Of a stretch of DNA of 64,000 bases, positions 1 through 64,000 are shown one piece after another. This DNA comes from a bacterium. GTDB taxonomy: Bacteria > Vulcanimicrobiota > Xenobia > Xenobiales > JADMJV01. The position numbers and the translations under genes are program-made. The notes beneath the pieces were generated by a model. That model ran no database searches. It was not told the origin of the DNA and worked only from the letters and a program-made list of their open reading frames with translations. The stretch's first letter is position 1, and every line of letters starts with the position of its first letter. Location: NCBI GenBank assembly GCA_018780265.1, contig JADMJV010000096.1, forward strand, positions 22,856 to 86,855, in the 5' to 3' direction.

Positions 1-210
1 CGGTCCACAGTGGCGATGGGGGGGGCAACCTGCTCCTACGGAAATGGAAGTGGCTACATTCAGTGACATTGTTTTTGTTTCCTTTCGAATCGCTTGCGCG
101 CTTATTGAATTCAGAATAGCGCGTGGCGGTGGAATCGTCGACGCCCAATGCGTAACATATCTGTAACAGTCCATTTAGCCATACTCCTCGAAAATTAAGA
201 TCTGGTTAGG

Positions 211-1311
211 ATGGTTATTGGCAGGGTCTCCCACGGGGCGAGGGGAATTTTAGCCCGTGTGAGAAATCGGGGGCTAAGCAAGAATCAAGTGGCCCTTATG
301 ACCATGCAATGGTCGCTGATGATGTCTTCTGGGGTTGATATCGTCAGGGCCCTCGACACTCTGGAGCGCTCTACCCGGGACGAGAGGGAGGCAGGCCTCT
401 TTTCGCGAGTGCGCCAGCGCCTGATGGAAGGCAACTACCTGTCGCGCGCACTCAGCGAGTTCCCGACCTGTTTCTCCCCCCTCTACCTGGCCCTGATTCA
501 GGTGGGCGAGGTGACAGGAGGTCTGGCCCGAGTGATGGAGCGGTTGGCCGATTGGTTGCGACGTGACGGTGACCTGACCCGGCGAGTGCACGGGGCGCTG
601 CTCTATCCGTTCCTGGTCCTGGCCGTGGGCCTGCTGCTGATAGTGACCGTTTTCGCCACCGTGCTGCCTGGCCTGGCCCAAATGCTGGAAGAATCCGAAG
701 CCGTGCTGCCCTGGTACAGTCAACTCACCATGGCTCTGGTTGCGGCCATTCGTACGCCGATATTCTGGGTGGTTCTGAGTACCCTGATAATGGCCGTAGT
801 CGCCGTGCTACGCGAACGACTGTCTTGCGACGCCGGACGTCGCCAACTCTATGAACTGGGGATGCACATTCCGGTCTTTGGCGACTTGCTGGCTGGCAGC
901 GCCCTGGCTCGATTTTCCACTGCGGCGGCCTTTATGCTGGAGGTCGGGATCGATATTAGCCGGACTCTGCGACTGGCTGCCGCAACTAGCGGAAGCCCCA
1001 TTTTACAAGACGAAATAGATCAGGTTGTGCATGGTCTGCACGAAGGCGAATCCCTGGCCGAGCTCTTCTCACATCTCTCCCACGCCCCACCCATGCTGTG
1101 GCGGATGACTCAGGTGGGCGAGGAAGCCGCACGCATGCCTGCGGTATTCAAGAGTCTGGCCGGCCACTTCGAATCCGAGGTAGAGTTTCGCATCGAGGCC
1201 ATGCTGGCCCTGATGGAACCGCTCCTGATGATGCTGCTGGCCGGCATGGTTGGCTTCACCGCAGTTTCGGTCATGGTCCCGCTCTATGGCACCCTTTCCA
1301 ACCTTTGTTAG
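211..1311 (+). CDS. Type II secretion system F family / type IV pilus inner-membrane platform protein (PilC/GspF)
   Basis: Two GspF-type repeats (LIQVGEVTGGL...LLYP; MTQVGEEAARM...LMEP) separated by TM helices; start uncertain. Confidence 0.88.
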   Translation: MVIGRVSHGARGILARVRNRGLSKNQVALMTMQWSLMMSSGVDIVRALDTLERSTRDEREAGLFSRVRQRLMEGNYLSRALSEFPTCFSPLYLALIQVGEVTGGLARVMERLADWLRRDGDLTRRVHGALLYPFLVLAVGLLLIVTVFATVLPGLAQMLEESEAVLPWYSQLTMALVAAIRTPIFWVVLSTLIMAVVAVLRERLSCDAGRRQLYELGMHIPVFGDLLAGSALARFSTAAAFMLEVGIDISRTLRLAAATSGSPILQDEIDQVVHGLHEGESLAELFSHLSHAPPMLWRMTQVGEEAARMPAVFKSLAGHFESEVEFRIEAMLALMEPLLMMLLAGMVGFTAVSVMVPLYGTLSNLC

Positions 1312-2921
1312 TAGTCGGCCACGGGGAAGAAGCGGGTGCCGCTACCGCGGCGGATTCCGCCTCCGGCCAGGCCGTTGACGGTTTGAGCCTGGCCGGTTCC
1401 CTCCACCAACTCCCCGGTATCGCGGACTCGGTAGGAGTTGGGTACAGGCGGCAACCGCTCGGCGTCGTTGCCGCGGACTCGAAAAAGCGCATCAGGTTGG
1501 CCAGGTTGGGGGTATTTGAGAAGCAAATTCCCCTCGGCATCCACGTCGAGAGAGTTGGGCGAGCCGTCCAAAGGCGGCCGAACGGGATTCCACACTCCCC
1601 CCGAGTATTTAAGAATCTGACCATTATCAAGCTCGGGAAACCACATTCCAAACAGTTCGCCGCCGGGCGCTGAACGTAGAAAGCAGAAACTGTCGGCCAT
1701 ACCCGGCTCGGTGATCAACTGGCCGGTAGGTCCATAGTAGGTGCGCGGCGGAGGCGGCAACGAATGCCAACCGTCGGCTTCATTCCAGCGAAAAAGGCCG
1801 CTGTAGGGGGGTCTTCCTTCGGCCCAATCGCCATAGAGAGCAAACATATTGCCGTGCTGGTCCTGAGTCACCGAGCCCAGCAAGGGAGCCGGACCCTGGC
1901 CGCCGGCCAACTGCATCTGGGAGTCGTAGAGCAGCCCACGCGGAGGTGGGCCAATGGCCGACCAGGCGGGACTGGCCTCGGTCAAATTGATGCGGTAGAT
2001 CAGGTCGCCACCGAAGCGCAGATTGTTGAAGAAGAGTTGGCGACCATCGCAAGATGGCTGAGTGATCAAACCGAGCATGTTGCCCCCCCTCTCGACCTCT
2101 CCCTGCGCGTTGAGACGAAAGCCCGGAATCTCGGGAAGGGGATGGGTTACACCCTGTGAGTCCACGCGCACAATCGCCGGTCGGGGCCCGGGCAGGTCGA
2201 GGTTGATGTTGGCCAGGGCGTGGGCCAGGTCGTAAACTTGCCAGATGCCCGCATGCTCGGTGCTCTGGTCGAGAATGCGCACCATCAGCCCGTGGGTCAG
2301 TGGATTGTTAACCAGTTCGTCCCAAAGGGGGTGCAACACCATATACAAGTTGCCCTCGGGGTCGGCACAGCCACCTGCGATGCTGCGCGGAGGCGCATTG
2401 CGGCTGCGCAGCGCACCGCCCTGATAGTAATAGGCCACCGCTGCCGGGGTGGGCTGCCACAGTCCACCCCGCAGGGCGAAGGCCGTATCGATGGCATTGG
2501 CACCGTTGGAGTAACCGGGAACCTGAGCGTAGACTGTTCCGCTGACGTCCGGGCCCCGCCGCACGGTGGCGCTGGCCAACTGAAATTGTGTGCCCTGCTG
2601 ATCGGCCCGAGCGTGAATATGAAAAATATGGGAGTGGGTGGGGTCGACCTCGGCCCAGCAACGCAAGACAGACCCGTCCTCGCGGTCTTCCTCAGCTGAA
2701 GGGAGGTCGTAGTGGAGACCTTCCCAGCCGGCCTGGCGATTCATGCGATAAACGGCCCGAGCCACTGCCCCTCGCGCCTGGGCGGCCAGACGCAACTGCT
2801 CCGACTCCAGGGCGGTTAAACGCAAGTTGGTGATGGCCTCGGTGGCCATCACCGTGCACAGGCAGAATATCAGCCCGGTGAAGAACATGGCAAAGGGCAA
2901 AGCCAGACCGCGTTTCGACAT
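1308..2921 (-). CDS. Hypothetical protein with PilX/pseudopilin-like N-terminus and probable beta-propeller body
   Basis: N-terminus KRG|LALP...hydrophobic helix...ARGAVARA resembles PilX N-terminal region; repeated W-x-P-x-P-P-P blade-like motifs. Confidence 0.6.
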   Translation of the reverse strand: MSKRGLALPFAMFFTGLIFCLCTVMATEAITNLRLTALESEQLRLAAQARGAVARAVYRMNRQAGWEGLHYDLPSAEEDREDGSVLRCWAEVDPTHSHIFHIHARADQQGTQFQLASATVRRGPDVSGTVYAQVPGYSNGANAIDTAFALRGGLWQPTPAAVAYYYQGGALRSRNAPPRSIAGGCADPEGNLYMVLHPLWDELVNNPLTHGLMVRILDQSTEHAGIWQVYDLAHALANINLDLPGPRPAIVRVDSQGVTHPLPEIPGFRLNAQGEVERGGNMLGLITQPSCDGRQLFFNNLRFGGDLIYRINLTEASPAWSAIGPPPRGLLYDSQMQLAGGQGPAPLLGSVTQDQHGNMFALYGDWAEGRPPYSGLFRWNEADGWHSLPPPPRTYYGPTGQLITEPGMADSFCFLRSAPGGELFGMWFPELDNGQILKYSGGVWNPVRPPLDGSPNSLDVDAEGNLLLKYPQPGQPDALFRVRGNDAERLPPVPNSYRVRDTGELVEGTGQAQTVNGLAGGGIRRGSGTRFFPVADY

Positions 2922-2950
2922 GGTTTAGAGTATACCACCTTTTGGCCATG

Positions 2951-2980
2951 CAAGAAGCCCCGCCGAGGCGGGGCTTCTTG
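2951..2980. terminator. Rho-independent terminator-like hairpin
   Basis: CAAGAAGCCCCGCC-GA-GGCGGGGCTTCTTG perfect inverted repeat just after the stop of 2987..3361(-). Confidence 0.65.
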
Positions 2981-2986
2981 GCTTTT

Positions 2987-3361
2987 CTAGAGGTCTTCTT
3001 CCAGGCGAGCCAGGTTGGCCTCGCTGACCTGGAGCAGTTCGGTGAGCAAGTCGTGGCCATCCTGAGCGCAAACCAGAGCCAACTCCAGGCGGCCCTCGTC
3101 AAGCGACTCAGCATACTCGCGAAGTTCGCCCAGAGCCTGTGCGAAGAGGTCCAGGCCCTGCTGGGAAGCCTCCTGGAGCTGCAAGCCTTCGAGGTAGTTG
3201 GGAGGAGCCTGCAGGCTGTCGATGCCGACCGACCACTCTTCCAGGTATTGGTCCACAACATCGAGCCCGCTTAGAAAGCCAGCCCGGTCGCGCTGGCCCG
3301 CCTGAAAATCCTGAACCAGGCCGGTGATAACTTGCAATGGTCCGGTGACAACTTCAGTCAT
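2987..3361 (-). CDS. Hypothetical acidic helical-bundle protein
   Basis: ATG at 3361 preceded by GGAGGAGG SD; amphipathic helical pattern. Confidence 0.7.
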   Translation of the reverse strand: MTEVVTGPLQVITGLVQDFQAGQRDRAGFLSGLDVVDQYLEEWSVGIDSLQAPPNYLEGLQLQEASQQGLDLFAQALGELREYAESLDEGRLELALVCAQDGHDLLTELLQVSEANLARLEEDL

Positions 3362-3547
3362 GGTTCCTCCTCCTGCGGTGCTGGCCAAGGCCAGCTTCGA
3401 CCCAGACCAACCCTCCCGTAGAGAGAGCCTGAGCGTGGCTGTTGGGTCCGCGAGCAATGGCCACTGCCACCGCCTGATCGGATGGAGTCGCGCAGTGGCT
3501 CGCCAACTGCTGGATGCGTTCCTGAAGGGGGGTTTGGGGTAACAGCA

Positions 3548-4993
3548 TCAGGCCGGCCGACCAAACTGAGTGAAGTCGTAGTTGAGTTGACGTCCCCAAC
3601 CGGCCTTGCTGGAAGCGCTGCCCCAGTCGTCGGCAATGGCCGCAGCCTGGCCCCCCCGGGTAGCCAGCGCATTGGCGCTTGACCCGTCCGTGGCATTGGT
3701 CAGCGCAAACGAGTTGAGATAGGCGTGGGACACGGCGCGCGAGCCATTCTCGGCATTGGCGAACGCCTGAGAGTCGATGGGCAGGCCGTGGCGGTCATCG
3801 CCCACCGCCTCGGCGTAGGAACCGTTCTTGGCCGTTGCCTGGGTGATGGAATTGAAGTAGGCGGCCGTGTTGGCCGTGGAGAAACGGTCGGCGGCGGCGC
3901 TGGCCGTAGAACCGTCATCGGCCAACGAGTTGGCCCGAGACCCTCGGTTAGCCAGGGCCAGGCTATCGGAGTGACTGCGACCCTGGGCGCTGGCAGCCGA
4001 ACCCAGCGCACTATCGGCCAAAGCCTTGGAGCCGCCGGTGGCCCCGGCGTTTGAGCGCGACCAATCCTGCGCCCGGGCCCCAGCCTTCGAGCCCCAATCG
4101 GCCGTGGCAGTGGCATTGGAGCGGTGAGAGGCCTTGGCCTCAGCGCTGGAATTGTGATAGGCAGTGGCGTTGGCTGCCGAGCGATTGCTGGCCCCGGCTT
4201 TGGCCTGGCTACGCCCGAAAGCGGTGCTGTTGGCCCTGGAGCCGTTGACGGCCCCCGAGATAGCGCTGGAGTTGCCGTCGGACTTGGCGTTGGCGGTGGA
4301 GTAGTTGCGAGCATCGGCCTTGGCCAGGGAGAGGTTGCTGGCTTCGGCATTGGCTGTGCTGTGGTTGTCGGCGTTGGCGATGGCCTTGCTATCGAGGCGG
4401 GCAGTGGTCTTACGGTCATCGGCCAGAGCGTTGGCCTTGGAGTGATGGTTGGCGTTGGCTTCGGCAATGGAGGCAACGTAGGCGGTGGAATTGGCCTGCG
4501 AATGATTCTTGGCGGTAGAGGAAGCCGTCGAGGCATCATCCGCCTTGGCCCTGGCCGAGGAACCGTTTTGGGCGGAACTGTTGGCGTCCGAGAAGTTGGA
4601 TGCCAGAGCCCTGGCATAGGAACCGTTGGAGGCGTTGGCGCTCGAAGTGGAGCCGTTGGCAGCGTTGGCGATGGCGTTTGAGCCATTATTGCCGGTTGCG
4701 ATGGCCTGGCTGCCGCCGGTTGCGGTAGCCTTCGCGTTGGAGCCGTTTTGAGCGACAGCCACGGCCAGATTCGAATTGTTCATGATGTTGTTCAGGTTGC
4801 CGCTCAGGCTGCGATTGAAGTCAGCCTGACGACTGCTGTCCATCGAGAAGGTGAGAGCGGTGGCGTCTCCTTGGGCCCGGGCCGTGCTGACCGAACCGTT
4901 GGCTCCTGAGGCGGCACCGGCCTGGGCCGAACCCCCTTTGTTGGCCTGGGCGAAACTGAACGATGGGTTGTTGTTTACGGCGAGGTTACTCAT
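3548..4993 (-). CDS. Ala/Ser/Asn-rich decapeptide-repeat protein (probable beta-solenoid)
   Basis: ~37 tandem xAxAxAxxxS repeats; AAAGGGA SD upstream. Confidence 0.85.
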   Translation of the reverse strand: MSNLAVNNNPSFSFAQANKGGSAQAGAASGANGSVSTARAQGDATALTFSMDSSRQADFNRSLSGNLNNIMNNSNLAVAVAQNGSNAKATATGGSQAIATGNNGSNAIANAANGSTSSANASNGSYARALASNFSDANSSAQNGSSARAKADDASTASSTAKNHSQANSTAYVASIAEANANHHSKANALADDRKTTARLDSKAIANADNHSTANAEASNLSLAKADARNYSTANAKSDGNSSAISGAVNGSRANSTAFGRSQAKAGASNRSAANATAYHNSSAEAKASHRSNATATADWGSKAGARAQDWSRSNAGATGGSKALADSALGSAASAQGRSHSDSLALANRGSRANSLADDGSTASAAADRFSTANTAAYFNSITQATAKNGSYAEAVGDDRHGLPIDSQAFANAENGSRAVSHAYLNSFALTNATDGSSANALATRGGQAAAIADDWGSASSKAGWGRQLNYDFTQFGRPA

Positions 4994-5178
4994 TGGTCTG
5001 TGTCCCTTTCTGCTGGTGAACTTGAGACCAGACTACCCCCCCGAGGTCAACCGCTTCTTAACCACCCCCTGGAGAGATTGCGGGACTGTAACATTGTTTA
5101 GATGTGGGGTCTACGGGGCTGGAGGCCGAGACGCCACTCCCTGGCTATGCGTCTGAAGGCATGGTAAGGTTCTCCCCT

Positions 5179-6045
5179 ATGATCCGAATTGGACACACCC
5201 CGGATGCCGACGACGCCTTTATGTTCTATGGAATCAACAGCCATCGGGTAGAATTGAGTGGCCTGGAGATTGTCCACGAGTTGCAACCGATGCAGCAACT
5301 GAACCGCTGGTCGTTACGGGGTGAACTGGAGATGACGGCCTTTTCGTTTGCCACCTATGCCCAGGCCAGTTGCCATTATCGGCCGCTGCGCTGCGGCTGG
5401 AGTCTGGGACATGGCACGGGGCCCCAGATTTTGGCGCTGCCGGGCACTTCGCGACAGGCCCTGCGCGAGGGACTGATGGCCAGCCCAGGAGATTTGACAA
5501 GCGCCCATTGGTTAAGCCGGCTTTGGAACCCCCGCCAACAGTTTGTGAGTGTGCCCTTTGACCAGACCCTGGAAGCAATTGTGTCAGGCCGTACTTTGGG
5601 GGCGGTGGTGATTCACGAGGGCATGATGCGCGCGGTCGAGCATGGACTGGTGTTGGTGGAAGACCTGGGGCTATGGTGGGCGCAGGAGACCGGCGGACTG
5701 CCGGTTCCGCTAGGGCTGAATGGGGTCAGGCGGAATTTAGGCGCAGAGCTGCAACAACGGTTAGGCCAGGCCTTGCATGACAGCATCCGGTTGGCTTTGC
5801 ACGAAGTGGAGCCGGCCCTGGATCAGGCCCTGCCCCTGGCGCGCGGACTGGATAGGGAGCGCTGTCGGGAATTTGTATTGCGCTATGTGAATTCCTCGAC
5901 GCTAGATCCCGGGGCCCAGGGGGAACGCGCTGTGGCCGAGTTTTATGGTCGGGCCGCGGCGGCCGGTTGGGTGGAGGCCCCTCCCCTACTGGATTGGATT
6001 GTGCCTGGTAAAATCGAATCGTTCAACCGTTTTCGTGAATCATAG
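5179..6045 (+). CDS. mqnD: 1,4-dihydroxy-6-naphthoate synthase, MqnA/MqnD family (futalosine menaquinone pathway)
   Basis: IGHTPDADDAFMFYG, GxGPQI, VIHEG, DLGxWW...LPVPLG, YVN motifs. Confidence 0.85.
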   Translation: MIRIGHTPDADDAFMFYGINSHRVELSGLEIVHELQPMQQLNRWSLRGELEMTAFSFATYAQASCHYRPLRCGWSLGHGTGPQILALPGTSRQALREGLMASPGDLTSAHWLSRLWNPRQQFVSVPFDQTLEAIVSGRTLGAVVIHEGMMRAVEHGLVLVEDLGLWWAQETGGLPVPLGLNGVRRNLGAELQQRLGQALHDSIRLALHEVEPALDQALPLARGLDRERCREFVLRYVNSSTLDPGAQGERAVAEFYGRAAAAGWVEAPPLLDWIVPGKIESFNRFRES

Positions 6046-6261
6046 TAACGAACTGGCAGCTGAGAACTGTCAGTACCCGGGGGAACAAAAGGGAGAGGTG
6101 GAGAGGACGGGGAGAAGGAGAGACCCTGGTCCAATTTGAAACCCCGAAGCCTTACATTGGGACGATTAGGGTGCCGGCAAGTTAGCAAGACCCTCTCCAC
6201 CTTTTCGACCTTCCCCCCTCTCCCTTAAGAAGGCCTGCCAGTGGCTATTTCAGGACGGGCC

Positions 6262-6747
6262 CTAATGACGGGCCCAAACGGAGTACTCCACCACTTTGCC
6301 CCCCACGGTACGTACGCCCAGGCCTCTGGATTTGTAAGCGTAGTAGGTGATGGGCGGCTGGCCTTTGGCCACGGGGATGGCCTTGGACTCGTAAGCACGC
6401 CCATAGGCGCCCTCGACCTGGGGAAGGCCAGCGCCCATTTTAAGATTTCCATCCAGCAGAATATCGACCGGGCCTGACTTGGCATTAAAATTCAACTGAT
6501 GAATCACGATCTGAAGGACCTTCTGATTTTGGACCTCTAACTCGACGCCCTCTTTGAAGCGCAGATAGGCCCCGCCGCCCTGCATGCCGATGGAGTCGGT
6601 GGGGGTGAGCACCTTCAAGATGGCCGGGCAGGGCTGATTGAGCAGAATGGGGCCCACTCCGGTGCCGGGGGTGACCTTCCAGGTCTCGGCCCCGGCCGCC
6701 AGGCTCAATCCGGTGACCAGCGCGGTTACAACGTGATATAACTTCAT
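6262..6747 (-). CDS. Hypothetical secreted protein
   Basis: GAAGGAG SD; signal peptide MKLYHVVTALVTGLSLAAGA; VTPGTGVGPI motif. Confidence 0.7.
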   Translation of the reverse strand: MKLYHVVTALVTGLSLAAGAETWKVTPGTGVGPILLNQPCPAILKVLTPTDSIGMQGGGAYLRFKEGVELEVQNQKVLQIVIHQLNFNAKSGPVDILLDGNLKMGAGLPQVEGAYGRAYESKAIPVAKGQPPITYYAYKSRGLGVRTVGGKVVEYSVWARH

Positions 6748-6748
6748 C

Positions 6749-7699
6749 CTAGCTCCTTCCATGCGGGCCTGTAGCACCCTTTCGGTGGTAGCCCAAGACC
6801 ATACCGCCCAGGGTGCCGCAGACAGTCCACAGAGCCACAAAGTAGTGTTGCAGGGAGAGGGCCGTCTGATAGTGAACGGCATCCCGGTAGTAGGTCCACT
6901 GCAAGAGGGTGGGGTCAGCTTTGCGCAGCCCCCAATTGACCAGCAAAGCTGTGGGTAAGGCCAACAACCAGGTGCGTCGACCCAAGGCGCCCAGGGTCAC
7001 CCCCACCAGGGAGGCCAGTCCCCCCCACAACCAGGCCCGCCTTAAAGCCGGCACGGCACCCAAAGCGCCGGCCCAGGGCGGGCCCAACACAACGGCTTCC
7101 ACCTCGATCTGGGTGGACTTTACGTAGCTGCTCAAGCGCCGCTGGTTGTTGGTGAAACTCTCCGGGTGGAGTAGGTGAAGCTCAGGGGCCAGGTCGATCT
7201 TTACCAGACTGTCTCCCACCTGATTCCAGGCCCGGTGAACGGGCATAACCAGGTGAACGGAATGGCGGGTGGCCGAGAGAAAATCCAGGCGCTGTTGGGC
7301 CTTGAACTTGAGGTGTCCGCGTTCGCCGGCCAGCAGCACCAGGCGAAAAATGGAGACCCGCGTCATCGCGCCGGTCTTGGAGCCCGGCAGGGGCATGACC
7401 AGGCGTTCCTGAGGGACCTCTTTGCCATTGAACAGGAGCCGACTGCCCGAATCACCGCAGACCATCAACAACTGTTCGTCGAGGGCCACATTGCCGTCAT
7501 TCTTGAGGTCGGCCTCGCATTGCATGACTACAAACCCGGGCTGGATGCGCTCGCGATAGTCGAGGTGGATGCGCAGGCCGTTGACAGAAAGGCGCGAGGG
7601 CGGTCGCAGAGGATGCAACAGCCAGGGGCCCGCCGTTTCTTCGGCCTGCACCGAGCTCACCAGCAGGATGACCCAGATCGCAAATTTCTTGAATCCCAT
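6749..7699 (-). CDS. Hypothetical exported membrane-anchored protein
   Basis: N-terminal signal peptide, C-terminal TM helices. Confidence 0.65.
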   Translation of the reverse strand: MGFKKFAIWVILLVSSVQAEETAGPWLLHPLRPPSRLSVNGLRIHLDYRERIQPGFVVMQCEADLKNDGNVALDEQLLMVCGDSGSRLLFNGKEVPQERLVMPLPGSKTGAMTRVSIFRLVLLAGERGHLKFKAQQRLDFLSATRHSVHLVMPVHRAWNQVGDSLVKIDLAPELHLLHPESFTNNQRRLSSYVKSTQIEVEAVVLGPPWAGALGAVPALRRAWLWGGLASLVGVTLGALGRRTWLLALPTALLVNWGLRKADPTLLQWTYYRDAVHYQTALSLQHYFVALWTVCGTLGGMVLGYHRKGATGPHGRS

Positions 7700-7844
7700 T
7701 CCAGATCAGTGCTGTTCGCCCACCAGCAGACAGGGCCTGCCAGAGGCGGAAGACCAGGGTGGCCCCTCCGCGCATTCGCGATAGCCCGGTGGCCTTGGAA
7801 TGCGAACTGCTGGAGGCCGTTAGACCCTGCCAGGTGCCACCTGG

Positions 7845-8555
7845 CTACGCCCGAGACGAATCTGGTGGGGCGTATGCACGGGGCCTGTTGGCAGGAGCGC
7901 TGATTTCGGTCCATTCAGGGAAGGAGTGAGGGGGTTGAGGATGGTTTCCCGGGCGACGCACGATCACCGCCTGCCAGCCGGCCTCATGGGCGGCGCTGGC
8001 TTCGCCCACGATGTCTGTGGCAAAAAGTCCCTGGCCGGGTTGTAAGCTCAATCGTTGGGCGATCAAGCGATAGCTGTCGGGATCGGTCTTGGCCCCCACG
8101 GCGGTGTCGAAATAGCCGTCGATCAGGGGCCGCAGATCGCCGGCCTGGGAGTGGCCAAAAAGCAGTTGTTGGGCCAGTACGCTTCCAGACGAGTAGATGT
8201 TAACCGAGCAGCCGGAGTCTTTCCAATCCTTGAGGCGATCGGCCACCTCGTCAAATAGCTGGCCATAAAGCTGGCCGGTCCGGTAGCCGTCCTTCCAGAT
8301 GCGGCCCTGCAGCGACTTGAGCGAGCCCAGTTTGCGATCTTCGTCCATCAAAGCCAGGGCCACCCGGGTCGCCTCGGCGGGGGTGGTAATCAGCCAGTCC
8401 GTCAGTCCGGCCACCTCGCCGCGCACCTCGGTATCGTGCCAGTGGGCGGCCAGAAAGTCGGCCATACGGGCCCGGGCATACGGAAAGAGCACCTCGTAGA
8501 CGAATGAAATCGGGGTGGTGGTGCCCTCGATGTCCAGCAACAGAGCCCTGGTCAT
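7845..8555 (-). CDS. mtnC: Acireductone synthase / enolase-phosphatase E1 (HAD family)
   Basis: LLDIEGTTTPISFV, LKSLQGRIW, IYSSGSVLAQ motifs; coupled to mtnB. Confidence 0.95.
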   Translation of the reverse strand: MTRALLLDIEGTTTPISFVYEVLFPYARARMADFLAAHWHDTEVRGEVAGLTDWLITTPAEATRVALALMDEDRKLGSLKSLQGRIWKDGYRTGQLYGQLFDEVADRLKDWKDSGCSVNIYSSGSVLAQQLLFGHSQAGDLRPLIDGYFDTAVGAKTDPDSYRLIAQRLSLQPGQGLFATDIVGEASAAHEAGWQAVIVRRPGNHPQPPHSFPEWTEISAPANRPRAYAPPDSSRA

Positions 8556-9166
8556 CTGAGGCGCACCACATAGTCAAGTAAGAATTCGAAAATCTCGATA
8601 TGGCGTCGGGCCACATCAGGGTGGTCCCCCCAGGCGTAGATGCCGTGCTGATGGACAAGCACGGCGGGCACCTCGGGCCGGAGCACATCGGCCACCGACT
8701 GAGACAGTTCCGTCATGCATTGATGATTGGAGGCGATAGGCAGAAAAATTTGATCGTGCAGAGCCTTTCCGGCAATTCCCTTGATCATCTCGATGCCCTC
8801 GAAGAGCACGTAACCCTGCTGACGCCAGAGGTGGGAAGCCAGATTATTGGGCACGGAATGAACGTGATAGACTGCCCGCGCCGAGGTTAGTCGATAAATC
8901 TGTTGATGAACGGCCAACTCTTCAGAGGCCTTACCCTCATGGCCAGCCACGGTCACTCCTTGTTCGTCAACCAGCAAAAAGTCGTCGGGCCTGAGCCTGG
9001 ATTTGTCGCGCCCAGAAGGGGTCACCAAAATGCGACCAGGGGCTACCTTGACCGACAGGTTCCCGCAAGTGCCCAACAGCCAGCCGCGTTGGTGAAAAAA
9101 CTGAGACGCTTCCAGCATGGACTTGGCGGCCTGCTGAACTTCAGTGTCGTCCGGGAAACTCCTCAA
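8552..9166 (-). CDS. mtnB: Methylthioribulose-1-phosphate dehydratase
   Basis: Class II aldolase motifs GTCGNLS, TPSGRDK, HVHS, HGIYAWG; next to mtnC. Confidence 0.92.
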   Translation of the reverse strand: MRSFPDDTEVQQAAKSMLEASQFFHQRGWLLGTCGNLSVKVAPGRILVTPSGRDKSRLRPDDFLLVDEQGVTVAGHEGKASEELAVHQQIYRLTSARAVYHVHSVPNNLASHLWRQQGYVLFEGIEMIKGIAGKALHDQIFLPIASNHQCMTELSQSVADVLRPEVPAVLVHQHGIYAWGDHPDVARRHIEIFEFLLDYVVRLR

Positions 9167-9403
9167 AATCTTCGGCTCCTTTCGAGTAGGACCGGTTGAG
9201 GAGTTTGCCGGCGGTCCACCTCTCGTTTTTCTGCGCGGCCTAACAACTACAGGGTTGCACGTGTCGGCTGAAATCGCAATTGGAGTGGCTCACGGAAGCT
9301 GAGGGTAGCACAGGAAATTCGCCTTAGTCAATGCGATCCGGTGGGCCCAGGAGTTTCTTCCAGAAACCCAGAAGCGGCCTTACTCAGGGCTGTGGAGGTA
9401 ATT

Positions 9404-9946
9404 TTGTCAAAACGATTCTCACTGTCTGCCATCGGCCACGACCGGCCCGGCATCGTCTCTGCGGTCACGGAAATCCTTTTTCGCTTTGGCTGCAATATCG
9501 AAGATTCGGCCATGACCATCCTGTGGGGTCAGTTTGCCATGATTTTGGTGGTGACTCCCCCTGATCATCTCACGCTCGAACAGTTGAGAGGTGAGTTTGA
9601 AAGCATCAGTCAACAACTGCAGCTGCAAGTAAACCTGAGCCAACTCGACGAGGCCCAAAAGCCCACTCCGGGCGAGCCTACCCAGGCCTTTCTGGTATCG
9701 GTGTACGGCGCTGACCACCCGGGCATCGTATCGCGCACCACCGCTTTTCTGGCCGAACGCAAGCTCAATATCACCGACCTCAGCACCAGGGTTATCCAGG
9801 CCAAGGGCCCGGTCTACATTATGTTGCTGGAAGTGGAGGGCCCCAAAAGCCTGACCGAGCAACATCTGAAAGAAGACCTCTTCACTTTGAGCCAGGAACT
9901 CAAGGTAGATATCAGCTTGCGCCGACTGGAAATGGAGATGATTTGA
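9404..9946 (+). CDS. Tandem ACT-domain protein (GcvR-like)
   Basis: Two ACT motifs GHDRPGIV and GADHPGIV; GGAGG SD before TTG 9404. Confidence 0.85.
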   Translation: MSKRFSLSAIGHDRPGIVSAVTEILFRFGCNIEDSAMTILWGQFAMILVVTPPDHLTLEQLRGEFESISQQLQLQVNLSQLDEAQKPTPGEPTQAFLVSVYGADHPGIVSRTTAFLAERKLNITDLSTRVIQAKGPVYIMLLEVEGPKSLTEQHLKEDLFTLSQELKVDISLRRLEMEMI

Positions 9947-9947
9947 G

Positions 9948-10481
9948 TTGGCCGTCCGACCCATCGTTCTCTATCCTGACCCCATTCTCAAGGCGGTATG
10001 CCGCCCGGCAGATTGGCGGGACCGAGTGGTCCATGAAACGGCTCAAGACCTGATCGACACGCTTCGCCAGGGACCCGGCGTGGGCGTAGCGGCCCCGCAA
10101 ATCGGATTCGATATACGACTCTTCGTGGTGGATGTGACTCCCAAACACCCCGGCCATGGCCTGTTGGTGCTGCTCAATCCCCACATGGTGGCTGGAGAGG
10201 GATCGACGACCGGCCGCGAAGGCTGCCTATCTGTCCCCGATTTTACGGCCAGCGTGCGGCGCCACACCAAGGTACTGGTGCAGGCCACCGACTTGCAAGG
10301 CAATCCCGTCAGCGTGGAAAGTGAGGGTTTTGAGGCGGTCTGCCTGCAACATGAGCTCGACCACCTGGACGGAATCCTCTTTTTGGACCGGGTGGCCTGC
10401 CTCAAAACCGATGTATTTCGACGCAAAGGCGTGCACCCTCGCTTTGAACCCCAAGACTATCCGCAAGGAGCCCCCCCGTGA
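9948..10481 (+). CDS. def: Peptide deformylase
   Basis: GVGVAAPQIG, EGCLS, QHELDHLDG motifs. Confidence 0.96.
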   Translation: MAVRPIVLYPDPILKAVCRPADWRDRVVHETAQDLIDTLRQGPGVGVAAPQIGFDIRLFVVDVTPKHPGHGLLVLLNPHMVAGEGSTTGREGCLSVPDFTASVRRHTKVLVQATDLQGNPVSVESEGFEAVCLQHELDHLDGILFLDRVACLKTDVFRRKGVHPRFEPQDYPQGAPP

Positions 10482-11125
10482 AACGTCTGGTGCTAACTTT
10501 TATCCTGGTCACAATGGCCGAGATCTATGCTTTTTGGGTTTTTCGCAGCCACCCTATCAGCAGACCCGACTACTTTCCTGCTCTGCTCACCGTCATTCAG
10601 TTCTTCATGTCCTACGGTGGCATCGAGTCGGCTCGCTGGCTATTGCGCAAGTCCCCCGTGGCCAGAACCCCCGGGCCCGACTCAGACTGGACTCGGCTGT
10701 GGATCTGGCTCGGACTGCCGGGCGGGCTGCTGATGGTGGCGACCTCCGGACTGGCCTGGTTAGCCTCCACTCAAACCACCAGTTGGCTGTCTCCAGCCAT
10801 TTTGCTGGGCCACGCCGCCGGTGGAGGGATTCTATGGCTATGCGCCAGCCTGGAGATGCTGCCCAGTCTGGCTCGCATTCAGACCGCAGCACGCCGCCTC
10901 AACGGAAATTTGGCGTTGATGGGCCTTTTCACCCACCTGCTAGGGCTCTATTTTTACGCCAAGGTCTATCCTGCCGGTCAACTGAAAGTGGGCCTGTTTA
11001 TCGTGGCAGTATTGCTCACGTACTTTGTATTCTACTATGTCTGGGCCGCCTGTATGTTCTGGGCCATCATCTTCCGCTTCTGGACTCCGCCTACCGACGC
11101 GAGCGCAGATGGAAGCCAAGGATAA
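10478..11125 (+). CDS. Hypothetical multi-pass membrane protein
   Basis: About 6 hydrophobic segments; overlaps def stop (GTGA). Confidence 0.65.
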   Translation: MKRLVLTFILVTMAEIYAFWVFRSHPISRPDYFPALLTVIQFFMSYGGIESARWLLRKSPVARTPGPDSDWTRLWIWLGLPGGLLMVATSGLAWLASTQTTSWLSPAILLGHAAGGGILWLCASLEMLPSLARIQTAARRLNGNLALMGLFTHLLGLYFYAKVYPAGQLKVGLFIVAVLLTYFVFYYVWAACMFWAIIFRFWTPPTDASADGSQG

Positions 11126-12737
11126 GCCCGCCCCAATTCCCTATCGCAGCCCCTGGACGCCGCTGCGTAATCCGCTTTTTCGCGCCCTTTGGATAGCCAC
11201 GCTGGTGTCAAATCTGGGCACCTGGGTCCACGAAGTGGCCTGCGGTTGGATGATGACCGACCTGATGCCCAACAATCCATGGATGAGTTCTTTGGTGCAG
11301 GTTTCCACCACCACTCCCATGTTTTTGCTGGCCCTGCCAGCCGGCGCCATTGCCGACGTGGTCGACCGGCGGCGGTATTTGCTGATGACCCAGAGTTGGA
11401 TGATGCTGACCGCTCTACTAATGACCGTCCTGGCCTTTCAGGGGCGCCTGGGAGCCAACGGACTGCTGGCCGGCACCGCCATCCTTGGCATCGGCACCGC
11501 CCTGAACTCTCCGGCCTGGCACTCGGTCCTGCCCACTGTGGTGAGTCGCCACAATCTGGCGGCGGCCGTCAACCTGAATGGACTGGCCATCAGTCTGGCC
11601 CGAGCTATGGGCCCGGGGCTGGCCGGTATCCTGCTCATTTACATGAGCCCCGCCTGGGGCTTTGCCCTCAATACCATCTCGTACGCGGGGGTGATGCTGG
11701 TGCTATGGCGCTGGCGACCCAAGCAACGGCGGGTGCGGGTGCGTGCCGAGCGTTTTTTGGGGGCCGTTCGGGTGGGCCTGCAGCATGTTCGCCACAATCG
11801 GCGCATGCGCAATGTGCTGCTGCGGGTCTCGCTGTTTGTCTTTGGCAGCAGTGCCCTGTGGTCTTTGCTGCCCCTGCTAGTGCGATCTGAATACAAGTTG
11901 CAGGCAGACGCCTACGGATCGATGATCGGACTGTTTGGGGTCGGCGCAGCCGTCTCCAGCACGGCCTGGCTGCCGCGAATTCGCCGAAGCTTTAGCGTCA
12001 ATCAGATGATCGATGGGCACTGGTTGGGTTTCGCCTTGATCATGGTGGGGTTGAGTCAGTCGCGCTGGACCTGGCTACCCTTTGTGTTGATGTATCTGGG
12101 GGGGTGCTGCTGGATAGGCATTCTGTCCAATCTGCATTTTTCCGTGCAATCGGTGGCCCCGGCCTGGGTGCGGGCCCGAGCCATGTCGGTGTATCTGCTC
12201 TGCTATTTCGCAGCGGCCGCCTCGGGCAGCGCCAGCTGGGGCCGACTGGCCGAGATCTACGGCTTGCGCCCCTGTATGCTGTGGGCCGGCGCGATGTTAG
12301 GCCTGAGTTGCATGTCTAGCCTGTTAGCGCCGGTCAAATCCGGGGAAGACCTTAACCTGCAGCCCTCCCATCACTGGCCTGACCCCGAAGTGAAATTACC
12401 CATCGAACCCGACCAGGGTCCTGTGCTGATCACCGTGGAATACCAGATTCCCGAAGAGAACGGAGAGGAATTTCGCAAACGGATGATTCCCGTCAAGCAG
12501 CAAAGGTTGCAAAACGGAGTGCTGCGCTGGGGTCTGTTTGTGGATATCGAAGAACCGACCCTCTACCGGGAAGTGTATCTGGAAGAGTCCTGGGAAGCTC
12601 ACTTACGTCAGCATGAGCGGGTGACCGCTCATGAGCAACAAGTTGCCGAGTATGCGTACAGTCTGCACCTGGGGCCGGCGATGCCTAAAGTTCACCACCT
12701 GCTTCTTTGCGACGATGTTGAGGGGGTCCCGCTTTGA
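11109..12737 (+). CDS. MFS transporter (MFS_3/DUF894 type) with C-terminal soluble domain
   Basis: PLRNPLFRALW, GAIADVVDRRR MFS motif, C-terminal GPVLITVEY...SWEAHLRQHER. Confidence 0.9.
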   Translation: MEAKDKPAPIPYRSPWTPLRNPLFRALWIATLVSNLGTWVHEVACGWMMTDLMPNNPWMSSLVQVSTTTPMFLLALPAGAIADVVDRRRYLLMTQSWMMLTALLMTVLAFQGRLGANGLLAGTAILGIGTALNSPAWHSVLPTVVSRHNLAAAVNLNGLAISLARAMGPGLAGILLIYMSPAWGFALNTISYAGVMLVLWRWRPKQRRVRVRAERFLGAVRVGLQHVRHNRRMRNVLLRVSLFVFGSSALWSLLPLLVRSEYKLQADAYGSMIGLFGVGAAVSSTAWLPRIRRSFSVNQMIDGHWLGFALIMVGLSQSRWTWLPFVLMYLGGCCWIGILSNLHFSVQSVAPAWVRARAMSVYLLCYFAAAASGSASWGRLAEIYGLRPCMLWAGAMLGLSCMSSLLAPVKSGEDLNLQPSHHWPDPEVKLPIEPDQGPVLITVEYQIPEENGEEFRKRMIPVKQQRLQNGVLRWGLFVDIEEPTLYREVYLEESWEAHLRQHERVTAHEQQVAEYAYSLHLGPAMPKVHHLLLCDDVEGVPL

Positions 12738-13579
12738 CTGACCATTTTATACCGTATTTGAGCGACAATCCGTTTCGATTATTGGGCCTTCCCTCGGCCA
12801 CCCCGCAAAAGGATCTGGTCTACGCCTGCAAAAAAATCCGTGACCGTCTGCGCAAAGGTCAGCGGCACGACGTGGCAATGGCCCGACAGTGGGGCGAGGA
12901 AGAGCTGGAGAAAGTCCCAGAAATTGTGCAAAAGATGGGCGAAGACCCGATTTTACGCAGTATTTACAGGCTGTTCTGGCCACTCGACCTCGAGTGCCTG
13001 ACGGGCCTGCCCAAACCCGACGAGTATGACGGTCGCCATCCTGCCCAGATCGATTTTCTGAGCATGTTCTTTTTTACTCAATCTGCGCCGGACGCCACCT
13101 TAATCGGCCTCATGCCGCGGCGCTGGAAGGCTTTTCGCGAGGAAGCCTCAAGTCGCATCCGGCTGCGTCGACTGCTGCACCAGGAGGAAGGCTGCGGACC
13201 CCAGGCGGCCGACGAGATGCTAAACCAGGTTTGGCGTCAGGCTCCTGACAATATCGTAGCCGGAGACTTGCGGTGGGCCCGCGACATGTGGGACGCCAAG
13301 AACTTTGAGCGAGCCAGCGCCCAGATTCTGGCGGTGCTCAAGACATGGAATCCTCCGGCTCGTGCGCTGGACTGGTTTGTCGATGAAGCCGATCGCCTGG
13401 CCCTGAGCTTGAAACCGCAATACGTGGCTCGCCTACAACTCCTGGCCAATGCTTTGTGCGGAACCGTCAGTGAAGCGATTGGCAACGATTGGGCCGACTC
13501 GATCAAGGATTTCGAAAAACGCCGACCCAGGCCGGTTCAACTCAATCCTGGCCTGGACAATTTTAGCCAGCCCGATTAG
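12734..13579 (+). CDS. Hypothetical protein (J-domain-like N-terminus without HPD)
   Basis: NPFRLLGLP..A start; overlaps MFS stop. Confidence 0.6.
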   Translation: MTDHFIPYLSDNPFRLLGLPSATPQKDLVYACKKIRDRLRKGQRHDVAMARQWGEEELEKVPEIVQKMGEDPILRSIYRLFWPLDLECLTGLPKPDEYDGRHPAQIDFLSMFFFTQSAPDATLIGLMPRRWKAFREEASSRIRLRRLLHQEEGCGPQAADEMLNQVWRQAPDNIVAGDLRWARDMWDAKNFERASAQILAVLKTWNPPARALDWFVDEADRLALSLKPQYVARLQLLANALCGTVSEAIGNDWADSIKDFEKRRPRPVQLNPGLDNFSQPD

Positions 13580-14457
13580 GGCTGCTGCCTGACGGTATTG
13601 GTCGCCCAGTCCACCGTCAATCCGTTGCCGTCCTGCCGATAAATGACCAGGTTGCCGTCGTCTTGCATCTGCAAAAAGCAATGGGAGAAATAGCTGGCGG
13701 CACCCGCTTCCCAAACGATCTGGCCAGATGGCCCCATCACGCGCAGGACTCCGTCGGAACCAAGCCGCATGGCGGCCGCTCCACGACCCTGAGTATTGGA
13801 ATTCCAGAGCGGTTGAAAGGGGATCGCGGAAATGTTGTAGACGACAAGGTTGCCGTCGTGCTGAAAGCAGCAGGCAAACACGCCGTTGGAGGAGCGCAGC
13901 CAGGAGTCGGTGACCACATTTACGCCCGCAAAAACTCGGTCTTTGGCCGCGTAGAGTTCGGGAATATTGGGACGTGCTGGCTCGACAGGGGCAATCGGTT
14001 TCGACGGCGGGGCATAAGGAGGCGGCTGAGGAGTGACCACGGGCAGGGGTTGGCTGGCCATCTGCGCCCAGGTCTGGGCCATCTGATCGACCTGAGCGAG
14101 TTTGGCCCCCGTCACCCGCGGCCAGCAGTAAAGGCTGCGCACCGGAGCCCGCTTGACAGAGTCCAACTGGACTAAACAGACAGCGGGCAACTGTTGCGGC
14201 GTGACGTCCAATACCTGACGAGCAAAGCTCGCTTCACGAGGGCGGTCGAAATGCATGGTGGCAACCTGCAACTCGATTAAGCCCGGAGTGGTTCGCAGGG
14301 CCTGGACGCGCTGCACAAGAGCACGCTCGTCAGCATCCGGTCGAGCGGCCGAACGACCGATCACCAACAGCATCAACTGCTGCGGTGGGATGGACTGAGA
14401 AAAGGCCGAGATGGATGCGACAAAGAGCAACCACAGTCCTAAACGTTTCACCTTCAT
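13576..14457 (-). CDS. Secreted protein with C-terminal bulb-type (GNA/B-) lectin domain
   Basis: Signal peptide, Pro-rich linker, QHDGNLVVY and QDDGNLVIY (QxDxNxVxY) motifs. Confidence 0.85.
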   Translation of the reverse strand: MKVKRLGLWLLFVASISAFSQSIPPQQLMLLVIGRSAARPDADERALVQRVQALRTTPGLIELQVATMHFDRPREASFARQVLDVTPQQLPAVCLVQLDSVKRAPVRSLYCWPRVTGAKLAQVDQMAQTWAQMASQPLPVVTPQPPPYAPPSKPIAPVEPARPNIPELYAAKDRVFAGVNVVTDSWLRSSNGVFACCFQHDGNLVVYNISAIPFQPLWNSNTQGRGAAAMRLGSDGVLRVMGPSGQIVWEAGAASYFSHCFLQMQDDGNLVIYRQDGNGLTVDWATNTVRQQP

Positions 14458-14483
14458 GATGTTCTCACCCGGCTGGTGTTCCC

Positions 14484-15728
14484 CTAGCGGCTGAGGTTGT
14501 CGCGCTCGATGAGGCCGCTTGGGGACATGCTGCTTTCGACCTTAACAGGGCCGGTCACGAAATTCTCGCTAAAGATGCAGCGCTGCACCTGGGGCGCCAG
14601 GCGAGCCTGTACTCCCGGGGCACAAAAGGTGCACCCGCGCACCATCAGGTGGCCACCCCACACATCCAGGGCCGGCTGGGAGGGATCCCATTCCTGAAAA
14701 TTGCAGTCGCCAAAGGTAACCGTTCCCGTGCCTTCGATGGCAGCCACCCGATGACAGGGACCCCAAAAAGAGCAGTTGACCAGTTTGACCAGCCCGCTGT
14801 TGCCGGGGCCAACCCGCAGGCCCGCCGGGTCGGGCCCGTGCATGGCCACAAACTGGCCGTTGCTGATGAGCAACCCGAGCGGGGCGCACTGGTCGACCTG
14901 GACGCCGGTATGACAATCGTCAGCCCCAATGCCAACAAAACTGCCGTTGCAGAAGCCCTTGGGGGTCTCGACAAAGCGGTAGCCGATAGCATATCCGAAG
15001 CAAAAGGTGTTGAGTACCGAGTGCCAGTCGGTCCGCCCGAAGACAAAGCCCACACCGTTGGCGCGCTGCCATTGATAAATGGGCGTATTGAAGCTCCACC
15101 AGGGGTTCCAATGCACATTCTCGATGCGGCCCACATCATAGACCTCGTCGACCATCAAGCCGATACTCAGAGGTTGCCCATGGACGTTGCGAATGATGGC
15201 TCGTTGATTTTTGCTGGCGTCGATGCCCTGAAATGGATTGAGCAACTCGACATCGAGCAAGGCGGGATTGTTGCCCCGCATGGCAAGGCAGTAGGGATAG
15301 GGTATTGGCACCGGCGCGCCGGGCAACTGCTCGGGGTAGTAAATGGAAAACCCTTGCAAGGTCGAGTTCTCGCCGATCATCAGGAAGGGAGCACCTTGCG
15401 GCTGCCCTTTGCCCCCCATCACCTCCAGTACGCTTCCCCGACTGGGCAAAGCCCCCCCCCTCTCAAAAGAGTGCGACGGGGCATAGGTGTAGGCGCCAAT
15501 CAGGCTGACATAGGGCGGAATGGTCAAGGCGCCAGCAAACCGGAAACGACCTGACGGAACCTCTACCTTGCCACCACCAGCCCTGGCGGCTTCATCCATA
15601 GCTTTCTGGAAGGCCGCGGTGTTGTCGGGCAAATTTGGACTGGCGCCAAAGGTGACCACATTGACCGGGGCGGGCGCTGCCCAGCAAGCCACTGTAAGGG
15701 CGACCAGAAGAAAAAGAATCATGCGCAT
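14484..15728 (-). CDS. Secreted pectate-lyase-superfamily beta-helix protein (GH28/GH55-related)
   Basis: Signal peptide; VNVVTFGA...DNTAAFQKAMD...GGGKVEVPSGRF N-terminal motif. Confidence 0.82.
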   Translation of the reverse strand: MRMILFLLVALTVACWAAPAPVNVVTFGASPNLPDNTAAFQKAMDEAARAGGGKVEVPSGRFRFAGALTIPPYVSLIGAYTYAPSHSFERGGALPSRGSVLEVMGGKGQPQGAPFLMIGENSTLQGFSIYYPEQLPGAPVPIPYPYCLAMRGNNPALLDVELLNPFQGIDASKNQRAIIRNVHGQPLSIGLMVDEVYDVGRIENVHWNPWWSFNTPIYQWQRANGVGFVFGRTDWHSVLNTFCFGYAIGYRFVETPKGFCNGSFVGIGADDCHTGVQVDQCAPLGLLISNGQFVAMHGPDPAGLRVGPGNSGLVKLVNCSFWGPCHRVAAIEGTGTVTFGDCNFQEWDPSQPALDVWGGHLMVRGCTFCAPGVQARLAPQVQRCIFSENFVTGPVKVESSMSPSGLIERDNLSR

Positions 15729-15790
15729 GCCGCCCGGCCTTCCCGCCCTGCGTCACAGGGCCTGCCAGAAGCGATTTGAGAAACACCCTA

Positions 15791-15819
15791 TTGACAAGAA
15801 GGATTGTTTCGAGTATCAT
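15791..15819 (+). promoter_or_regulatory. Sigma70-type promoter of rpoBC
   Basis: TTGACA-17 nt-TATCAT. Confidence 0.8.
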
Positions 15820-16001
15820 TCGCAACTAGCTTTTAGACCTGCCTGTGAATATCATATTTAACCTCAACAAATAAAAGGAAAAGCGAGACAGACCCGCAGT
15901 CTATCTTGCTTTTTGTGTTTAAATTGGTCCACAGGTGGGAACGAAGCAGTCCCGGTCTACCGGGCAACGCGGAACACGCAGGAAGTTAGAGGAGAAACCC
16001 G

Positions 16002-19000
16002 ATGTCCATTCTCCGCAATATAGATCCCGACAACGGGCGGTTGTCATTCGGAAAGATCCCCAAAATATTGGATCTTCCCTACCTCATCGAGCTGCAACGC
16101 ACCTCGTACGAGAACTTTCTCAAGGAGGGGATTCGCGAGACGTTCGCTGACATATCCCCCATCGAAGACTTCACCGGAAACCTGGTGCTGGAATTCCTTG
16201 ACTATCAGTTAGATCCACCCACCTACACCACTGAGGAGTGTCGCGATCGCGACGCCACTTACGCTCGCCCTCTTAAAGTGCGCGTGCGCCTGATTACCAA
16301 AGAGGGCGGCGACATCAAAGAGGTCAAAGAGCAAGACATCTTCATGGGTGACTTCCCCTGTATGACCGAGCGAGGCACCTTTGTGATCAACGGCGCCGAG
16401 CGCGTCATTGTAAGCCAACTGGTGCGTTCGCCTGGAATTTACTTTACGCAGCATATGGAGCTCAACCAAAAGCGAACTTTCGCCTGCACCGTCATTCCCA
16501 ACCGTGGCGCCTGGCTGGAGTTCGTGGCTGATGCCAGCGACATCATCAATGTCAGCATCGACAAAGCACGTAAAGTGCCGGCGACGGTGTTGTTGCGGGC
16601 CGTAGGTTTCGGTACTGACGACGAGATTCGCGCTCTCTTTAACCACGATCCGCTCATTGAGCCGACTCTGGAAAAAGACGCCTTCTCCTCGACCGAAGAG
16701 GCCTTGATCGAGATCTACCGCAAGCAGCGCCCCGGCGATCCGCCTTCGGTAGACAGCGCCCAACAGTTGCTGCAGAACCTGTTCTTCTCGCCCAAGCGCT
16801 ACAATCTGGCGCTGGTCGGTCGCTACAAGTTGTCACGCAAACTGGGGCAGATGATTACCTGCCAAAACACCGGCGTGTTGGTGCGTCCGGGCACCCTGGA
16901 AGACCCGGATAGCGGCGCTACCATCAACTACAACCAGACGCTCATTCGGGAGGATCTGGTGGCTGTGGTTCGCTACATGCTGGCCTTGATGCGACGGGAG
17001 CAAAACGAGCGTCCTCCCGAAGGCGGTATCTCCGAAGGCGGCCTGCCGGTCACTAACGACCGGGGTATCTTCTGGCTGGAGCCGACTGCGGAAACGCAGT
17101 ACCGGACCACTGTGCGCGTAGACGACATTGACCATCTGGGCAATCGCCGCATTCGCGCCGTAGGCGAGTTGTTGATGAATCAGTTCCGCGTAGGCTTATT
17201 GCGCCTGGAGCGGGTGGTTCGCGAGCGTATGACAGTTCAGGATCTTGAGACGGTGACCCCTCAGGCCCTGATCAATATCCGCCCTGTGGTGGCGGCCATC
17301 AAGGAGTTCTTCGGATCCAGTCAACTGTCTCAGTTTATGGACCAGACCAACTCGCTGGCTGAATTGACCCACAAGCGTCGACTCTCGGCGCTTGGACCGG
17401 GCGGTCTTTCGCGTGAGCGCGCGGGCTTCGAAGTCCGCGATGTGCACTACAGCCACTACGGCCGCGTCTGTCCGATTGAGACCCCTGAAGGTCCCAACAT
17501 CGGTCTGATCGGCTCGCTGGCCAGCTACGCTCGCGTCAATCACTTCGGCTTTATGGAGACCCCATACCGACGAGTGATCTGCCGCGCCAATCATGACGTA
17601 AAGCACGAGGGCAAGGTGATTTACAAGCAGGGCGACATCGTCCCCCGCCGCAAACGCCACGCCCTGATCTTGGAAGGCGCTACCGTTTCCGTAACGGTGC
17701 AGGTGACCGACCAGATCGACTACCTCTCGGCAGACGAAGAAGACGAACACACGATCTGTCAGGCCAACACCCGACTGAACGAGAAGTTCCAGGTCACTGA
17801 GGAGCGCGTGGTCGCTCGTGCCAAACACGAGACCCAAATCGTGGCTCGCGAAGACGTGGACTACATGGACATCAGTCCTCAACAAATCGTCTCGATCGCT
17901 ACCGCGCTGATCCCCTTCCTGGAGCACGACGACGCCAACCGCGCCTTGATGGGCGCGAACATGCAACGTCAGGCTGTGCCCCTGATTCGCCCCGATGCCC
18001 CGTTGGTGGGTACCGGTGTGGAATACAGGGCTGCCAAGGACTCGGGCGCCCTGGTGGTTTCGGCTCACACCGGCGAAGCCGTCTCGGTCAACGCCAACGA
18101 GGTCAAGATCAAAGACGAGCATGGCGTAGTCCACACTTACTCACTGCTCAAGTTCAAGCGTTCTAACGCGGGAACTTGTATCAACCAGCGCCCCGCTGTC
18201 AAGGTGGGCGACTGGATCAAGGCAGGCGACGTGATCGGTGACGGTCAATCCTCGGTCAACGGCGAGTTGGCCTTGGGGCGCAACGTGCTGGTGGCCTTCA
18301 TGCCCTTCCACGGATACAACTACGAAGACGCCATCCTGCTCTCTGAAGAGATGGTCACGGATGACATCTTCACTTCCATTCACATTGAAGAATACGAGTG
18401 CGAAGCTCGCGACACCAAGCTAGGTGCCGAAGAGATCACGCGCGACATTCCCAATGTGGGCGAAGAGGCCCTCAAAGACCTCGATGAGCGCGGCATCGTG
18501 CGCATCGGAGCCGAGGTCCGCACGGAAGACATCCTGGTCGGCAAAGTCACGCCCAAGGGCGAAACCGAGCTGACCGCCGAGGAGCGTCTCTTGCGAGCCA
18601 TCTTCGGCGAAAAGGCCCGCGACGTTCGCGACACCTCGCTGAAAGTGCCGCACGGCGAAAAAGGCAAGGTGATCGACGTCAAGGTGTTCTCTCGCGAGAC
18701 CACCGACGAGCTTTCACCGGGCGTCAACCAGTTAGTGCGTGTCTATGTGGCTCAAAAGCGCAAAATCATGCAGGGCGACAAAATGGCCGGCCGTCACGGC
18801 AACAAGGGTGTTATCTCCAAGATCCTCCCGATCGAGGACATGCCCTACCTGCCCGACGGCACACCGGTTCAAATTGTGCTCAATCCGCTGGGCGTACCCT
18901 CGCGTATGAACATCGGTCAGATTCTGGAGACCATCCTGGGGGAGGCGGCCGCCTTCCTGATCGACATTGAGGGGCAGCGCATGCGCACGATGACTCCGGT

Positions 19001-19943
19001 CTTCGATGCCGCTCTCGAAGAGGAGATCTTCAGCCTGATCCGCCTGGTCAATCTGCAAAAGAGCCTGGCCCTGATGGGTCATGAGTTCACCACTCAGGAG
19101 ATGGACCAGATCTTGTCCAAAGAGCCGCTCCATCAAAAACTGTGTCGCTTTATCAACAGCGGTCCCGAAGGGGTGCTTGTCACCACCGAAGAGGCCGATG
19201 AGATGGTCAAAGCCGGTCCTGTCAGCAAGTTGCTCGATCGGGCCACGGCCTTCCTGGGTACACGCACCTACGACAAGGCTGCCCTCCAGGAAGCATGCAC
19301 GACTCATAGCCCCCACGAAAGACTGGAGCGCATCTATAAAGATCGCCCCATCCCCGTGGGTAAGGGCGAAATCGACAAACTGGTGAAGTACATTGATGAC
19401 TATTATCTGGTTCCCCAGGACGGCAAAAGTGCAGTCCTCGACGGTCGCACCGGCGAGGCCTTCGATTGCCGAGTGACTGTAGGCCAGATCTACATTCTCA
19501 AACTGGCTCACCTGGTCGATGATAAAATTCACGCCCGCTCGACCGGACCCTACTCGCTCATCACCCAGCAACCGCTGGGAGGCAAAGCGCAGTTTGGCGG
19601 TCAACGCTTCGGCGAGATGGAAGTATGGGCCCTGGAGGCGTATGGCGCTGCCTACACGCTGCAGGAACTGCTCACCGTCAAGTCCGACGATGTCATCGGC
19701 CGTGTCAAAACCTATGAGGCCATTGTCAAAGGCGAGAATGTGCTGGAGCCGGGTGTGCCCGAGTCCTTCAAAGTGCTGATCAAAGAACTGCAGAGCCTGT
19801 GTCTCGATGTCAAGGTGAAGTCGTTTGATAAAACCGGCACTTTGCGTGAAGTGGAAATCAAGTCGGTCGAAGAGTCCGATGTCAAGTCCACAGCCCGCGA
19901 GTTGGGCCTCGACCTCTCCCAGGAAGCGCTCAGCAGCCTGTAA
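16002..19943 (+). CDS. rpoB: DNA-directed RNA polymerase beta subunit
   Basis: [30 protein letters not shown] motifs. Confidence 0.99.
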
Positions 19944-20040
19944 ACCCCGCTGGTCGGCGAGGCTCTTGAGCCTCGTTGGCCGGCCCAGGGATTCTCGGGT
20001 CAAGTCCCGAGAGTCCCACTAGTTGGAGGTAGTTTTTCCG

Positions 20041-23000
20041 ATGGATGTCAACAATTTTGATGCTCTAGAGATCCGCCTGGCCTCTCCGCGGCAGATTCGG
20101 GACTGGTCTTACGGCGAAGTAAAGAAGCCCGAGACCATCAATTACCGGACGCTGAAGCCCGAGCGAGACGGCCTGTTCTGCGAGCGAATTTTCGGCCCGA
20201 TCAAAGACTGGGAATGCCACTGCGGCAAATACAAGCGCATTCGCTTTAAGGGCGTCATCTGCGACAAGTGCGGCGTGGAAGTCACTCGTTCCAAAGTGCG
20301 TCGCGAGCGCATGGGTCACATCGAGTTGGCCTCGCCCGTTACCCATATCTGGTATTTCAAGGGCGTGCCCAGTCGCCTTGGCTTGCTCTTGGACATGTCT
20401 CCGCGGACACTGGAGAAGGTGATCTACTTCGCCTCCTATGTGGTCATCGATCCAGGTGACTCCCAGTTAAACCGACGTCAGTTGCTGACTGAACTCGAAT
20501 ATCGCGAAAGCCGCGAAAAGTATGGCAACAACTTCCGGGCCGGCATGGGTGCCGAGGCTGTCAAAGAGATGCTCTCCGAGATCGACGTTCACACCCTGCA
20601 CGAGCAACTGAAGGAAGACCTCAAGACCTTCCAGGGCCAAAAGCGCACCAAGGCCATCAAGCGCCTGGAAGTGGTGGAAGCCTTCCGCAAGTCCAAGAAC
20701 AGCCCGGAATGGATGATCCTGGACGTGATTCCCGTGATTCCCCCCGAGTTGCGCCCTATGGTTCAGCTGGACGGTGGCCGTTTCGCCACCTCCGACCTCA
20801 ACGATCTTTATCGCCGCGTCATCAACCGCAACAACCGGCTCAAGCGACTGCTCGATCTGGGTGCCCCCGAGATCATCGTCAAGAACGAGAAGCGGATGCT
20901 GCAGGAGGCGGTGGACGCCCTCATCGATAACGGCCGTCGCGGCCGACCGGTGACCGGGCCCAACAATCGCCCCCTCAAATCGCTGTCTGACATGCTCAAA
21001 GGCAAGCAGGGCCGCTTCCGCCAAAACTTGCTGGGCAAGCGCGTTGACTACTCAGGACGTTCCGTCATCGTGGTTGGTCCCAACCTGAAGCTGCACCAGT
21101 GTGGTCTCCCTAAAGAGATGGCCCTGGAGCTTTTCAAACCGTTCGTGATGAAGAAACTGGTCGACCGCGGCCTGGTTCACAACATCAAGTCGGCCAAACG
21201 AATGGTAGAGCGTGCTCTGCCTGACGTGTGGGACGTACTCGAAGAGGTGATCGAAGATCATCCGGTGCTGCTCAACCGCGCCCCAACCCTGCACCGCCTG
21301 GGCATTCAAGCCTTTGAACCGGTGCTGGTGGACGGCAAGGCCATTCAACTACATCCACTGGTGTGCACCCCCTACAACGCCGACTTTGACGGTGACCAGA
21401 TGGCCGTACACTTGCCCTTGTCGGCAGGCGCACAGGCCGAAGCTCGTGTGCTCATGTTGTCCTCCAACAACTTGCTGCTACCCGCTTACGGCACCCCGGC
21501 CACCATCCCTAACCAGGATACGGTATTGGGGATGTACTACCTGACCATCGAAAAGCACCACTCCAAGGGCGAAGGGAAGTACTTCTCTGGACCTGAGGAA
21601 GCCATTCTGGCCTGGAACGAAGGCGTGGTCGAACTGCAGGCCCCCGTTAAAATCCGCCTCGGCGGAGAACTGGTGGGGACCACCGTAGGTCGAGCCCTTT
21701 TCTGGCGCACCATCCCCAACGATGTCAAGCAACAGGAAGGCGTAGTTCAGAATCTGGAGGAGGCGGACGACGACGATTTCCCCAACAAGTGCGTTCGTCG
21801 ACTGAAGTTCGAAGACATCAACAAGACCTTCGGCAAGAAAGACCTGGTCAGACTGATCAAGTTGGTGCACGACAACCACGGCAACAACCGAACGGCTCGT
21901 ATGCTGGACAAAATCAAGGACCTGGGCTTCGAATTTGCCACCCGGTCGGCGACCACCATCGGCGTGGTCGACATCAAGATCCCGCCAGAGAAACCCGGTA
22001 TCCTGGACGTCTCTGACAAGCGTGTCCAGGCAGCCGATCAATGGCTGGAAGTGGGCTTCATCACCGAAGACGAGCGCTATCGTCAGCTCAAGACCATTTG
22101 GTCTGAAGCGACCAGCGCCGTGGAGCAGGCGATGATGCGCCATCTCGACCGACTCAACCCGGTCTTCATGATGGCCACCTCCGGTGCTCGTGGTAACCCG
22201 GCCCAGGTGAAGCAACTCGGAGGTATGCGCGGCCTGATGGCTGACCCCAGCGGCCGTATCATCCCCTTGCCGGTGCGATCCAACCTGCGCGAAGGCCTGA
22301 CGGTGCTCGAGTACTTCATCAGCACCCATGGCGCTCGTAAGGGCCTGGCGGATACGGCACTGCGCACGGCCGACTCAGGCTACCTGACTCGTCGCCTGAT
22401 CGACGTATCGCAGGACATCATCGTCCGCCTCGACGATTGCGGCACCTCGCTCTTTTCCCAGGTCGGGCCTTGTGCCCAGGACCGCGACGTCAAAGTTCCT
22501 CTATGGGAACGCATCGCGGGTCGCTACCTGGCAGCCGACATCGAGTATATCGATTCGTCCGGCAATGCACGGGTAGCCAGGCGCAACCTCATGATCGACG
22601 ACGACGAGGCCAAAGACATCGACAAGTTCATCAACAAAGACATCGATGTCTCGACCCGCGGCAAGAAGATCAGCTGGCCCAAGGTCAAGGTCCGCTCGGT
22701 GCTCACCTGCGAGGCCCCTCAAGGGGTGTGTGCGATGTGCTACGGACGCAACCTGGCCACCGGCCAACTGGTGGAAATCGGCGAAACGGTGGGCATCATC
22801 GCCGCCCAATCGATCGGTGAACCGGGCACTCAACTGACCCTAAGAACGTTCCACACTGGTGGTGTGGCGCAGGAAGACATCATCCAAGGTCTACCGCGCG
22901 TGGAAGAACTCTTTGAGGCCCGCAAGCCCAAAGGTCACGCCCAGATGGCCGAAAACGAAGGTCTGGTCAGCCTGGGTGAAGACAAAGGTATGCGTCAGAT

Positions 23001-23682
23001 CACCATCACTTCGCCCAACGGCGAATCCCGTGTGGCTGAGGTACCCTACTCTTCACGCATCCTGGTGCGCGACGGTGAGACGGTCTCGGTAGGAACGCAA
23101 ATTGTCGGCGGATTCATGAATCCGCACGACATTCTGCGCCTGCTCGGCGTAAGCGAGACCCAACGCTACATTGTGGACGAGGTACAAAATGTGTATCGCG
23201 ACCAGGGTGTGGACATCAACGACCGCCACGTGGAAGTCATCGTGCGACAGATGCTGCGCAAGGTAAAGTTGGAGTCGGCAGGCGAGACCACCATGCTCCC
23301 CGGCGTGTTGGTGGAACTGCAGAACTTCCAGGCCCAAAACCGCGCTGCCATCGAAGCCGGCAGAGAACCGGCCGATGCGAAACGTGCGCTGTTGGGCGTG
23401 ACCAAGGCCTCCCTGGCCACCGAGTCGTTCCTGTCGGCGGCCTCCTTCCAGGAGACTACCCGTGTGCTGACCGATGCTGCCATCAAGGGCAAAATCGATT
23501 CGCTGCGCGGTCTCAAGGAAAACGTGATCATCGGCAAACTGATTCCAGCCGGAACCGGAATGCACGTCTATCGCGGCATCGAGCCGGAACTGCCCCGCAG
23601 TGCCACGCCCGAAGTCTCCTCCGAACCCACTGCCGAGGATTTGTTGGCAGCCGAACTGGGTGCCGCTCTCAGCGAACGCTAG
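20041..23682 (+). CDS. rpoC: DNA-directed RNA polymerase beta' subunit (unsplit)
   Basis: [11 protein letters not shown] catalytic motif, N-terminal Zn ribbon; GGAGG SD before ATG 20041. Confidence 0.99.
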
Positions 23683-23698
23683 AACGCCAGCCACCAAT

Positions 23699-23735
23699 AA
23701 AAGAGACCTCGTCCCCCGGGACGAGGTCTCTTTTT
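23699..23735 (+). terminator. Rho-independent terminator of rpoBC
   Basis: AAAAGAGACCTCGTCCC-CC-GGGACGAGGTCTCTTTTT. Confidence 0.88.
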
Positions 23736-23756
23736 GTCTATGCGGAATGCCTCGGG

Positions 23757-25115
23757 GTGGAATCCTATCTCATTGACCTGAGCTCCCTGCTGCTGCTCGG
23801 CGTCCTGCTGGGCTGCCACTACCTGGCTTTCCGCACACCTGCCCGCGGCATCCTGGGACGCAGTGTGCAACGAGCCGGCAAGCTTCGCATGCTGGGTGCC
23901 TCGGTGCTGGGCCCCCTATCGCTCTTCCTCTGGCTGGAGGGGCACAGCCCGCTGTTGACCCTGGTGGTCAACCAGGTTCTCCTTTACTGGCTCGGCTCGA
24001 CAGTGATTGAAGTCGCCTGGCTACTGCGCCGTGCTCACAGCGAGCACTTGCCCGTGAAATGGAACTGGCGCCCCCCCTTGCGTTTGCTCTGGATGGGTTC
24101 CCTCATGCTGCACGCCGGCTGGGACGAACCGCAGTATCGCGATCTGGCCTACTCTTTGGCGGCCACCCTTCTGGTTGCCCTGGTGCTGCTCCGATTGCAT
24201 CGAGCCGTATTTGGACGCCAGCACCAAAAAGGATCTTGGACCGACAAACTGCAGCGCCGACTGAGCGGCCACGGCTACCTGATCATAACAATAACCAGCG
24301 GATACTACCTGCTGCGCGCCTGGACCGTGGTGCCCATCACCAGTGCCCACCTGCACGGAGTAGAGAAGCTGATGTGGCTTTTGCTGGGACTGGCCGCTGT
24401 CGAGATGGCTGCCTCCAGCCTGGAACATGTCTTGCTCTCGCGCCGCCGGTCCGAAGAGATGGCCCACCTGGCCGCTGACGGATTGAGAGCCACCCTCTAT
24501 TGCACCCTGGCCCTGGTGCTCTCCTCGCAGATCACGGATAAAGACGTAACCTCATTGGCCGTCAGTTCGGCCTTTTTCTCGGTGGGTCTGGGCTTCGCCC
24601 TCAAGCCCACTTTGGGAAACTTTGTATCGGGCCTGATCCAGCGCCTTTCCCAAGACTACTTTATCGGTGATTTCGTGCACATCGGACCCATCTTCGGGTT
24701 GGTGACGCACATCGACTGGCGCACCGTCAGCCTGGGAACCCTGACCAAAGACACCATCACCATTCCGCATAGCCAGGTCGCCCATAGCCTGTTGATCAAC
24801 TACACCCGGCCCAACCCCAAGCACGCTTCCTACCTCGAGCTAAAACTATCTCGTCACATTCCGCCCGGGATGGTTCGTCGCCAACTCCTGGAAATTCTCG
24901 AAACCATCCCGGAGGTCTGCAAGCAACCGGAGCCAGAGGTCTACCTGATGGATCTGGACGGCTACGCCAACACCTATCGGATTCGCTGGTGGATACATCA
25001 CATCAATGATCGCTTTCGGCATGAATCGATCGTCCACACCCGACTGATGTATGGCCTGGAGCGCCGCTCCCTGCGCCCGGTCCAGCCCGTGCGCTTGCTC
25101 CAACTAGAAGACTAA
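23757..25115 (+). CDS. MscS-family mechanosensitive channel
   Basis: GLGFALKPTLGNFVSG, IGDFV, HIDWR, TIPHS motifs after several TM helices. Confidence 0.88.
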   Translation: MESYLIDLSSLLLLGVLLGCHYLAFRTPARGILGRSVQRAGKLRMLGASVLGPLSLFLWLEGHSPLLTLVVNQVLLYWLGSTVIEVAWLLRRAHSEHLPVKWNWRPPLRLLWMGSLMLHAGWDEPQYRDLAYSLAATLLVALVLLRLHRAVFGRQHQKGSWTDKLQRRLSGHGYLIITITSGYYLLRAWTVVPITSAHLHGVEKLMWLLLGLAAVEMAASSLEHVLLSRRRSEEMAHLAADGLRATLYCTLALVLSSQITDKDVTSLAVSSAFFSVGLGFALKPTLGNFVSGLIQRLSQDYFIGDFVHIGPIFGLVTHIDWRTVSLGTLTKDTITIPHSQVAHSLLINYTRPNPKHASYLELKLSRHIPPGMVRRQLLEILETIPEVCKQPEPEVYLMDLDGYANTYRIRWWIHHINDRFRHESIVHTRLMYGLERRSLRPVQPVRLLQLED

Positions 25116-26203
25116 TCGCCCAGACACACTCCCAGAGCCCTGCAGGTGAGCACTGTGTCGCAGTCAAGTGGCACCTTCTTCATACGACCGGCAATCTGCG
25201 ACAGGGGCACGTAGCGGACCTCAGGGGGAGCCAGCGCCACCATCACCCCGTGCCGCCCTTCGGCCAGAGCTCGCACAGCGGCCGCCCCAAATCGCAGGGA
25301 CAGGTTTCGGTCCTGAGCGCTGGGAGCCCCGCCCCGCAAAAGGTGGCCTAACACCACATGGCGCGTATCAAAATCGGTAATCGCCCGGATAGAGTGACAC
25401 AACTTTTCAGCGGCGCCGCCCAGCTTTTCATTGCCGTCCACCGGGCGCTCTTTGACCGATACCTGACCGTCGGCCGGAAAGGCCCCCTCGGCCACCACGA
25501 CCAGGCTGAAGCGGGCCCCAATTTTGTGGCGATCTTGCAGTTTAGCAACGACCTTGTCCAGAGCATAGGGTATCTCGGGCAATAAAATCACATCGGCAGT
25601 CCCGGCCAGGCCCGACTCCAACGCGATCCAACCCGCATAGCGGCCCATGACTTCCACCACCATCACTCGCTGATGACTGGCTGCCGTACTGTGCAGGCGA
25701 TCGATACAGTCACAGGCAAACTGAACCGCTGTATCAAAGCCAAAAGTAGCCACCGTGCCATCCAAATCGTTGTCGATAGTCTTGGGCACACCCACCACCT
25801 TGAGGCCGTGATCCGACAAACGAGAGGCGATCTTCATGGACCCGTCGCCCCCCACCGAAATCAGCGCGTCAAAACCCAGCTTAGCAAAGGTAGCCGCCAC
25901 ATCGGCGGTGATGTCTGCATAGGTCACGCTGCCATCGGGATGAATGGTGGGAAAGTGGGTGGGATCATCTCGATTGGAGGTGCCTAAAAAGGTCCCGCCC
26001 AGATGCGTGATGCCACGCACCGAAGAGCGGTCCAGGCGAATGATCCCCTGATTGGGGTATTCCTCGGGGCGCAGCAGCCCTCGCATTCCGTCACGAATGC
26101 CAAAAACGTCCCAACCCAACTCCAGGCAACTGAGCACGGCCGCTCGAATGACGGCGTTCAAGCCGGGAGCGTCGCCCCCCCCGGTACAGATAGCAATTTT
26201 CAT
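25112..26203 (-). CDS. pfkA: 6-phosphofructokinase
   Basis: TGGGDAPGLN, GGTFLGTS, GGDGS, PKTIDND, EVMGR motifs. Confidence 0.93.
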   Translation of the reverse strand: MKIAICTGGGDAPGLNAVIRAAVLSCLELGWDVFGIRDGMRGLLRPEEYPNQGIIRLDRSSVRGITHLGGTFLGTSNRDDPTHFPTIHPDGSVTYADITADVAATFAKLGFDALISVGGDGSMKIASRLSDHGLKVVGVPKTIDNDLDGTVATFGFDTAVQFACDCIDRLHSTAASHQRVMVVEVMGRYAGWIALESGLAGTADVILLPEIPYALDKVVAKLQDRHKIGARFSLVVVAEGAFPADGQVSVKERPVDGNEKLGGAAEKLCHSIRAITDFDTRHVVLGHLLRGGAPSAQDRNLSLRFGAAAVRALAEGRHGVMVALAPPEVRYVPLSQIAGRMKKVPLDCDTVLTCRALGVCLGD

Positions 26204-26271
26204 GGCCGCCTCTTTTCCATGCCAGGGCTCCTCGCCTGCCTCTGTGGCGCGAGAACCGCACCACCATGGGG

Positions 26272-26300
26272 TTGACAGGGGTAGAACCCTTTGCTAGTAT
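26272..26300 (+). promoter_or_regulatory. Sigma70-type promoter of str operon
   Basis: TTGACA-17 nt-TAGTAT. Confidence 0.75.
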
Positions 26301-26461
26301 ACGCGAGCATTTTGCGGCTGACCTTGCATAACGCGAGAGCCGCTGCAGTCCTACAGAATTAGGAAAGGGGTTTCTTACAACAGTACCCCAACGACAGGCT
26401 CGCCTGTGGTTCGCTCCTGGTTCTGCAGAACCTCGATAGCCGAACCAAGGGGAGTTTTTTT

Positions 26462-26911
26462 ATGCCCACTATTAATCAGCTCGTCCGCCGCGGTCGCACC
26501 ACGATTCGCCGCAAGAGCAAGGCCCCGGCGCTGGGTTTCCGTTACAATTCGCTCAAGTTGAAGAGTATCAAGTCGCCAAAGGGCGCCCCCCAGAAGCGCG
26601 GGGTCTGCACCCAAGTGAAGACCGTTACCCCGAAGAAGCCGAACTCGGCACTGCGGAAAGTCGCCCGTGTGCGCCTGACCAACCAGGTTGAGGTTACCGC
26701 CTACATCGGTGGCGTGGGTCACAACCTCCAAGAGCACTCCGTTGTATTGATCCGCGGCGGTCGTGTCAAAGACCTTCCCGGCGTGCGCTACCACATCGTG
26801 CGCGGCACACTGGACACCGCGGGTGTCAACAATCGTCGCCAGGGCCGTTCCAAATACGGATCCAAGCGTCCCAAGCCCGGCCAACCGGCAACCACCGGCA
26901 AGAAAAAGTAA
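26462..26911 (+). CDS. rpsL: 30S ribosomal protein S12
   Basis: [25 protein letters not shown]. Confidence 0.99.
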
Positions 26912-26924
26912 TTAGGAGTCGCCT

Positions 26925-27395
26925 ATGCCTCGCAAAGGTCCCGTTCCCCGTCGTGAAATCATCGGGGACCCGAAATACAACAGCAAGAACCTCAGCAAAT
27001 TCATGAACATGATCATGTATTCTGGCAAAAAAGGTCTGGCCGAGCAGATCATTTATGGTAGCCTGGATGTTGTGTCCAAGCGCACTAACAAAGATCCGCT
27101 GGTAATTTTCCAGCAGGCGCTCGACAATACCATGCCGCTGATCGAGGTTCGTCCGCGGCGCGTGGGCGGCGCCACCTACCAGGTGCCCGTCGAAGTTCGT
27201 CAGGAGCGACGTCTCAGCTTGTCTATGCGCTGGCTGATCGGAGCGGCCCGTAACCGTTCCGGTCGCGCCATGATGGACAAGCTGGCCGCCGAGCTGGCCG
27301 ATGCCGCTCAGGGCGTGGGTTCGGCCGTCAAGAAGAAGGAAGACACCCACCGTATGGCCGAGGCCAACAAGGCATTCGCCCACTACCGCTGGTAG
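26925..27395 (+). CDS. rpsG: 30S ribosomal protein S7
   Basis: [24 protein letters not shown]. Confidence 0.99.
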
Positions 27396-27415
27396 TCTCA
27401 CCAAGCCGAGATTCA

Positions 27416-27444
27416 AAAGGGGGGCGGCTACCCGCCCCCCTTTT
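27416..27444 (+). terminator. Strong hairpin between rpsG and fusA (terminator/attenuator or stability element)
   Basis: AAAGGGGGGCGG-CTAC-CCGCCCCCCTTTT. Confidence 0.6.
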
Positions 27445-27482
27445 GGACATAAATCTGTCCTGCCGGACAGGAAAGGATCTGT

Positions 27483-29573
27483 ATGTCCCAGGCACTCACC
27501 GACCTGTCTAAGGTTCGGAACATTGGAATTGCTGCTCACATCGATGCCGGCAAGACCACCACCACAGAGCGGATTCTCTACTATACCGGTAGGATCCACA
27601 AGCTGGGTGAGGTTCACGCCGGTGCTGCCACAATGGACTTCATGATCCAGGAAAAAGAGCGCGGTATCACCATTCAGTCTGCGGTTACCGCAGCTCAATG
27701 GGGCGAGTTCTACATCAACATCATCGACACGCCGGGGCACGTCGACTTCACCATGGAAGTTGAGCGCTCGCTGCGAGTCCTCGACGGCGTGGTGGCGGTC
27801 TTTTGCGCAGTAGCCGGTGTTCAGCCTCAATCCGAAACGGTATGGCGCCAGGCCAATCGCTACTCGGTTCCGCGCATCGCCTACATCAACAAGATGGACC
27901 GCACCGGGGCCGACTTCTTCAACGTGGTCGAACGATTGCGCGACCGACTCGGCTCCAACGCCGTGCCCGTGCAGATTCCCGTGGGCGAAGAGCAAGAGCA
28001 CGTGGGCGTCATCGACTTGGTCCGCCAGAAGGCCATTTTGTACAAAGACGACAGCGGCGTAAACTTTGAAGTCGCGGAAATCCCCGAGAACCTCAAAAAA
28101 CTGGCCTCGGAGTGGCGCGACAAGATGGTCGAGGCAGCCGCCGAGGCCAGCGAAGAACTGACCATGAAATTCCTCGAGGGGCAGACACTCAGCGAGGCGG
28201 AGATCGTGGCCGGACTGCGTCAACGCACCATTTCCAACGAAATCGTCCCGGTGGTCTGCGGCAGTTCGTTCAAGAACAAGGGTGTGCAGCCCATGCTCGA
28301 CGCCGCCTGCGCCTACCTGCCCAGTCCGCTCGACAAGCCGCCCATTCGGGGCACCAACCCCCACACGGGTCAGCCCATCACGCGTCAGCACAGCGCGGAC
28401 GAACCTCTAGCAGCCCTGGTCTTCAAGATCAGCGGCGACAATTTTATTGGCAAACTCGCCTTTGTGCGCGTCTATAGCGGCGTCCTTAAGGCCAACCAGG
28501 CCGTGGAGAACCCCAGGACCCGCAAACGCGAGCGCGCAGGTAGACTGGTCAAAATGCACGCCGACCATCGCGAGGACGTCAGCGAACTGCGCGCTGGCGA
28601 CCTGGGTGCCGTGGTGGGCATCAAGAATTCCACCACCGGCGACACACTCACCAGCGAATCCGACGGGATTCTTCTGGAGACGCTGTTTGTGCCCGAGCCG
28701 GTAATCTCGGTGGCGCTCGAGCCCAAGACCAAGGCCGACCAGGACAAACTGGGCATGGCTTTGAGCAAACTATCCGAGGAAGACCCAACCTTCCGCACCT
28801 CGACCCACGAGGAAACAGGCCAGACGATGATCGCCGGCATGGGTGAACTTCACCTCGAGATCATCGTCGACCGCTTGCTCCGTGAGTCGGGCGTGGACGC
28901 CAGTGTGGGCCGGCCTCAAGTGGCTTATAAAGAAGCCATTCGCAACAACGTGCGGGCCGAAGGAAAGTTTATTCGTCAATCCGGCGGACGCGGCCAATAT
29001 GGCCACGTGTGGTTGGATGTGGGTCCCAACGAGGCCGGCAAGGGTTTCTCGTTTGAAAGCAAAATTGTGGGCGGCGCGATTCCCAAAGAGTACATTGCAC
29101 CCGTGAAAATCGGTGTGGAAGAGGCCTGCTCGGCCGGCGTACTCGGTGGTTATCCCGTAGTCGACGTAAAAGTTGCCCTGGTGGACGGCTCCGTCCACCC
29201 GGTTGACTCCAACGAAATGGCCTTCAAGATCGCCGGTTCTATGGCGCTCAAGGAGGCTCTCCGACGCAACGACTCCTACCTGAAGGAGCCGATGATGAAG
29301 GTCGAAGTAGTTGTCCCTGATGACTACCTGGGCGACGTCATCGGCGATCTCAACAGTCGTCGTGGCAAAATAGAGGGAATGGATCCGGGACCGGGAGGGA
29401 CGCAGGTAATCAACGCCGTCGTTCCGCTGGCCGAAATGTTTGGCTACTCGACCTCTCTCCGCTCCCGAACTCAGGGCCGTGGCAGCTACTCCATGGAGTT
29501 TGCTCGCTACGAAGAGGTCCCCAAAGCGATCCAGGAAACCATCGTTTCTCGCCTCGCCGGCAAGGCTGGGTAA
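27483..29573 (+). CDS. fusA: Elongation factor G
   Basis: [27 protein letters not shown]. Confidence 0.99.
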
Positions 29574-29648
29574 CGAGAACGGCTTTAAACCAGCTGGCTT
29601 CGTACCCAGCGACACTCAAACGAACAATACTGTGGAGGCCATCAACAC

Positions 29649-30851
<1,203 letters not shown>

Positions 30852-30963
30852 AACCCATCCCTGATCAGGGGGCGCCACAATCTGGCGCCCCCTGATGCTT
30901 GACTCCAGCGAAGGGCTGGAGGTTCTCTAGGAGCAACAGCTCCCCCAATTCCCTGGAGGAAAC

Positions 30964-31275
30964 ATGGCTAAACAACGTATTCGTATCAAGCTGAAGGCTT
31001 ATGATCACGTGATTCTCGACGAGTCGTCCGAGAAAATCGTGCAGATTGCCCGCCAAACGGGCGCCAATATCTCGGGTCCAGTGCCCCTACCTACCGAAAA
31101 GAATCGCTACTGCGTGTTGCGCTCTCCCCACGTAGACAAGAAGTCCCGTGAGCACTTTGAGGTGCGCACCCACAAGCGCCTCATCGATATCTACTTCGAT
31201 CCCCAGCAAAAGACCATCGAGCAATTGATGAAGGTAGACCTCCCTGCTGGCGTTGACATCGAAATCAAGGGCTAA
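30964..31275 (+). CDS. rpsJ: 30S ribosomal protein S10
   Basis: [27 protein letters not shown]. Confidence 0.99.
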
Positions 31276-31298
31276 ACCACAGCGATTCCGAGTCAATG

Positions 31299-31331
31299 CG
31301 GAAGCCTCTCAAGGGGCTTCCGTTTGCTTTT
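31299..31331 (+). terminator. Terminator after rpsJ
   Basis: CGGAAGCCTC-TCAA-GGGGCTTCCG followed by TTTGCTTTT. Confidence 0.7.
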
Positions 31332-31594
31332 CAAGAACCCGGAGAGAATGTGTTGGCCAGGCGTGCCGCCAACTCAATCGTGCTCGACACTCAACCTGGA
31401 ACCGACTTATGCTGTGGCTTGGCAGGCAGACTTTATGCCTTAATTCGAGTATTTCGCGAGACGTCCGATGACCGGCTTAGAACGCTGGCCTTCGAAATGG
31501 CTCTAGACGGGTTGCGGTGGGCTAGTCTAGTGCTCGCTTGCAGTGACCTTCTCCAAGAGGATCGTCGTGAAATGCCGTTCGTAGGAGGTCAACC

Positions 31595-32899
31595 TTGAAG
31601 TTCACTCTGAAAGTCGCAACCGCTATACTTTTCCTGTCGATGCTCTGGCGAGTGGGTCTGGCAGATGAAGGGGTAGTGGACCTCTCCGGTCAGTGTTGGG
31701 AGTTGCGTCGCCTGAATTCCGAGGGGCACTACCGGGAGGCTGAAGCACAAGCCCGAGTCATTCTGACCGCTCCTGTCCACCGCCTACAATTCTACCGATT
31801 GAATGTGCTTTTGCATCTTTACGCAGCCTTAGGTAGGCAGGGCAAAGGCGGAAGCGCCCAAGCAGCCTACTGCGATTTCGTGGAAGAGGCAAAGCTGCGG
31901 GGCAAGAATCAGCCGGAAGTCGTCTCACAAATGATCGAGTTGCGACGTCTGGACGACAAGGAGGCCTCAGAACTGTCCCCATTTGCTCTAAAGTCGACAG
32001 AGACATTAGAGTGTGGTGAGCAACCGACCAGCGACCACGTCAAACTGGACCGGATTATTGATTATTGTAGGGACACCGGCGCTGACAGCGTGATAATCAT
32101 TCAAAACGGCCGACCAGTTGCGAGTTGGAAGTCAAAATACTATAAAGTGCCTGTGGCGACCATGTCTAGCGTGAAGAGCATCACCGCTTTGTTGGTCGGC
32201 ATTGCAATTGAAAGGGGTTTACTCAAAGAAGAGGCTCGAGTCGGCGATTTCTTTCCCGACTGGAACTCCGGCTTACGATCTAGTGTAACCGTGAAGTCCT
32301 TGTTGACCATGTCGGCCGGGCTAGACAAGATGAAGTTGGGTCTAGCCATGGCGTCAGCGTCTTCTGGAATCAATGATTTTGTTCTCCACCTGACTCCGTC
32401 GTGGGAAGCAAATTCCAGGTGGTGCTACAGCAACGAGGGAGTTCAGTTGCTTTGCCCAATTCTTGAGGCAGCTACCGGTGAGTCGATAGCCAAGTTTGCC
32501 GAGAAAAACTTGTTCGGACCCATGGGACTCGAGCACACCCGACTGGCGGCGCAGGGCACGGACGGAAAACTCTATGCTGATGCGCAAACGACTATCGAAG
32601 AATTCTCGAGCTTCGGACAGTTGATTCTAGATGGCGGGCGGGTGAACGGCCATCAGTTGATCTCGCAAGCTTGGATAGAAAAGATGCTAACCCCGTGTCC
32701 TCTTAACCCGCAATACGGATATCTTTGGTGGCTTCTGCCCGAGGGAGAAGGATATGCTATGCAAGGGTATCTCAATACTTCATGCTGGGTCTTGCCCGAG
32801 CGCAACCTGGTGATCGCACGAACTCAGAAAGCTCCCTATATTCACGTGAGGCGAGAATTTCAGTTCCACGAGTTGCGCGATCTGCTAACGGAAATCTGA
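31595..32899 (+). CDS. Secreted serine hydrolase, beta-lactamase/AmpC-NylB superfamily
   Basis: SxxK (SSVK), YSN, LLTMSAG, YGYLWW motifs; signal peptide; AGGAGG SD. Confidence 0.88.
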   Translation: MKFTLKVATAILFLSMLWRVGLADEGVVDLSGQCWELRRLNSEGHYREAEAQARVILTAPVHRLQFYRLNVLLHLYAALGRQGKGGSAQAAYCDFVEEAKLRGKNQPEVVSQMIELRRLDDKEASELSPFALKSTETLECGEQPTSDHVKLDRIIDYCRDTGADSVIIIQNGRPVASWKSKYYKVPVATMSSVKSITALLVGIAIERGLLKEEARVGDFFPDWNSGLRSSVTVKSLLTMSAGLDKMKLGLAMASASSGINDFVLHLTPSWEANSRWCYSNEGVQLLCPILEAATGESIAKFAEKNLFGPMGLEHTRLAAQGTDGKLYADAQTTIEEFSSFGQLILDGGRVNGHQLISQAWIEKMLTPCPLNPQYGYLWWLLPEGEGYAMQGYLNTSCWVLPERNLVIARTQKAPYIHVRREFQFHELRDLLTEI

Positions 32900-32951
32900 T
32901 CGTGGTCCGGCTCAGCCAAGATCTATTGCAGATGGGACACAGTTTTCCGGA

Positions 32952-33380
32952 CGCCCGCCCATCCTCGACGAACTCGGCCTGGAGGCCGCCATTGACTGGC
33001 TGCTCCAAGAAAACTGCGGCCTCAATGGCATTCCCTGGACCTTTACGCCTGCCGATCAGCCTCTGTGCCTCGACTCCCAAACCCGAGTGACCCTCTTTCG
33101 GCTTTGCCAGGAAGCGGTGGGACTACTCCTTCAAGATGCCGAGTCGTTGCAAGTCAACCTGAGCCGAACCTCCACCGAAATGGGCTTAAGTGTCTCGGCC
33201 CACCGCCAGACCACCGTCGCCAAGAACGGTCAGTTGCTGGCCATCCAGGACCTGACCAAACTGTTAGGAGGAACGTTGCAAGTGGTAACCGACCCGCCCT
33301 CAGCGACCCTCGTGCGGGCGACCTTGCCCATCACCCGACCCAGCCAGGACGACCGCCGCGTCCCCCCTCATTGGGCCTGA
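32952..33380 (+). pseudogene. 5'-truncated remnant of a NarX/UhpB-type sensor kinase ATPase region
   Basis: One frame reads RPPILDELGLEAAIDWL...TLFRLCQEAV; no ATG/GTG/TTG between upstream stop (32886) and this motif; N/G boxes degenerate. Confidence 0.6.
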
Positions 33381-34129
33381 CCGCCATATAGCTGCATGGC
33401 GGGGACGGTAGCGGAATACACCCCGTGAGTAGCCCGGGCCATCTCTTCGGCCGACCAATCGGGGTGCTGCTTGGCCAACGCCAGCAGCGACTCATGAGCC
33501 ACCTGGTTGGTGGTAATCGGCACGGGCGAAGCCACAATATATTCGCTGACCTCTCGAAGCCTATCCACCACAGCCGGTTGCCCCATAGAACAGGCCTCCA
33601 GAGCCAGCAGAGAAATCTCCTGCCCGGTCGCCTCCTCCGCCTCGCGGATGGCATGACGAAAATCGTCCACACTCATGCGCTGCCCGCGGCTATCGCTGAG
33701 CAGGCCCGCCTCGCCCGCGCCGTGACTCGACACAAAAAGAGCGTATTTCTGGGCCGGGTAGGCCTGCATCGACTGAACCAGAAAATCGCGAAGATGACGC
33801 CAATCACTGGGGCGAGTCTGATCTGCTGAGCCAATCAGGGGAGAACTGGACTCGGCCGCACTATCTTGCTGGCGCACTTCAAAGGTCTTTTGGCCACGCC
33901 AATTGGTAGCGCTGGCAATAGGGCTCGACCCACCCACCAACCTGGACAGCAAAGACTTAAGGCTCCACTCAGGCTGGCCGCGATAGAGGCTGGCCACCAC
34001 CTGCACCTGGTCCGAGCTGCCCTCGGCGTGCAAACGGGCCAGATTGGCCGTCACCGACTCGCGCAGGTTGTTATCCCCGTTGAGATAGTGCAGAAAGGTC
34101 CATTGCCGTTGAGGCGCGCCGATATTCAC
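33368..34129 (-). CDS. Clostripain-related cysteine peptidase (C11)
   Basis: WTFLHYLNGDNNL, YPAQKYAL..SSHGAG (His), LALEACSMG (Cys). Confidence 0.85.
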   Translation of the reverse strand: MNIGAPQRQWTFLHYLNGDNNLRESVTANLARLHAEGSSDQVQVVASLYRGQPEWSLKSLLSRLVGGSSPIASATNWRGQKTFEVRQQDSAAESSSPLIGSADQTRPSDWRHLRDFLVQSMQAYPAQKYALFVSSHGAGEAGLLSDSRGQRMSVDDFRHAIREAEEATGQEISLLALEACSMGQPAVVDRLREVSEYIVASPVPITTNQVAHESLLALAKQHPDWSAEEMARATHGVYSATVPAMQLYGGQAQ

Positions 34130-34175
34130 CCTTGCAGGATAGTCTCAGCCCCTGAAAATTCCTGGAAACCGATAA

Positions 34176-34496
34176 CTAGTCGCCCGCGCCCATTTTAGCG
34201 CCTATAGCGGCACCTGCCAGACCGCATCCGATCAGGCCAATCGTGACGCCCAGAATGGGATGACCAAAATAGTTGCCGATGGCCGTTCCGCCAATACCGC
34301 CAACCACGGCCCCGCCCGCAAAACCAACGCCGGCTCCGATCATTCCGCCGAGCATCTTGCCCATAAGCTGACCGTCAAACATCTCTTCCTTCTGACCCGA
34401 GATGGAAACCAGATCTTCGGGCCTGCCGGGCTGAAAGCCCGTCCCGCGGCCGCTCAAAGACCGACCGACCTGAGGTGAATAAGATTGAATCTGCAT
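34176..34496 (-). CDS. Small glycine-zipper membrane protein
   Basis: GAGGGAG SD; GxxxGxxxG-rich C-terminal half. Confidence 0.65.
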   Translation of the reverse strand: MQIQSYSPQVGRSLSGRGTGFQPGRPEDLVSISGQKEEMFDGQLMGKMLGGMIGAGVGFAGGAVVGGIGGTAIGNYFGHPILGVTIGLIGCGLAGAAIGAKMGAGD

Positions 34497-34605
34497 GACT
34501 GCTCCCTCTGACGGGCCTGACCGGCACGTTCTGTAATATTGTGTAACCAAACTACCAGAAGCGGCCTGAAAAGACCCTGAAGACCTTAAAAAATCGAACA
34601 AAGGG

Positions 34606-34634
34606 TTGACAGACGGGCCAAATCCTCATAAATT
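34606..34634 (+). promoter_or_regulatory. Sigma70-type promoter for the rplC-initiated operon
   Basis: TTGACA-17 nt-TAAATT. Confidence 0.72.
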
Positions 34635-34806
34635 AGTCGCTCGGCATACGCGCAAGCGGGACCGACTAAGCCGGCGAACCTCGCCGGTATAGAAAAGGGG
34701 CTGTCCACCGAACAGCCCCTTAAGCGCGTTCCCCACCTTTGGGAAATGTAGCACTGGCGCCGCTAGGCACTTTGGCAGTCCTATGCGTCATTTCGAGGGA
34801 TAACAT

Positions 34807-35433
34807 ATGAAAGCCATTCTAGGTAAGAAGATTGGGATGACCCAGATCTTCGACCCCACCGGCAACGCCGTGCCCGTCACGGTTTTGGAGGTAGGTCCCT
34901 GTCCGGTCATCCAACGGAAAACCCAAGAGAACGACGGCTATCTGGCCGTCCAGTTGGGCTTTGAAGAAATCGGCGAAGCCCGCGCCAAGAAGATCGTCAC
35001 CAAGCCACGCCGCCAGCACTTTGGCAAGTATGGCAAGCCGATCTTCCGCTACCTCAAAGAGGTGCGAGTTGATAACCTCGAAGCCTTCGGTGACCAGGTC
35101 ACCGTCAACATCTTCGACGGCGTCACCAAGGTCGATGTGATTGGAACCTCCAAAGGCAAGGGATTCCAGGGCTGTATGAAGCGTCACAACTTCAACGGCG
35201 GCCCGGCCGGTCACGGCTCCAAGGTTCACCGCCGTCCTGCCTCCACCGGCACCACCCAGATGGGTAGCTTGCCTGGCGGCAAAAAGCCCGGTCAAATGGG
35301 CAACGCCCGCGTCACGGCTCTGGGACTCACCATAGTCCGCCTCGACGCTGAGCGCAATCTCCTGCTCGTCAAAGGCTCCGTACCCGGCCCCAATGGTCGT
35401 CTGGTTACGGTCCGCGAGTCGGGCCGCAAGTAA
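34807..35433 (+). CDS. rplC: 50S ribosomal protein L3
   Basis: GKKIGMTQIF, GTSKGKGFQG. Confidence 0.98.
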   Translation: MKAILGKKIGMTQIFDPTGNAVPVTVLEVGPCPVIQRKTQENDGYLAVQLGFEEIGEARAKKIVTKPRRQHFGKYGKPIFRYLKEVRVDNLEAFGDQVTVNIFDGVTKVDVIGTSKGKGFQGCMKRHNFNGGPAGHGSKVHRRPASTGTTQMGSLPGGKKPGQMGNARVTALGLTIVRLDAERNLLLVKGSVPGPNGRLVTVRESGRK

Positions 35434-35446
35434 GGAGACGACGCAA

Positions 35447-36088
35447 ATGCCTAAACTTCCACTCGTTGATATGGCCGGCAAAGTCGTCGGTGACATCGAA
35501 CTCAAAGACGGCGTCTTCAATGCCGACTACAAGGAATCTCTGATTCACCAAATTTACGTAGGACTGATGGCCAACAAGCGCCACGGTACCCACGACACCA
35601 AGGGTAAGGGCGAAGTGCGCGGCGGCGGCAAAAAGCCGTGGCGTCAAAAAGGTACCGGCAATGCCCGTCACGGCAGCCGACGCTCCCCTATCTGGAAGGG
35701 TGGCGGAGTCACCTTTGGCCCCACCCCCCGCAAATACACCCAGGTATTGCCCAAGACCATGCGTCACGCGGCCATGCGCTCGGCCCTCAGCCAACGCGTT
35801 CGCGAATCCAACTTCACCGCCCTCAGCGAAGTGAAGCTGGACGGCTACAAGACCAGGCCCATTGTCGAGATGCTCAAGCAACTCACCCAGGATGACCACT
35901 CGGTCAGCACTTCCCACACCCTGATCCTCATCGGAAGTCAGGACAAAGTGGTCATGAAGTCAGCCGCTAACATCCCCGGTGTGGAAGTGATTGTGGCCGA
36001 CCTCGTCAATGTCGTCCACATCGTCAACAGCAAGCGCATCCTGGCCACCAAGGACGCCATCAAGAAATTGGAGGAAGTTCTCTCGTGA
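35447..36088 (+). CDS. rplD: 50S ribosomal protein L4
   Basis: KKPWRQKGTGNARHGS; TAAGGAG SD before ATG 35447. Confidence 0.98.
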   Translation: MPKLPLVDMAGKVVGDIELKDGVFNADYKESLIHQIYVGLMANKRHGTHDTKGKGEVRGGGKKPWRQKGTGNARHGSRRSPIWKGGGVTFGPTPRKYTQVLPKTMRHAAMRSALSQRVRESNFTALSEVKLDGYKTRPIVEMLKQLTQDDHSVSTSHTLILIGSQDKVVMKSAANIPGVEVIVADLVNVVHIVNSKRILATKDAIKKLEEVLS

Positions 36089-36429
36089 GCCGCCCTGCAA
36101 AACCCGTATCCAGCGTCGCCGATCTCAAGTGGATGACTGCCCATGACATCATCCGCAAGCCGATCGTGACGGAACAATCGATGAATCTGTCGGCCGAAAA
36201 CAAGTACACCTTCGAAGTGAACTTGCGCGCCAACAAGATCGAGATTCGCAATGCCATCCAGGACATCTTCAAGGTGAAGGTGACCAAAGTCACTACCAGC
36301 ATTCTGCCCGGCAAAGTGAAACGCCGCGGTAAAGTGGTGGGCACTACCTCGGAACGCAAGCGGGCCGTGGTAACTCTCGCCGAGGGGCATCAGATTCAAA
36401 TCGACAACCGCCCCTTGTTTGAGGTCTAA
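36085..36429 (+). CDS. rplW: 50S ribosomal protein L23
   Basis: IIRKPIVTE, YTFEV..ANKIEI, KRAVVTL. Confidence 0.96.
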   Translation: MSRPAKPVSSVADLKWMTAHDIIRKPIVTEQSMNLSAENKYTFEVNLRANKIEIRNAIQDIFKVKVTKVTTSILPGKVKRRGKVVGTTSERKRAVVTLAEGHQIQIDNRPLFEV

Positions 36430-36489
36430 AGACAACCCACTACGCAAGTCCTGACAGGGCCACGCCCGAGGACAGAAAGGAACTCCAAG

Positions 36490-37314
36490 ATGGCAACAAG
36501 GAATTATAAACCGACCAGTCCCGGACGACGCTTCATGAGCGTGGCCACGTTTGCCGAAATTACCACTTCGGAACCGGAGCGCAGCCTGCTCACCACGGTA
36601 AAGAAAACTGCCGGCCGCAACTCTCAGGGACGCGTCACAGCCCGCCATCGTGGCGGCGGACACCGTCGTCACTACCGAATTATCGATTGGAAGCGCACGA
36701 AAGACGGAGTCCCCGGCAAGGTCGCCACCATCGAGTATGATCCCAACCGCACCGCGTTCATCGCCCTGATTCATTACGCAGATGGCGACAAGCGCTACAT
36801 CCTGGCGGCCGAAGGAATGAAAGTGGGCGATGCCGTCCACTCTGGCGAGGAGGCCGACATCAAAACCGGCAACAACTTGCCGGTCCGCAAGATCCCTGTC
36901 GGCACCTTGCTCCACAACATCGAGCTCTACCCCGGCCGCGGCGCCCAGATGGTGCGCGCAGCCGGTGCATCCGCTCAATTGATGGCCAAAGACGGCAACA
37001 AAGCTCTGCTGCGTCTGCCTTCTGGCGAAGTGCGTCAGGTCTCTCACGATTGCCGCGCCACCATCGGTCAGGTGGGCAATCTTGACAACGAAAACATCAG
37101 CGGCGGCAAGGCCGGGCGCTCACGCTGGCGGGGCATTCGTCCCCGTATCCGCGGTGTGGCCACCAACCCCTGCGATCACCCCCACGGTGGTGGTGAAGCT
37201 CGCTCTACTCCGGGCCGTGCCAGTTGCACTCCCTGGGGTAAGCCCGCACTGGGTTACAAGACCCGCAAAAAGAAGGCCAGTGACGCGTTGATCGTGCGTC
37301 GGCGGAAAAAGTAG
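36490..37314 (+). CDS. rplB: 50S ribosomal protein L2
   Basis: [17 protein letters not shown]. Confidence 0.99.
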
Positions 37315-37325
37315 GAGGTTGAACC

Positions 37326-37610
37326 GTGTCTCGTTCCGTTAAAAAAGGCCCGTACATCGACTATGTTCTGCAAAAGAAAATCGATGCTATGAACGCCAAG
37401 AAAGAAAAGAAGGTCATCAAGACCTGGTCGCGTGCCGCCACCATCACCCCCGAGATGGTTGAGCACACGTTGGCCGTTCACGATGGACGCAAGCACGTGC
37501 CGATCTACGTCAATGAACAGATGGTAGGTCACAAGCTCGGCGAGTTCGCTCCCACCCGTCTCTATCGAGGCCATTCCGGCGGCAAAGCCGAGAAGAAAGG
37601 CAAGAGGTAG
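37326..37610 (+). CDS. rpsS: 30S ribosomal protein S19
   Basis: [23 protein letters not shown]. Confidence 0.99.
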
Positions 37611-37618
37611 TAGCAGCC

Positions 37619-38041
37619 GTGGCTCAGGAAGATCCCATCGTAAAGAAACCGAAGTCTAAGGCTCGCCCGCGCAAAGCTTTGCCTGTCTTTGAAGGTCCCG
37701 AAGTTCGGGCCGTAGCCAAATGGATCCGCACGGCGCCGCGCAAGCTGCGTCTGGTGGCCGATATGGTTCGCGGCAAGAAGGCCAGCGAAGCCGTTCACCT
37801 GCTTGAATTCACCAACAAGCGCGCCGCGCGCACGCTCAACAAAGTTCTCAAGTCGGCGATTGCCAACGCGGAGAACAACCACGAGTTGGCAACTGAAAAG
37901 TTGGTGATCTCTCAACTCTACGTAGACCAGGGTCCCATGTTCAAGCGCTATCTGCCCAAATCGCGCGGCCGCGCCACTCCCGTGCTCAAGTACGGAAGTC
38001 ACATCACTGTAGTCGTGCGTCAACGTCAGGAGGGCATCTAA
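37619..38041 (+). CDS. rplV: 50S ribosomal protein L22 (N-terminal extension)
   Basis: [28 protein letters not shown]. Confidence 0.97.
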
Positions 38042-38042
38042 T

Positions 38043-38696
38043 ATGGGTCAGAAGATTCATCCAATCGGACTTCGTCTGGGTATCATCCGTGGTTGGGATT
38101 CTCGCTGGTTCCAGGAGAAAAACCTGGCCGAATGGATTCGCGAGGACTTCCAAATCCGCAAATTTGTGCTGGCTCAGTACAGACACGCCAGCATCTCGCG
38201 CATCGAAATCGAGCGAGCCAACAAAGTGCATGTCATCATCAACACCGGCAAACCCGGTCTGGTGATCGGCAAGCGCGGATCGGGCATCGAAGACCTGCGC
38301 AAGAAGCTGGAAAAGCTGACGCAAAAGCCCATCAAGATCTCCGTCAAAGAGATCAAGCAGCCTGAGCTAGATGCCGAACTGGTCGCCCAGAACATCTGCG
38401 AAGCGCTGGAGAAACGCGTGGCCTTCCGCCGCGCCATGAAGCAGTCGATGAGCAGAACCATGAAGGCCGGTGCTAAAGGCGTCAAGGTTCAGATCTCCGG
38501 CCGCTTAGGTGGCGCCGAAATCGCCCGCACCGAGCGTAATCACCAGGGCAAGGTGCCGCTGCACACGCTGCGCGCCGACATCGACTATTCACTACATGAA
38601 GCACGCACTCCGGCCGGCCGCATCGGCGTTAAAGTCTGGGTGTATCGCGGCGAGATTCTGCCCCAACGGGCCGAAACCCCCGCTGAGACTCTCTAG
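38043..38696 (+). CDS. rpsC: 30S ribosomal protein S3
   Basis: [23 protein letters not shown]. Confidence 0.99.
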
Positions 38697-38704
38697 GAGG
38701 ACCC

Positions 38705-39133
38705 ATGCTAAGCCCCAAGCGAGTAAAACATCGCAAAGTTCATCGCGGCCGTATGAAAGGCAAGTCACACCGTGGCAGCACGGTTTTCTTCGGTCAGTTC
38801 GCCCTCCAGTCGATGGAGCCGTGCTGGCTGACCGCCCGCCAAATCGAAGCCGCTCGTATCGCAATGACCCGCTACATCAAACGTGGCGGTAAGGTATGGA
38901 TTCGTGTCTTCCCCGACAAGTCCGTGACCAAGAAGCCAGCCGAAACTCGAATGGGTTCCGGCAAGGGTTCTCCGGAATTCTGGGTAGCCGTCATTCGACC
39001 CGGCCGCATCATGTTTGAAATCGCGGGCGTTTCCGAGGAAGCCGCGCGCGAGGCCATGCGCCTGGCTGCTAACAAACTGCCTATGAAGACGCGCTTCATG
39101 GTTCGTGAAGAACTAGGAGGTGACCAGTCATGA
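38705..39133 (+). CDS. rplP: 50S ribosomal protein L16
   Basis: IRVFPDK, RMGSGKG. Confidence 0.99.
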
Positions 39134-39339
39134 AACTGAACGACTTCAAAAAGAACTTGCGCAGCAAGGACAAGGGCCAACTGCGGGACGAGTTGATCCA
39201 GACCAAGCAAGAGCTGTTTAATCTCCGCTTTATGCTGGCCACTGGCGGCTCCAACAACAATGCCGAAGTCCACCGCGTCAAAAAAGAAATCGCTCGTATC
39301 CACACGATTCTGCGCGAAAAGGAGCTCACCAATGAGTGA
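39130..39339 (+). CDS. rpmC: 50S ribosomal protein L29
   Basis: [20 protein letters not shown]; position. Confidence 0.95.
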
Positions 39340-39607
39340 AGAGCAAACAACCGAAACCCGCGGCCGTCGCAAGACCCGTGTGGGTGTAGTGGTGAGCGAC
39401 AAGATGGACAAGACCGTAGTGGTGGCTGTCACCCGTCAGTTCCCCCATCCGCTCTACAAGAAGATCATCAAGCGTACCACCAAGTACAAGGCTCACGACG
39501 AGGACAACTCTTGTGGCGTAGGCGACGTGGTGCGCATTGCGGAAACCCGTCCTATTTCGCGTGACAAGCGTTGGCGGATCCAGATTATCCTCGAGAAGGC
39601 TCGCTAG
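39332..39607 (+). CDS. rpsQ: 30S ribosomal protein S17
   Basis: [25 protein letters not shown]. Confidence 0.98.
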
Positions 39608-39616
39608 GAGAGAGAC

Positions 39617-39985
39617 ATGATTCAACAAGAAAGTCGACTCCGCGTCGCCGATAACTCGGGCGCCAAAGAACTGCTCTGCATTCGAGTGCTGGGCGGCTCC
39701 ACGCGTAAATATGCAGGCGTGGGCGACATCATTGTCGCCGCCGTCAAGACTGCCACCCCCGGTGGCGCCGTCAAAAAAGGCGACGTGGTCAAGGCTGTGG
39801 TTGTCCGCACCAAAACTCGTGTGCGCCGCAATGACGGCTCCTACATCGGCTTTGACGACAACGCCGCGGTCATCATTCGTGAAGACCGCAACCCGCGCGG
39901 CACCCGCATCTTCGGACCGGTAGCCCGCGAACTGCGCGAGCGCGATTTCATGAAAATCGTCTCTCTCGCCCCGGAAACCCTATAG
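39617..39985 (+). CDS. rplN: 50S ribosomal protein L14
   Basis: [20 protein letters not shown]. Confidence 0.99.
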
Positions 39986-40036
39986 GATTATGCCGCAAAT
40001 GCCGGAGCACAAAGACGTTCCGGCGGGAGGAAGTAA

Positions 40037-40669
40037 ATGGCTGTCAAGAAACCCGAACAGAAGGGTCGTTCCAAGGGTCCCATCGACCTGGGTGGTCCCA
40101 CCACTCACGAGCCTTTCAAAAAGATTCCCCTTCGCCTGAAAGAGAAATACCGCAGCGAAATCGTTCCGGCTCTCAAGGAAAAGTTCAACTATAAAAACGT
40201 GATGCAGGTGCCCCGCCTCGAGAAGGTGGTCATCAACATCGGTGTTGGTGAAGCCATCGGCAACCCCAAGTTGCTCGATATGGCCTACGCCGAACTCGGT
40301 CACATCGCCGGCCAACGCCCGGTGGTAACCAAAGCGCGTAACTCCATCTCCAACTTCAAACTGCGTGAAGGCGTCAAGATCGGCACCAAGGTTACCTTGC
40401 GCGCCAGTCGCATGTGGGCTTTCTTAGACAAGCTGTTTTCGGTGGTGCTGCCGCGTATCCGCGACTTCCGTGGTCTGCCACCCAAGTCGTTCGACGGTCG
40501 TGGCAACTATGCCATCGGCCTCAAAGAGCAGACCATTTTCCCGGAAATTCAATACGACAAGGTGGAAAAAGTCCGCGGGATGGACATCAACATCGTGACC
40601 ACCGCCAACACGGATGAAGAGGCCTCGGAGTTTCTCAAACTCCTGGGCTGCCCCATCCGGACTCAGTAA
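40037..40669 (+). CDS. rplE: 50S ribosomal protein L5 (~30 aa N-terminal extension)
   Basis: [29 protein letters not shown]. Confidence 0.98.
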
Positions 40670-40681
40670 GGAGAGTCGACC

Positions 40682-41080
40682 ATGCCGACCACAGACCCCA
40701 TTGCAGATATGCTGACCCGGGTGCGCAACGCCAACAAGTCTCTTCACGAGCAGGTCGACGTGCCCGCCTCCAAGATGAAGGAGCGCATTGCCAAAGTGCT
40801 TAAGCGCGAAGGCTTCATCAAGGATTATCAGATGATTCAAGCTGGAGTTCAGGGTGTGCTGCGCATCCAGATGAAATACAGCACCGAGCGCGACCGAGTG
40901 ATCAATGGCATCACCCGCGTCAGCAAGCCGGGCCTGCGTCGCTACGTAGGCAAAGAAGAGATCCCCAACATTTACGGCGGCATGGGCGTCGTCATCCTAT
41001 CCACCCCAAAGGGCGTTATGTCCGGCCGCAAGGCTCGCAAACAGGGTGTAGGTGGCGAAGTCCTGGCCTACGTGTGGTAG
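40682..41080 (+). CDS. rpsH: 30S ribosomal protein S8
   Basis: DPIADMLTRVRN, SKPGLRRY, GGEVL. Confidence 0.99.
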   Translation: MPTTDPIADMLTRVRNANKSLHEQVDVPASKMKERIAKVLKREGFIKDYQMIQAGVQGVLRIQMKYSTERDRVINGITRVSKPGLRRYVGKEEIPNIYGGMGVVILSTPKGVMSGRKARKQGVGGEVLAYVW

Positions 41081-41093
41081 CGAGGAGCGGGCA

Positions 41094-41657
41094 ATGTCAC
41101 GAATTGGCAAAAAACCTATTGAAATACCCAAGGGCGTCACGGTAACCGTCAACGACGGTAAAGTTACGGTCAAGGGCCCCAAGGGCGAAATGGCCCACCA
41201 CATCCATCCGGAACTGAAAGTTTCGGTGGATGGGTCCAACCTGGTCCTGGAAAATCCGGATCATCAGAACCGTGCCCTGAAGTCAGCCCACGGTCTCAGC
41301 CGAACGTTGTTGTCCAACGCCGTCACTGGCGTGTCTACGGGCTTCACCAAGTCGTTGGAGATCATCGGGGTTGGCTACCGTGCCGTCCAACAGGGCAAGG
41401 GTATCCAGCTTCAACTGGGCTACTCGCACCCCATCGATATCGCAGAAATTCCCGACATCACCATGGACGTTGAGGCCGACAATCGCGCCAAGACCAACTT
41501 TATCCATGTGCGTGGTGTGGATCGTCAGAAAGTCGGCCAGGTGGCCGCCAATCTGCGCGAACTGCGTCCTCCGGAGCCTTACAAGGGTAAGGGCGTCCGC
41601 TACATCGGCGAAAAGATCCAGCGCAAAATGGGTAAAGCCGGAAAGGCCGGTAAATAA
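41094..41657 (+). CDS. rplF: 50S ribosomal protein L6
   Basis: [16 protein letters not shown]. Confidence 0.99.
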
Positions 41658-41659
41658 CC

Positions 41660-42022
41660 GTGATCAAGAAAGTTTCACGCAACGTAACGCGCACACAGCG
41701 CCACCTGCGCGTGCGCAAGCGCCTCTCGGGTTCAACCGAGCGGCCCCGCCTGGTGGTCTATCGCAGCCTCAATCACGTCTACGTGCAGATCATCGACGAC
41801 AGCGTGGGCAACACGCTGGCCGCCGCCAGCAGCCTCGACCCCTCTCTCAAGGGACAGAAATTGTCGCTTAAAGAGAAGGCCGTCAAGGTGGGTGAGTTGA
41901 TCGGTCTACGCAGCACCGAAAAGGGCATCACCCAGGTCGTCTTTGACCGCGGTGGTTACAAGTATCACGGTCGAGTGGCCGCTCTGGCCGAGGCTGCCCG
42001 CAGCAAGGGTCTGGAATTCTAG
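41660..42022 (+). CDS. rplR: 50S ribosomal protein L18
   Basis: [23 protein letters not shown]. Confidence 0.99.
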
Positions 42023-42031
42023 GAGGACATC

Positions 42032-42592
42032 ATGGGAAGACACATCGATCCAGACAATCTGGACCTGAAAGAACATTTGGTTCGCATCAACCGCGTGTCC
42101 AAGGTGGTCAAAGGCGGCAAACGCTTTGCCTTCTCCGCCCTGGTGGTGGTGGGTGACCAAAATGGTCACGTCGGCGTTGGCCTGGGCAAAGCGGGCGAAG
42201 TCCCCGAAGCCATCCGCAAAGCCAACGAAGACGCCAAGAAAAACTTGATCCGCGTGCCCATGGTGCGTCACACGATTCCCCACGCTCACACCGCCGAATT
42301 TGGCGCCACCAAAGTGATGATGAAACCGGCTTCGGCCGGCACGGGCGTTATCGCCGGTGGTGCCGTCCGCGCTGTGGTAGAGCTGGCCGGCATCAAGGAC
42401 ATTCTCACCAAGACTTTGGGCTCCAAAAACCCCACCAACGTGGTTTACACGGTGGTCAAGGGTCTCAGTGAGCTGCTCAAGGCCGAAGACGTGGCTGCCC
42501 GCCGTGGTAAGACCGTCGAAGAGCTGGTAGGCAAAAAAGTCGCTGCCGTGATCCAGGAAACCCAGCACGCCGCCGTGCCATCTTATAACTAG
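42032..42592 (+). CDS. rpsE: 30S ribosomal protein S5
   Basis: [19 protein letters not shown]. Confidence 0.99.
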
Positions 42593-42612
42593 TCAAGTCA
42601 AAGGAGTTCATC

Positions 42613-43047
42613 ATGCAACCCAATCAGCTTCGCTCCAACCCGGGCGCCCGCAAGGATTGCCGTCGCGTGGGTCGCGGCGGCAAACTGGGCGCCCAGGCCA
42701 CCCGCGGTCACAAGGGCCAGCGCTCCCGCTCGGGCGGCACCAAACCCGGCTTCGAGGGCGGTCAAACCCCGTGGTATCGCCAGTTGCCCAAATACCGTGG
42801 CTTCAAGAACCATTTCCGCACCGAATACGTGGAAGTCAATTTGAAGCAATTAGAACAATTTGATGCCGATTCGACGGTTACTCCTGAGGCATTGAGGGAA
42901 AAGGGCTTCGTGCGCCATTTGCGCCAACCCATCAAGGTGCTGGGTACGGGAACTTTGAGCAAGAAACTCACGGTTCAACTGCACGCCACCACCGCCTCGG
43001 CCCGTGAGGCAATCGAAAAGGCCGGGGGGAAAGTCGAGGTCATCTAG
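42613..43047 (+). CDS. rplO: 50S ribosomal protein L15
   Basis: RGHKGQ, GFEGGQTP, LPKYRGF. Confidence 0.98.
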   Translation: MQPNQLRSNPGARKDCRRVGRGGKLGAQATRGHKGQRSRSGGTKPGFEGGQTPWYRQLPKYRGFKNHFRTEYVEVNLKQLEQFDADSTVTPEALREKGFVRHLRQPIKVLGTGTLSKKLTVQLHATTASAREAIEKAGGKVEVI

Positions 43048-44351
43048 TGTCGACCCCCAAAGAGGCTATCGCTGAAGCGATGAACAGCCGGGATTTGCGC
43101 AGTCGCATATCCTGGCTGTTTATCGGTTTCTTCATTTTTGCCATCGCCGTGCATATCCCCATCCCGGGCATCAACCGCCCTGTCTGGGAAGCCTTGCTGC
43201 GTCAGGGCGAACTCTTCCAATTGTTGGGAATGTTCACCGGTAACGCCCTCAACAAGTTCTCCATTGTGGCTCTGGGTATCACCCCCTACATCAACGCCAG
43301 CATTATTATGCAACTGTTGACGGTAGTCTCCCCGCAGCTCAAGGACATGCAACGCGAAGGTGGCGACATCGGTCGCCGACAGATTGTGAAGTACACGCGC
43401 TGGCTTACCATTACGCTGTCCTTTGTGCAGTCGACGGTGATGACCACCTCGCTGGCCAGTTTCAAGGAACCCGTCTTTGTCAGCAAGCACCCCATCTTTC
43501 TGGGCGGCCTGGTGCTGACCCTGATGGCCGGCACCTGCTTTATGATCTGGCTGGGCGAGACCATGTCGGAGAAGTCCCTGGGCAGTGGCGTATCCCTGCT
43601 CATCTTCGCCGGCATCGTGATGTCCTACCCCACCTACCTGATGCAGACCCTGCAGGCCACTCAGGCCGGCGGCGCCCGTCAGGCGCTGGGCTTGATCGTC
43701 TTCTTCCTGATGAGCCTGGGCATCGTGGTCTCGATCATTGTGATGACCCTGGCCGTGCGTAAAGTTCCTATCCAGTTTCCCAAGCGCCAGGTGGGCAACC
43801 GCATCATGGGTGGCCAGTCCACCTTTATTCCGGTCAAGGTCAACAACGCGGGCGTGATTTCCATCATCTTCGCCGTGTCCTTGATGTACCTGCCCAACAC
43901 GCTGGTAGGCATGATTCCCCCCTCGGCGCCACCCTGGACGGTGACCTTCAAAGAGTATGTGCAGGCTTTCCTGGACCCGCTGAACCCGTTCTACAACGTG
44001 GCTTACGCCGGAATGGTCATGTTCTTCACCTACTTCTACTCTTCGATCGCCTTCAGCCCTGAAGACATCGCCGACAACCTGAAGAAGCAAGGCGGTTTCA
44101 TCCCTGGCATTCGCCCGGGCCGAGCCACCGCCGAATACCTGGGCCGCCTGCTCAATCGTCTCAACCTGGTATCAGGCGTCTTCCTGGCCTTGCTGGCCAT
44201 CCTGCCCACGTTCATCATGAAGATGACCAACGTGACCAGTTTCTACCTGGGCTCCACCTCGCTGCTCATTATCGTAGGTGTGGCTTTGGACACGATGAAT
44301 CAGATTCAGGCTCGCATGGTGTTGCGAAACTATCAGGGATTCATGAAATAA
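43047..44351 (+). CDS. secY: Preprotein translocase SecY
   Basis: ALGITPYINASII, WLGE, FIPGIRPG, TSLLIIVGV. Confidence 0.98.
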   Translation: MSTPKEAIAEAMNSRDLRSRISWLFIGFFIFAIAVHIPIPGINRPVWEALLRQGELFQLLGMFTGNALNKFSIVALGITPYINASIIMQLLTVVSPQLKDMQREGGDIGRRQIVKYTRWLTITLSFVQSTVMTTSLASFKEPVFVSKHPIFLGGLVLTLMAGTCFMIWLGETMSEKSLGSGVSLLIFAGIVMSYPTYLMQTLQATQAGGARQALGLIVFFLMSLGIVVSIIVMTLAVRKVPIQFPKRQVGNRIMGGQSTFIPVKVNNAGVISIIFAVSLMYLPNTLVGMIPPSAPPWTVTFKEYVQAFLDPLNPFYNVAYAGMVMFFTYFYSSIAFSPEDIADNLKKQGGFIPGIRPGRATAEYLGRLLNRLNLVSGVFLALLAILPTFIMKMTNVTSFYLGSTSLLIIVGVALDTMNQIQARMVLRNYQGFMK

Positions 44352-44385
44352 CAACTCAACTGCAACGCAACTGATGCAGTAATGT

Positions 44386-44421
44386 TCCGCCCGCCCTTCA
44401 AAAAAGGGCGGGCGGAGTTTT
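44386..44421 (+). terminator. Hairpin/terminator between secY and adk
   Basis: TCCGCCCGCCCTT-CAAA-AAAGGGCGGGCGGA followed by GTTTT. Confidence 0.65.
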
Positions 44422-44440
44422 CTGAACGGGGACCTGGTTC

Positions 44441-45094
44441 GTGAGAATGGTATTGATAGGCCCCCCCGGGGCCGGCAAAGGGACCCAGGCATCTATCCTG
44501 GCCGCCCACTATCACATTCCCCATATTTCTACCGGCGACATGCTGCGCCAGGAAGTCAAACTGTCCACCACCATCGGCCGGCAGATCAAAGACTGCCTGG
44601 CGGCCGGCAATCTTGTCTCCGACTCCATGATTTTGGGACTGGTCGAGATGCGCCTGCAACAGATGGACTGTCGCCAGGGTTTTATCCTGGACGGATTTCC
44701 CCGCTCCCAGGTTCAGGCCGAGGCCACCCACGCCTTGCTGGAAAGACTGGCAAAGCCACTCACCGCGGTGGTCCAGCTGATCATGCCCGACGAGGAGATC
44801 GTGACCCGGCTCAGTTTTCGGCGAGTCTGCTCGGAATGCACCCGCACCTATCACCTGCTCTACAACGCCCCCAAGACCGAGGACTGTTGCGATGTGGATG
44901 GGGCGCCCTTGATCCAGCGAGCCGACGACACCGAGAACTCCATCCGCAACCGACTGACGGTCTATCACCGCCAAACCGAACCGGTGGTGGAATACTATCG
45001 GCGCACCCCGCTGCTCAAAGAGATCAGCGCCGAGGGTGAAGTCAACTCTATCACCCAGGCCATACTTTCGGCCCTGGCAAAGGTGGCCGCATGA
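44441..45094 (+). CDS. adk: Adenylate kinase (Zn-LID type)
   Basis: GPPGAGKGTQ, HISTGD, LDGFPR, CxxC LID. Confidence 0.97.
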   Translation: MRMVLIGPPGAGKGTQASILAAHYHIPHISTGDMLRQEVKLSTTIGRQIKDCLAAGNLVSDSMILGLVEMRLQQMDCRQGFILDGFPRSQVQAEATHALLERLAKPLTAVVQLIMPDEEIVTRLSFRRVCSECTRTYHLLYNAPKTEDCCDVDGAPLIQRADDTENSIRNRLTVYHRQTEPVVEYYRRTPLLKEISAEGEVNSITQAILSALAKVAA

Positions 45095-45858
45095 GCAAAA
45101 GCAAGACCGGAATCATCCTGAAAACGGCCAACGAGATCGAAATCATTCGCGAGGCCGGCAGGATGCTCAAAGAATGCCTCCAGTTGGTGCGAGAAGCCAC
45201 CGCCGAGCGCGTGCGCACCAAAGACCTGGACCAACTGGCCTACGACTACATCGTCTCCAAAGGGGGCCGTCCGGCCTTCAAGGGCTATCGCGGTTTCCCG
45301 GCCACCCTGTGCGTCTCGGTCAACGAAGAGGTGGTCCACGGCATCCCCAACAATCGCCGCCTCAAGTCGGGCGACATTGTCAGCGTGGACTGCGGCTTTG
45401 TGTGGCAGGGTCTGATCGCCGACTCGGCCACCACCATCGCCGTGGGCAGCATTGAGCCCAATATCGAGAAGTTGCTCAAAGTCACCGAGGAGTCGCTCTA
45501 TCTGGGTATCGGGCAGGCTCGCGCCGGAAACTACGTCCAGGACATTTCGCGAGCCGTGCAAGAGCACGTGGAAAGTCACGGATTCTCCATCGTGCGCGAC
45601 CTGGTGGGGCACGGCGTGGGCAAGGAACTGCACGAAGAACCGCAGGTCCCCAACTACGTATCCAAGGATCGGGGAGCCAAACTGGAGACGGGCATGGTGA
45701 TCGCCATCGAGCCCATGGTCAACACCGGAACTTACGAAGTTCATCAGAAAAGAGACGGCTGGACCATCGTCACCAAAGACAAAGGTTACTCGGCTCACTA
45801 CGAACATACGGTGGCGATCACAAATAACGGTCCCATGATCTTGACGAACGGAGAATAA
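45091..45858 (+). CDS. map: Methionine aminopeptidase type I
   Basis: SVNEEVVHGIP, GHGVG..LHE, AIEPM, SAHYEHT. Confidence 0.97.
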   Translation: MSKSKTGIILKTANEIEIIREAGRMLKECLQLVREATAERVRTKDLDQLAYDYIVSKGGRPAFKGYRGFPATLCVSVNEEVVHGIPNNRRLKSGDIVSVDCGFVWQGLIADSATTIAVGSIEPNIEKLLKVTEESLYLGIGQARAGNYVQDISRAVQEHVESHGFSIVRDLVGHGVGKELHEEPQVPNYVSKDRGAKLETGMVIAIEPMVNTGTYEVHQKRDGWTIVTKDKGYSAHYEHTVAITNNGPMILTNGE

Positions 45859-45933
45859 TTCCTTAATATACCGAAGCGCTTTAGGCGGGCTACCGCTTTG
45901 GCGCCGATCTGCGAAGGAATCGCTGAATCGAAC

Positions 45934-46149
45934 GTGACCCAGAATCAACCCAGGTCCGCCCTAGCCACGGTAGTAGAAATACTGCCCAACGCTTTGGTGC
46001 GACTGAAGACCGAGTACGGCGCGGAAGTTCTGGCTCATTTTTCAGCCGAGGCACGCAGTGAGCTGGTGCGGTTACTCCCCGGAGATCGGGTGAGGATCGA
46101 ACTTTCACCGTATCACAAAGGTCGTGGACGTATCGTTGGCAAGGCGTAA
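45934..46149 (+). CDS. infA: Translation initiation factor IF-1, divergent
   Basis: VVEILPN, VLAH, LLPGDRVRIELSPY, GRI motifs; canonical position between map and rpmJ. Confidence 0.8.
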   Translation: MTQNQPRSALATVVEILPNALVRLKTEYGAEVLAHFSAEARSELVRLLPGDRVRIELSPYHKGRGRIVGKA

Positions 46150-46187
46150 TGCTCACCTGTCAGCGTAGTTGAGGAGCTAGAAACATA

Positions 46188-46301
46188 ATGAAAGTTAAGC
46201 CTTCTGTGAAAAAGCGCTGTGAAAAGTGCCAGATCATCGTACGCAAAGGTCGAGTCCGCGTCATTTGCGTGGTAGCAAAACACAAGCAGATTCAAGGCTA
46301 A
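46188..46301 (+). CDS. rpmJ: 50S ribosomal protein L36 (Zn-binding type; not in ORF track)
   Basis: Manual translation [37 protein letters not shown]; GAGGAG SD. Confidence 0.97.
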
Positions 46302-46314
46302 GAGGAGAAACAAC

Positions 46315-46686
46315 GTGGCCCGTATTTCTGGAGTGGACCTGCCCCGAGACAAGCGGATCGAAATCGGTCTGACTTATATCTTTGGCATTGGTCGAACCAC
46401 CTCAAAGAAAATCCTTGACTCCACTGGAGTCAATGCCTCTACGCGCGTGCGCGCCCTGACGGAAGAAGAGGTCGGTAAACTCCGTGAGTACATCGACAAG
46501 CACGTCAAGGTCGAAGGCGACCTGCGCCGCGACATCACTCAAAACATCAAGCGACTGATCGAGATCAACTGCTATCGTGGCATCCGCCACCGTCGCAGCC
46601 TGCCGGTCCGCGGTCAGCGCACCAAGACCAACGCTCGCACCCGCAAAGGTCCGAAACGTACCGTTGGACGCAAGAAGAGTAAGTAA
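46315..46686 (+). CDS. rpsM: 30S ribosomal protein S13
   Basis: [25 protein letters not shown]. Confidence 0.99.
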
Positions 46687-46714
46687 TTAGGGTAAGCGAG
46701 CAAGGAGAGCTGAA

Positions 46715-47110
46715 ATGGCTAAATCAAAAAAGCAAGTCCGTGGACGCAAGAAAGTCCTCAAGAACACCCCACGTGGTATCGCTCATATTCAGTCGTCGTT
46801 TAACAACACGATTGTCACCATCAGCGATCCGCAGGGTAACGCCATCTCTTGGGCCTCGGCCGGTGGCCAGGGTTTCAAGGGTTCGCGCAAGAGCACCCCA
46901 TTCGCCGCTGGTGTGGCTGCCGAGCAGGCCGCTAAACTGGCCGCAGAGCACGGTGTGCGCTTCCTCGAGGTTTTCGTCAAGGGTCCCGGCTCCGGTCGTG
47001 AGGCCGCCATTCGCAGCCTTCAGGCCGCCGGTATGGAGATCAGCCTTATCCGCGACGTAACCCCTATCCCCCACAACGGCTGCCGCCCTCCCAAGCGTCG
47101 CCGCGTCTAG
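46715..47110 (+). CDS. rpsK: 30S ribosomal protein S11
   Basis: [28 protein letters not shown]. Confidence 0.99.
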
Positions 47111-47145
47111 TTTTCCATAGAAGAATCGATTAGGAGGTCACCGCG

Positions 47146-47775
47146 GTGGCTCGTTATACTGGACCGGTATGTAGATTGTGCCGGCGTGAAGCTGTCAAAT
47201 TATTCCTCAAAGGTGAGCGTTGCTTGACCAACAAGTGCGCCATCGAGCGTCGCAACTACCCGCCGGGACAACACGGACCGGGTAAGCAGCGCAAACTGTC
47301 CCAATACGGCATCCAACTGCGCGAAAAGCAGAAGATGCGCAAGATCTATGGTGTGAGCGAGAAGCAATTCCGCAGCTACTTCACCAAGGCCGACCGCGCC
47401 CAGGGCGTGACCGGCGATCTGTTCTTGCGCCTGCTCGAGCGTCGCCTGGACAACGTGGTGCATCGCCTCGGCTTTGCTGCCTCGCGCTCGGCTGCTCGCC
47501 AGCTGGTGGCTCACGGCAACATCTTCGTGGACGGCAAGAAGCTCGACATCCCCTCGTTCCTGGTCAAGCCAGGCATGACGGTGTCGGTCACCGAGCGCCA
47601 CGTGGCCAATCCCTTTATTGTGGAGAACCTGGAACGGACCCGCATGCGGAGCGTGCCGGGCTGGCTGGAGTTGAGCCCCGAAAAACCCGAAGGAAAAGTT
47701 GTTTCGCTTCCGTCTCGTGCGGAAATAGACACTCAAGTTACCGAGCAACTGATCGTCGAGTTCTACTCCAAGTAA
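47146..47775 (+). CDS. rpsD: 30S ribosomal protein S4 (Zn-binding type)
   Basis: CRLCRRE, LERRLDNVV, IVEFYSK. Confidence 0.99.
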   Translation: MARYTGPVCRLCRREAVKLFLKGERCLTNKCAIERRNYPPGQHGPGKQRKLSQYGIQLREKQKMRKIYGVSEKQFRSYFTKADRAQGVTGDLFLRLLERRLDNVVHRLGFAASRSAARQLVAHGNIFVDGKKLDIPSFLVKPGMTVSVTERHVANPFIVENLERTRMRSVPGWLELSPEKPEGKVVSLPSRAEIDTQVTEQLIVEFYSK

Positions 47776-47863
47776 TCTTGACATCGAATTCGGTCTGAGG
47801 CGAGGACCCCTGCGGGGGTCCATCGCACCTTAGTAGAGGCCGTAACCATAAGGAGTTTCATCT

Positions 47864-48817
47864 ATGTTGGATGCCTTGCTGCAATCCGCCCAACCCTACG
47901 AAGAGAGTGCTGATCCTCGGGTCACTTCGATCAGCGACACCAAATTCTCGATCGAGCCCCTCGAGCGAGGCTTCGGGATCACCATCGGAAATGCGTTGCG
48001 TCGCATTCTGCTGTCGGCCCTGACCGGCGCCGCCACTACGCATGTACGTATCGACGGAGTGCTGCACGAGTTCTCCACCCTGACCGGGGTTCAAGAAGAC
48101 ACCACCGAGATGATTCTCAATTTGAAGAAGCTCAATTTGCGCCTCTTCACCGAGAAGCGCAAGTTGCTGCGTCTTGAGGCTCAAGGTCCGGGCGTGGTCA
48201 CCGCCGCCGACATCCAGTTGGACCCTGAGGTCGAGGTTCTCAACCCCGACCTGGTCATCGCTCACCTCGAAAAGGGTGCGCGTCTGGGTATGGACCTGTA
48301 TATCGCCAAAGGCCAGGGCTACGTTCCGGCCGAGAAGCAGACCAACCAGGAGCAGGTCATCGGCATCATCCCCATCGACTCCATCTTCAGCCCCGTGCTC
48401 AAGGTGAACTACGTGGTCGAAGACACCCGCGTGGGCCAGCGCACCGACTTTGACCGCCTGGTGATGGACGTCCACACCGATGGCAGCCTCAAGCCCTACG
48501 AAGCGATTTCGCAGGCGGCCGCCATTATGCAGCGCAAGCTGAGCCTGTTTAGCAATATGGAGCCGGTCACTCGGCCGGAGATCCCCATCGGGGGTCCCGA
48601 GTCCGAAGTGCTCGATACCCCCATTGAGGATCTGCAACTCTCGGTTCGTTCGCTGAACTGCCTGAAGCGTGCGGGTATCCGCACCTTGGGCGAGTTGCTC
48701 ACCTACTCTGAAGACGACATTATGAAGCTGAAGAACTTCGGCCAGAAGTCTCTCGATGAGATCAAAGACAAACTGACGGAGCGCGGGTTGTCGTTGCAAC
48801 CCAGCACTCCGGACTAA
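47864..48817 (+). CDS. rpoA: DNA-directed RNA polymerase alpha subunit
   Basis: EPLERGFGITIGNALRRILLS, LSVRSLNCLKRAGI. Confidence 0.99.
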   Translation: MLDALLQSAQPYEESADPRVTSISDTKFSIEPLERGFGITIGNALRRILLSALTGAATTHVRIDGVLHEFSTLTGVQEDTTEMILNLKKLNLRLFTEKRKLLRLEAQGPGVVTAADIQLDPEVEVLNPDLVIAHLEKGARLGMDLYIAKGQGYVPAEKQTNQEQVIGIIPIDSIFSPVLKVNYVVEDTRVGQRTDFDRLVMDVHTDGSLKPYEAISQAAAIMQRKLSLFSNMEPVTRPEIPIGGPESEVLDTPIEDLQLSVRSLNCLKRAGIRTLGELLTYSEDDIMKLKNFGQKSLDEIKDKLTERGLSLQPSTPD

Positions 48818-48844
48818 CCTGGGCGAAGGACTTTTGGAGAAACG

Positions 48845-49279
48845 ATGAGACACCGCGTTCGATCCCGTAGATTGGGCCGTCAAACTGCCCACCGTATCAG
48901 CATGCTGCGCAACCTGGCCAAGTCACTCTTGACCCACCAGCGCATCACCACCACCGAAGTTCGGGGCAAAGAGCTTTCGCGCTTTGTGGAGAACTTGATC
49001 ACGTGGGCCCGCAAGGCTCACGAGGCCACCGATCCCGGCGTAAAGTTGGCTGCCAAGCGGCAGGTGTTCCGCGACATCGCGGGCGCCCCGCGAACCCACG
49101 CTCAGGGTCGACCGGCACGCCCGGATCGTGACGCCGCTCAAGGTTTGTTCGACCAGATCGCCACGCGGTACTCCAAGGGAGGCGACTCGGAGCGAAATGG
49201 CGGTTATACCCGCATGGTCAAGCTCTATCCTCGCAAGGGCGACGGGGCTCCTATGGTGCTGATCGAGTTGATGTCGTAG
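48845..49279 (+). CDS. rplQ: 50S ribosomal protein L17 (with internal insertion)
   Basis: MRHR...LGR, RNGGYTR, RKGDGAPM. Confidence 0.96.
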   Translation: MRHRVRSRRLGRQTAHRISMLRNLAKSLLTHQRITTTEVRGKELSRFVENLITWARKAHEATDPGVKLAAKRQVFRDIAGAPRTHAQGRPARPDRDAAQGLFDQIATRYSKGGDSERNGGYTRMVKLYPRKGDGAPMVLIELMS

Positions 49280-49300
49280 GACACCCCGACTCAGAAAGCA

Positions 49301-49328
49301 AGAAACCACCTCCGGGTGGTTTTTTTCT
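49301..49328 (+). terminator. Terminator after rplQ
   Basis: AGAAACCACC-TCCG-GGTGGTTTTTTTCT. Confidence 0.8.
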
Positions 49329-50915
49329 ATGTTAGAGGCAAACAATCTCAGCTACCCCCCGGTGCTCCGCGGGCTCAATCTGTCGCTGGCGCCCGGAGAA
49401 ATGGTGGCTCTGGTGGGCGGCAATGGCAGCGGCAAAAGCACCCTCTTGCGACTGCTCAGCGGCCTGTTGGCACCCGAGTCGGGCCAGATCTGTCTGGACG
49501 GATGCTCGTCTGACTCCCCCAACTTTCTGGCCGCCTGCCGCCGACATCTGGGTCTGGTCTTTCAAAATCCCGAAAGCCAGTTGGTGGCCAACACGGTCGA
49601 CGAAGAGGTGGCCTTTGGACCCGGCCAACTGGGCCTACCCCACTCCGAACTCTGCCAACGGGTGGAATGGGCTCTGACCCAGGTAGGACTGTGGGAGCGC
49701 CGCAGTTGGCAATCGCATTCCCTGTCGGCGGGACAAAAGCAACGCCTGGCACTGGCCGCCGTGCTGGCCGGTCGCCCCCGCTACCTCCTCCTGGATGAGC
49801 CCACCAGCATGCTCGACCCCCTGGCCCGCAAAGACCTCCTGGCACTACTCCGTCAACTGCGCGATCAGGTGGGCATTCTGCTGATCACCCATCGCAGCGA
49901 AGAGTTGGAAGGTTGCGATCGGGTGCTCCACTTAAACGAAGGCCACATCGCCACGGAACTAAGCGGCGCCCAACTTTGGGCCGAACCCGACCGATTTGGC
50001 ACACTCGCCATGGCCGTGCCTGGATCCCTGCGACTGCAGACTGCTCTGGCCCGGGCCCAACCCGGCCGCCCCTTTGACTACCTACCCACGGCTACCGCCG
50101 CAGCCCCCTCCAACTTTGCCCGCTGCGATCAGTTGGCCCACACCTACTGCGCGGGAACCCCTTTGAGCCACCCCGCCCTGTGCGGAGTGGATTGCACCCT
50201 CCCAGACGGCTGCACCACCGCCCTGATTGGACGCTCGGGAAGTGGCAAATCCACTCTTCTGCAACACCTCAACTTGCTGCTCCGACCCCAGCAAGGGCGC
50301 CTGCAACTGTTTGGCGACTGGATCAGCCCGGCTACCCCCGCCCGGCCCTTGCGCCAGCGGGTCGGCATGCTCTTTCAGCAGCCCGAGTCCCAATTCTTCC
50401 AGGAGACCGTCTGGGAAGAGGCGGCCTATGCCCCCACCAATTTCGGCCTGGAGACCGAGCCCCTGACTCGCGACGCTCTGCACCGGGTAGGACTTCCGGT
50501 GGAAGCTTTTGGCGCGCGCAACCCTTTCGAACTGTCGGGAGGTGAGCAGCGCCGCCTGGCCCTGGCTTCGGTGCTTTCTTACCGCCCTCAGACTCTGGTG
50601 CTGGACGAACCCACCGCCGGCCTCGACCAGCACCACCGCCAACTCGTCTGGAAACTCTTGCGCGAATTACAGCAGGGGGGCACCACCCTGGTGATCATCT
50701 CCCACGACCTGGAAGAGGTGGGTGAACTGGCTCAACACGCCGTCTGGCTGCATCAGGGCAAAGTCAACGCCCAGGCCCCCCCCGAGTCCGTCTTTCCCCT
50801 GCTGGCCGCCGCCGGCACCGAGATCCCCGCCTGGAGCCAGTGGGCCCACCAGCACTTTCCAGACCATCCCGTACCGGTCCGAGAATCCCAGTTTGTGGAG
50901 TGGTCCCGCCCCTGA
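49329..50915 (+). CDS. Fused dual ECF-transporter ATPase (EcfA1-EcfA2)
   Basis: Two ABC domains (GGNGSGKST/LSAGQKQR/LDEPT; GRSGSGKST/LSGGEQRR/LDEPT) with the ECF-type FQNPESQ motif; usual post-rplQ position. Confidence 0.9.
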   Translation: MLEANNLSYPPVLRGLNLSLAPGEMVALVGGNGSGKSTLLRLLSGLLAPESGQICLDGCSSDSPNFLAACRRHLGLVFQNPESQLVANTVDEEVAFGPGQLGLPHSELCQRVEWALTQVGLWERRSWQSHSLSAGQKQRLALAAVLAGRPRYLLLDEPTSMLDPLARKDLLALLRQLRDQVGILLITHRSEELEGCDRVLHLNEGHIATELSGAQLWAEPDRFGTLAMAVPGSLRLQTALARAQPGRPFDYLPTATAAAPSNFARCDQLAHTYCAGTPLSHPALCGVDCTLPDGCTTALIGRSGSGKSTLLQHLNLLLRPQQGRLQLFGDWISPATPARPLRQRVGMLFQQPESQFFQETVWEEAAYAPTNFGLETEPLTRDALHRVGLPVEAFGARNPFELSGGEQRRLALASVLSYRPQTLVLDEPTAGLDQHHRQLVWKLLRELQQGGTTLVIISHDLEEVGELAQHAVWLHQGKVNAQAPPESVFPLLAAAGTEIPAWSQWAHQHFPDHPVPVRESQFVEWSRP

Positions 50916-51129
50916 TCGGAAACTTCTAACCAGACCGGTCGCTTCCACCCCGCCCCCTTGCTGCTCGACCCCGCCTAACTCGCACACTTTAACCCGTAGG
51001 GCTACGAGCCTGGCCTTTGAATCGCGACGGTCGATGGCGCCCGGCCGAGTGCAATCAGTATCGGCGCTAGCGCTGGACAGAGCGAAGCGTCTTTCCCGCG
51101 ACAGGCCCCAGATCCCAGTGCGAGGGGGG

Positions 51130-51579
51130 CTACCAGGCCGCCATGCGGACGGGCTCATCCTGAAAGGTAATGGTTCCTGTTTTGTCGTTGAAGAAAGCGG
51201 TCTGGGTGCCGCCAGGAGCGTCAATTTTATACTCATGGCCAACCGCGATGGTGTTGCCTTTTTCGTCAAGAAGTGACTTGGGTCCATGGGAGAAAGTGGC
51301 TGTATCGTTGAACTGAAGGACCTGGACTTCGGCTGATGTCTGGCCTGATTCGCTCTCGTTGACTGTGCCCCGAATAGCAAAATCAGCCAATTCGCTGTGG
51401 CCGTCCACAGAGACACCGTACCAACGCTCTGTGCTTACGACCTTGTCTCTCGGATCGGTGTCGACGGAATCCTTGTAGTCAAGCTGCAGCAGTCTGTTGG
51501 CCATGTTCTGAACATTGTCTCGGACGCGGAATGCCTTCTCATGGTTGGCGGTATAAGTGTGAGTCGGCAAGGTGATCAT
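51130..51579 (-). CDS. Hypothetical protein
   Basis: Natural-looking 149 aa ORF; TAGAAT 6 nt before ATG. Confidence 0.6.
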   Translation of the reverse strand: MITLPTHTYTANHEKAFRVRDNVQNMANRLLQLDYKDSVDTDPRDKVVSTERWYGVSVDGHSELADFAIRGTVNESESGQTSAEVQVLQFNDTATFSHGPKSLLDEKGNTIAVGHEYKIDAPGGTQTAFFNDKTGTITFQDEPVRMAAW

Positions 51580-51848
51580 AGATTTATTCTAGAGCCCACC
51601 CCTTACACAATCCTGAAGAGGGCCACTGACAGAAATCGGATAGACCCAAGAAGATGGGGCCGCAAAAGCGGCTTCAGTTGGACTGCATCGTCAGATCGGG
51701 CGGGGCCAATCAGATTGCTCTTTCTCAACGGCCTGACTGTCGTCTGTCGTCACGGTGGAGTTGAAGAACGCATTCACAAGACGCTGATTTGGCCCAAGCC
51801 AGCCCGCCGGAAGTAGGCACTTTGCCTCGATTGTCGTAGTCTATGACG

Positions 51849-52067
51849 ATGAAAATAGGATTGGTGCTGTTGATGCTGACTTTGAGCCTGTCGTCATCAG
51901 GGTGCGGGCAGTCCCCCCTGAACTACGTCGCTAGCCGAAGAAGCAATCTGTTCCACAGGCCCGACTGCGTCGAGGCGGCCGACATCAAACCGAAAAACCG
52001 GATCCACTATGCTCGCCGCGAGGAAGCCGCTTCCGACCACCGTCCCTGCGACATCTGCAAGCCCTGA
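51849..52067 (+). CDS. Small lipoprotein with Ada-type metal-binding domain
   Basis: Hydrophobic signal + SSGC lipobox; FHRPDC...RPCDICKP. Confidence 0.72.
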   Translation: MKIGLVLLMLTLSLSSSGCGQSPLNYVASRRSNLFHRPDCVEAADIKPKNRIHYARREEAASDHRPCDICKP

Positions 52068-52253
52068 ACCAAGTCCAGGGAAAGCAGTCCAGCCTGGCCT
52101 CCCAACCTGAGACGGCCGCCCCAAAGACGAATCTACACAAATTGGCCCGGTCCTCCCCAAGTCCCGCAAGGGGCGGTCAAAGTCTACGAACGGGTTGAAG
52201 ACCGCGCCAAATCCTACCCGAGGAAGCGGCTTCCCGGCGGCGAACCAGCGCCG

Positions 52254-52946
52254 ATGGATTCCGCCGCGACTGTAAAATGCCGAGAGTGTGGCTCTCACCT
52301 TGAGGGTCGGGTCAGCCCGAGTGGCCTGGTAACCTGCTCGTACTGCGGCACCGGCTATGACCTGCGCGCGCTGAACGGCAGGGGGCCGGCTCTCATCTCC
52401 AGGGCCGACTTCTCCGGTTCCTGCGTCACAGGATGGCGCCTGGGTAGCCCCATCGGGGGCAAGCCTGTCCCTGGCGCCTGGTCCATCACACAACCCAACG
52501 ACGGGCAAAATCACCCGCTCCTGGTTGCGCCGGGGGCCTACGACGATTTTGAGGTAGCGATCACGTTTCGCTTCGTCTCAGCCGGACCCGAGGACTTCGT
52601 CTTTTTTCGCTCCCGAGGTGGAGCGGAGGGGGCCATGACCTTGCATCTCTGGCGCCAAGGTTCGGTGGCTTTGCGCTGGCAAATGCCCGACCACCAGTGG
52701 CAGAACTACATCGTAACCACTCCGCCTGGCCCGCCCAAGGACACCACTGACTGGCGCCAGTTGCGCTGGATTGCGACCGGGCAGCGCCATCGGGCCTACC
52801 TGGACGGCACGCTGGTGATCAGTGCCGTTCACCCGTCTATCCTTCACTCCGGTCACCTGGATCTGCGTATTCAAGCCAAAAGCCCTTCTGTGACCATCGA
52901 AATTTCCGACCTCGCCCTCTTCGAGCCTCCAAGCACCTCGCAGTAG
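52254..52946 (+). CDS. Zn-ribbon + beta-sandwich (ConA/DUF1080-like) hypothetical protein
   Basis: CRECG...CSYCG; DDFEVAITFRF, W..L.....G......LDG pattern. Confidence 0.65.
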   Translation: MDSAATVKCRECGSHLEGRVSPSGLVTCSYCGTGYDLRALNGRGPALISRADFSGSCVTGWRLGSPIGGKPVPGAWSITQPNDGQNHPLLVAPGAYDDFEVAITFRFVSAGPEDFVFFRSRGGAEGAMTLHLWRQGSVALRWQMPDHQWQNYIVTTPPGPPKDTTDWRQLRWIATGQRHRAYLDGTLVISAVHPSILHSGHLDLRIQAKSPSVTIEISDLALFEPPSTSQ

Positions 52947-53469
52947 ACGCCCAAATGCCCGCGTCGGCGCATTGCCACAAGGAATCATTTGAGGGCTCAG
53001 TCTCCCCGCCCATCTGCTCGCCTCCGGTGTAACGCGAGACTCCATTCCAGGCGGGTCCAGGGCTTGTCCTGGCGCATGGGTACGATGCCGCTACAATGAA
53101 GGCCAACCTCACAACGTTTTACACTCGCTTTCGCCATTTTGCGTCCCTTTAGCCGTGGATACCTGCGGCGCCGTTTCTTTGGAATCTGGCATTGTGGACA
53201 GACATCGTTTAAAGCTCTCGAAGGCGGGGGGGGTCGGACCTTCCCACCCTGCCCACAGGCTTTGCGCCTGCGGCCCATGCATCGACCATGCTGTATCTCC
53301 CCAAAAGCGAGGTGGCCAGTCTGACTCCGGTCTATCCGTCGCGGTGGCGGGTGGCGACTTCCGCCGGTCGAGTGGGTCACGTTCCGCGGCTGGGGGAGAC
53401 TCGCTTTTGGGTGGCTTTGGGATCGAGTGGGGTGACTCCGCGCTGGTTGGTGCGTGAGGGGGAGTCCTG

Positions 53470-53536
53470 GCGGGCTTTTTGTACAGGTGTTTTTGCCTCT
53501 ATGTCAGTAAAAAACGCGCACATAGCCGATGAGCAT
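53470..53536 (-). pseudogene. Relic N-terminus of a serine recombinase/resolvase
   Basis: GAAAGGGA SD then MLIGYVRV; after a 1-nt shift F-T-D...VQK (cf. GYARVSTxxQ). Confidence 0.45.
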
Positions 53537-53921
53537 AGGATGTTCCCTTTCTCGAAACTCACTGTTGCGTGAGGCGGCTACCAGGCGTGCCGGCCGCAAG
53601 GTCGTGTAGGGCACCGGTGGGCTACATGTGAGGGCACCCGTGCTCTGCATCGATTGGTGGTCACGGTCACGGGATGAGGTTGATAGGCATCATTATTTTT
53701 GACCTGGCTTACTTCGGTGATTTAGGTCAGTGCTCAAGGCGGCGTTGAGGGGTAGTCTTGAAGGGTGACCCGACGATATGTGCAGATATTTGGTGGGCTG
53801 GTCGTTTTAGCAAGTGTTTGCTACGAGTATAGTCTTCCCAACCTGTCAGCCGGGGAACACGGGGCCAGTCTTTCTTTCGGCTAATTGTGCGGGGCTTTGT
53901 CCGCTCTGATGGCCTTCTTAA

Positions 53922-54481
53922 TTACGCCATAATACTCGCTGGAGCACTCCCCGTCCGGGTCAGGCACTGCTTGCCCAGGGCCGCTCCTCCGAGCACCCCG
54001 GCCGCGGGATTCAAGGGCTTGAGAGCCGCCGCGCTGGTGTTGGCCAGAGTCTGATTCTTGAGCAAGTTGCCGGCCTGGTTGGCAAAGTCAGCGCTGTGGC
54101 GCACCTGAGCGGCGGCCCAACTGGCGTCGTCAAAGGCTTTGGCCGCTCCCGGCTGGGGTTTACCTGGCTCTGCCGGATTGCTTTCAGAGGCCTTAGCTTG
54201 GGGAGCTTTGACGACCGGAGCGGCGGGTTGCGGAGTCACCCGAGGAGCGGGTTTGGCCGCGGCCTGGGGCGCGGGCGGCGCAGCCAGGGCCCAGGAGCCG
54301 AAGTTGGGCACAGTTCCGTTGGGCTTGCCCACCTCCTTGCTGGCGGTGAAGGTGTCTTTGGCCGACATCGCCCTGGAAGGTGAGGCCGAAGTGCTGGTCT
54401 ACTGGCTGAACGCGCGGGCGAGGACTTGCGGGTGGTGGTTTTGCTGCTGCCATGCGTACTCGAGCCGGATTTGACTTGCAT
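53922..54481 (-). pseudogene. Frameshifted Pro/Ala-rich hypothetical gene
   Basis: GAGGAG SD + MQVKSGSS... frame joins the TSTSASPSRAMSAKDTF... frame via an apparent 1-nt deletion near 54400. Confidence 0.55.
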
Positions 54482-54599
54482 CGGTTACTCCTCGCGCCGG
54501 ATGATAACTCGATTGTAACCGGTGGGTCAGGCCGGTGATTGCCAAAAGATGAACGGCCTGCGTCAAAGACTGCCGATCTGTAAACTTTGTTGCCGACTT

Positions 54600-55100
54600 T
54601 CAGCAGGCTCCAAGATCGTAGACAAAGTCGCTGTCTCTGCCTATCAGCGGTTTGGGCACGCCCAACTGCTCGGAGATGATCTCTAGCAGGCGTTCCCACA
54701 CCTGGGGGCGAGTCCAGTGTCGGTCTGAGCCGGGTAGCTGCTCCCTCACCAATATCACCAATTCTCTGACGGTTTGGGGCTTGCAGGCCCAGAACGAGCG
54801 CGACGTCCGTAGGCGCTGACCCAACCGGTCTTCCAAATCTCTCCAGGGCACCCGGGGAAAGCCCCCCAACGGTCTCTCCAAAGTGATGTGGTGACGACTG
54901 ACTCCCGCCTCCATAAGCAGCTGTCGAATGGCTTGAAAGGCGGTTTGAGAAGCACAAGATTGTGGCTGAATCTGCAGCTGCTGGCAAACAAAATGGTCGA
55001 CCTGCCCTGGAGTGTTCAACGCGCCGGCCTGTTCATTGCTGATGCTAAGCTTGAACTCCGACTCTACAGCCATGACCAATTCCACCAAATCAAGTCCCAC
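54600..55100 (-). CDS. Circularly permuted acyl-carrier-protein-like protein lacking the Ppant serine
   Basis: N-term MGLDLVELVMAVESEF..ISNE = ACP helices II-IV; C-term IISEQLGV...DSDFVYDLG = ACP helix I/loop. Confidence 0.75.
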   Translation of the reverse strand: MGLDLVELVMAVESEFKLSISNEQAGALNTPGQVDHFVCQQLQIQPQSCASQTAFQAIRQLLMEAGVSRHHITLERPLGGFPRVPWRDLEDRLGQRLRTSRSFWACKPQTVRELVILVREQLPGSDRHWTRPQVWERLLEIISEQLGVPKPLIGRDSDFVYDLGAC

Positions 55101-55176
55101 TCTATAGAGTTCGCGAGTGGAGGATGAGCCCCCGCCCAGGGATGGCGCAGGATTTTCCAAGGGGCAGTCGCGAAAA

Positions 55177-55314
55177 GTTGAGACAGTTGAGCAAGCTCAG
55201 ACTTATCCTTAAGAATCAGAATCATATCCTGCGGTTGCTGGTTCGAATCCAGCCTCCCCCAGCTGAGGGGGAGTGGCGCAATTGGTAGACGCGGCGGGCT
55301 CAGACTATCTCAAC
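55177..55314 (+). ncRNA. Circularly permuted tRNA-like RNA 1 (YrlA/Y-RNA-like or permuted tRNA-CAT)
   Basis: T-arm GCTGG-TTCGAAT-CCAGC; acceptor CTCCCCC/GGGGGAG closed by AGCTGA; D-arm GCG-CAATTGGTAGA-CGC; anticodon stem GCGGG/CCTGC; outer helix GTTGAGA/TCTCAAC. Confidence 0.8.
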
Positions 55315-55327
55315 AAGCTTCTCATTA

Positions 55328-55480
55328 CCGTAGTCTTCGAATCGAACTCTCCGGGACCATAGCCTCAGATGCTGGTTCGAGTCCAGTCCCCTGCTCCACG
55401 CAGGGGTGGGCAAATGGCATGACAGTAGCTTTCAAAGTTTAGCCCGGCGATTAAATGCCGTCGAAGACAGATGATTGCGG
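55328..55480 (+). ncRNA. Circularly permuted tRNA-like RNA 2 (YrlA-like Y RNA)
   Basis: T-arm GCTGG-TTCGAGT-CCAGT; acceptor CCCCTGC/GCAGGGG closed by TCCAC; D-like TGGGCAAATGG; helices CCGGG/CCCGG and GTCTTCGA/TCGAAGAC, the latter overlapping a GTCGAAG motif. Confidence 0.75.
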
Positions 55481-55487
55481 CCAAACG

Positions 55488-55525
55488 AGGGCCCTCAGCT
55501 GGGTATGCTGGGGGCCTTCACCTTT
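55488..55525 (+). terminator. Hairpin likely ending the ncRNA transcript
   Basis: GGCCCTCAGC-TGGGTAT-GCTGGGGGCC followed by a weak T tract. Confidence 0.5.
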
Positions 55526-55584
55526 CCAGGATCTTTCAGGCACATGGGGAAGGATGAAAGCTGAATATACGTCTGGAGTCCACC

Positions 55585-56691
55585 TTGATAGGTAACGTCA
55601 ACACCGGCTACATCACGCCCCTTAACCTGACCGTGAGGGAACATCCCAGGCTCAAGGCCGACACCTTGAGCCCCGTGCCCCAAGATGGACTGAGCCAGGG
55701 TCTGGTCACCGAGAATATTCGCAAGCCCAACTTTTCCCCGGCTACACCGGCGGCTGTAGAAGCCGCTCCAGCTGAAGTCCCACAGGAGGCGAGTCCCAAA
55801 CCGTTGCCCACCATCGCCGATGAAAACCGCCTGCTCCAGCCCGGCACGGTGGTCTGGGAACTGCAGCCCGGCTGGGGACACAGCAAGGCGCGCACCCAAC
55901 AGGGCAAAGGTTATCCCGAACGACAACTGCCCCCCAATGGCGCCCAAAATTGGAATCAGGTCGACAAGAGTTACAATCCTGTTCCATATGAAGCTCCGGT
56001 GCTGGCCACCAAACCCGAGTGGGCCGACCCGCCCAGCATCCAGGAGACGCTGGCCAAGCGCGAGTTGAAGAGTTACGAAAAGCAACAGTTCGGCTCTGAG
56101 GGAGAGCCGCTCAATCCTAAAGGGCCCACCGGAATCACCGGTCGCGGCCTGCTGGGCAAGCACGGCGCCAACTTTGCGGCCGATCCTATCGTTACCCGCG
56201 TCAATCCCGACACCGGCAAACTGGAGATGATCGCCATCGTGCGCGAGGATCTGGGCCAGGTGGCCATCCCCGGCGGCATGGTCGACCACGGCGAGAAGGT
56301 GTCAGGAACACTGGCCCGAGAGTTGTGCGAAGAGACCTTAGGCAAAGAAGAGCACAGCAACGCCGGCGCCCAGGAGCAGAAACTTCAACAGATGTTTGAA
56401 CGGGCCACCCCGGTCTATCAAGGCTACGTGGACGACCCCCGCAATACCGACAACTCCTGGATGGAGACGCAAGCCTTTCACCTGCACCTGACCCCGGACG
56501 AGGCCAAAGAGTTAAACCTGCAAAAGGGCAGCGACGCCGCCCACGTGGAGTGGAAGCCGATCACTTCTGAATCGCTGGGCAAGATGTATGCTTCTCACGG
56601 CAGCTTCGTCAAGCAGGCGGTGCTGCTGTGGCAGCAAGACTCGGGCCTGATTTTGGGCAACGACGGTACGGTTGGGACGCCTCCCCGCTAG
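55585..56691 (+). CDS. NUDT9-like ADP-ribose pyrophosphatase (Nudix) with low-complexity N-terminal extension
   Basis: PLNPKGPTGITGRGLLG..GANFAADPIVTR, AIPGGMVD..E......RE..EE, YVDDPRNTDNSWMET, YASH. Confidence 0.88.
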   Translation: MIGNVNTGYITPLNLTVREHPRLKADTLSPVPQDGLSQGLVTENIRKPNFSPATPAAVEAAPAEVPQEASPKPLPTIADENRLLQPGTVVWELQPGWGHSKARTQQGKGYPERQLPPNGAQNWNQVDKSYNPVPYEAPVLATKPEWADPPSIQETLAKRELKSYEKQQFGSEGEPLNPKGPTGITGRGLLGKHGANFAADPIVTRVNPDTGKLEMIAIVREDLGQVAIPGGMVDHGEKVSGTLARELCEETLGKEEHSNAGAQEQKLQQMFERATPVYQGYVDDPRNTDNSWMETQAFHLHLTPDEAKELNLQKGSDAAHVEWKPITSESLGKMYASHGSFVKQAVLLWQQDSGLILGNDGTVGTPPR

Positions 56692-56758
56692 ATAAAGGAA
56701 TTTCCTACCCAAAGCCCAAAAACGGCCGCGTCCCGGGGGGATGGTTCGAGGAGGCGGC

Positions 56759-58501
56759 GTGGTCGTTTTGGGTATCAATGAGGGCATCAACAGCTCCGTT
56801 GTGGTCAGCGAAGCCGGCCAAGTCCGCTTTGCCCTGCAAGAGGAGCGGGTTTGCCGCCAAAAAGAGTATGTGGGCTTCCCCCATCAGGCCCTCGAATTCA
56901 CTCTGAGCCACCTCCATTTGCAGCCCAAGGATATCGGCGCTGTCTGCCTGTCCAACCTGAAGAGCCCCGGATTTACCAAGCAAGAGTTTCACCGCGCCTA
57001 CCAGCACAACGCCGAGCAGACCATAGAAGAACTGCTGCAAAAGCCGAGCGGTTGGGAAAAGTTGCGCAAGACCCGTCTGACCCCCGCCAAACCCAAAAAG
57101 CCCCAGCCCGACCCGAACAATCTCAAGGTGGAAGGCTACCTGGCCCAACACGGGCTGGGCCAAATCGAACTGGTTCGCAGCCACCACCATCTCAATCACG
57201 CCGCAGCGGCTTATTTTGGCTGCCGCCAAAATGCCGAGGAGGCTCACCTGGTGGTCACGCTCGATGGCGGCGGTGATGACGACTGCGCCCACGTGTATGT
57301 GGGCGAGAAGGGCCGCTTGCGCCTGTTGGGGGCCACCCCGGCCGGCCATTCGGTGGGCAATCTCTACTCGCGAGTGACCCATTTTATGGGCATGACGCCG
57401 CACGAGCACGAATACAAGTTGATGGGCCTGGCCGCCTATGCCAAGCCCGACTACTGCCGCGAGGTAATCGCCAGGTTTCACAACTATCTAGAGGTGGACC
57501 CCGAGGAGCCGACGCGCTTTCGCTGCAAACTGCCGGTCACCACTTTTCAGTGCGCGCCTTTTCTGGCTCGCGACTTCCAGCGCGTTCGCTTTGACAATCT
57601 GGCCGGAGCCATCCAGTTTTTCACCGAGGAACTGCTGGTGCAATGGATTTCCGGGCTGATTCGCAGCACCGGAATTGCCCGGGTGGTCTGCGCCGGCGGC
57701 GTGTTTATGAACGTCAAAGCCAATCAACGTCTGGCCGCTCTGCCCGAGATGAAGTATTTTGATGTCTTTCCTTCCTGCGGAGACGAGACACTGCCCTTTG
57801 GGGCATGCTGGAATCTGCATGCCCAGCGCTCGCCCGATTGTGGGGCCAACATTCGTTTTGAGACGTTTTGCCTGGGACCCACCCCGGCCTACGATCTGGC
57901 CAAAGCCCAACAAGAATATGGCGACCGGGTAGAGTTTACCCCTGTGCAAGATGCCGAGGCTTACCTGGCCCGCCTCATTGCCGATGGTCTGGTGGTGGCC
58001 CGCTGCCGCGGAGCCATGGAGTTTGGGGCTCGTGCTCTGGGCAATCGATCGATCACGGCCGACCCTTCGGAAACGCGTATTATTCCGCGCATCAACAAGA
58101 TGATCAAGCAACGCGACTTCTGGATGCCCTTCGCCCCGGCCGTGCTGCTGGAGGATGCCCGTGAATTTTTGCAGGTGCCCGACACGCTGCCTGAGCGCAT
58201 CTCGCCCTTTATGATGCACACCTTTGACACCAGTGCCCGGCGTGAAGAGTTTGTAGCCGGGGTGCATGCCTACGACGATACGGCCCGCGCTCAGGTGGTG
58301 TCTGCCCGCAGCAATGCCGGTTTTCACGAGATGATCGGCCATTTCAAGCAACTGAAAAACAAGGGAGTGGTGCTGAATACGTCCTTTAACCTGCACGGCT
58401 GGCCCATCGTAATGGGGGCCTGTGATGCCCTGGAGGTAATGGTCAACTCGGACCTTACTCACCTGATTCTGGAAGATTTTCTGGTCACCAAGCGCCCGTG
58501 A
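56759..58501 (+). CDS. O-carbamoyltransferase, NodU/CmcH family
   Basis: QEER, HHLNHAAAAY, DGGGD, EYKLMGLA, GGVFMNVK, EFGARALGNRSI, PFAP, LNTSFN. Confidence 0.93.
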   Translation: MVVLGINEGINSSVVVSEAGQVRFALQEERVCRQKEYVGFPHQALEFTLSHLHLQPKDIGAVCLSNLKSPGFTKQEFHRAYQHNAEQTIEELLQKPSGWEKLRKTRLTPAKPKKPQPDPNNLKVEGYLAQHGLGQIELVRSHHHLNHAAAAYFGCRQNAEEAHLVVTLDGGGDDDCAHVYVGEKGRLRLLGATPAGHSVGNLYSRVTHFMGMTPHEHEYKLMGLAAYAKPDYCREVIARFHNYLEVDPEEPTRFRCKLPVTTFQCAPFLARDFQRVRFDNLAGAIQFFTEELLVQWISGLIRSTGIARVVCAGGVFMNVKANQRLAALPEMKYFDVFPSCGDETLPFGACWNLHAQRSPDCGANIRFETFCLGPTPAYDLAKAQQEYGDRVEFTPVQDAEAYLARLIADGLVVARCRGAMEFGARALGNRSITADPSETRIIPRINKMIKQRDFWMPFAPAVLLEDAREFLQVPDTLPERISPFMMHTFDTSARREEFVAGVHAYDDTARAQVVSARSNAGFHEMIGHFKQLKNKGVVLNTSFNLHGWPIVMGACDALEVMVNSDLTHLILEDFLVTKRP

Positions 58502-59772
58502 AGAAAGTTGCCTTTTTCGTCTTTAACACCGCTAACGGGGACCTGCGCGTCCATCGCCAGGCCCGGCTGTTGAGCGAAAACGGTTATGAAGTGCGCATCT
58601 ACTGTTTCTTGGAGCCGGGCCTGCCCCAGCGCGAGGAACGCTTTGGCTACACCATTTACCGAGAAGACCAGCGCAGTCACTTCACTCGTTTCTTTGACGA
58701 TCAAATCATGCGCCGCCTGCGCAGCAGTCGAAAATCCACCCCCTTCGGCGCCTCGGTCGCACCCCAGTTGCCGCCCGATCGAGAGCCGGTTCGCCCCTGC
58801 CCTCCCCCACCGCCCCGCCAACTACCCCACCATTTCCTGGAGGGCGAGGAGCAGTATCTACAATACGTCAGTACCATCAACAAGGTGTGGGCCCGTGAGG
58901 CCACCGCCTGGCGCCCGGATATCTGCCAGGCTCACGACCTGGACGCGCTCGAGGGGGCCGCAGTCACGGCCGAAGCCTGCTCGGCCCGACTGATTTACGA
59001 CACCCACGAACTGTGGACCGACCAACCGTTCATTCGCTCTCAGCCCACCGTGGACTATTGGGACGCACTGGAAGCCAGACTGATCAGGCGTTGTCAGGCC
59101 GTGCTTACCGTCAGTCGCCCTTTTGCGGAGGTGCTGGAAAAGAAATATGGGATGGAAGTGAGGCCGCTCCACAATTGCCAGGAATACCGGCCCCGCCCCC
59201 AACCCTCACAGGCCCTGAGACAGCTGTCGGGCGGTCGACCGGTGGCCCTGTATCAAGGGGTGCTGGGACTGGACCGAGGCCTGGAACAACTGATTGCTTC
59301 GGCCCGCCATCAGCAAGAGGTGGTGGTTGCCCTGCGTGGCTATGGCGCTTTGCAACCGGCCCTGGTGCAATTGGCCGAGGGGATGGACAACGTGTTGCTG
59401 CTCGACCCCTGCCGCCCCGAGGAGATCATCGAGAAAGCGGCCGAAGGCGATATGGGGGTCATCCCCTTTCTGCCTACCTGCCTGAACCACTATCTGAACA
59501 CCCCCAACAAGTTGTTCGAATATATGCTGGCCGGCCTGCCCATCGCGGCGGCCGACCTGCCCGACCTGAAGCGATTTGTGGAGGGGGAAGAGCTGGGTAT
59601 TTTGTTTGACCCCTTCAGTCCTCAGGACATCGCCCGGGCGCTCTTGGAGTTATGGCGCGATCCCCAACGCGAGGCGCGCGGAACGCGAGCCCACGAAGCC
59701 TGTCGCCTGCGCTACAACTGGGAGACGGAAGGCAAGACTTTGTTAGATTGTTACACAATGCTCACCCATTGA
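58498..59772 (+). CDS. Glycosyltransferase family 4
   Basis: DLRV, AHDLD, IYDTHE, PNKLFEYMLAGLPI. Confidence 0.9.
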   Translation: MKKVAFFVFNTANGDLRVHRQARLLSENGYEVRIYCFLEPGLPQREERFGYTIYREDQRSHFTRFFDDQIMRRLRSSRKSTPFGASVAPQLPPDREPVRPCPPPPPRQLPHHFLEGEEQYLQYVSTINKVWAREATAWRPDICQAHDLDALEGAAVTAEACSARLIYDTHELWTDQPFIRSQPTVDYWDALEARLIRRCQAVLTVSRPFAEVLEKKYGMEVRPLHNCQEYRPRPQPSQALRQLSGGRPVALYQGVLGLDRGLEQLIASARHQQEVVVALRGYGALQPALVQLAEGMDNVLLLDPCRPEEIIEKAAEGDMGVIPFLPTCLNHYLNTPNKLFEYMLAGLPIAAADLPDLKRFVEGEELGILFDPFSPQDIARALLELWRDPQREARGTRAHEACRLRYNWETEGKTLLDCYTMLTH

Positions 59773-59833
59773 TTCTGCCCCAAACCCATCATGAGCTGGG
59801 GGAACATGCCCAACCTCTAAGGAGCCAAAATTC

Positions 59834-61513
59834 GTGGATCTTCGTATCGCTGCCAATGCCCCCAGTCAACCTCCCGTCCAGGGCGCGCCACCTGCTCAGC
59901 AGCAGCCTCCGGCCCAACAGCAGCCTCCGGCGGACCAGGTTCAGATCAGCACCTTCTGGCAGGACCCCTTTGTAGGTCCCACCGATGCCAGCCTGGTCGA
60001 CCGAGCCATGGTGGGCACGGAGTTGGCCAATAGCCGCGTGCAGATCAACGACAACCGCGAAAAGATTCGGCCCGACGCCGACGGAAACTACCGAGCCGAG
60101 CCCGGCAGCGACGGCGAGAGCCAGATTAACGCTCAGGTGGTCACCACCCGCACCCTGAATATGTGGGAAAATTATCGAGGCAGCGCCATCAACTGGTCTT
60201 TCTGGGGCGGAGGCGCCTTGGAAGTGGTGCCCCACAAGAAGGCCGGCATGAACGCTTACTATTCGCGCTGGGAAGGCTCGACCAACTATTTCTATCAGCC
60301 CTCCCAGGTGCTTAACACCGTGGTCAAAACGGCCAACTCCAGCGACGTGGTGGCTCACGAGACCGGCCACGCGGTACTCGACGGCATGAAGCCCGGCTAC
60401 CTGGGCAGCTCCGACAAGGAGACGGGAGCTTTTCATGAAGCCTTTGGAGACTGCACGGCTATGTTGGCCGGGCTGCAAGACGTGGCCCTCAACGAACGCA
60501 TCATCGCCCAGACCGGCGGTGACCTGAAAAAGCCCAATGCCATTGCCTGGCTGGCCGAAGAGTTTGGCAAACATCGCCGCCTTACCAACGACGATCCGGC
60601 CGACGACAATCGCGCCTGGCTGCGCAACTCTCAAAACAAATTCACCTACGTAACCCCCGAGAGTCTGGGCGACGGCCGCGGCGACGACGACACCTTGGGC
60701 GGAGAAATTCACAGCTTTGCGCGTCTCTTTGCGGGCGCCTTTTACGACTGCCTGGAAGCAGCCTATCAGCACGGACTGAGCGAGCAGTCGCTGCCACCGG
60801 CCCAGGCGCTAAAATATGCGGCCGACACCATGGGTCCGCTGCTGTCGCGAGCCGTGGACCGCGCTCCGGCCAATCGTGGACGTTTCAAGGATATGGGCCT
60901 GGGGCTGATCGCGGCCGACCAGGACATCAACGCGGGCAAACTGGGCGACCAGATCAAGAAAATCTTCCTGGACCGCAAAATCATTAGCGACAGCGATCTG
61001 CAAAACCAGGGCCAACGTCAGTCTGCCCTGCCCGACCTGAGGGTAGACCACAACTTTACCTCAGCCGAGGAGGTAGCCGCCTACACCAGTGCCCGCGGCC
61101 AACAGTTGGGACTGCCTGAGGGAGTGAAGCTGGAGACCGTTTCGCTGAGCCTGAACGAACGAGGCGAACAGGTGGCCAACCTGCTCTATCAGCAGACGGT
61201 GCCCGTAACGGTGCCCGGCCTGGAGGGACTGACCACTGATGTCAACGGCGGCGTCACGCTGGCCTTTGACGCCCAGGGCAAATTGAGCGACTTCCGCCAC
61301 ACGGGCATCACCCCCGAATTTGTCCAGGACGAAATGAACGGACTGGCCTACATGCAACGCAGGGGACAGATTTTAGATGAGCAACGCGGCCCCATGATCT
61401 ACACCCGAGAGGACGGCAAGCCCTACCTGGCCGTGATCCGAGGCGACAAGTTGGTGCGCGTGCCCTCGAGCGCCTGCGAGTGTGGCAGCTGCGGACACTG
61501 TCAGTCGCGCTAG
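59834..61513 (+). CDS. Zn-metallopeptidase, M4/M36 (thermolysin/fungalysin-like)
   Basis: NAYYS, VVAHETGHAVLD (HExxH), AFHEAFGD third ligand, EIH. Confidence 0.82.
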   Translation: MDLRIAANAPSQPPVQGAPPAQQQPPAQQQPPADQVQISTFWQDPFVGPTDASLVDRAMVGTELANSRVQINDNREKIRPDADGNYRAEPGSDGESQINAQVVTTRTLNMWENYRGSAINWSFWGGGALEVVPHKKAGMNAYYSRWEGSTNYFYQPSQVLNTVVKTANSSDVVAHETGHAVLDGMKPGYLGSSDKETGAFHEAFGDCTAMLAGLQDVALNERIIAQTGGDLKKPNAIAWLAEEFGKHRRLTNDDPADDNRAWLRNSQNKFTYVTPESLGDGRGDDDTLGGEIHSFARLFAGAFYDCLEAAYQHGLSEQSLPPAQALKYAADTMGPLLSRAVDRAPANRGRFKDMGLGLIAADQDINAGKLGDQIKKIFLDRKIISDSDLQNQGQRQSALPDLRVDHNFTSAEEVAAYTSARGQQLGLPEGVKLETVSLSLNERGEQVANLLYQQTVPVTVPGLEGLTTDVNGGVTLAFDAQGKLSDFRHTGITPEFVQDEMNGLAYMQRRGQILDEQRGPMIYTREDGKPYLAVIRGDKLVRVPSSACECGSCGHCQSR

Positions 61514-61519
61514 CCGGGC

Positions 61520-62737
61520 ATGGGTCTTGACGAGGTTCTGGCCCAGCAGACCGGGGGAGCTCGCTTTGAGTCCAGCGGTCGATTTTCGATCGATTTTCTC
61601 AAGGCTCGCGACAAACTGGAGCGCTTCCGCCTGCCATCGTCCAGCCACTATCTGCTCAAAGCGGTTCAGGCGGCGGTGCTGGCGGGGGCCACCGAAATCA
61701 ACGTAAAGGTGCTGGCCGACGCCACCCTATTTCGCTTTGACGTGCAACCGGACAGCGAAGTGGCCCGCTTTGAGGCGGTCACCGTGGGGTTGCAAAATCC
61801 CTTTGAAATCCCCGACTCGGGCGTGCGGGCGCTGTGTCAGGGAATATTGGGGGCGCTGCTCAATCCCGACGAAGCCGTTTGCTGGCGGGTCAACTGTCAC
61901 ACCGGCTCGGACGCCCTGTGGTTGGGAGCGGGAGGCAACAAGACCGCCTCGGCCCGATACCGGGCCGGTTCTGAGGTGGAATGCATCCTGACCCAATTTC
62001 GTCCTCCCAACTGGAAGATCTGGCAGACCGCCCGGCCGCGCGCCGAGGACAGTAAGATCTTAGATAGCCTGGCCCGCTACTGCCCCATTCCGATCAAGAT
62101 GGAAGGTCGCAACCTGCAGGGAGGCTTTGCCCTGAGTCGGCGCGTGGACGGCGAATTGGCCCCCTATTTTCTTTTTCAAAGCCTGGTTCGGGTGGGACCC
62201 GACGAAAAGCACGCCTTTTCGATGCGCCGTCCACTCGGCAGCAGTTACTACAAAGAAGGCGAAGTCTTTGTCTACCGGCCGCTGCTCTGGAATCCCGAGG
62301 ATATCGGTTGCCAGCCCAGCGTGCAGGGAGATACCTGCTACTTTTATGAGGTGAAACCTGACCTGTCCAGGCCTGGCGACATATTGCGTTGCCAGCTGGC
62401 AGGGGCCGTCGAATCTCATCTCAAGAGCGAGGCCGAAGTGGTCTTTATCTGCAATGGTGTGGCCAGCCAACCGGTCGCTCTCAATCTGGACTGTAAAGGG
62501 CTGCGCATAGTGGCTTCGGGGCAGGGATTGGACCTGGATGCCAGCGGCTTCGGCATTGTGCAAAATGAGAAATTCTTCGACCGACTGCCTCGCATACGCG
62601 CCCACGCCCAGCACCTGCGAGGCCTGGTAAAGAGCCAGTTGAAGCGCTGCAGCCGGCCTTTGTCGGAGGTTTATGAAACGGGCAGCGATGTGAGGATACA
62701 AAACTATCGGCGCCTGCTTGAGGGCGCATTTGGCTAA
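61520..62737 (+). CDS. Hypothetical protein, possibly degenerate GHKL/Hsp90-like N-terminus
   Basis: SSGRFSID...KLERFRLP...LLKAVQAAVLAGA N-terminal pattern. Confidence 0.6.
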   Translation: MGLDEVLAQQTGGARFESSGRFSIDFLKARDKLERFRLPSSSHYLLKAVQAAVLAGATEINVKVLADATLFRFDVQPDSEVARFEAVTVGLQNPFEIPDSGVRALCQGILGALLNPDEAVCWRVNCHTGSDALWLGAGGNKTASARYRAGSEVECILTQFRPPNWKIWQTARPRAEDSKILDSLARYCPIPIKMEGRNLQGGFALSRRVDGELAPYFLFQSLVRVGPDEKHAFSMRRPLGSSYYKEGEVFVYRPLLWNPEDIGCQPSVQGDTCYFYEVKPDLSRPGDILRCQLAGAVESHLKSEAEVVFICNGVASQPVALNLDCKGLRIVASGQGLDLDASGFGIVQNEKFFDRLPRIRAHAQHLRGLVKSQLKRCSRPLSEVYETGSDVRIQNYRRLLEGAFG

Positions 62738-62789
62738 ATGAAGCGCCCGTTCGCCAGGAATTTTGGCGTCGGCCTCGCTATACTCCCGC

Positions 62790-63182
62790 ATGCAAGGAAA
62801 TCCGACTGAACGACTGCAGCGAGCCCTGGCCGAAGCCAGAGGCATTGTGGGGGGCGCCCGACCGGCTGCCGCCAGAGCCGCACTGCGCCAGGAACTGGCC
62901 GGCATCGCCCAGGCCGTTGAAGGCGTGATGGCGATTTGGGACAAGATGGAGAAGGGGAACTTTGATCTCCAATCCGTCGACGCAAATTTCTATTCGGCCG
63001 GAGAAATCTACCTGGATGCCGTGGAAAAATTGACCGAGGCAGTAGAGAAGGCATCGCCGAGTACTCTTGACGAGGTCGAGCAGATGCTGGCGCGTGCCGG
63101 CCGTCAGTTGGTCAGTGCCAACGACAAGGCCCACGCCGAACTTGAGCGCCTGGCCCAAGCGGGGGAACAGCCCGGCGCCTGA
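62790..63182 (+). CDS. Hypothetical helical-bundle protein
   Basis: Amphipathic helices; TATACT 5 nt before ATG. Confidence 0.65.
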   Translation: MQGNPTERLQRALAEARGIVGGARPAAARAALRQELAGIAQAVEGVMAIWDKMEKGNFDLQSVDANFYSAGEIYLDAVEKLTEAVEKASPSTLDEVEQMLARAGRQLVSANDKAHAELERLAQAGEQPGA

Positions 63183-63205
63183 GCCCTTTTAGAATGAGGT
63201 AACCC

Positions 63206-64000
63206 ATGTTTCAGTCCCCTCCCTATGCAGCCCTGTGCCCGGCTGCATCTACCGGCGCCAAGGCCTGGCTGCAATTGGAAGACGGCACTCGCTTCTCAGG
63301 ATTGGCCGCTGGCGCTCCCGGCTATCGTCTGGGTGAAGTGGTTTTTTCCACAGCCATGACCGGCTATCAGGAACTGCTCACTGACCCATCCTACAGCGGC
63401 CAGATTCTGGTCTCCACGGTTGCCCACGTGGGTAACGTGGGGGTGACGCCCAAGGACGATGAGTCAAGTCGATGCTGGCTACAGGGCTTTGTGGTTCAGG
63501 ACCTGTGCCCATTTTACAGCAACTGGCGGGCCACCGGCGGCCTGCCCCAATGGCTGCAGCAGCGAGACGTGGTGACCATCACCGGGCTGGACACGCGCGC
63601 CCTGGTGCGCCACCTTCGTCACCATGGCTGCATGCGAGGGGTGATCTGGCACGAGGGCACTCTGGATAACGTGGAACAACGGCTCCAAGAGTGGCCCCGC
63701 ATGGAAGGGTCCAACCTGGTGGATGGCGTCACTCCCAAGCAGCCTCAAGTGTACGCGGCCGATCAGGGACGTCCGCGCATTGTGGCCCTGGACTGCGGCA
63801 TGAAGCAAGAGATGTTGCATCTCTTGCTGGAGCGGGGCTTTGAGGTGGTGCGACTGCCCGCCCACAGCAGCGCCGAGGAGATCTTGAAGTGGCAGCCGCA
63901 GGGGCTCTTTCTCTCCAATGGGCCGGGGGATCCGGCCACGCTCCAGGACATGGTGGGCCAACTGCGCTTGTTGCTGGGCAAACTGCCCATCTTCGGGATC
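63206..64000 (+). CDS. carA: Carbamoyl-phosphate synthase small subunit (partial, runs off the window; not in ORF track)
   Basis: Manual translation: LEDGT, GEVVFSTAMTGYQELLTDPSY, GLDTRAL, FLSNGPGDP, LPIFGI. Confidence 0.95.
   Translation, partial: MFQSPPYAALCPAASTGAKAWLQLEDGTRFSGLAAGAPGYRLGEVVFSTAMTGYQELLTDPSYSGQILVSTVAHVGNVGVTPKDDESSRCWLQGFVVQDLCPFYSNWRATGGLPQWLQQRDVVTITGLDTRALVRHLRHHGCMRGVIWHEGTLDNVEQRLQEWPRMEGSNLVDGVTPKQPQVYAADQGRPRIVALDCGMKQEMLHLLLERGFEVVRLPAHSSAEEILKWQPQGLFLSNGPGDPATLQDMVGQLRLLLGKLPIFGI

Follow-up and report, generated by a model that had tools for sequence, protein, structure and literature searches.

We describe a small non-coding RNA, RNA1 (about 55186-55314, plus strand), encoded in a 64-kb stretch of bacterial DNA that is referred to here as the window. 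RNA1 has the design of YrlA, the bacterial Y RNA, a class assignment made purely on architecture to which we give a probability of about 0.8, and our verdict is that it represents a Ro-independent variant of this known class of tRNA mimics. It is built as a tRNA turned inside out, and this design is under clear selection. The locus is not a bacterial permuted tRNA gene, and RNA1 is non-decoding. To our knowledge, YrlA-type tRNA mimics have so far been defined and sought only beside Ro60 genes, and the roles proposed for them, as tether and gate for Ro60 and PNPase, presuppose Ro60. A mimic which is selected and represented in RNA libraries, which occurs in genomes without detected Ro60 and which has related modules in a second phylum therefore suggests a Ro-independent function and partner.

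An earlier note had drawn attention to two segments, 55223-55261 and 55267-55300, the letters of which we found identical to its transcription. Joining them by coordinates with the downstream half placed before the upstream half indeed led ARAGORN to call a 73-nt tRNA-Met(cat) with the features that had been listed, namely U8, GG in the D loop, a 5-bp anticodon stem and the 7-nt loop CT-CAT-AT. The re-ordered product also contains a 7-bp acceptor stem, a 3-bp D stem, a 4-nt variable loop and a 5-bp T stem with the loop TTCGAAT, and one G-U pair lies inside the anticodon stem. The trinucleotide TCA was confirmed at both break points (55222-55224 and 55300-55302). In native order, ARAGORN called no tRNA in the whole window, and a search of the whole window against Rfam at gathering thresholds gave no match. 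Re-ordering yields the cloverleaf by construction: as the acceptor end of the RNA is closed and its anticodon end open, its parts follow one another as in a circularly permuted tRNA gene, and a cloverleaf consequently appears when the halves are exchanged.

All parts of RNA1 lie on the plus strand. The 5′ strand of the outer stem (GTTGAG, 55186-55191) pairs with 55309-55314 in a 6-bp helix found by RNAalifold, which shows two compensatory positions in the related genome G003 (ATAGAG/CTCTAT). The adjoining 5′ internal-loop region (55192-55227), which includes CATAT, carries CAGAC/AGAA-type repeats; no consistent pairing was found within it, and its AGAC-type motif is present in two to four copies per orthologue. 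The 5′ strand of the anticodon-stem equivalent (CCTGC, 55228-55232) pairs with 55294-55298 in a helix kept in G003. It is followed by the variable-loop equivalent GGTT (55233-55236), whose last T corresponds to U48, the partner of A15, and by the T arm (55237-55253; 5-bp stem and loop TTCGAAT), which was identified by ARAGORN, RNAalifold and covariation. The closed acceptor hairpin (55254-55273) consists of 7 bp with the 3′ strand at 55254-55260, the discriminator A at 55261, the loop GCTGA at 55262-55266 and the 5′ strand at 55267-55273. In an alignment (A3) of six modules, six of its seven pairs show changes on both sides, and the hairpin was also predicted independently by RNAalifold. Variants from RNA libraries at 55262, 55263 and 55266 all lie inside the acceptor loop. 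U8-G9, a D arm of tRNA-Leu type (3-bp stem, loop with GG) and the equivalent of position 26 occupy 55274-55293 according to ARAGORN and RNAalifold; the nearest genomic relatives of the downstream half are tRNA-Leu genes, with a near-identical D loop. The 3′ strand of the anticodon-stem equivalent (GCGGG, 55294-55298) precedes the final segment (55299-55314), folded by RNAalifold, which comprises the 3′ internal loop CTCAGACTAT and the 3′ strand of the outer stem (CTCAAC, 55309-55314).

The minimum free energy fold of RNA1 alone was no better than those of shuffled sequences (z-score -1.2) and did not recover the tRNA arms, whereas the comparative RNAalifold fold of three orthologues recovered the outer stem, the T arm, the acceptor hairpin and the D stem. 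According to the proposed architecture, the flanks would pair in the 6-bp outer stem and then in a 5-bp helix in place of an anticodon stem, and would thereby hold a tRNA-shaped body consisting of the variable loop, the T arm, the acceptor stem with its 5-nt closing loop and the tRNA-Leu-type D arm. RNA1 would most likely be a stable tRNA look-alike handled by tRNA enzymes, and its non-tRNA flanks, rich in CAGAC-type repeats, may bind a partner other than Ro60. RNase P might cleave before 55267 and CCA might be added after 55261, a plausible but tentative expectation with somewhat less than an even chance, because RNA1 has a full 7-bp acceptor stem like that of the Mycobacterium smegmatis YrlA, for which RNase P cleavage and CCA tailing in vivo are described (PMC4201824).

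RNA1 is accompanied by a tandem second tRNA mimic, RNA2 (55333-55468, plus strand), with a spacing of 134 nt from module start to module start. RNA2 comprises an outer stem (55333-55340/55461-55468) that covaries in G004, a T arm (55371-55387), an acceptor stem (55388-55394/55400-55406) with the loop TCCAC and a D arm (55409-55423). Its fold reached a z-score of -2.8, and pairs are restored by the RNA-library variants at 55410 (G>T) and 55427 (A>G). TCCA directly follows the acceptor 3′ strand of RNA2 in all three genomes that carry the cassette (G000, G003 and G004). Downstream on the same strand, folding revealed a terminator-like hairpin (55487-55527) of 13 bp with the loop TGGGTAT and a weak T tract behind it (-27.6 kcal/mol, z-score -3.9); its counterpart in G003 is followed by TTTTT. 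A consensus scan of 54900-55800 called neither a plus-strand promoter near RNA1 nor a terminator, the hairpin at 55487-55519 having come from folding instead. RNA1 and RNA2 are probably parts of one transcript that would end at this hairpin. A perfect 12-nt inverted repeat between the acceptor loop of RNA1 and the terminator hairpin is not kept in G003 and was treated as chance.

Both RNAs are kept with compensatory changes in three of the six genomes of the genus; the cassette was not found in the other three. Among the six modules formed by RNA1 and RNA2 of the three genomes, all 72 of 72 pair cells are standard and compensatory changes occur in 7 of 12 pairs, and none of 500 shuffles equalled the observed percentage paired or the covariation score. 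The equivalents of the Levitt positions 15 and 48 are A and U in five modules of alignment A3 and G and C in RNA2 of G004. A covariance model, R1, built from the T arms and acceptor hairpins of the window's own modules, scored 79 bits on the RNA1 module (E about 7e-20) and likewise 79 bits on RNA2. The tRNA-like part of RNA1 is thus far beyond chance. The cassette (55189-55526) is the sole DNA conserved among the three genomes, with an identity to the congeners of only 70-80%, and conservation with G003 and G004 reaches 55525/55526. No conserved gene neighbourhood was found: the flanks in the three genomes share neither DNA nor protein similarity, and their Pfam domains are unrelated. On its own R1 is not specific, scoring 26-38 bits on junctions of adjacent real tRNA genes (for instance Gly-Thr and Gly-Cys in the RNA1 genome), and every hit was filtered with ARAGORN. 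One R1 match (L059) was rejected as lying inside a coding region.

Short RNA-library contigs (105-276 nt, several of them bounded by adapters) from four studies cover 55215-55481 at 95-99% identity, and therefore derive from close relatives. They are colinear with the genome, and none extends into the flanks of the cassette. The acceptor loop of RNA1 is read through by contigs X1 and X4 and that of RNA2 by X1 and X2, so that at least some molecules are uncleaved; none of the contigs starts at 55267 or ends at 55261. Contigs of four RNA runs contained no junction-joined forms, a count to be read in the light of the fact that contigs drop rare forms and cannot show ends. The uncovered parts of 55100-55600 were not accepted as RNA ends, nor was the contig end at 55358 common to runs X3 and X4, which adjoins a polymorphic site at 55359.

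The earlier note had offered a recent tRNA-to-Y-RNA derivation as one of its two explanations. The kind of molecule was recognised correctly, as RNA1 has the YrlA layout and its best Rfam match is YrlA, whereas "recent" does not agree with compensatory conservation in congeners at 70-80% identity or with similar modules in another phylum. The match to YrlA (RF02553; search of 54900-55700) covers model positions 26-82, i.e. only the tRNA-like core, and at 25.1 bits (E 0.006) falls far short of the gathering threshold of 69; the flanking stem has no counterpart in the Ro-binding stem of the model. In a relative (G041), three YrlA-like RNAs located upstream of a TROVE gene were scored by Rfam at 37-39 bits, also under the threshold. 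R1 matched these RNAs with 32.6, 22.0 and 15.8 bits, and one match of 18.0 bits was obtained in G047. TROVE is present in 7 of 61 relatives. Searches for TROVE/Ro60 were negative for the 13 scanned ORFs that lie at 49.3-62.7 kb of the window, for the whole genome (97.4% complete) and for each of the six genomes of the genus. The motif GNCGAA is absent from RNA1, and its sole copy within 55150-55500, at 55460, belongs to the 3′ strand of the RNA2 outer stem. The defining stem-loops of YrlA are the T, the closed "AS" and the D (Chen et al. 2014, PMC4201824), and the likeness of YrlA to a circularly permuted tRNA has already been published (10.1101/312249).

The anticodon is the part of the re-ordered tRNA that did not withstand comparison. 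When the cuts in RNA1 were varied, ARAGORN called a tRNA in 184 of 400 combinations; the anticodon was CAT in 27 of these, and the remainder carried 20 other anticodon calls. With varied cuts in the orthologues, CAT accounted for 3 calls out of 206 in G003 and for 2 out of 120 in G004. In G003, CAT abuts the stem and is thus out of register, while G004 has neither CAT nor a loop, the helix being replaced by a longer continuous one. That the anticodon reads CAT is an artefact of where the cut is placed, and the anticodon, unlike the tRNA-like part, lies within chance; CAT would simply be whatever bases fall five before the stem. The downstream half contains a CTCAGAC of its own that matches the Leu(CAG) anticodon loop, and hence the two halves do not share one common anticodon.

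These results bear directly on the other explanation offered earlier, a true circularly permuted tRNA(CAU) gene used in translation as a Met or Ile2 tRNA. Its transcript would close into a circle at the anticodon loop and, once RNase P and a 3′ nuclease had opened the acceptor loop, receive a CCA tail. The re-ordered halves do fold into a canonical cloverleaf in which CAT is flanked by U33 and A37, the best genomic match of the upstream half is the 3′ portion of one tRNA(CAT) gene (score 20 over 41 nt), and the genome encodes an RtcB ligase elsewhere, an RNase P RNA (280.8 bits) and three genes of the PolyA_pol/CCA-adding family. A search for ordinary CAT tRNAs, the check that the earlier note had named, however retrieved three, on contigs C58, C149 and C162, which leaves no decoding gap. 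The domain of the tRNA-splicing endonuclease (PF01974) was not found in the genome by a domain search that detected it in four archaeal control genomes. Moreover, neither G003 nor G004 preserves the anticodon loop, the halves carry different anticodon-loop signals, the RNA contigs contain no joints and three of the six congeners do without the cassette. According to PMC3978253, the permuted tRNA genes known so far require BHB motifs and the splicing endonuclease and had been reported only in algae and one archaeon; among the literature matches listed, there was no report of a bacterial one. We consider this explanation extremely improbable. A decaying, functionless remnant of two adjacent tRNA genes would account for the resemblance of the halves to different tRNAs (5′ half to Leu(CAG), 3′ half to a CAT tRNA) and for the cross-matches of R1 to tRNA-tRNA junctions at 26-38 bits, and Wang et al. 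(10.1101/312249) have proposed that YrlA originated from dimeric pre-tRNAs. Yet no complete flanking tRNA exists in the window, where ARAGORN found none, or in the orthologous loci L035, L036, L047 and L048. The two acceptor strands match each other perfectly and change in concert from genome to genome, as would not be expected of unrelated neighbouring tRNAs; the flanks covary too, conservation is seen in the cassette but does not extend to its surroundings, and the cassette is represented in the RNA libraries of four studies, so that a remnant appears highly unlikely.

A less remote alternative, although still an unlikely one, is a two-piece leucine-accepting tRNA-like RNA, in which the acceptor loop would be opened by RNase P, A55261 would receive a CCA tail, and the nicked RNA, equipped with the bacterial leucine identity set, would be charged for a non-decoding role by LeuRS, which in bacteria can do without the anticodon and without the long variable arm. 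The acceptor stem of RNA1 has 7 bp, as does that of the M. smegmatis YrlA cleaved by RNase P and tailed with CCA (PMC4201824). Charging with leucine would be consistent with the A15/U48 equivalents, G18G19 and the Leu-like D loop of RNA1, and with the discriminator A present in all Leu-type modules seen (G000, G003, G004, locus L049 of G006 and eight Myxococcota loci). Leucine identity in E. coli is conferred by A73, A15-U48, G18G19 and A20a, with neither the anticodon arm nor the long variable arm being needed (PMC9976931). NCCA is encoded right after the acceptor 3′ strand in RNA2 and in relatives in G006 and G008. Against this stand the lack of a contig end at 55261 or start at 55267, the two contigs that cross the RNA1 acceptor loop, the fact that RNA1 itself does not encode CCA, and the derivation of the leucine identity rules from E. 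coli and Aquifex rather than from the lineage of RNA1; in addition, most YrlAs are thought to remain closed (10.1101/312249). If this were true, RNA1 would be aminoacylated, non-decoding and independent of Ro; its companion would be RNA2, in which TCCA is encoded, and the tandem pairs of Ro-less Myxococcota repeat the design. Permuted tmRNA would then be joined by a second natural case of a bacterial RNA that comes from a permuted gene and matures to a charged tRNA-like molecule. The amino acid carried by two-piece tmRNA is alanine, and the alanine identity pair of tmRNA is G3-U70. RNA1 was rejected as a two-piece tmRNA on the grounds of its G-C third acceptor pair, of a standard one-piece tmRNA encoded on contig C153 and of weak local matches far below the thresholds (15.9 bits with tmRNA_permuted, threshold 47; 21 bits with cyano_tmRNA on G003, threshold 70). 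A Ro-independent YrlA-type mimic remains our preferred reading, and the locus provides concrete sequences for assays of leucylation, of CCA tailing and of cleavage by RNase P.

Modules of a similar kind, in several cases arranged as tandem pairs, are present in Ro-less Myxococcota and in another genus (g2) of the family of the RNA1 host. They have an identical T arm and share with RNA1 the closed, covarying 7-bp acceptor, the discriminator A, the short loop and the Leu-type D arm, a likeness of design from which no common descent is claimed. Two modules are present in 9 of the 17 loci examined, at 158-233 nt from start to start as compared with 134 nt for RNA1 and RNA2. Rfam gave no match at E<=0.1 on the five Myxococcota loci scanned, and TROVE was detected neither in the 61 genomes of the sampled family nor in the five genomes with loci L080, L084, L089, L097 and L100. 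Our literature search retrieved no relevant paper on tRNA-like small RNAs of Myxococcus. In contrast to RNA1, the D arm of the Myxococcota RNAs is followed by a complete anticodon-like hairpin, which places the ends of these RNAs at the variable region and not in the anticodon loop. Some of them possess a long variable arm, and their terminal stems (GCGCCCGG / CTCGGGCGC) differ from that of RNA1.

Among known systems, two-piece (permuted) tmRNA resembles RNA1 in having the T arm and the acceptor 3′ strand upstream of the acceptor 5′ strand, and differs from it at the third acceptor pair, where RNA1 has G-C and not G-U. The circularly permuted tRNA genes of Cyanidioschyzon, other algae and Thermofilum pendens likewise encode the 3′ half upstream of the 5′ half, and in their primary transcripts the acceptor stem is closed and the ends form the anticodon stem; as described in PMC3978253, they give rise to decoding tRNAs by means of a BHB motif, the splicing endonuclease and a circular intermediate. 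RNA1 differs from them in that no endonuclease was found, the anticodon is unconserved, the contigs contain no junction and there is no decoding gap to fill. From YrlA, whose gene is expected within about 4 kb of an rsr/TROVE gene on the same strand, RNA1 is set apart by the lack of such a gene in its genome and genus and of the motif GNCGAAN0-1G, which lies near the 5′ end of YrlA and is the proposed Ro contact. Its D arm is furthermore of the 3-bp tRNA-Leu type, whereas the Rfam consensus is of the GTAGCTCA type, and its non-tRNA part carries CAGAC-type repeats. The agreement with YrlA extends to the order of the elements (paired 5′ and 3′ flanks, variable region, T arm, closed acceptor hairpin and D arm), to the tRNA tertiary positions (U8, A14, G18G19, the T-loop and the covarying 15/48 equivalents) and to the 7-bp acceptor stem that RNA1 shares with the YrlA of M. 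smegmatis. Finally, as with YrlA, a second small RNA adjoins RNA1, apparently in the same transcription unit.

RNA1 (about 55186-55314), a small RNA that is tRNA-shaped although its parts are not in tRNA order, belongs to the YrlA-type tRNA mimics, a known class, as a variant independent of Ro. On the forward strand we read from the sequence an anticodon-stem equivalent from 55228 (5' strand CCTGC), the four nucleotides GGTT, a T arm with the loop TTCGAAT (55237-55253), the 7-nt acceptor 3' strand (55254-55260), an A directly 3' of it (55261) and a 5-nt loop. These are followed by the 7-nt acceptor 5' strand (55267-55273), which is complementary to 55254-55260, then TG, a D arm (55276-55292; 3-bp stem, loop containing GG), and finally G and GCGGG, which ends at 55298 and pairs with CCTGC. 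With the parts in this native order, neither a tRNA (ARAGORN) nor an Rfam match at curated thresholds was found in the whole window. Placing 55267-55300 ahead of 55223-55261 by script yielded a 73-nt tRNA-Met(cat) in ARAGORN, which bears out the sequence reading of the earlier note and every cloverleaf feature it listed.

The tRNA-shaped body of RNA1 is beyond chance. Its module is followed 134 nt downstream by that of a second mimic, RNA2 (55333-55468), and both have orthologues in two congeners, G003 (79.8% identity over 342 nt) and G004 (69.4% over 307 nt). Across the six modules, the T and acceptor stems contain standard pairs in 72 of 72 cells with two-sided changes in 7 of the 12 pairs; no shuffle out of 500 matched the pairing or the covariation score of the real alignment, and pairing fell to 37-60% when the partner columns were shifted. 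RNAalifold independently predicted the T arm, the acceptor hairpin and the D stem from the three RNA1 orthologues, together with a 6-bp outer stem (55186-55191/55309-55314) showing two compensatory positions. The equivalents of positions 15 and 48 are A/U in five modules of the alignment and G/C in RNA2 of G004; covariation of this Levitt pair was likewise reported for YrlA (Chen et al. 2014, PMC4201824).

The earlier note had proposed, as one of two readings beside a recent tRNA-to-Y-RNA derivation, that the re-ordered halves form a permuted tRNA, Met- or Ile2-like, with a CAT anticodon. The evidence does not support this reading, a permuted tRNA gene in a bacterium: the CAT anticodon is not beyond chance, and the 7-nt loop is a product of the chosen cut. 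When 400 cut combinations per module were scanned with ARAGORN, a tRNA was called for RNA1 in 184, with CAT in 27 and 20 other anticodon calls making up the remainder; CAT accounted for 3 of 206 calls in G003 and 2 of 120 in G004. Nor is the anticodon conserved: CAT stands directly against the stem in G003, and in G004 the helix runs on as a longer duplex and the loop is absent. The downstream half of RNA1 has its own CTCAGAC after the stem. This matches the anticodon loop of a tRNA-Leu(CAG) in the genome, and the 5' half of that tRNA is also the closest tRNA match to the downstream half; for the upstream half, the closest match is the 3' half of one CAT tRNA. The halves therefore have no single anticodon in common.

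Permuted tRNA genes are described for six algae and one archaeon, with maturation via BHB motifs, the splicing endonuclease and a circular intermediate (PMC3978253). A tRNA-splicing endonuclease domain was not found in the genome by a search that was positive in four archaeal control genomes. The genome does contain three ordinary CAT tRNAs (contigs C58, C149 and C162) among the 46 tRNAs counted by ARAGORN with -t alone (42 and a tmRNA with -t -m), which likewise speaks against a permuted tRNA. Metatranscriptome contigs from four studies contained no joints and were colinear with the genome, a weak point, as rare forms can escape contigs. Moreover, the cassette is missing from three of the six genomes of the genus, which would be odd for a tRNA required in translation.

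RNA1 probably shares a transcription unit with RNA2. Only 55189-55526 is conserved among the three genomes and the neighbouring genes are unrelated, namely an ACP-like fragment and a NUDIX gene beside the window's cassette, BatA/VWA genes in G003, and DUF7873, kinases and an OB-fold frame in G004. A 13-bp hairpin within the conserved part (55487-55519; -27.6 kcal/mol, z-score -3.9), followed by a short T tract that reads TTTTT in G003, would be the terminator of the unit. A perfect 12-nt inverted repeat joins this hairpin (55492-55503) to the RNA1 acceptor loop region (55258-55269); it is probably due to chance because it is not kept in G003. Upstream of RNA1, a divergent ORF on the reverse strand (54600-55160) matches PP-binding (acyl carrier) weakly (residues 156-184, E 3.3e-05), in a stretch confined to its C-terminal end and cut off by the stop codon. 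A second ACP-like stretch without Pfam match seems, by eye, to be present near its N terminus, long ORFs without Pfam match overlap it, and it may be a degraded gene.

The contigs from the four metatranscriptome studies span 55215-55481 at 95-99% identity, and one of them, X1 (55224-55481), runs through both acceptor loops. They are 105-276 nt long, several stop directly at the Illumina adapter, and none reaches the flanks compared (55100-55214 and 55482-55600), a hint, and only that, that their source is a small RNA and not DNA contamination. Variants fall in the RNA1 acceptor loop (55262, 55263 and 55266) or restore RNA2 pairs (55410 G>T, 55427 A>G), a placement expected of structured RNA.

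In RNA2, the loop TCCAC contains a discriminator T and an encoded CCA directly 3' of the acceptor 3' strand, and TCCA is kept in G003 and G004. As CCA is encoded in about 38 of the 46 tRNA genes by a crude check, RNA2 looks like the 3' end of one tRNA fused to the 5' end of the next. Its long stem contains a conserved bulge (GATTAAAYGCCGT) and ATCGAA, which may be protein sites. The unpaired flanks of RNA1 carry a CAGAC/AAGAC/TAGAC-type motif two to four times per orthologue (55192-55227 and 55299-55308 in the window; L002 and L003), one copy (CTCAGAC) lying directly behind the anticodon-stem equivalent. Such a repeated motif could bind a protein, and its recurrence explains the TCA which the earlier note saw shared at the break.

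Among 16 genomes of the family and 40 of the order, matches to R1, a covariance model of the window's T arm and acceptor hairpin, left after ARAGORN filtering non-tRNA modules only in the window's genome, G003 and G004 (74-80 bits) and in G006 and G008 of a second genus (32-42 bits). The RNAs of G006 and G008 have promoter-like and terminator-like signals and loops starting NCCA. Two of them (L037, 1440-1640, in G006; L058, 1440-1600, in G008) show sigma70-like promoters, a type-I D arm and a closed 7-bp acceptor with an NCCA-initial loop, and their T arm is preceded by an anticodon-like hairpin (loop CTGTTAA). L058 scores 26.8 bits with the Rfam tRNA model, and downstream of the L037 RNA lies a frame resembling, by eye, the end of a tyrosine recombinase. 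A further tandem pair in G006 (L049, 1501-1575 and 1684-1723) combines a module like RNA1, with Leu-type D arm and discriminator A, and one with a GC hairpin in place of the D arm and a loop beginning CCA, whose best Rfam match is tmRNA_permuted (26.8 bits, threshold 47).

When 185,579 species genomes were scanned for a pattern of the RNA1 T arm, a 17-24-nt gap and a Leu-type D-arm start, 32 loci were returned: 21 real tRNA(Gln or Lys)-tRNA-Leu junctions, G003 and G004, one tRNA fragment and eight loci in Myxococcota. The latter share a covarying closed 7-bp acceptor, discriminator A, a short loop and a Leu-type D arm. For seven of the eight, RNAalifold gave a terminal stem, an optional long variable arm, T arm, acceptor and D arm, and a complete anticodon-like hairpin of variable loop sequence; modules of the five loci scanned had no Rfam match at E<=0.1. 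In 61 sampled genomes of the Myxococcota family, R1 (E<=1e-7) gave 21 matches in 15 genomes, one match being a tRNA junction, which leaves 14 genomes. Seventeen loci re-examined contain 26 modules with standard pairs in 311 of 311 cells, and nine carry two modules spaced 158-233 nt. At one Myxococcota locus (L102:4001-4153), a real tRNA (RF00005, 41.7 bits) lies about 40 nt downstream of a closed-acceptor module and may share its transcript. TROVE was found neither in the 61 sampled genomes nor in five with pattern-scan loci; this genome is therefore not alone in having tandem closed-acceptor tRNA mimics independent of Ro. We met no description of such mimics in the literature covered, which excludes most subscription journals.

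The L-shaped body of RNA1 would be recognised by tRNA enzymes, as with Salmonella and Mycobacterium YrlA, and its non-tRNA flanks with the CAGAC-type motif would recruit another partner in place of Ro60. The genome has an RNase P RNA and genes of the CCA-adding family. Cleavage by RNase P before 55267 and CCA addition after 55261 are plausible, if tentatively so, by analogy with M. smegmatis YrlA, which has a 7-bp acceptor stem and undergoes RNase P cleavage and CCA tailing in vivo (PMC4201824). That the opened RNA1 would be charged with leucine is improbable. It has A15/U48 equivalents, G18G19 and a Leu D loop, every Leu-type module examined has discriminator A, and a minimal tRNA-Leu without anticodon arm is still charged (PMC9976931).

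The best Rfam match in 54900-55700 at permissive thresholds is YrlA (RF02553; 25.1 bits, E 0.006), which recurs in G003 (25.2 bits) and spans model positions 26-82, that is T arm, closed acceptor stem and D arm. YrlA is defined by T, 'AS' and D stem-loops and is modified by TruB and DusA (Chen et al. 2014, PMC4201824). RNA1 has the same layout, so what the earlier note centrally observed is already known for an established class; the likeness of YrlA to a circularly permuted tRNA is in print (10.1101/312249). R1 cross-matches junctions of adjacent real tRNA genes (26-38 bits; e.g. Gly-Thr and Gly-Cys in this genome), consistent with dimeric pre-tRNAs, the suggested source of YrlA (Wang et al., 10.1101/312249).

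The departures from YrlA concern the flanks of RNA1, which the Rfam model leaves unaligned, its D arm, a 3-bp tRNA-Leu type near-identical to that of the genome's own tRNA-Leu genes, and the link to Ro60. According to Chen et al. 2014 (PMC4201824), YrlAs were found up to 4 kb from a same-strand Ro60/Rsr (TROVE) gene and have a GNCGAAN0-1G motif near the 5' end. GNCGAA is absent from RNA1, its sole copy in 55150-55500 being in the 3' strand of the RNA2 outer stem. TROVE was detected in none of 13 ORFs scanned in 49.3-62.7 kb of the window, nor in the whole genome (97.4% complete) or the six genomes of the genus, but it was present in 7 of 61 relatives as well as in the controls (Deinococcus and Bacteroides). 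Nematodes have Y RNA homologues, the sbRNAs; two tandem matches to the sbRNA family RF01656 adjoin the TROVE gene of one relative (L023:1271-1410, G047; 35.7 and 27.2 bits, threshold 38) and therefore look like classical Y-RNA-type stems. Another relative with Ro, G041, carries three tandem YrlA-like RNAs directly upstream of its TROVE gene. These score 37-39 bits in Rfam (threshold 69) and 15.8-32.6 bits with R1, and Ro-linked and Ro-less RNAs therefore form one architectural class.
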